From NCBI GenBank assembly GCA_005191425.1, contig SUPR01000051.1, positions 1-24,331 on the forward strand: DNA of 24,331 nucleotides, read 5' to 3'. The stretch is from Candidatus Helarchaeota ASGARD archaeon Hel_GB_B (GTDB lineage: Archaea; Asgardarchaeota; Lokiarchaeia; Helarchaeales; HEL-GB-B). A program made the position numbers and the translations under genes. The notes below the pieces were generated by a model. The model was not told where the DNA came from, searched no databases, and was given only the letters and a program-made list of their open reading frames with translations. Position 1 is the first letter of the stretch; each line of letters starts with the position of its first letter. Below are positions 1-24,331 of this stretch, one piece after another.

Positions 1-2
1 AT

Positions 3-2594
3 TTAAATTCAGGTATATGGAGCGACCTTGAACTTGTTACTAATGAAAGTGTTAATTGTTCAAATGAACCAGCTATTGATGCTGAAATTTCAGGTAAATT
101 ACATCTTGTTTGGCGTGAATATACAGATTATTTAGATTCGGGAGATGATTGGGATATTTATTATAAAAATTATAGTTATAATGTGCCTCAAATTATTAAT
201 ATCATAAATCCCGAAAATAAATGCTATACAAGCCATAATATTGAAATTATAGTATCTAATAATTCAAATGTGGATAAAGTATGGTGCAGATATAAGAGAA
301 TTAATAGTGATTGGACAGAAAATTTATCTTTAACGTATAATTCAACTCATTGGATTAGATTATTAAATAGTTTAAATGAGGGAAAATATATATTACAAGT
401 TTTTGCTAATGATTCTTCTGGAGATTTATATATCAAGCAACGTTTCTTTACAATCGATTCTCAAAATCCAACAATTTTAATTAATTATCCTCAAAATAAT
501 GATTTTATAACAAAAAATATAATTTGGATTAATGGAACTGTTAATTCCACGGGAAGCAGTATATCCGATATAATAATAAATAATTTGAATTTTCAAATAG
601 TTGATGATCCAACTGGACTTGAATATGGAACTTTTAGTTATAAGAATTGTACAAATTTATTAGGAAATTATTCTATAAATATTACTGTGATAGATGCTTC
701 TGGTTTAGTAAATTATACAATTATTAATTTCACAGTAGACCCTCTCAAACCTACAATTAATATATCATATCCTTCTATAGATGTACTACCAAAATTGATT
801 TGGATTAATGGTACTTTAAATGGTACTGGAAGTAAATTAACATGGTACTATAATGATTCGAGATTTACTTCAATTAAAAATCCAAATAATACATTATCAG
901 GTGAATTTTCATTAAAAAATAATACAATGATTCCAGAAGGAAAAATAATAATTAAATTTAACATAACTGACCAAGCTAATTTCACGACTGAAATGATTAA
1001 AGCATATTATATTGACAAAACTCCACCTATAATATCAATAGAGAAACCAATAAACGGGGCTGTCTTTAATAAAAATCCAATCATTATTAACGGACCATGC
1101 AATTCCACTTTCAGTTATATCAATAATATTACTATAAATGATACGAGGTTTCAACTAGTAGATAATCCAATAGGCTCAGAATATGGTTTATTCGAATTTC
1201 GAAATATTACATACATTCATGGTAAAATTAGTTTAATAATTTCTGCTATAGATGCCGCTGGATATATTGCTAATCAATCTATATGGTTTTATTCAGATTT
1301 TGAGAATCCCAAAATCAATTTATATACTCCAAATACTGATAATTATGTATATAAAAATAACATTATAACAATAAACAGATCAGTAAACGGAACTGGATCC
1401 CCTATTAAAAATATAGAAATAAATGATTCAAGATTTACATTAAATTCTAATCCTATCGGTAAATTATATGGTATTTTTTCATATATTAATAATACACATT
1501 TATCAGAAGGAAAATACATAGTCCGAATTAATATTACAGATATGTCTAATAGAAGTACCATTATTATTAAACGATTTTATATTGATTGGACCAATCCTAA
1601 ACTTATATTTATAACTCCTAATAATAATAAAACTAAGATATCTGGAAATCCAATTTATATAAATGGGACTTTAAATGCAACAGGTTCAATAATAAAAAGT
1701 TTTACCATAAATGATACTATTCACTTCTTTATAGATCAAGCTCCTATTAATAAATCCTACGGAATTTTTTCAATAAAAAATATTTCAAGTCTTTATGATG
1801 GTATATATTCGCTTAAAATTACAACAATTGATCTCGCTGGTTTTATTAATGTAAAAACTATAATATTTGTTGTTGATAATGAAATCGACACCAAACCTTT
1901 AATAACAATTTTTAATCCTTTAAATAATACTGCTTTGAATGGAAAAAATATATCTATACACGGATTCATCAATAGATCTAGTAGCCCTATTGAACAAATA
2001 CTAATTAACGATACTAAATGGACATTAAAATTAAATCCAATTGGATCAAAAATAGGAAATTTTTCTTTTATTAATAATACTAAATTAAATGATGGATATT
2101 ATACTATAAAAATAATTGTATATAATTTTGAAATGTTGAATACCTCTATAATTTGCCAATTTTATATAGATAATATGCCACCAATTTTATCTAAGAATAT
2201 TCAATATACCTATGAAAATGGTATAATTGTTTTAAAATGGGAAAAAGCAAATGATCTTACAGATGTTATTTATTGTATATATAGAAATGGCTTAAATATT
2301 GCTAATTTGTCCACATTAGAATTTATAGACGAAAATATAGAACCAGGAATTTATACATATGAAATATATGCAATAGATTCCGCAGGAAATATATGCAGCG
2401 ATCCCATTAAAATTACTATAAATGTTCCAGCAACAAGTTTTAATATACTCAATTATGTTATAATTGTCCTATTAATAATTGGAACGATCGGAGTTATTTC
2501 TGGAATTATTATAATAAGGGCCCGACAAAAGTCTTCTAAAAAAAGATCTAAATATTTGAAAAAAGATAATATCGGAAAATCGAAAAATTATTAG
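3..2594 (+). CDS. Large membrane-anchored cell-surface protein, 5'-partial (beta-propeller-type repeat, six Ig-like repeats, FN3-like domain, C-terminal TM helix and basic tail)
   Basis: The frame of the 183..2594 ORF is open back to base 3 (LNSGIWSDLELVTNESVNCSNEPAIDAEISGKLHLVWREYTDYLDSGDDWDIYYK), so the GTG at 183 is not the true start. Repeats begin D-x-x-x-P-x-I-x-I. An FN3-like segment (LKWEKAND...YCIYRNG...YTYEIYAIDSAGN) precedes a hydrophobic helix (YVIIVLLIIGTIGVISGIIII) and a K/R-rich tail. N-x-S/T sequons are very frequent. Confidence 0.85.
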   Translation, partial: LNSGIWSDLELVTNESVNCSNEPAIDAEISGKLHLVWREYTDYLDSGDDWDIYYKNYSYNVPQIINIINPENKCYTSHNIEIIVSNNSNVDKVWCRYKRINSDWTENLSLTYNSTHWIRLLNSLNEGKYILQVFANDSSGDLYIKQRFFTIDSQNPTILINYPQNNDFITKNIIWINGTVNSTGSSISDIIINNLNFQIVDDPTGLEYGTFSYKNCTNLLGNYSINITVIDASGLVNYTIINFTVDPLKPTINISYPSIDVLPKLIWINGTLNGTGSKLTWYYNDSRFTSIKNPNNTLSGEFSLKNNTMIPEGKIIIKFNITDQANFTTEMIKAYYIDKTPPIISIEKPINGAVFNKNPIIINGPCNSTFSYINNITINDTRFQLVDNPIGSEYGLFEFRNITYIHGKISLIISAIDAAGYIANQSIWFYSDFENPKINLYTPNTDNYVYKNNIITINRSVNGTGSPIKNIEINDSRFTLNSNPIGKLYGIFSYINNTHLSEGKYIVRINITDMSNRSTIIIKRFYIDWTNPKLIFITPNNNKTKISGNPIYINGTLNATGSIIKSFTINDTIHFFIDQAPINKSYGIFSIKNISSLYDGIYSLKITTIDLAGFINVKTIIFVVDNEIDTKPLITIFNPLNNTALNGKNISIHGFINRSSSPIEQILINDTKWTLKLNPIGSKIGNFSFINNTKLNDGYYTIKIIVYNFEMLNTSIICQFYIDNMPPILSKNIQYTYENGIIVLKWEKANDLTDVIYCIYRNGLNIANLSTLEFIDENIEPGIYTYEIYAIDSAGNICSDPIKITINVPATSFNILNYVIIVLLIIGTIGVISGIIIIRARQKSSKKRSKYLKKDNIGKSKNY
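456..2168 (+). repeat. Six tandem 92-98 aa Ig-like protein repeats
   Basis: Units start at about 456, 738, 1014, 1296, 1584 and 1875 (DSQNP, DPLKP, DKTPP, DFENP, DWTNP, DNEIDTKP). They share a consensus resembling INGTxNxTGSxIxxIxINDxxF...PxGxxxGxFSxxN...GxYxIxIxxxDxxG. DNA identity between units is low, so the duplications are old. Confidence 0.8.
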
Positions 2595-2907
2595 ATATTT
2601 ATTCTTTTGCTAAAATTATTTTCTTCTATTTTTTTTACAAAATTATTTTCTTCTTTTACCAATAATTCCTTAATAATATTAATTATTTTACATTATATCA
2701 AGTCTAATAACAGCTAGTCTATTTCTAAAAAAATTAAAAAATATTTTTGAGTCTATATTTTAAAGATAAATAAACTTTATTATATAAAAATAAGCCGACA
2801 AAATTCTCTATTTTATTAAAAAATTAATAATTAACCTTCAAATTTATTTTATTTTTCTAGGAATTCTTAATTAAAAATAGAGGATAAATCAGTATTTATT
2901 AAAGAAA

Positions 2908-3674
2908 TTACGAATTATTTATCCTATATTTTGGTTCATAATCCCTAAAAGAGGACGGAGAATTTACTAAATCTAACCTATTAGATTTTAAAGCTGTTAA
3001 TGCGGTCAATAACTCAGTACATTTTAATTTACCAATTGCAAGTTTAGCATTTTCTATACCCCTATTGAACATTTTATCATCTGCATAACATACTTTAGCA
3101 GGAGAGAATTGGCGTTCTATTTTAGTCCTAAGATTTAATATTCTATTTAAATGGGGTATCATATTCTTTGGTACATATTTAATAAAGACGGAATTTCATC
3201 TTTTGAAATATCTAAAATTGAAAATAAAGCTCGATTATAATTTAATTCATCTACCCAAGCCCAAATTCTATCCACTCCTCTCTTATACCTGCATATTTCC
3301 ATTTGAAAAAACTTTTTAATAGAAATTTTATTAAAGACGCGTTTTAATTTTTTATTTAATTTTAAATTATCCCAATATTCCATTGAATTTAATTGAAATA
3401 TATGCTTTAAATAGCTTTTGACTCTCCTATAGTTTTGAAGTGCCACAAATTCTTCAGATTTAATTAGATGTTTCGGAATTTTTGGAATAATAACTTTCTG
3501 CCAAGAAGGGAGCCTAAATTCTTTACAATCATTTTCAGAAGATTTTGAGAAGAATTGAGGTAGTAAAGTTTGATTCTTTGACAATTTAATTATTTTAGAC
3601 CTTTTTCTATATTTCTTAAAAAAAATTCTACCAAATCTTTTTGTGACTTTGTATCTATCGCCTGATTTATCCAT
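2908..3674 (-). pseudogene. Split remnant of an IS4/IS5-clan DDE transposase (two ORFs overlapping by 4 nt)
   Basis: The downstream ORF contains RTKIERQFSPAK, matching the R-x3-E-x6-K part of the (Y)REK signature around the catalytic Glu. The upstream ORF is basic, as expected for a DNA-binding N-terminus. No segment carrying the two catalytic Asp residues is recognisable. Confidence 0.55.
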
Positions 3675-3959
3675 ATAAAATATTTTTAAATTAGGATGTA
3701 TAAAATAATTAATAATTCCGTATCGAACAATCCTTTCTCTTTTCTAAATCATCAAATATGCAATAACATTATACTATACTTTCTCACTAATTAATTTTAC
3801 GGTATATCATTGTTATGAATACAAAATAATTCCCCTAATCGTCCATATTTATCGTTTCTTTTGTATTTTCGACTTGGCATCAAAAAAGTCCGACAAAATA
3901 ATTTTTAGAAAAAAATAAAAATTTTATCGCTTTATTTTTTTAAAATCAGTTCTATTTAA

Positions 3960-4641
3960 TCTTTAAATATAGCCTCAACTAATTTTGAACGTGAATTTAA
4001 TAGTGTATTCAATAAATTATTAAACTTAAATAGGAAATACTCTATTTTATTGTATAATGAATTGAAGAGTAGATTACCATCTAATGGTCTGACTGAAAAA
4101 AATTTAAAATATTACATGATTAAGCTTAGAGCGGCGCTATCGAAAGTGATGTGGGACTTTAGACGCCAATTAGAGGTGGAAAAAAAAGAATTTAAGAATG
4201 CGAGATTTCTCATTTTAAAAAGAGCGGAGAATTTGTCCAAGCAGGATAAAAAGTGTTTAAAGAAATTATTATGCCAATTTAGCTTCTTGGAAATGTATAG
4301 GAATTTATCACTGAGAATTTTGGATATATATCATATACTGGTGGAAAAGTTAGAGGAAGACATGATATTAGGGGCCAATTTATGGGGTAACGCTGAAGAT
4401 GAATTGAAGACAGCAGTTAAAACATTGAAAAAAAATGTAAAAGAAATACTCAATTTCAGGCTTATAATTCCTGGAAAAAATAAAGAGATAATTCATCAAA
4501 AAATAAGGTCAAGTCCAGAATATTCAATGAAAAAAAATAAAAAAGGTGGTAAGAAATAGATATGAACTGAGATCAAAAAATACTAGGCAATTATATCTAG
4601 AAAATCAATTAAAATGCCTTGTAATTGTAGTACAAACTTAA
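3960..4641 (+). pseudogene. ISL3-like transposase C-terminal fragment, 5'-truncated and frameshifted
   Basis: The frame is open from 3960 after a TAA at 3957. It contains ISL3-type segments RFLILKRAENLS..DKKCLKKLL and LKTAVKTLKKNVKEILNF. Removing one A from the A8 run at 4530-4537 gives PEYSMKKIKKVVRNRYELRSKNTRQLYLENQLKCLVIVVQT* (stop 4639-4641), which resembles the ISL3 E-x-x-N-x-KIK-x-x-x-R-x-x-YGFR tail. Confidence 0.65.
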
Positions 4642-4938
4642 AAAAATTTAAATAACTTATTAATAAAAATTTATCAGATAACTCGGATTTTTCCAAAAAA
4701 TTAAAAACAATGATAATTAAATTATCTAAAGAAAAATAATGTTATCCAAAAAATTTTAATAAGACCAATTGATAAGAACGATAATTACTATAGAGTTTTG
4801 TTTGAGTTTTTAAAAGAAATAAAAGATTAAAATAGATGTGATTTAATTTTATGGAACAAATTGTTGTAGAGTTTTATAAAAATTTTAGCGAGGAAACTCT
4901 AGATTTTAAATTATCAATATAATTTTTTAAATAAATAA

Positions 4939-4944
4939 AGGTGG
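4939..4944 (+). promoter_or_regulatory. Shine-Dalgarno-like site (AGGTGG) for rpoB
   Basis: AGGTGG lies just upstream of ATG 4947. The GTG at 4941 used by the ORF track is part of this motif. Confidence 0.45.
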
Positions 4945-4946
4945 TC

Positions 4947-7900
4947 ATGATAGAATTAAAATCAACTGATTTTTGGCATTTAATGAATGCGTTTTTCGAG
5001 GAAAAGGGATTAGTTCGGCAGCATTTAGATTCTTACAATCGATTTATAGAGGAGACACTACAGGAAATAGTAGATGAAGTGGGTGAAATAGACCCAGAAA
5101 TTCCTGATTTTAAAGTAAAGCTTGGAAGAATTAGTGTTTCAAGACCTACAATTGTTGAAGCTGATGGTTCAGAAAAATCAATATATCCAATGGAAGCACG
5201 GATTAGAAACCTTACATATGCTGGTTCTTTACATTTAGAGATGACGCCTATTAATATCGATTCTCAAGGAATTGAAATGGAAGGTGAGACGGTACAAGTA
5301 TATATTGGTAGAATGCCAATAATGCTGAGGTCTAAACGGTGCTTATTGGACGGTTTATCTGATGATGAATTAATAAGTCATGGCGAGGATCCTCGAGATT
5401 CTGGGGGTTATTTTATTATAAATGGGTCTGAGCGTGTATTAGTTACAAGAGAAGACCTAGCACCAAATAGAATAATATGCGAAGTATCAAGTAGAAGTCA
5501 AACTTCAACTCATGAAGCCAAAGTTTTTTCGACAGCTCAAGGTTTTAGAGCTCCTGTTACTCTAGAGCGCAGAAGAGATGGCGAATTACGGTTATCATTT
5601 CCATCAGTTCCGGGTAAAATCCCATTAGTAATAGTATTAAGAGCATTAGGGATCACTAAAGATAAAGATATTATGGAAATTATTTCGGATGATATGAATA
5701 TTAGGCAGGAATTAATTACTTCATTGGAAAAGGCCATTCCATTATATGTTCCCAAAGATGATGAAGCAACTATAAAAAATGCTCTTGATTATATAGGGAA
5801 GAGGGTTGCAGTCGGTCAAACAAAAGAATATAGAGAACGAAGGGCGTGTCAGATTTTAGATAAATATTTATTACCGCATATTGGAAGAGAAGAAGATTCT
5901 CGAATTAAAAAAGCATATTATTTGGGTCAGATGACTCAAAAATTATTAGAATTAGCGCTAAAGAAAAGAATGGAAGATGATAAAGATCATTATTCAAATA
6001 AAAGGTTAAAACTTGCGGGAGACCTATTAACAAGTTTATTTAGAGTAGCATTTTCGCAATTAATTAGAGATATTAAATATCAGCTTGATAGAACTTCAGG
6101 TCGGGGGAGGCAGATGAATATAAGGACCGCAGTTCGAGCAGATTTGATTACCGAACGATTAAGGCATGCTCTTGCAACTGGTAATTGGGTAGGTGGCAAA
6201 ACTGGAGTCAGTCAATTATTAGATAGGACAAATTATATTTCTGCACTTAGTCACTTAAGACGAGTAGTTTCCCCTTTAAGTAGAAGTCAACCGCATTTTG
6301 AAGCTAGAGACCTCCATCCTACTCATTGGGGTAAAATATGTCCATCAGAAACTCCTGAAGGCCCAAATTGTGGTCTAGTAAAGAATTTAGCCTTAATGTC
6401 TTATATTTCAGTAGGGACAAATGAAGATATTATTGAAAAATATTTAATAGATTTAGGAGTAGAAACTATTGATGAATTAAAAAATCAAGGTTATAAGAAG
6501 GGGGCTAGAGTATTTCTCAATGGTATCTTGATAGGAATCCATGACAACCCAAATTTTCTAGTTTCACAAGTCCGTCAAAAACGTAGAAATGGTGAATTAA
6601 ACCATGAGGTAAATATTGCTTATTATGATGATACAAATGAAATACAAATTAATTGCGATGCAGGCAGAGCTAGAAGGCCATTGATTATTGTTGAAGATGG
6701 AAAACCTAAACTAAAACCAATTCATATTGAGAAAATAATGAACAATGAATGGAAATGGAGTGACTTAATACAAAATGGTATAATTGAGTATTTAGATGCT
6801 GAAGAGGAGGAAAATACTCTTATTTCTATGAAGTTAGAGGAAATTACTGAAGAAACAACACATTTAGAAATTGAGCCATCAACTATATTAGGAATAACAG
6901 CAGCTATAATTCCATTTCCAGAGCACAATCAATCCCCAAGAAATACTTATGAAGCTGGAATGGCAAAACAAGCACTTGGTCTGTATTGTGCTAATTATAA
7001 ATTAAGAGTGGACACACGAGGACATTTATTACATTATCCTCAAATACCCATGGTAAAAACAAAGGCAATGGACGCAATTGGTTTTGATCACCGCCCTGCT
7101 GGCCAAAATTTTATTGTTGGAGTCATTTCATTTCAAGGTTATAATATTGAAGATGCGTTAATATTAAATAAAGCATCTATTGAGCGTGGACTTGGTAGGT
7201 CATCATCTTTTAGATGTTATGAGGCAGAGGAAAGAAAATATCCTGGTGGTCAAGAGGATCATTTTGAAACTCCTGATAGATCAGTAAGAGGATATAGAGC
7301 AACCGATAAATATAGACACCTTGGAGAAGATGGGATAATTGAGCCCGAAGTAGAAATTAGTGGGGGCGAAGTAATTATTGGGAGAACAAGTCCGCCAAGG
7401 TTTTTAGAAGAATACAGGGAATTCGACCTTCCAGCACCTACTCGAAGAGAAACATCAATCAATATGCGTCATGGAGAAACTGGAATTGTTGATAAAGTAA
7501 TTTTAACTGAAACAATTGATGGAAATAAATTAGTAAAGGTTAAAGTAAGAGACCTAAGAATTCCTGAACTTGGCGATAAATTTGCTTCTAGGCATGGGCA
7601 AAAAGGTATTATTGGCCTTATAGTCCCCCAAGAAGATATGCCTTTTACAGAAGACGGTGTAGTCCCTGATCTTATAATGAACCCCCATGCAATTCCATCT
7701 CGAATGACAGTCGGACAAGTTATTGAAGCAATAGCAGGTAAAGTTGGGGCATTAAAAGGAGAACAAATTGATGGGACAGCATTTTCAGAAAAAGCCGAGA
7801 GTTTATACAAGGAATTGCAAAAATTAGGATTTAAGTATAATGGGCGGGAAGTTTTATACAATGGAGTTTCTGGTGAAAAATATAAAGCAGATATTTTCAT

Positions 7901-8306
7901 AGGGTGCGTTTATTACCAGAAATTACATCATATGGTCGCAGATAAAATTCATGCACGAGCAAGAGGGCCGGTTCAGATCCTTACAAGGCAACCAACTGAA
8001 GGTAGAGCTCGTGAAGGCGGACTTAGATTTGGAGAAATGGAGCGTGATTGTTTAGTTGGGCATGGTGCAGCAATATTACTTAAAGAAAGATTGTTAGATG
8101 AATCTGACAAATCCCAAATTTATGTATGCGAGGGATGTGGCCTCTTAGCAGTATATGACAGGAATAGAGACAAATATTATTGCCCTAAATGTGGTGAAAA
8201 GACTGTAATATCTCAAATTACAATATCCTATGCTTTTAAGTTATTATTGCAAGAATTGATGAGTTTAAATATATTTCCGAAATTAAGATTAACTGAACGA
8301 GCATAA
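4947..8306 (+). CDS. rpoB: DNA-directed RNA polymerase subunit B (Rpo2), single unsplit polypeptide
   Basis: Motifs QHLDSYNRF, GGYFIINGSERV, CPSETPEGPNCGLVKN, GDKFASRHGQKG, NPHAIPSRMTVGQ, YYQKLHHMV, EGGLRFGEMERD and a C-terminal CEGC...CPKC zinc site. The start may be GTG 4941 or ATG 4947. Confidence 0.99.
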   Translation: MIELKSTDFWHLMNAFFEEKGLVRQHLDSYNRFIEETLQEIVDEVGEIDPEIPDFKVKLGRISVSRPTIVEADGSEKSIYPMEARIRNLTYAGSLHLEMTPINIDSQGIEMEGETVQVYIGRMPIMLRSKRCLLDGLSDDELISHGEDPRDSGGYFIINGSERVLVTREDLAPNRIICEVSSRSQTSTHEAKVFSTAQGFRAPVTLERRRDGELRLSFPSVPGKIPLVIVLRALGITKDKDIMEIISDDMNIRQELITSLEKAIPLYVPKDDEATIKNALDYIGKRVAVGQTKEYRERRACQILDKYLLPHIGREEDSRIKKAYYLGQMTQKLLELALKKRMEDDKDHYSNKRLKLAGDLLTSLFRVAFSQLIRDIKYQLDRTSGRGRQMNIRTAVRADLITERLRHALATGNWVGGKTGVSQLLDRTNYISALSHLRRVVSPLSRSQPHFEARDLHPTHWGKICPSETPEGPNCGLVKNLALMSYISVGTNEDIIEKYLIDLGVETIDELKNQGYKKGARVFLNGILIGIHDNPNFLVSQVRQKRRNGELNHEVNIAYYDDTNEIQINCDAGRARRPLIIVEDGKPKLKPIHIEKIMNNEWKWSDLIQNGIIEYLDAEEEENTLISMKLEEITEETTHLEIEPSTILGITAAIIPFPEHNQSPRNTYEAGMAKQALGLYCANYKLRVDTRGHLLHYPQIPMVKTKAMDAIGFDHRPAGQNFIVGVISFQGYNIEDALILNKASIERGLGRSSSFRCYEAEERKYPGGQEDHFETPDRSVRGYRATDKYRHLGEDGIIEPEVEISGGEVIIGRTSPPRFLEEYREFDLPAPTRRETSINMRHGETGIVDKVILTETIDGNKLVKVKVRDLRIPELGDKFASRHGQKGIIGLIVPQEDMPFTEDGVVPDLIMNPHAIPSRMTVGQVIEAIAGKVGALKGEQIDGTAFSEKAESLYKELQKLGFKYNGREVLYNGVSGEKYKADIFIGCVYYQKLHHMVADKIHARARGPVQILTRQPTEGRAREGGLRFGEMERDCLVGHGAAILLKERLLDESDKSQIYVCEGCGLLAVYDRNRDKYYCPKCGEKTVISQITISYAFKLLLQELMSLNIFPKLRLTERA

Positions 8307-8309
8307 ATC

Positions 8310-8323
8310 TTTTATTTTTTTTT
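8310..8323 (+). terminator. Oligo-T tract, candidate intrinsic terminator after rpoB
   Basis: TTTTATTTTTTTTT immediately follows the rpoB stop. T-tracts are common in this AT-rich DNA, so support is weak. Confidence 0.4.
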
Positions 8324-8361
8324 AATACCAATTTTAAACAATTTATTAATCAAAATAATAA

Positions 8362-9357
8362 ATGGTGGATAATCAAGTGTCGAAACAGATTTGGGTAGAA
8401 AAATATAGGCCACGAAAATGATAATAGATAATATTATCATCGTGATCGCTTTCTGAGATAATAAATCAGAATGAAATTGTGGAACGATTAAAGAAATTTG
8501 TTGAAGAAAAATCTATGCCACATTTAATATTCTCAGGCCCACCTGGGACAGGGAAAACTACTGCTGCTCTTGCATTGGCCAGGGATATGCTGGGCACATT
8601 AAATAGGGATGCAATCTTAGAATTAAATGCGTCCGATGATAGAGGAATTAATGTAGTTAGAAATCAAATAAAGAATTTTGCTAATAAAACTGGATTAAGT
8701 AATATTCCCTTCAAGATTATGCTACTAGATGAATCGGATAGTATGACTCGTGAAGCACAAAACGCTATGCGTCGAACTATGGAAAAATATACTAAAAAGT
8801 GCAGGTTTATTTTGATTTGTAATTATTCTTCTCGAATAATTGAACCAATTCAATCACGATGTGCAATTTTCAGGTTTTCACCGTTAAAAGATGAGGATAT
8901 TGAAAACCAATTAAGAATGATTGCAGAAAAAGAAAAATTACAATTATTTGAAGAAGGTCTTGAAGCTATTATATATCTTTCTAAAGGTGATATGCGTCAT
9001 GCTATTAATACTTTGCAAGCAGCATCTTCTATAAACAACGTGATAGACCAAGAAGCTGTATATAAAGTCGCTGGAACTGCCCACCCCGAAAAAATTAGGG
9101 GTATTCTCAAATTAGCACTTAAAGGTAATTATATTGACGCAAGAAAAATGTTGATGGAATTAATTAAAACTTTAGGACTTTCTGGACTAGATATTTTAAA
9201 GCAAATTCACACTGAATTGTTCAATCTTGAAAATTTATCCAATGAAAAAAAGTTATATCTGGCCGAAAAAATCGGTGATATAAATTATAGATTAATTGAA
9301 GGTGGAGATGAAGAGATCCAGCTATCTGCATTATTAGCTTATTTTTCTATGAATTAA
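8362..9357 (+). CDS. rfcS: Replication factor C small subunit, intron-containing: join(8362..8416,8447..9357), predicted 321 aa
   Basis: Walker A GPPGTGKTT, ELNASDDRG, LLDESDSMT, SRC motif (IQSRC) and GDMRHAINTLQ. The N-terminal box WVEKYRP is encoded at 8392-8412, in frame with the 8479..9357 ORF but separated from it by in-frame stops inside a BHB-forming insert. Confidence 0.95.
8417..8446 (+). other. 30-nt bulge-helix-bulge (tRNA-type) intron in rfcS
   Basis: Outer helix AGGC 8407-10 / GCTT 8448-51. Central 4-bp helix CACG 8411-14 / CGTG 8441-44. Bulges AAA 8415-17 and ATC 8445-47 on opposite strands. Inner 9-bp stem ATGATAATA 8418-26 / TATTATCAT 8432-40 with a GATAA loop. Cleavage after the second nucleotide of each bulge gives CGA A|CG CTT = R-T-L. 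Confidence 0.9.
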
Positions 9358-9373
9358 AATGAGAAGATTATAA

Positions 9374-10372
9374 ATGCTTTCTATTGGTAAAATTCCTAAT
9401 GATATTTTAAAGAAAATTATTTTTAAATATCTGGGAGCTAAAAATAATGACATTATTGATGGCCCACATATCAGCGGCGATTCTGCAGTTGTAAACTTCC
9501 AAAAAAATAATTATATTGCTCTAAAATCCGATCCTATTACAGGTGCATTTGAAAACATTGGTAAACATGCTATCATCGTTAATTCAAATGATATAGCTGC
9601 CCGAGGAGGTATCCCAAAATTCTTTCTAGCAACTATTTTACTTCCACCTGGAAGTACTATTGACGATTTAGAACAAATTTCCAAAGACCTACATGTTACT
9701 GCTCTTAAATTAAATATCTCAATAATTGGTGGACATTCAGAAGTTACAAATGCAGTTAAAAGTCCTATTGTTTTGGGTGTTATGGCTGGAGAAATCAAAA
9801 AAGATAGGTTCTTGGACGCAAAAAATATAGAAGTGGGCGATAAAATAATCTTAACTAAAAGCATTGGAATTGAAGGGTGTTCAGTAATTGCAAATGATCA
9901 TTACAACCTAATAAAAGACCAAATAAATAGTAATGTCATAAATAAAGCAAAAAAATTGATCGATAAAATTAGTATTTTACAAGAAGCTCAAATTGCTCTA
10001 AAAAATGAGGGTTTAAAATTTATGCATGACCCCACTGAAGGCGGATTACTTGGTGGTATTATAGAATTATGTAGTTTAATTAATAAAGGTTTTATTTTAT
10101 ATGAATCTGATATTCCTATTTATGATTATATTGATTTAATTTGTAAAAAATTAGAGATCAATCCTTTAAGACTTTTAAGCAGCGGCGCATTAATAATAAT
10201 ATGTAAACCAGAATATTGCAATAAGATGTTAAATGACATTAGTAATTCTGGTATAAATGCAAAAATAATAGGAGAAATTACCGAATCGGGTTATAAAATA
10301 AAATTAAAAAATGGAAAAATCAAAAATGTCAACCCAGATACTCATGAAGAATTATGGAACATAGATCAATAA
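9374..10372 (+). CDS. AIR synthase-related family protein (PurM/HypE/ThiL-like ATP-binding fold)
   Basis: GKIP..IL start, GP...GDSAV, KSDPITGA, NDIAARGG, IIGGHSEVT, LTKSIGIEG, MHDPTEGGLLG and SSGALII motifs. Confidence 0.85.
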   Translation: MLSIGKIPNDILKKIIFKYLGAKNNDIIDGPHISGDSAVVNFQKNNYIALKSDPITGAFENIGKHAIIVNSNDIAARGGIPKFFLATILLPPGSTIDDLEQISKDLHVTALKLNISIIGGHSEVTNAVKSPIVLGVMAGEIKKDRFLDAKNIEVGDKIILTKSIGIEGCSVIANDHYNLIKDQINSNVINKAKKLIDKISILQEAQIALKNEGLKFMHDPTEGGLLGGIIELCSLINKGFILYESDIPIYDYIDLICKKLEINPLRLLSSGALIIICKPEYCNKMLNDISNSGINAKIIGEITESGYKIKLKNGKIKNVNPDTHEELWNIDQ

Positions 10373-10474
10373 TTTTTAACTTAATTTTTTATTTTTATCG
10401 GATAATTCAACATATCACTTATTGTAAATTTACAAAATTACTAAATAAATAATACCAATATTTGAATTCCTAAT

Positions 10475-10536
10475 TTTATCAATTTAAATTTACTTTTTAA
10501 ATACCCTCTCTTTATCAATTTAAATTTACTTTTTAA
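10475..10536 (+). repeat. Perfect 26-bp direct repeat (TTTATCAATTTAAATTTACTTTTTAA x2) upstream of cdc6
   Basis: Copies at 10475-10500 and 10511-10536 are separated by ATACCCTCTC. Each contains the palindrome AATTTAAATT. Confidence 0.85.
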
Positions 10537-10569
10537 TAAATAATAATAAATGTGGTTAGATGAAGAGAA

Positions 10570-11445
10570 TTGAAGACACTATTTGAAAATGAGATAAACA
10601 AATTCACAATTTTTAAGGATGAAACAAAAATTAACTTAGATTATATTCCACCAAAATTATTACATCGTGAAAAAGAGATTTCATATCTCTGGAATCATTT
10701 TAAAATTTTAATATCAAGTCCTAAATTAGCTTCCCCAAGTGTATTAATAACAGGAAAAAATGGTGTGGGGAAAACAGTTTTAGTTAAAACATTCGGAATT
10801 AAAATTGAAAAATTAGCCAAAATATATAATGTTAAATTAAAATTTATTCATATTAATTGTAAAATTGAGGCAAGTGCCTATCAAATAATTTTGAAATTAT
10901 TAGAAAGTATTAATATTTCTATTCCACATCGAGGTTTTAGTTTTTATGAACTGTTTGATCTACTAAAAAATGAGCTTGAAATAAGAGACCAAACTCTTCT
11001 TATTACATTAGATGAGATTGATTCTTTAAAAAGGAAAGATTATAAATTATTATATTCTCTATTGAAGTTTAACGAAAATAAAATCAATTCAAAACATTTA
11101 ATATCAATTATCGCTATATCAAATGATTTAAAATTCATTAACAATATTGACGGCGATATAAAAGGCATTTTTCTAACTCATAATATTAAAATTAAGCCAT
11201 TCTCTCAAAAAGAATTATTTGATATATTGAAAGATCGTGTTAATGAAGCATTTTTTATTGGTTCAGTTCCTGATCAAATTATTAAAAAAATTTCCGAATG
11301 GTGCGCCCCTAAAAATGATATTAAAATAGCTCTAAATATACTTAAAACAGTCGGAAAAATTGCAGAACAATCAAATTCATTTAATATCAATTCTAATTTT
11401 CTAAATAAGGCATTTCAAAATTTCGAGAAAATATGTGTTTATTAA
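10570..11445 (+). CDS. cdc6: Cdc6/Orc1-family AAA+ protein lacking the C-terminal winged-helix domain
   Basis: IFKDETKINLDYIPPKLLHREKEI N-terminus, Walker A GKNGVGKT, FIHINC and Walker B LDEID. The protein is only 291 aa and ends shortly after the sensor-2 helix. Confidence 0.85.
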   Translation: MKTLFENEINKFTIFKDETKINLDYIPPKLLHREKEISYLWNHFKILISSPKLASPSVLITGKNGVGKTVLVKTFGIKIEKLAKIYNVKLKFIHINCKIEASAYQIILKLLESINISIPHRGFSFYELFDLLKNELEIRDQTLLITLDEIDSLKRKDYKLLYSLLKFNENKINSKHLISIIAISNDLKFINNIDGDIKGIFLTHNIKIKPFSQKELFDILKDRVNEAFFIGSVPDQIIKKISEWCAPKNDIKIALNILKTVGKIAEQSNSFNINSNFLNKAFQNFEKICVY

Positions 11446-11467
11446 GTATTGTATTTAAAAAATTAAA

Positions 11468-11767
11468 GTGAATAAAATGTTAATTGAGAAAAAAACTCAA
11501 GAATCTATCCAAATAGAAGATATTTTTTCTTCTAAAGGTCGAATTAAAATTATAAAACTACTTGCAAAAGAAAACGAACTTAATATTAGCGAAATAATTA
11601 GACGGACAAGGTTAAATCACAATATAACTACCAAACATTTAAAAGTATTAAAAGATGCCAATATTCTACAAGAGAAAATTTATGGTCGAATAAAAATCTA
11701 CAGATTTAGAAATGAGGATTTTAAAGTAAAGGCAATAAAAAATTTAATTGAAATTTGGGACGATTAA
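11468..11767 (+). CDS. Small winged-helix (ArsR-like) DNA-binding protein
   Basis: IFSSKGRIKIIKLL...ELNISEIIRRTRLNH.....HLKVL....IL.EK.YGRIKIY is an ArsR-type wHTH pattern. The start may be ATG 11477. Confidence 0.85.
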   Translation: MNKMLIEKKTQESIQIEDIFSSKGRIKIIKLLAKENELNISEIIRRTRLNHNITTKHLKVLKDANILQEKIYGRIKIYRFRNEDFKVKAIKNLIEIWDD

Positions 11768-11971
11768 ATAGTTTAAAAAGTTTTTATTTTTATTACATTT
11801 ATTATTTAACTTAATTTTATTATCTTATTTTCACATCATTAATTTATTTGTTCCAAATTATTATAAGTGTTCAAATTGAGAAATGCGATTTGGGGAGTTT
11901 AAATATAATTTAGTATAAAAAATTGGCGATTGAGTTAAAATTCTATAATTTCATTTAAAGAGGCAAATATA

Positions 11972-12943
11972 ATGGACGAAATTTTACGTGAAATAAAGAC
12001 GGGTCTAGACAGAATAAAATCAATAACTGGAGTAGAAAATGTTGTTCTTACTCAGAGAGATGGTCAACCTATAGAATCATCAGGTGTATGGTTATCAAAA
12101 AACGAAATTTTCGGAGTTTGCTCAATTGTAAGCGCAGTTTTCAATGTTGCGGAGCAGATTCATTCAAATAATTTAAATTATTTATTAATCGATGGCGAAC
12201 GAGCAAAAATATTAATTGCACCTATAAATACATGGCGTTATGACAAAAATAAGGCAAATTTTAATGGTAATTTTAAATCTGAATACTTTTTAACAATTAC
12301 AGCCAGACTTAAAGTGAATTTAGGGGCAATAATGATATCTATGAAAGATACCTTACTGTCCATGGCTAGAATAATTTATGATTCAGGAAAAGAATTTAAG
12401 CCACCATTAAGAGCATATGACGAAGATGAACTTAAACGCATTTTAACAAGTTTTAATGTTAAAGAAGATGAAATAACAAATACTAAAATCGAATCGAATA
12501 ATATTCAAATAGATGAAAAATTATCAAATAAAATCAGAGATTGTATCTTTGATTTCTCAAAAAACGTCCCAGGTGTTAAATTAGCTAGCATTGCAATAAA
12601 TGGAGGATACCCCTTATTAAATGTAACACTAGATTCAAACAACCTCCAAGGTGAAGGTGCGTTAAGCTATTCATTATATGATACAAGTAAAAGAATTATT
12701 AATACTCTTAAAAAGACTCCCATTAATAACGTTTTATGTGAATGTACTAATTATTCCCATTTTATTTATGGAATTCAAAATGGGATTTTCAGCACTTTTA
12801 TTTCAAATGGTCAAAAAAGACTTGGACTTTTAAGATTATTAATACCTCAATACGTAAACTGGCTGTCTGAATATATGAACGAAGCTACAAAATTGGAAAC
12901 GCCTGTGCTCGAAATTAAAAATATTTTTGATGAACTTATATAA
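11972..12943 (+). CDS. Tandem roadblock/LAMTOR (MglB-like) domain protein
   Basis: Two roadblock-like units: LDRIKSITGVENVVLTQRDGQPI...SAVFNVAEQI...YLLIDGERAKILIAPI and FSKNVPGVKLASIAINGGYPL...SLYDTSKRII...VLCEC...HFIYGI...LGLLRL. Confidence 0.75.
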   Translation: MDEILREIKTGLDRIKSITGVENVVLTQRDGQPIESSGVWLSKNEIFGVCSIVSAVFNVAEQIHSNNLNYLLIDGERAKILIAPINTWRYDKNKANFNGNFKSEYFLTITARLKVNLGAIMISMKDTLLSMARIIYDSGKEFKPPLRAYDEDELKRILTSFNVKEDEITNTKIESNNIQIDEKLSNKIRDCIFDFSKNVPGVKLASIAINGGYPLLNVTLDSNNLQGEGALSYSLYDTSKRIINTLKKTPINNVLCECTNYSHFIYGIQNGIFSTFISNGQKRLGLLRLLIPQYVNWLSEYMNEATKLETPVLEIKNIFDELI

Positions 12944-12956
12944 ATAAAATTGAGAT

Positions 12957-13871
12957 GTGTTCAATTTGGAGTCAAGTTATTCTTTAAAAGATTTAATAAA
13001 TTTGCTGAATAAAGAAAATTTTTCTAAAATGCTAAGGGCATTATTAAATAGGATCCCAATATTTGTAATAGGAAATGAGTCAATTCAAATAGATAGAATT
13101 GTTAATAGCATTATAAAGTTAGTCCCTCATAGGCATGAAATGGTGTATTGGAATGATTTTATTGAAAATGATGAGGCACATCGATTATTTTCAGAAGAAG
13201 ATGCTGATTATAATGTAAGAAGATTGGTTATTTCTTCACTAACTAATGCTACTCCACATGCTCTTAGAAAAATCAAATCTTTTAAAGGATGGGTACTTGG
13301 TTATCTCGCAAAGAATAAGAGTTTTAATGAAATATTGAATGAATTAAAATTAATGTTGGAACAATCCATATTTTTATTGATCTATAAAAATGGTATAGAA
13401 TTAATAACTCATGGTTTTGAATGGAATGGGCTTAATTTAAATTTTGAGAAAAATATTATTCAAAAATCTATCATAGAAACAGAGGTCGCATTAGAAAAAA
13501 TGAACCGTGTTTTAAGAAAAAAAGTAAAATCAAAAAAAGTACCATCTACACAAATGCTCAATGCTATTCTAAATTTTGATTCTGAAGAAGCCAAAATAAG
13601 ACAAAATATATACAATCAAAAAATAGAAGAATTCGTTCAGGCAAGCCTTAGGGCGCTTGCAATTTTGACACGTATCGAACTTCTTCAAGAATTGGGTTTT
13701 AATATTCAAATCTCAGAAAAAACACTTTTTAAAACGATTGATTATTATGAAGTTGACCATAAAAGATTAATTGACTTTTTAAAATTCGAATATGGTATTG
13801 ATTTTTCAAAATGTATTGGGACTGGAATGAAGATCGCTATTGGTGATGTTATCGAATCTAAATGGGGTTAA
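12957..13871 (+). CDS. Hypothetical protein, possibly DENN-core-like
   Basis: A 304-aa ORF closely spaced between the roadblock and GTPase genes (13 and 15 nt gaps). The N-terminal LRALLNRIPIFVIG...IDRIVNSIIKLVPHRHEMVY loosely recalls the cDENN core pattern. The fold is a guess; the gene itself is well supported. Confidence 0.7.
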   Translation: MFNLESSYSLKDLINLLNKENFSKMLRALLNRIPIFVIGNESIQIDRIVNSIIKLVPHRHEMVYWNDFIENDEAHRLFSEEDADYNVRRLVISSLTNATPHALRKIKSFKGWVLGYLAKNKSFNEILNELKLMLEQSIFLLIYKNGIELITHGFEWNGLNLNFEKNIIQKSIIETEVALEKMNRVLRKKVKSKKVPSTQMLNAILNFDSEEAKIRQNIYNQKIEEFVQASLRALAILTRIELLQELGFNIQISEKTLFKTIDYYEVDHKRLIDFLKFEYGIDFSKCIGTGMKIAIGDVIESKWG

Positions 13872-13886
13872 GGAGTTGAGATTTAA

Positions 13887-14450
13887 ATGATAGTTGATTA
13901 TGGAAAACACTTATTGATGTTTAAAATTGTTTGGTGGGGTCCAGCAATGTCTGGAAAGTCCACTTCTGTTAGATATTTGTTCGAAAAATATAATAAACTA
14001 GAAAATTTAAAATCTATTGAAACTGGAGCTGGAAGGACTTTATTTTTTGATTATGGTGATTTAACTTTCATTAAAGGTAATTGGAATATAAAAATTAATA
14101 TATGGACATGTACAGGTCAGAACTTTTACGCAGAAACAAGACCTACAGTATTAAATGGAGCTGATGGACTAATTTTTATTGCTGATGCACAGCGAAATTT
14201 ATTGAATGATAATATTGAAAGCTGGAATGAATTAAAAAACCTATTAGGAAACAAAATAACTGAAATCCCAATTATATTTTGCTTAAATAAAGTAGATTTA
14301 AACGGTAATAACAAATTACTGACTATTTCTGAACTAAAACAGCACTTTAAATTAAACAAAAATGCAATAATTTTTGAAACTGTCGCAATTAATGGAAGAA
14401 ATGTATTTGAATCTTTTGTTAGCTTGTTAAACAAAATCCAAAGAGGTTAA
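13887..14450 (+). CDS. MglA-like small GTPase
   Basis: KIVWWGPAMSGKST (G1), GRTLFFDY (MglA RTLFFDF signature), WTCTGQNFY (MglA-type TxxGQ G3), GADGLIFIADAQ, NKVD (G4) and ETVAING (G5). AGGAG lies upstream. Confidence 0.88.
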   Translation: MIVDYGKHLLMFKIVWWGPAMSGKSTSVRYLFEKYNKLENLKSIETGAGRTLFFDYGDLTFIKGNWNIKINIWTCTGQNFYAETRPTVLNGADGLIFIADAQRNLLNDNIESWNELKNLLGNKITEIPIIFCLNKVDLNGNNKLLTISELKQHFKLNKNAIIFETVAINGRNVFESFVSLLNKIQRG

Positions 14451-14480
14451 TTTAATTTAATCTTTAATGAGTGATAAAAT

Positions 14481-16286
14481 TTGAGTAAAAAATCAAAGGT
14501 TTCTATATGTATTTTATTCTATATTGTTCTTATTCCTATATTTTCAGTTTCATTTCCAACAATTATTCATGAGCATCTTTATAAAAACCACATGACTCAG
14601 ATTAGACCATCAAATACTTCTCCGTGGGGTGATATTCAAATCTTTAATGTAATTTTAAACAAAACAATAATCGAACTCGGAGAAGGAATTCTAATTAATG
14701 CTAGTTATAGAATTGTATTAAATCCAAATTGGAGTATACACCATATATTATTTGGGATTAAAAGTGATCGAAAATTATTAGGGGAATATATGCAAAAAAT
14801 TTGTGGAAACCTGGTTAATATTTCTAAAACATTTTATTTTGACCCTTATTTAATAAATATTTCACAGGATTTCTATGGCTACCTCGAAATTGTAGCATTT
14901 AACGATATTAATCCTTCTAATAAAGTTACCATTGTAAATAAATCTTTAGAAAGCATATATTTTGAAAAAGCACATGTCAATTGTGAAATCATTTATCAAT
15001 ATCCTGAATTGATTTTCTCGTCAGATGATACTTTTTTTTCATTCCAATTTACAAATGCTATTAACAATACATTTGCATTTTCAAATGAAAAAGTCTTATT
15101 TGAGTTGGAAGGTGAAAATATTTCATATTATACAAGATATACCGATGAAGATGGAATCATTAATATTACATTAAACACAAGTAAAGCAGGTACCCACTTA
15201 TGTTATTTATATATTTATATTAATGAAACATTCGTATACTTAAATTACTTTAAAAAATATACTTTTCAAATAACTGACGAATCAGCAGCTTTTCATTTTT
15301 CAGTAGATAATGCTGATAACCTTTATGTTAATACTGGTTTTAATGACTCATTTTCAAATATTGAAATTCATGCTTTTTGTAATTTTAATGCCAAAGTATA
15401 TTGGAATTCATCAAACGGTCTTATCGAACTTACTGATAAAATTAATAATAATTATTATAAAACAATAAAGACTCCTACATTTACATGTGAATTTCCAATT
15501 AACTTAATTGCAGTCCCTGAAATTCCTGGAAATAACCTTTCAATAACTAAATACTACGAAATAAAAAAGAGACCAATAAACATTTTTTACCAAATTTTAC
15601 GTCATTTCACAAATCAGAAAGCATTTATGTTTAATATTTCAATTTTAGATAATTTAACTCATAATAAAATAAAATATGGAAATATTTCTATTTCATATTA
15701 TGATTTTTCTGTTAATAACTGGTCGTTAATTAATAAAATAAATCTAAAAAATAATTATGATCTTCCTTTATGGACAATTCCTGAAAATTATAATCTTTCT
15801 AAGATATTTTTTAAAATTGAGCTGAAAAACAATAGCAAATTTGATAATTGGTCTACTATGGTTAATATTACCCCTCCAATTTTAAGGTCATTTCAAAATA
15901 CTAACTTTTATCCTCTCTCCACCAATATTACTTTAAAATATCAACTAAAATTCATAAATGGAACTCCAATAATAAATCAATCAATATCTATTTGGATAGG
16001 TAATAAATATCTATCTCTAAATACAGATTCTGAAGGATATATTGAATTCACATATTTAACACCCGCAGCTTCCGTGAAAATTCCAGTTCGCATTTTGTAT
16101 GAGGGAAACAATGAATGTTCATTAACAACATTTCAAGAAACATTAATAATTAAGATGGACATGGAGCAGCGTCTATTCTACAATTCCGGATATATTGTTG
16201 CTTTTATTATTCTTAGTTTCGGGACTGTCTTAACAATTTCAAAAATTAAAAGGCCCAAAACGATATCTGATATTAAAGTAAAATAA
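14481..16286 (+). CDS. Membrane-anchored extracellular protein with probable Ig-like domains
   Basis: N-terminal hydrophobic segment (ICILFYIVLIPIFSVSF), C-terminal TM (YIVAFIILSFGTVLTI) and a basic tail. Two TD-x-x-G-x-I motifs (YTDEDGII, NTDSEGYI) and many N-x-S/T sequons. TTG start. Confidence 0.75.
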   Translation: MSKKSKVSICILFYIVLIPIFSVSFPTIIHEHLYKNHMTQIRPSNTSPWGDIQIFNVILNKTIIELGEGILINASYRIVLNPNWSIHHILFGIKSDRKLLGEYMQKICGNLVNISKTFYFDPYLINISQDFYGYLEIVAFNDINPSNKVTIVNKSLESIYFEKAHVNCEIIYQYPELIFSSDDTFFSFQFTNAINNTFAFSNEKVLFELEGENISYYTRYTDEDGIINITLNTSKAGTHLCYLYIYINETFVYLNYFKKYTFQITDESAAFHFSVDNADNLYVNTGFNDSFSNIEIHAFCNFNAKVYWNSSNGLIELTDKINNNYYKTIKTPTFTCEFPINLIAVPEIPGNNLSITKYYEIKKRPINIFYQILRHFTNQKAFMFNISILDNLTHNKIKYGNISISYYDFSVNNWSLINKINLKNNYDLPLWTIPENYNLSKIFFKIELKNNSKFDNWSTMVNITPPILRSFQNTNFYPLSTNITLKYQLKFINGTPIINQSISIWIGNKYLSLNTDSEGYIEFTYLTPAASVKIPVRILYEGNNECSLTTFQETLIIKMDMEQRLFYNSGYIVAFIILSFGTVLTISKIKRPKTISDIKVK

Positions 16287-16341
16287 ACTTTTCTTATTTT
16301 TAATTTAAATGTAAAGACAAAACTATTTTAGAAAAAAAAAC

Positions 16342-16584
16342 GTGAAATTTATGTTTTATATAATTATTTTAATCATTTGGGGTTCAGAAATGGTAATAAT
16401 CCCATATTGTAGTGATGTTTCATCGTTACTTATTGCAAGTACCCCCTATTTCATCACCCTCCCCATAATTTTATCTTTTCTTAATATAATTCCTAATTTT
16501 ATCAAAAATTTCATAATTGTTTTAGGATTAATTCTAGCATTAATTATAATTTATCAAATAATTAGCATTACATTTTTTTCATAA
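16342..16584 (+). CDS. Small hydrophobic membrane protein (hypothetical)
   Basis: An 80-aa ORF filling the gap between flanking genes, with 2-3 hydrophobic stretches. I found no competing ORF on the minus strand. The start is uncertain. Confidence 0.45.
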   Translation: MKFMFYIIILIIWGSEMVIIPYCSDVSSLLIASTPYFITLPIILSFLNIIPNFIKNFIIVLGLILALIIIYQIISITFFS

Positions 16585-16609
16585 AAATTTCATAATTTGT
16601 TTTTAATAA

Positions 16610-16903
16610 CTAACCTCCATGTGTAATCGGGATGAAAATTACTGTATCTCCCTTATTGATTATTGTATTTTCTTCCTCTAAAGCAGAAATATCTATGTCA
16701 TTTATTAAAATTAGAACTTTTGTAAAAAATTCATCAATATTACTTACAAATGATTTTAACTCTTCTTCTCTATTATTTAACTTACAATAATCGAATAAAT
16801 AACGAACTATCTCTCTAATATTCTTGTTTAATCCTAAATATTCTAATTTACTAATTCCAAAAATATTTTTCAAAAAAGATTCAAAAATTAAATCGATACT
16901 CAT
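16610..16903 (-). CDS. Urm1/SAMP-type ubiquitin-like protein (MoaD/ThiS beta-grasp family)
   Basis: C-terminus VLILINDIDISAL...INKGDTVIFIPITHGG* ends in a free di-glycine. The LIND...HGG pattern is Urm1-like. Confidence 0.85.
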   Translation of the reverse strand: MSIDLIFESFLKNIFGISKLEYLGLNKNIREIVRYLFDYCKLNNREEELKSFVSNIDEFFTKVLILINDIDISALEEENTIINKGDTVIFIPITHGG

Positions 16904-16908
16904 ATTTA

Positions 16909-17151
16909 TTACTTAATATCATCTTCATATTCAACAGGTTTGGCATTTTCTAATTCTATTACCTTTTTTCTGGTAATATATCCTGCTATCCTGTTTCTCA
17001 ATGATTTTGATGGGACAATTGCAATTTGTTCCAATAAACGTTTGTTGATTTCAAAATCTGTAGAAAATTTATTTGGAAATTTTTCTAAGATATCATTTGC
17101 AAGTCTTTTTATTGTTTCAGTCCTAATTTTACCTATCTTAATAGCCTCCAT
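16909..17151 (-). CDS. rps17e: 30S ribosomal protein S17e
   Basis: GKIRTETIKRLA...FPNKFSTDFEINK...SKSLRNRIAGYITR. The start is uncertain: ATG 17151 or ATA 17136. Confidence 0.97.
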   Translation of the reverse strand: MEAIKIGKIRTETIKRLANDILEKFPNKFSTDFEINKRLLEQIAIVPSKSLRNRIAGYITRKKVIELENAKPVEYEDDIK

Positions 17152-17541
17152 TGGTTTGGCTTCTCATTATATAATGCTATTTAAATTGAATTTGTTAATA
17201 TTGAAAATGCTTATGGATTTTTTAAATTTTTTGTGTATTTAAGGTTGATAAATCATATTGTAAAAAATCAAAATTAAAAATATTTACAATTAGAAATCAA
17301 TCCTTTTTTGAAAAATATATTCTTAAACACTATTTATATATTTGTATAATCAATTTAAAATGAAATTATTACATTATAACACAAAATTATTAATAAATTT
17401 TATAAAATTCGCTAAATTTTTTATTAATATACTTTTTTTAGGTATTCAAAATTAGGTTATTCAATTTGAATTATTATAATATCCTTATTTTTAATTTCTA
17501 TTCTAATCTTGGAGCTTTTATATGATTTATAAGAATCATAA

Positions 17542-19776
17542 TTGATGAAATTAGATCAATATTTCAAATTAGAAAAAAAAATTATAAATAATAATGAAGG
17601 TTCACATTCAGTAAGTTATTTATTATGCGAATGTTTGGGGTGTAATTATTTAATAGAGGAGAAACCATTATTTGAAAATCAGAATTGTCTAAGCCATATT
17701 TTTAAAATTTTAAAATCAGTCGATGACAAAAAATTTAATGAAATACATATCTCTACACCTCTCAAACACTATATTATAAATAAAGATCAAGTTAAAATCT
17801 TAAAGGATTTCTCTGATCATGTTAATAAATTAACTTTAAATGTTGAAAATAAAAATAATTTAATTTCTAATTTTGAGTGTAATGAATTTAAAAACTGTAA
17901 AAAGAAAATAACAACTTTTATAAAATACGTGATTGGGCAGAATACCGATAACGGAATTTTATTTAAGACTCCAATTTATTCTTATAAGGAAATTAAATTA
18001 GAATTATCATTATATTCAGACGAAAATATAGAATATAAATGTCAAAAATGTCTTAAAGAATACATTAAACTTTTAAAATCAATATTAGACGATTTAGAAG
18101 ATACAACTTTTATTAAAAAATATATGGAGCTCAGTCCAAAAATAAAAAAAATGTCCGAGGCTGAAATCATTAACCATATTATAGGGCATTTAAATGTTTC
18201 TTTAGATGAAAGTTCGTTAAACAATAAAATTAAAAACGCAACAGGAATTTTGGAAAAATACACATTGGGCCCATTTAATATTACTTTATATGAATCTGAT
18301 GAGTTTATCGAAAATTTATATCAAATAGATTGGGCATATATTAGTGATGAATTAAAAATAATTTCAAACTGGGTATTAAATGAATTAAATAAATGGGAAA
18401 TTAATGAATTTAATAAACGATTCTTAAAATTTGATGAATTATTAGAATTAAAAATAAATAGAATAAAAAAGATATTAGCGGAAAATTCAATTAATATTGA
18501 CCCACTTAACGAAAATAAATTTATTTATCAAATAGTTTTCAAATCTGTTGGTTTTCCATTATTATTTGCTTTTTTAATTGACGATAAAATTGAAGAAATT
18601 TTCTTAGATAGACTAAATAGTCCTATCTATTTAGACCATAGAGAATTTGGTAGGTGTAGGTCTAATGTCTATATCTCTAAAGATGATCTTCAAAAATTTA
18701 TTACCAGAGTAAGAATGGACAGTAATTTACAATTTGATGAAATGAACCCATCTATAAAAGCTGATATTATCACTAAATTTTTCCAGATAAGAGTTACAAT
18801 AATCCAGAAACCTTTATCATCGGACGATATTATAGTTATTATTAGAAAAATCAGAAAGAAAATATATTCAATTTTAGAGTTGATTGATAATGGGACAATT
18901 TCAATCGAGGCTGCCTCTTATTTAATTTTTAATTTATTCCATAAAAGAAATATTGTGGTAATCGGAGCTCCTGGCTCTGGTAAAACTACCTTGATCAATT
19001 CTTTAGACATATTAACGCCTGACCACTGGAGAAAAATATATATCGAAGATGTTATCGAAAGTATTGACCAAAAAGACATATCTAAGCACCAAATCCGGAT
19101 CTCTACTAAAAATTTTGCAGGTGATTTAAAAAATAATACTTCAAAAGCCTTTCAAGTCCGTGAATCGCTCCATCGTACTCCTGATATGATATATCTTGGA
19201 GAAATGATATCTAAAAATTCAATTTCCGCTTTTTTTTTCTTATTGAAGGTAGGTCTTAGATGTGGCCTATGTACAAGTCATGGGGAAGATCCTGAACTTA
19301 TGATTAAGCGCTGGATGATTGAAGATGGTATTTCAATAAATTCAGTTCAAGACATTGATATTATTGTCCAAATTTCTAAAATCAACGATGTTAACCAAAT
19401 TAAAAGAAGAGTTATTAGAATATCCGAAATAAAATTTGATGATACTAATAATTTTAAGTTGGTTGATATATTCAAAAGAAACTCGAAATTAGATATATTA
19501 AACATGACTTTTAGCTCATGGAATGAAGTATATGAACAATCTCCAGTAATACAAAAAATTCATAATTCAGGAGTTGAAGATTTAGATTTTACCGTATTTA
19601 ATACCGAATTAAATATATTAAAAAACATTATTTCCCATTTACTTGAAAATCATAAATTAAATAATAAAACTATTAATTTTTATATAAACAAATACTGGCA
19701 ATTATACAAAAAAATAGGAATTTCTGACCCAATGGAAGTTTTATCATTACTTTTTCCGAAAATCCATTCAAAATAA
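17542..19776 (+). CDS. Type II/IV secretion / type IV filament assembly ATPase (VirB11/TadA/ArlI-like) with long Cys-containing N-terminus
   Basis: IEEIFLD, Walker A GAPGSGKTT, Asp box IEDVIE, Walker B region RTPDMIYLGE and His-box-like GLCTSHG. Confidence 0.88.
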   Translation: MMKLDQYFKLEKKIINNNEGSHSVSYLLCECLGCNYLIEEKPLFENQNCLSHIFKILKSVDDKKFNEIHISTPLKHYIINKDQVKILKDFSDHVNKLTLNVENKNNLISNFECNEFKNCKKKITTFIKYVIGQNTDNGILFKTPIYSYKEIKLELSLYSDENIEYKCQKCLKEYIKLLKSILDDLEDTTFIKKYMELSPKIKKMSEAEIINHIIGHLNVSLDESSLNNKIKNATGILEKYTLGPFNITLYESDEFIENLYQIDWAYISDELKIISNWVLNELNKWEINEFNKRFLKFDELLELKINRIKKILAENSINIDPLNENKFIYQIVFKSVGFPLLFAFLIDDKIEEIFLDRLNSPIYLDHREFGRCRSNVYISKDDLQKFITRVRMDSNLQFDEMNPSIKADIITKFFQIRVTIIQKPLSSDDIIVIIRKIRKKIYSILELIDNGTISIEAASYLIFNLFHKRNIVVIGAPGSGKTTLINSLDILTPDHWRKIYIEDVIESIDQKDISKHQIRISTKNFAGDLKNNTSKAFQVRESLHRTPDMIYLGEMISKNSISAFFFLLKVGLRCGLCTSHGEDPELMIKRWMIEDGISINSVQDIDIIVQISKINDVNQIKRRVIRISEIKFDDTNNFKLVDIFKRNSKLDILNMTFSSWNEVYEQSPVIQKIHNSGVEDLDFTVFNTELNILKNIISHLLENHKLNNKTINFYINKYWQLYKKIGISDPMEVLSLLFPKIHSK

Positions 19777-19777
19777 G

Positions 19778-21289
19778 GTGATATTTATTAATTGGATAAT
19801 AAAAATGTACAAATTTTCTGGAAAAATTTCTATATTAAAAAGAATTGGGTCAAAATTTAATTCTAAGAAACTAATAGAAGCCATTCGATTTTTCAATTAT
19901 TATAATAATTTTCAAATAATGATTACTAATGGAGATATTGGTGCCACAACCTTATTATCCTTTTTACTAACGTTTATTATAGTAAATTTGATTCTGATTC
20001 CGTTCAATTTATCCTTGTCAATGTTGATTGCACTTTTTCTTGCTGTAATTGTTTCAAGAAAATTATATTATTTCATAATTAATGATTATAAATTTCAATA
20101 CCTTAATTCTTTACAATATTTAGACTTAATTTATCAAGATTTTCTTGTAATCAAAAATTCTACACAATCAATTTTTGACGCAATCGAATTTATTGCCAAT
20201 TCAAATTATCCAATAATTTCTAAAAATTTTCAGGATATGATTTTTCAAATTAATAATGGGATTCCTCCTGAAGAAGTCCTATTTAATTATATAAATTCTG
20301 TATCTCATCAGACATTTAAAGAAAGAATGCTTAATCTACTAAGTTATGATATGAAGACCAAAGATAAAATATTAATAAATCAAGATTTTTCATTAGAATT
20401 AACTTCAAAGTATCAAGAATATACAAAACAATTGGATACAAGAATAACAATTTTAATAAGTGTCAATATATTTCTCCCGATTTTAACTATTACTTTATTT
20501 TCTTTTTATTTTCTTATAAACAATTATTTAATTTTAATATTATTACCATTTCATGTGTTTTTGCTCTTGATAATGAAAAAATCATTATTGAAAAAAGAAT
20601 TTTTCATTTTAGGCGCAGATGATATTTCCTCAAAAGAATTTGATGAATTATTAATTTTACTCACTCTTACAGCAAATTACCTTATTATGAATAATTCCCC
20701 TGAAATATCTTTATTGAAAGCGATTAATAAATATAATGGGAATATTAAGAACAAATTAAATCTAATTGCATCGGAGTTAATATTTAAGAATCAATCAATT
20801 GACATTATTTGGGACAATCTTGCTGGAAGCTTTCAAAATGACCAGTCTAAAATTTTGTTAAAATTAATAAAGAGGATGATAACTAAAAGTGCCTATGAAA
20901 CCGGAAAAAGATTGAAAAATATAATTGAAAATATTAATCTTAATAAAAAAATTATAAGAAAAAGAACAGTCCTCTTAAAATCACAGCAATTTAAAGTCAT
21001 AATACTTCTTTTTGTCCTTAGTGCATTAATGGGATTAATGACTAATATTATACCATTCTTTAGCCAATTTTTTCAAGTAATTTACAGTGGAAATTCATAT
21101 CAATCAATCAGTTTAAATTATAATATTATGAATATTTTGCCTAATTTAATAACTTTTGGCTTAATTCTTTTTATAACATCAATAACCATTACCCACGCGA
21201 TTAAATTGAAAAATTTTATTTTCATTTCGATTTTCTATCTTTTTATTTACCTGATAATTGTTTATTTAACGTCATATTTTTTCTTTTAA
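19778..21289 (+). CDS. Type IV filament membrane platform protein (T2SS-F/TadC/ArlJ-like)
   Basis: Directly follows the ATPase and has several TM segments alternating with two cytoplasmic units (SIFDAIEFIA...ISKNFQDMIFQINNGIPPEEVL and SPEISLLKAI...KLNLIASEL), the repeated T2SS-F architecture. The start may be ATG 19805. Confidence 0.8.
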   Translation: MIFINWIIKMYKFSGKISILKRIGSKFNSKKLIEAIRFFNYYNNFQIMITNGDIGATTLLSFLLTFIIVNLILIPFNLSLSMLIALFLAVIVSRKLYYFIINDYKFQYLNSLQYLDLIYQDFLVIKNSTQSIFDAIEFIANSNYPIISKNFQDMIFQINNGIPPEEVLFNYINSVSHQTFKERMLNLLSYDMKTKDKILINQDFSLELTSKYQEYTKQLDTRITILISVNIFLPILTITLFSFYFLINNYLILILLPFHVFLLLIMKKSLLKKEFFILGADDISSKEFDELLILLTLTANYLIMNNSPEISLLKAINKYNGNIKNKLNLIASELIFKNQSIDIIWDNLAGSFQNDQSKILLKLIKRMITKSAYETGKRLKNIIENINLNKKIIRKRTVLLKSQQFKVIILLFVLSALMGLMTNIIPFFSQFFQVIYSGNSYQSISLNYNIMNILPNLITFGLILFITSITITHAIKLKNFIFISIFYLFIYLIIVYLTSYFFF

Positions 21290-21455
21290 ATGATTTAATT
21301 GACATGATTTAATTTTCTGAAAATATAATCTAAAGAAGAATAATTTTCTAATAAGAAAAAATGCTTGTAAATAGATATGAAAATTAGATAGAACATAAAT
21401 AAATATAAATTGACTGGGTTTTTGAATAAATTTTTAAAAGTGATTATTAATTCTT

Positions 21456-22346
21456 TTATTCTTCTTCTTCTTTTGCAACTGTTTGAGACCATTCTTCGAT
21501 GGCGTGTCTAATTATACTTATTATATTTTCGTGGAATGTAGGATTAATAGCTACCATTTCGTATGTGGGGATACCCAGTAAACGTTCAATTAATTTTGGC
21601 TTCATAGCCCGGGGCAAATCTTGTTTATTTGCAAGACAATACGTTAAAATATTAGTTTTTCTTGATTTTATGACTTTTAAATATACTTTTTTAGTGGAAA
21701 CAACATTTTCAACTGTTGAATCGGTCACCAACAAAACAATATTCGTACCTCTTAATAGAAAAGTCCAAAGAGGTGTATATCGTTCTTGTCCTGCGAAGTC
21801 CCAAATAATTATTTCATAACGAGAACTTAATCCATCTAACCTTTTAACATCAATAGCGATTGTGGGGTTATATTCTATAGGGATATCTGACCCTCTCATC
21901 AAATTTAATAATGTGGTCTTTCCAACGCCACCAAACCCTACAAGTGCAATTTTTATAATTCCCATTAATATTTTTTCTAACACTTGAGTGTAAGGTTCAA
22001 AGACTGTAGGGTTTCCATCCCATGTAGCCAGTTTAATATAAAAATCTTCTATAAATGAATCTCTTGCCCTTTTTAACCTTTCTCTAAGACCAAGTTCATC
22101 ATCTTCTAAATCTGCACAAAATACAAAAATCAGGCCTTTACTCCCTGTATAAACAAATTTTAATCTACCTGATGCTACTGACTTAATTTCTCCCTCATTC
22201 ATTGCACCTGAAAATGAACTAATTGCACTCAAGAAGACTGAAACAAGGCTTTCATCTACTTTTATAGCCCCATAACTCTTATGATATATTATTTTTCCAT
22301 CGCTGCCCCGTATAACATATATATGGTGGATCAAGGCTTTATTCAC
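21456..22346 (-). CDS. Longin-domain / small Ras-like GTPase fusion protein
   Basis: N-terminal longin pattern (IHHIYVI...GKIIYHKSYG...DESLVSVFLSAISSFS...LIFVFCAD). C-terminal GTPase with GFGGVGKTT, YNPTI, WDFAGQERY and NKQD. The likely start is TTG 22334, behind the GGTGA that overlaps the called GTG. Confidence 0.9.
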   Translation of the reverse strand: MNKALIHHIYVIRGSDGKIIYHKSYGAIKVDESLVSVFLSAISSFSGAMNEGEIKSVASGRLKFVYTGSKGLIFVFCADLEDDELGLRERLKRARDSFIEDFYIKLATWDGNPTVFEPYTQVLEKILMGIIKIALVGFGGVGKTTLLNLMRGSDIPIEYNPTIAIDVKRLDGLSSRYEIIIWDFAGQERYTPLWTFLLRGTNIVLLVTDSTVENVVSTKKVYLKVIKSRKTNILTYCLANKQDLPRAMKPKLIERLLGIPTYEMVAINPTFHENIISIIRHAIEEWSQTVAKEEEE

Positions 22347-23178
22347 CTATGAAATGTTTTATAAAATATTTATAATACAAATATTTCAATTTCTTAGCTT
22401 TTGTATTTTTTTGTATTATCTTCTTATCACACATTTTTAAATCTATCTTATAAATGATATTAAATTTTATGACTCTTATAAAATGAATAAATGTTGAATC
22501 AAGTTAGATAAAATGAATTTTAGGTACAAAAAAGAAATTTTTAGTTAAAATTATTTTTTTATTAAATTCTACTTATTTAAAAATTTTAATGTTAATTAGT
22601 TATATATTCTGCTATACAAATTTTATGTAATTTATTTTTAAACTGATAATTTTTAGCTATATTTGTCATGAATAAACTATTTTGGTTATAATTTTTAAAT
22701 TAAAGGTAATTATATCTAAAAACATTATGATTAATACTATTCAGTTTTTAAGCTATTTTTAATAATTTATGATAATTTTTAAAAAAATCCATTTAGATTT
22801 AAAACTTTCAAATTTTTTTGATAAAATAACAGCTAGTCATACTGAGTCAAAAAGAAATTTAGGTATTTATTAGCAAATTTTAACTATATTCTAAATGTAA
22901 AAAACTCTATTATAATAAATAATTATGATATACCGTGATTAATACTATTTCTCTTTAAAATTAAATAAAAAATTTCCTATAAATTATCCTTTCTTAGATT
23001 AATCGTATCAATGATTTCAATTTTAACAATAATTTTAGAATTTTTATTTAAAATAATCGACATTCTCCCCTTATATCAATACGTTCAATTAAGTAGAATT
23101 AAACATCCATTCGAAAGTAATTATGTTTCAATTAAATGCATTAAACTGGTCTGAAAATTATTATTAGGATTCATTTAT

Positions 23179-24255
23179 GTGATTATTAATAAAAAAAAGA
23201 GATTTGTTAAAATGAAAAAGGGGCAACATTCTGAAAGTATTACAAACTGTGACCATGAATTAATATTGGATGAGTGTAGAGGTGATTATATTTGTTCAAA
23301 ATGTGGACTTGTTATAGAACGATATTATGTAATTTCAAGGTATCAAATGGAAAATACAAATGATGTGCCGGTATCGAGCTCATCACGATTTGTAGCATTA
23401 GGTGAACGCCCGAATATGGTCGATGGTCTTGGCAGTTATATTGGGTTTCAATATTCAAGCAGTTTTACTGATAGATATGGAAATAAATTATCACCAAATA
23501 AACAAATTTTGTTCAAACGTCTGAAATATAGGTATGATTTACGTTCAAAAATTGTAAAAAATGAAACAGATTATCGGATTCTAAATATATTAAATAGAGT
23601 CATTAACAAATTAAATTTATCAAATAGTATTCGGGATCGAGCCGCATATTATTACAAAAAGATCAGTAAAGAGACAAATAAAGAAGATATTACAAACCAC
23701 GTTGTCTTAATAGCTCTATGTATATTTTTGTCCATTAGGGAGTATAATGCGAATGCACCCATTACTATCCAAGAATTAGCAAAAACTTTTAAGGAATTTA
23801 ATTATAGAGTATCTGCAAGATCAATAATAAGAGAAGCAATTAAAGTTAAGCCACATTTCAGGGATTTGATAAATCATAAAGCAAGTAAAAGTGAAAACTA
23901 CATAGAAAGAGTGATTTCGGGCATCATGAATTCAAATATAGTAATCGATAGGTTGTTAAAAAATAATATTGATTTAAATGAATATTCAAATTATTTAAAA
24001 AATAAAAGTAGGGAATTATTGAGTTCAATCAATTTACAAGAACGCGGTGGAAGAAATCCTTATATTTTTGCGGTTGCTATTGTTTATACTGCTGCTCAAA
24101 TTAAACGAAAACTTGATAAAAAAACCATATTAACTCAAAAAATTCTGGCAAATATAACCAATTGTGCAGAATATTCGATAAGAGATCACTATAAATTTAT
24201 TAGGCTAATTATCATTTCTAAATTTCAATCAATAAAGACTGAGCGGTGTCATTAG
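23179..24255 (+). CDS. tfb: Divergent transcription initiation factor IIB (TFB) family paralog
   Basis: Zinc ribbon (CDH...GDYICSKCGLVI), two cyclin repeats (LNLSNSIRDRAAYYYKKI; GGRNPYIFAVAIVY) and a C-terminal HTH (TQKILA...EYSIRDHYK). The start may be ATG 23212. Confidence 0.88.
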   Translation: MIINKKKRFVKMKKGQHSESITNCDHELILDECRGDYICSKCGLVIERYYVISRYQMENTNDVPVSSSSRFVALGERPNMVDGLGSYIGFQYSSSFTDRYGNKLSPNKQILFKRLKYRYDLRSKIVKNETDYRILNILNRVINKLNLSNSIRDRAAYYYKKISKETNKEDITNHVVLIALCIFLSIREYNANAPITIQELAKTFKEFNYRVSARSIIREAIKVKPHFRDLINHKASKSENYIERVISGIMNSNIVIDRLLKNNIDLNEYSNYLKNKSRELLSSINLQERGGRNPYIFAVAIVYTAAQIKRKLDKKTILTQKILANITNCAEYSIRDHYKFIRLIIISKFQSIKTERCH

Positions 24256-24331
24256 AAAGGATTACTCTTTCCTCCTTATTATAAGAAAGCCTTTTTAGAG
24301 CGTAGAGCAGATATTTTCATTGAATCCATCA

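What the first reader, a model, noticed from the sequence alone, without database searches (positions are those of the whole stretch)
8407..8451. Canonical bulge-helix-bulge intron interrupting the protein-coding gene rfcS in a probable Asgard archaeon
Seen in sequence: ATG 8362 encodes MVDNQVSKQIWVEKYRPR, followed by a 30-nt insert with stops, then LSEIINQNEIVERLKKF in the same frame. The region folds into a textbook hBHBh' motif: exon-exon helix AGGC/GCUU, 4-bp central helix CACG/CGUG, 3-nt bulges AAA and AUC on opposite strands, and a 9-bp intron stem with a 5-nt loop. Established: the archaeal splicing endonuclease EndA cuts BHB motifs after the second nucleotide of each bulge. Applied here, that rule removes 8417-8446, removes every stop, and creates an ACG (Thr) junction codon giving KYRPRTLSEIINQ, which fits the RFC KYRPxTLxE consensus. 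The spliced length of 321 aa is normal for RFC-S. The GC-rich helices and the CGA/ACG codons stand out in such AT-rich DNA, consistent with selection on RNA structure. BHB introns are well known in tRNA and rRNA, but in mRNA I know them mainly from crenarchaeal cbf5. Inference: EndA/RtcB-type mRNA splicing is needed to express the clamp loader here, a non-spliceosomal mRNA splicing system in a relative of eukaryotes.
Basis: partly seen in the sequence, partly recalled or inferred. Interest (0 to 1): 0.95.

Follow-up and report, generated by a model that had tools for sequence, protein, structure and literature searches.

The report
tRNA-type mini-intron in Asgard rfcS
The main clamp-loader gene (rfcS) of this Asgard archaeon is split 18 codons in by a conserved 30-base hairpin intron of the kind normally cut out of tRNAs, so its mRNA almost certainly has to be cut and rejoined by the tRNA-splicing enzymes before the protein can be made; published work confirms this in archaea only for cbf5.

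Summary
Bases 8407-8451 fold as a strict hBHBh' motif, and the canonical EndA cut rule removes 8417-8446. That deletes four in-frame stops and gives KYRPR-T-LSEIINQ and a 321-aa RFC small subunit.

- Five deeply diverged lineages (77-83% aa identity) carry the intron at the same site. Lengths are 30, 29, 30, 30 and 29 nt, so two of them shift the frame, and all splice to the same junction.
- The central and inner helices pair in every sequence, with two compensatory pairs.
- 21 of 30 intron columns are invariant, against 1 of 61 four-fold sites in exon 2. All three four-fold sites inside the exonic part of the motif are invariant.
- Exon 2 has dN/dS of 0.05-0.14.
- More distant relatives have an uninterrupted EKYRPR[TSIV]L.
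- Independently assembled DNA contigs carry the 30 nt.

At least three other genes here (rfcS2, an acyl-CoA dehydrogenase, dnaG) carry similar introns. This scan has already noted such mRNA introns in this and other Asgard genomes. I found no publication on them.

Verdict: a real intron, a new member of the cbf5-type class.

The parts
8362..8416 (+). rfcS exon 1: 18 codons (MVDNQVSKQIWVEKYRPR) plus the first base of the junction codon.
   Evidence: Between G000 and G001 the 12 alignable codons show 6 synonymous changes and 1 conservative replacement. The exon is therefore translated in this frame.
8417..8446 (+). 30-nt BHB intron. It begins with the third base of the 5' bulge and ends with the second base of the 3' bulge. 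It carries TGA TAA TAG in tandem plus a further TGA in frame.
   Evidence: 21 of its 30 alignment columns are invariant in five lineages (A2).
8447..9357 (+). rfcS exon 2: the last two bases of the junction codon ACG (Thr), 302 codons and the stop codon.
   Evidence: Pfam hits to AAA, Rep_fac_C and RFC lid domains. dN/dS is 0.05-0.14 among the five lineages.
8407..8410 (+). Outer (exon-exon) helix, 5' strand, AGGC.
   Evidence: Pairs with 8448-8451. 80% of cells are paired across the five lineages.
8411..8414 (+). Central 4-bp helix, 5' strand, CACG (exonic, from codons CCA CGA).
   Evidence: Pairs with 8441-8444. Invariant and 100% paired in all five lineages.
8415..8417 (+). 5' bulge AAA. 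The predicted cut is between 8416 and 8417.
   Evidence: Invariant in A2. The cut rule is established knowledge of archaeal EndA.
8418..8440 (+). Intron hairpin: 9-bp stem (8418-8426 / 8432-8440) and 5-nt loop (8427-8431).
   Evidence: 100% paired in the five lineages. Pairs 26-36 and 28-34 of A2 show compensatory changes (AU/UA/GU and UA/AU/CG).
8441..8444 (+). Central helix, 3' strand, CGUG (intronic).
8445..8447 (+). 3' bulge AUC (AAC in three lineages). The predicted cut is between 8446 and 8447.
8448..8451 (+). Outer helix, 3' strand, GCUU.

Best explanation
Bases 8417-8446 are a genuine archaeal bulge-helix-bulge (BHB) intron inside the coding sequence of the main RFC small-subunit gene.

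Proposed mechanism:
1. The pre-mRNA folds so that exonic bases (AGGC CACG) pair with intronic CGUG and exonic GCUU. This presents two 3-nt bulges separated by a 4-bp helix.
2. The (alpha-beta)2 splicing endonuclease EndA cuts after the second base of each bulge (8416|8417 and 8446|8447).
3. RtcB, helped by archease, joins the exons and creates the codon A|CG (Thr).
4. Only the spliced mRNA encodes the 321-aa clamp-loader subunit. Unspliced mRNA stops after 19 codons.

Shown here: the motif, its conservation and covariation, frame restoration in 29-nt and 30-nt variants, the presence of the enzymes, and the insert in DNA. Inferred: cleavage and ligation in vivo.

The intron was probably gained once in the ancestor of a Helarchaeales-like Asgard clade.
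For: Structure: the MFE fold is the strict motif.

Comparison: five lineages with saturated synonymous sites (pS 0.57-0.85) carry the intron at the same site. Lengths are 30, 29, 30, 30 and 29 nt, and all give KYR[P/T]R-T-LS[E/Q] after canonical cuts.

Pairing: 95.3% of cells are paired, against 26-58% for slid controls. The central and inner helices are 100% paired and two pairs show compensatory changes.

Selection:
- 21 of 30 intron columns are invariant (A2), against 1 of 61 four-fold sites in exon 2.
- The three four-fold sites inside the exonic motif (CCA, CGA, ACG) are all invariant.
- Exon 1 changes are mostly synonymous.
- Exon 2 has dN/dS of 0.05-0.14.

Distribution: the rfcS1 loci inspected from four other genomes of the order and several of the class, and from Methanomethylicota, Bathyarchaeota and Ignisphaera, read an uninterrupted EKYRPR[TSIV]L.

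DNA: contigs from 3-4 runs and 4 other assemblies carry the identical insert, with no indel or joint.

Machinery:
- The EndA alpha subunit is most similar to the A. pernix alpha subunit. It has the crenarchaeal-specific loop and Lys at the K44 position (PMC3241643).
- A second EndA paralog is present.
- RtcB and archease are present.

No other rfcS1 copy was found. Similar introns restore conserved motifs in rfcS2 and ACAD, and apparently in dnaG, of the same genome.
Against: There is no transcript evidence. No run on record as RNA was listed for this sequence, so cleavage and ligation are inferred.

The outer helix is weak in two of the five lineages, so those need a relaxed-motif enzyme.

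The genome is 93.7% complete, so an uninterrupted copy in the missing part cannot be excluded.

Five sequences give only two covarying pairs.
Confidence: 0.88

Rival explanations
1. N-terminally truncated gene or decaying pseudogene. The insert is a disruptive hairpin insertion, and the protein is made from a start downstream of it, as public annotation assumes (292-300 aa products). Exon 1 is not part of the protein.
For: Gene callers and NCBI annotate 292-, 299- and 300-aa products that begin after the insert. In-frame GTG and ATA codons exist downstream.
Against: Exon 1 keeps the RFC motif WVEKYRPR in five lineages, with mostly synonymous changes, which would not be kept if it were untranslated. 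The insert is far more conserved than four-fold sites (21/30 against 1/61). The motif geometry restores the exact consensus in both 29-nt and 30-nt variants. The downstream starts differ between annotations.
Confidence: 0.04
2. Translational bypassing or recoding. The ribosome hops over or reads through the 29-30 nt, as in phage T4 gene 60, without any RNA cleavage.
For: A stop codon follows closely after the last exon-1 codon and a stable hairpin follows it, which superficially resembles a bypass signal.
Against: No matching take-off and landing codons flank the gap (CGA or AAA before it, GAU or AUC before CGCUU; read). Four in-frame stops rule out readthrough. The conserved features are exactly the two 3-nt bulges and the 4-bp helix of an EndA substrate, not a bypass signal. 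Other genes in the same genome have different inserts that share only the BHB geometry.
Confidence: 0.02
3. The motif is cut by EndA, but mainly as a regulatory or decay site. Cleavage would control rfcS mRNA level, or the excised or unspliced RNA would have its own role, and ligation would be partial or conditional.
For: Sequence-level conservation of the stem (AUGAUA…UAUCAU invariant) exceeds what pairing alone needs. Both RFC small-subunit paralogs and dnaG carry such introns.
Against: Conservation of exon 1 as coding sequence and of the exact junction implies that ligated product is needed. No evidence for conditional splicing is available. AU-rich stems have few alternative sequences.
Confidence: 0.06

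Closest known systems
BHB intron in cbf5 pre-mRNA of Crenarchaeota (Aeropyrum, Sulfolobus; Watanabe 2002, Yoshinari 2006, Yokobori 2009 = PMC2738675)
   Same: A protein-coding gene is interrupted by a short intron bounded by a bulge-helix-bulge motif. The host encodes a heteromeric (alpha-beta)2 EndA with the crenarchaeal-specific loop. The intron is patchily distributed among relatives, which implies gain or loss. Gene prediction is confused by the interruption.
   Different: The host gene is rfcS, and cbf5 is uninterrupted in this genome. The lineage is Asgard (Helarchaeales-like), not Crenarchaeota. The intron lies 18 codons from the start. Splicing of cbf5 was shown experimentally, whereas here it is inferred. 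Several genes per genome are affected, not one.
[quoted passage not shown]
   Same: The motif geometry, the 29-30 nt hairpin size, and presumably the enzymes are the same. This genome also seems rich in tRNA introns: ARAGORN finds only 6 tRNAs in 3.5 Mb, and earlier notes of this scan list many interrupted tRNAs.
   Different: The substrate is an mRNA, and the exonic motif strands are constrained by codons as well. That preprint treats tRNA genes only.
IRE1/RtcB splicing of HAC1/XBP1 mRNA in eukaryotes
   Same: Spliceosome-independent, protein-catalysed excision of a short intron from an mRNA at stem-loop structures. Ligation is by RtcB in metazoa. The excision changes what is translated.
   Different: The endonuclease (IRE1) and its recognition motif are unrelated. 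That system is stress-regulated, and no regulation is shown here.
Walker-A BHB intron of the second rfcS paralog in the same genome (C107:48342-48368, minus strand)
   Same: The same genome, gene family and motif. Removing 27 nt gives GPPGIGKTS.
   Different: The site and sequence differ. It is older and more widespread: present in G001, G004 and G006 and absent in G005. An earlier agent of this scan already followed it up.

Membership tests
Archaeal BHB (EndA-dependent) intron | Two 3-nt bulges on opposite strands, each 3' of its strand of a 4-bp central helix. | tested here: met
   Central helix CACG/CGUG, invariant in five lineages. Bulges are AAA and A[U/A]C.
Archaeal BHB (EndA-dependent) intron | Flanking helices h and h' (strict hBHBh' form). 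| tested here: met
   In the window the outer helix is 4 bp and the inner stem 9 bp. In relatives the outer helix is weaker (80% of cells paired), which is a relaxed form.
Archaeal BHB (EndA-dependent) intron | Cuts after the second base of each bulge give exons that join into a functional product. | tested here: met
   In silico only. The frame and RFC box KYRPR-T-L are restored in all five lineages, including the two 29-nt introns.
Archaeal BHB (EndA-dependent) intron | The host encodes the splicing endonuclease and an RtcB-type ligase. | tested here: met
   EndA alpha has catalytic Tyr, His and Lys and the specific loop. A second EndA paralog, RtcB and archease are present.
Archaeal BHB (EndA-dependent) intron | The structure is maintained by compensatory change. 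| tested here: met
   Two inner-stem pairs change on both sides. The covariation score is 0.165, against a shuffled mean of 0.043, and 2 of 500 shuffles reach it. Only five sequences were available.
Archaeal BHB (EndA-dependent) intron | Excision and exon ligation are observed in RNA. | not testable with these tools
   No run on record as RNA was listed. Only DNA contigs could be laid on the window.
cbf5-type pre-mRNA intron (by host gene) | The intron lies in the cbf5/TruB-family pseudouridine synthase gene. | tested here: not met
   The cbf5 homolog of this genome is an uninterrupted 333-codon frame. The intron studied here is in rfcS.
Translational bypass element (T4 gene 60 type) | Matching take-off and landing codons flank the skipped stretch. 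| tested here: not met
   Read: no matching codon pair gives the required RPR-T-LSE product.
Group I or group II intron, or intein | A ribozyme core of hundreds of nt, or an in-frame protein-splicing domain. | tested here: not met
   The insert is 29-30 nt, has in-frame stops, and gives no Rfam match in the window.

The most novel reading that the evidence does not exclude
Synthesis of the clamp loader, and perhaps of other replication proteins, is gated by the tRNA-splicing machinery in this Asgard clade. Both RFC small-subunit mRNAs and dnaG need EndA/RtcB. The intron core is conserved at the sequence level well beyond what pairing requires. This suggests regulated splicing, or a function for the excised (possibly circular) 30-nt RNA, as a prokaryotic analogue of IRE1/RtcB control of XBP1/HAC1.
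Probability: 0.1. Interest if true: 0.9.

Novelty: new member of a known kind. Interest (0 to 1): 0.7.

Why it matters
Protein-catalysed splicing of archaeal mRNA has been confirmed experimentally only for cbf5 in Crenarchaeota (PMC2738675). In this case an essential replication gene of an Asgard archaeon, from the group closest to eukaryotes, can apparently be expressed only after tRNA-type splicing.

The comparative signal is unusually clean: frame-shifting and in-frame intron variants, covariation, and extreme conservation against saturated neutral sites.

Together with rfcS2, ACAD and dnaG in the same genome, this points to a class of mini-introns in Asgard mRNAs. Current annotation hides them as truncated or frameshifted genes: public records call this protein 292-300 aa long. 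That affects gene catalogues and metabolic reconstructions, and it bears on the debate over how interrupted genes arose before the spliceosome.

It also yields a concrete, testable substrate for recombinant Asgard EndA and RtcB.

Tried and rejected
- RNA evidence. Two searches for sequencing runs listed no holder on record as RNA (one search failed). Only DNA contigs could be laid on the window.
- Genome-wide census. I scanned for BHB motifs and kept those whose removal fuses open frames. The result was swamped by fusions of adjacent genes. The true and mirror geometries gave equal counts (for example 31160 against 31210), so no count of mRNA introns can be given. Only rfcS1, rfcS2 and ACAD stood out by their restored motifs.
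- Origin of the intron. A short-word BLAST of the motif and of the intron against the whole genome found no other copy, only AT-rich chance matches. There is no sign of a mobile or tRNA-intron source.
- ARAGORN check of the cut rule on this genome's tRNAs. It found only 6 tRNAs. The one usable case, tRNA-Met with a 21-nt intron, fits the geometry with one C·A mismatch in the central helix.
- A protein-feature atlas lookup with RpoB gave no useful taxonomy.
- Scans of genome contigs and metagenome contigs added only one further copy of the G001 species. The extra lineages came from the protein search and contig look-ups.
- P0058, a 299-aa relative, looked truncated, but it merely borders a run of N.
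- The reading that Orc1/Cdc6 at 10570-11445 is joined to the next ORF by an intron was considered. The only candidate motif is weak (2-bp outer helix, all-AU central helix), and the next ORF hits ArsR-type HTH, not Cdc6_C. I left it open.

Full report
**Observation**

ATG 8362 opens MVDNQVSKQIWVEKYRPRK. It is followed by TGA TAA TAG and, later, another TGA. The frame then continues as LSEIINQNEIVERLKKF to a stop at 9355-9357.

RNA folding of 8400-8458 gives the described motif as the minimum-free-energy and centroid structure:
- a 4-bp outer helix, AGGC/GCUU;
- a 4-bp central helix, CACG/CGUG;
- two 3-nt bulges;
- an 8-9-bp intron stem with a 5-nt loop.

The energy is -13.5 kcal/mol and 1 of 200 shuffles folds as well. 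The motif persists in a 176-nt context.

The run of four A (8415-8418) lets the program extend the central helix by one pair. The canonical register, with a 4-bp helix and bulge 8415-8417, is the only one that restores the frame. Cutting after the second base of each bulge removes 8417-8446. This yields …AGG CCA CGA A|CG CTT TCT GAG…, that is KYRPR-T-LSE, and a 321-aa product.

**More than chance**

I scanned the whole 3.54-Mb genome on both strands, for intron lengths 11-120. Motifs at least this good occur four times with this geometry and once with the mirror-image geometry. "This good" means outer helix >=4 bp, inner helix >=8 bp, loop <=8 nt and >=3 G-C pairs in the central helix. One of the four lies exactly at the interruption of rfcS, in the register that restores the RFC consensus.

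**Not an assembly artefact**

Contigs from four public DNA runs of different studies (hydrothermal vent and marine sediment) were laid on 8150-8750. Two span the whole stretch. A third spans the whole insert without a difference, and a fourth ends inside it at 8437. There are no indels or joints. Four further assemblies of the same species carry the identical insert.

**What the gene is**

Exon 2 hits the AAA, RFC lid and Rep_fac_C families. It is 50-61% identical to full-length RFC small subunits of many archaea. The gene lies between rpoB and an AIR-synthase-like gene. In the own genome the only other RFC-like genes are a 35%-identical paralog and the large subunit on contig C107.

**Comparative evidence**

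A same-genus genome (G001) has an insert at the same place, but it is 29 nt long, so exon 1 and exon 2 lie in different frames.

A protein search showed that all relatives at 78-83% identity are annotated as truncated (280-288 aa), while those at <=61% identity are full length. Fetching their DNA gave three more lineages with the insert.

The five inserts are 30, 29, 30, 30 and 29 nt long. With the canonical cuts, all give KYR[P/T]R-T-LS[E/Q]IINQ.

On the alignment A2, one search shows:
- 95.3% of pair cells are standard pairs, against 26-58% when partners are slid;
- the central and inner helices are paired in every sequence;
- two inner-stem pairs change on both sides (AU/UA/GU and UA/AU/CG);
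- the outer helix is weaker, at 80%.

The five lineages are old. Exon 2 has pS of 0.57-0.85 and dN/dS of 0.05-0.14. Only 1 of 61 four-fold degenerate sites is invariant across all five. Against that background 21 of 30 intron columns are invariant. The three four-fold sites that lie inside the exonic part of the motif (CCA, CGA, ACG) are all invariant, although CGA and ACG are minor codons here. By my own count, if the 4 invariant sites fell at random among the 64 sites, the chance that they include all three is about 1 in 10,000.

Exon 1 differs between G000 and G001 by six synonymous changes and one conservative change in 12 codons. It is therefore translated in its own frame, which only makes sense if it is joined to exon 2.

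The rfcS1 loci I inspected read an uninterrupted EKYRPR[TSIV]L. They come from four other genomes of the order, several genomes of the class, and Methanomethylicota, Bathyarchaeota and Ignisphaera. The simplest history is a single gain in the ancestor of this clade.

**Machinery**

The genome has two EndA-family genes.
- One is closest to the catalytic alpha subunits of the heterotetrameric enzymes of Aeropyrum, Sulfolobus and Pyrobaculum. It aligns without gaps through the crenarchaeal-specific loop, with Lys at the position of A. pernix K44 and Lys at R46. It keeps the catalytic Tyr, His and Lys. That loop and lysine confer broad substrate specificity (PMC3241643).
- The second is a divergent paralog, consistent with the structural beta subunit.

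Published analysis assigns this (alpha-beta)2 type with the loop to Asgard archaea (PMC5829648). RtcB and archease are present about 1.7 kb apart.

**Organism**

The genome has a eukaryote-type actin scoring 446 bits. The window carries Roadblock and small-GTPase genes. NCBI names for clade members are Candidatus Helarchaeota, Lokiarchaeota or Promethearchaeota archaeon. All this supports an Asgard, Helarchaeales-like lineage from hydrothermal sediment.

**Context in the same genome**

This is not an isolated case.
- The second rfcS paralog is interrupted inside Walker A. A 27-nt BHB intron (C107:48368..48342) restores GPPGIGKTS. Related inserts occur in G001, G004 and G006 but not G005.
- An acyl-CoA dehydrogenase has a 31-nt BHB intron whose removal restores …RDAKMAEIYEGTSEIQR.
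- dnaG has an insert of about 37 nt between DGIVE and PDVVGA.
- ARAGORN finds only six tRNAs in 3.5 Mb, in line with heavily interrupted tRNA genes.
- cbf5, the classic host of such an intron, is uninterrupted here.

Earlier notes of this scan had already flagged the rfcS2, dnaG and ACAD cases and similar introns in other Asgard genomes. I treated these as leads. I re-derived rfcS2 and ACAD myself, and dnaG partly.

**Mechanism and rivals**

The best explanation is EndA cleavage at 8416/8417 and 8446/8447 followed by RtcB ligation (confidence 0.88).

- A truncated-gene reading, which public annotation implies with its 292-300-aa calls, is contradicted by the coding conservation of exon 1 and the extreme conservation of the insert.
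- Translational bypass lacks matching take-off and landing codons, and it does not explain why exactly the BHB features are conserved.
- A regulatory role for the cleavage, or a function for the excised RNA, is not excluded. It is hinted at by sequence conservation beyond what pairing needs, but nothing tests it.

**Literature**

Searches found confirmed archaeal pre-mRNA splicing only for cbf5, with other genes merely predicted (PMC2738675). A 2026 preprint covers Asgard tRNA introns but does not treat mRNAs. I found no paper on BHB introns in Asgard protein-coding genes.

I therefore rate this a new member of a known kind. It is of high interest to specialists, tempered by the lack of RNA evidence and by the fact that this scan has met the phenomenon before.

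Noticed in passing
G000 contig C107:48342-48368 (minus strand; L004 about 1599-1625): The second RFC small-subunit paralog is interrupted inside Walker A by a 27-nt BHB intron. Removing it gives GPPGIGKTS. Inserts at the same site occur in G001, G004 (frame-shifting) and G006 but not in G005, so it is older than the rfcS1 intron.
   Followed up: partly
G000 contig C38:4933-4963 (minus strand): An acyl-CoA dehydrogenase gene carries a 31-nt frame-shifting BHB intron just before the catalytic YEG motif. Splicing restores …RDAKMAEIYEGTSEIQRMVIAR.
   Followed up: partly
G000 contig C29, minus strand, near plus-strand positions 779-834: dnaG is broken between DGIVE and PDVVGA by about 37 nt that fold into a hairpin with flanking helices. 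Removing 37 nt gives DGIVERPDVVGA.
   Followed up: partly
window:10570-11767: Orc1/Cdc6 is only 291 aa (AAA+ and lid domains). It is followed after 22 nt by a separate 99-aa winged-helix ORF that hits ArsR-type HTH_5, not Cdc6_C. This may be a split or truncated Orc1/Cdc6. No convincing BHB motif bridges the two.
   Followed up: partly
whole genome G000: ARAGORN detects only 6 tRNA genes in a 3.5-Mb, 93.7%-complete genome. This is consistent with most tRNA genes being hidden by multiple or non-canonical introns.
   Followed up: no
window:8458-9357 and public records (L062-L065): Public gene calls for this rfcS start after the intron. The 299-aa call appears to start at an ATA codon (8458) and the 292-aa call at GTG 8479. 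NCBI relatives are listed at 299-300 aa. The annotated proteins therefore lack the N-terminal RFC box.
   Followed up: yes
window:11972-14450: A Roadblock/LC7-domain protein, an unassigned 304-aa protein and a Ras/Arf-like small GTPase lie in a row. This is a typical Asgard eukaryote-like gene cluster.
   Followed up: no
alignment A2, columns 19-48: The lower intron stem (AUGAUA…UAUCAU) is invariant at the sequence level in five lineages whose four-fold sites are randomised. This is more conservation than base pairing alone requires, and it is unexplained.
   Followed up: partly
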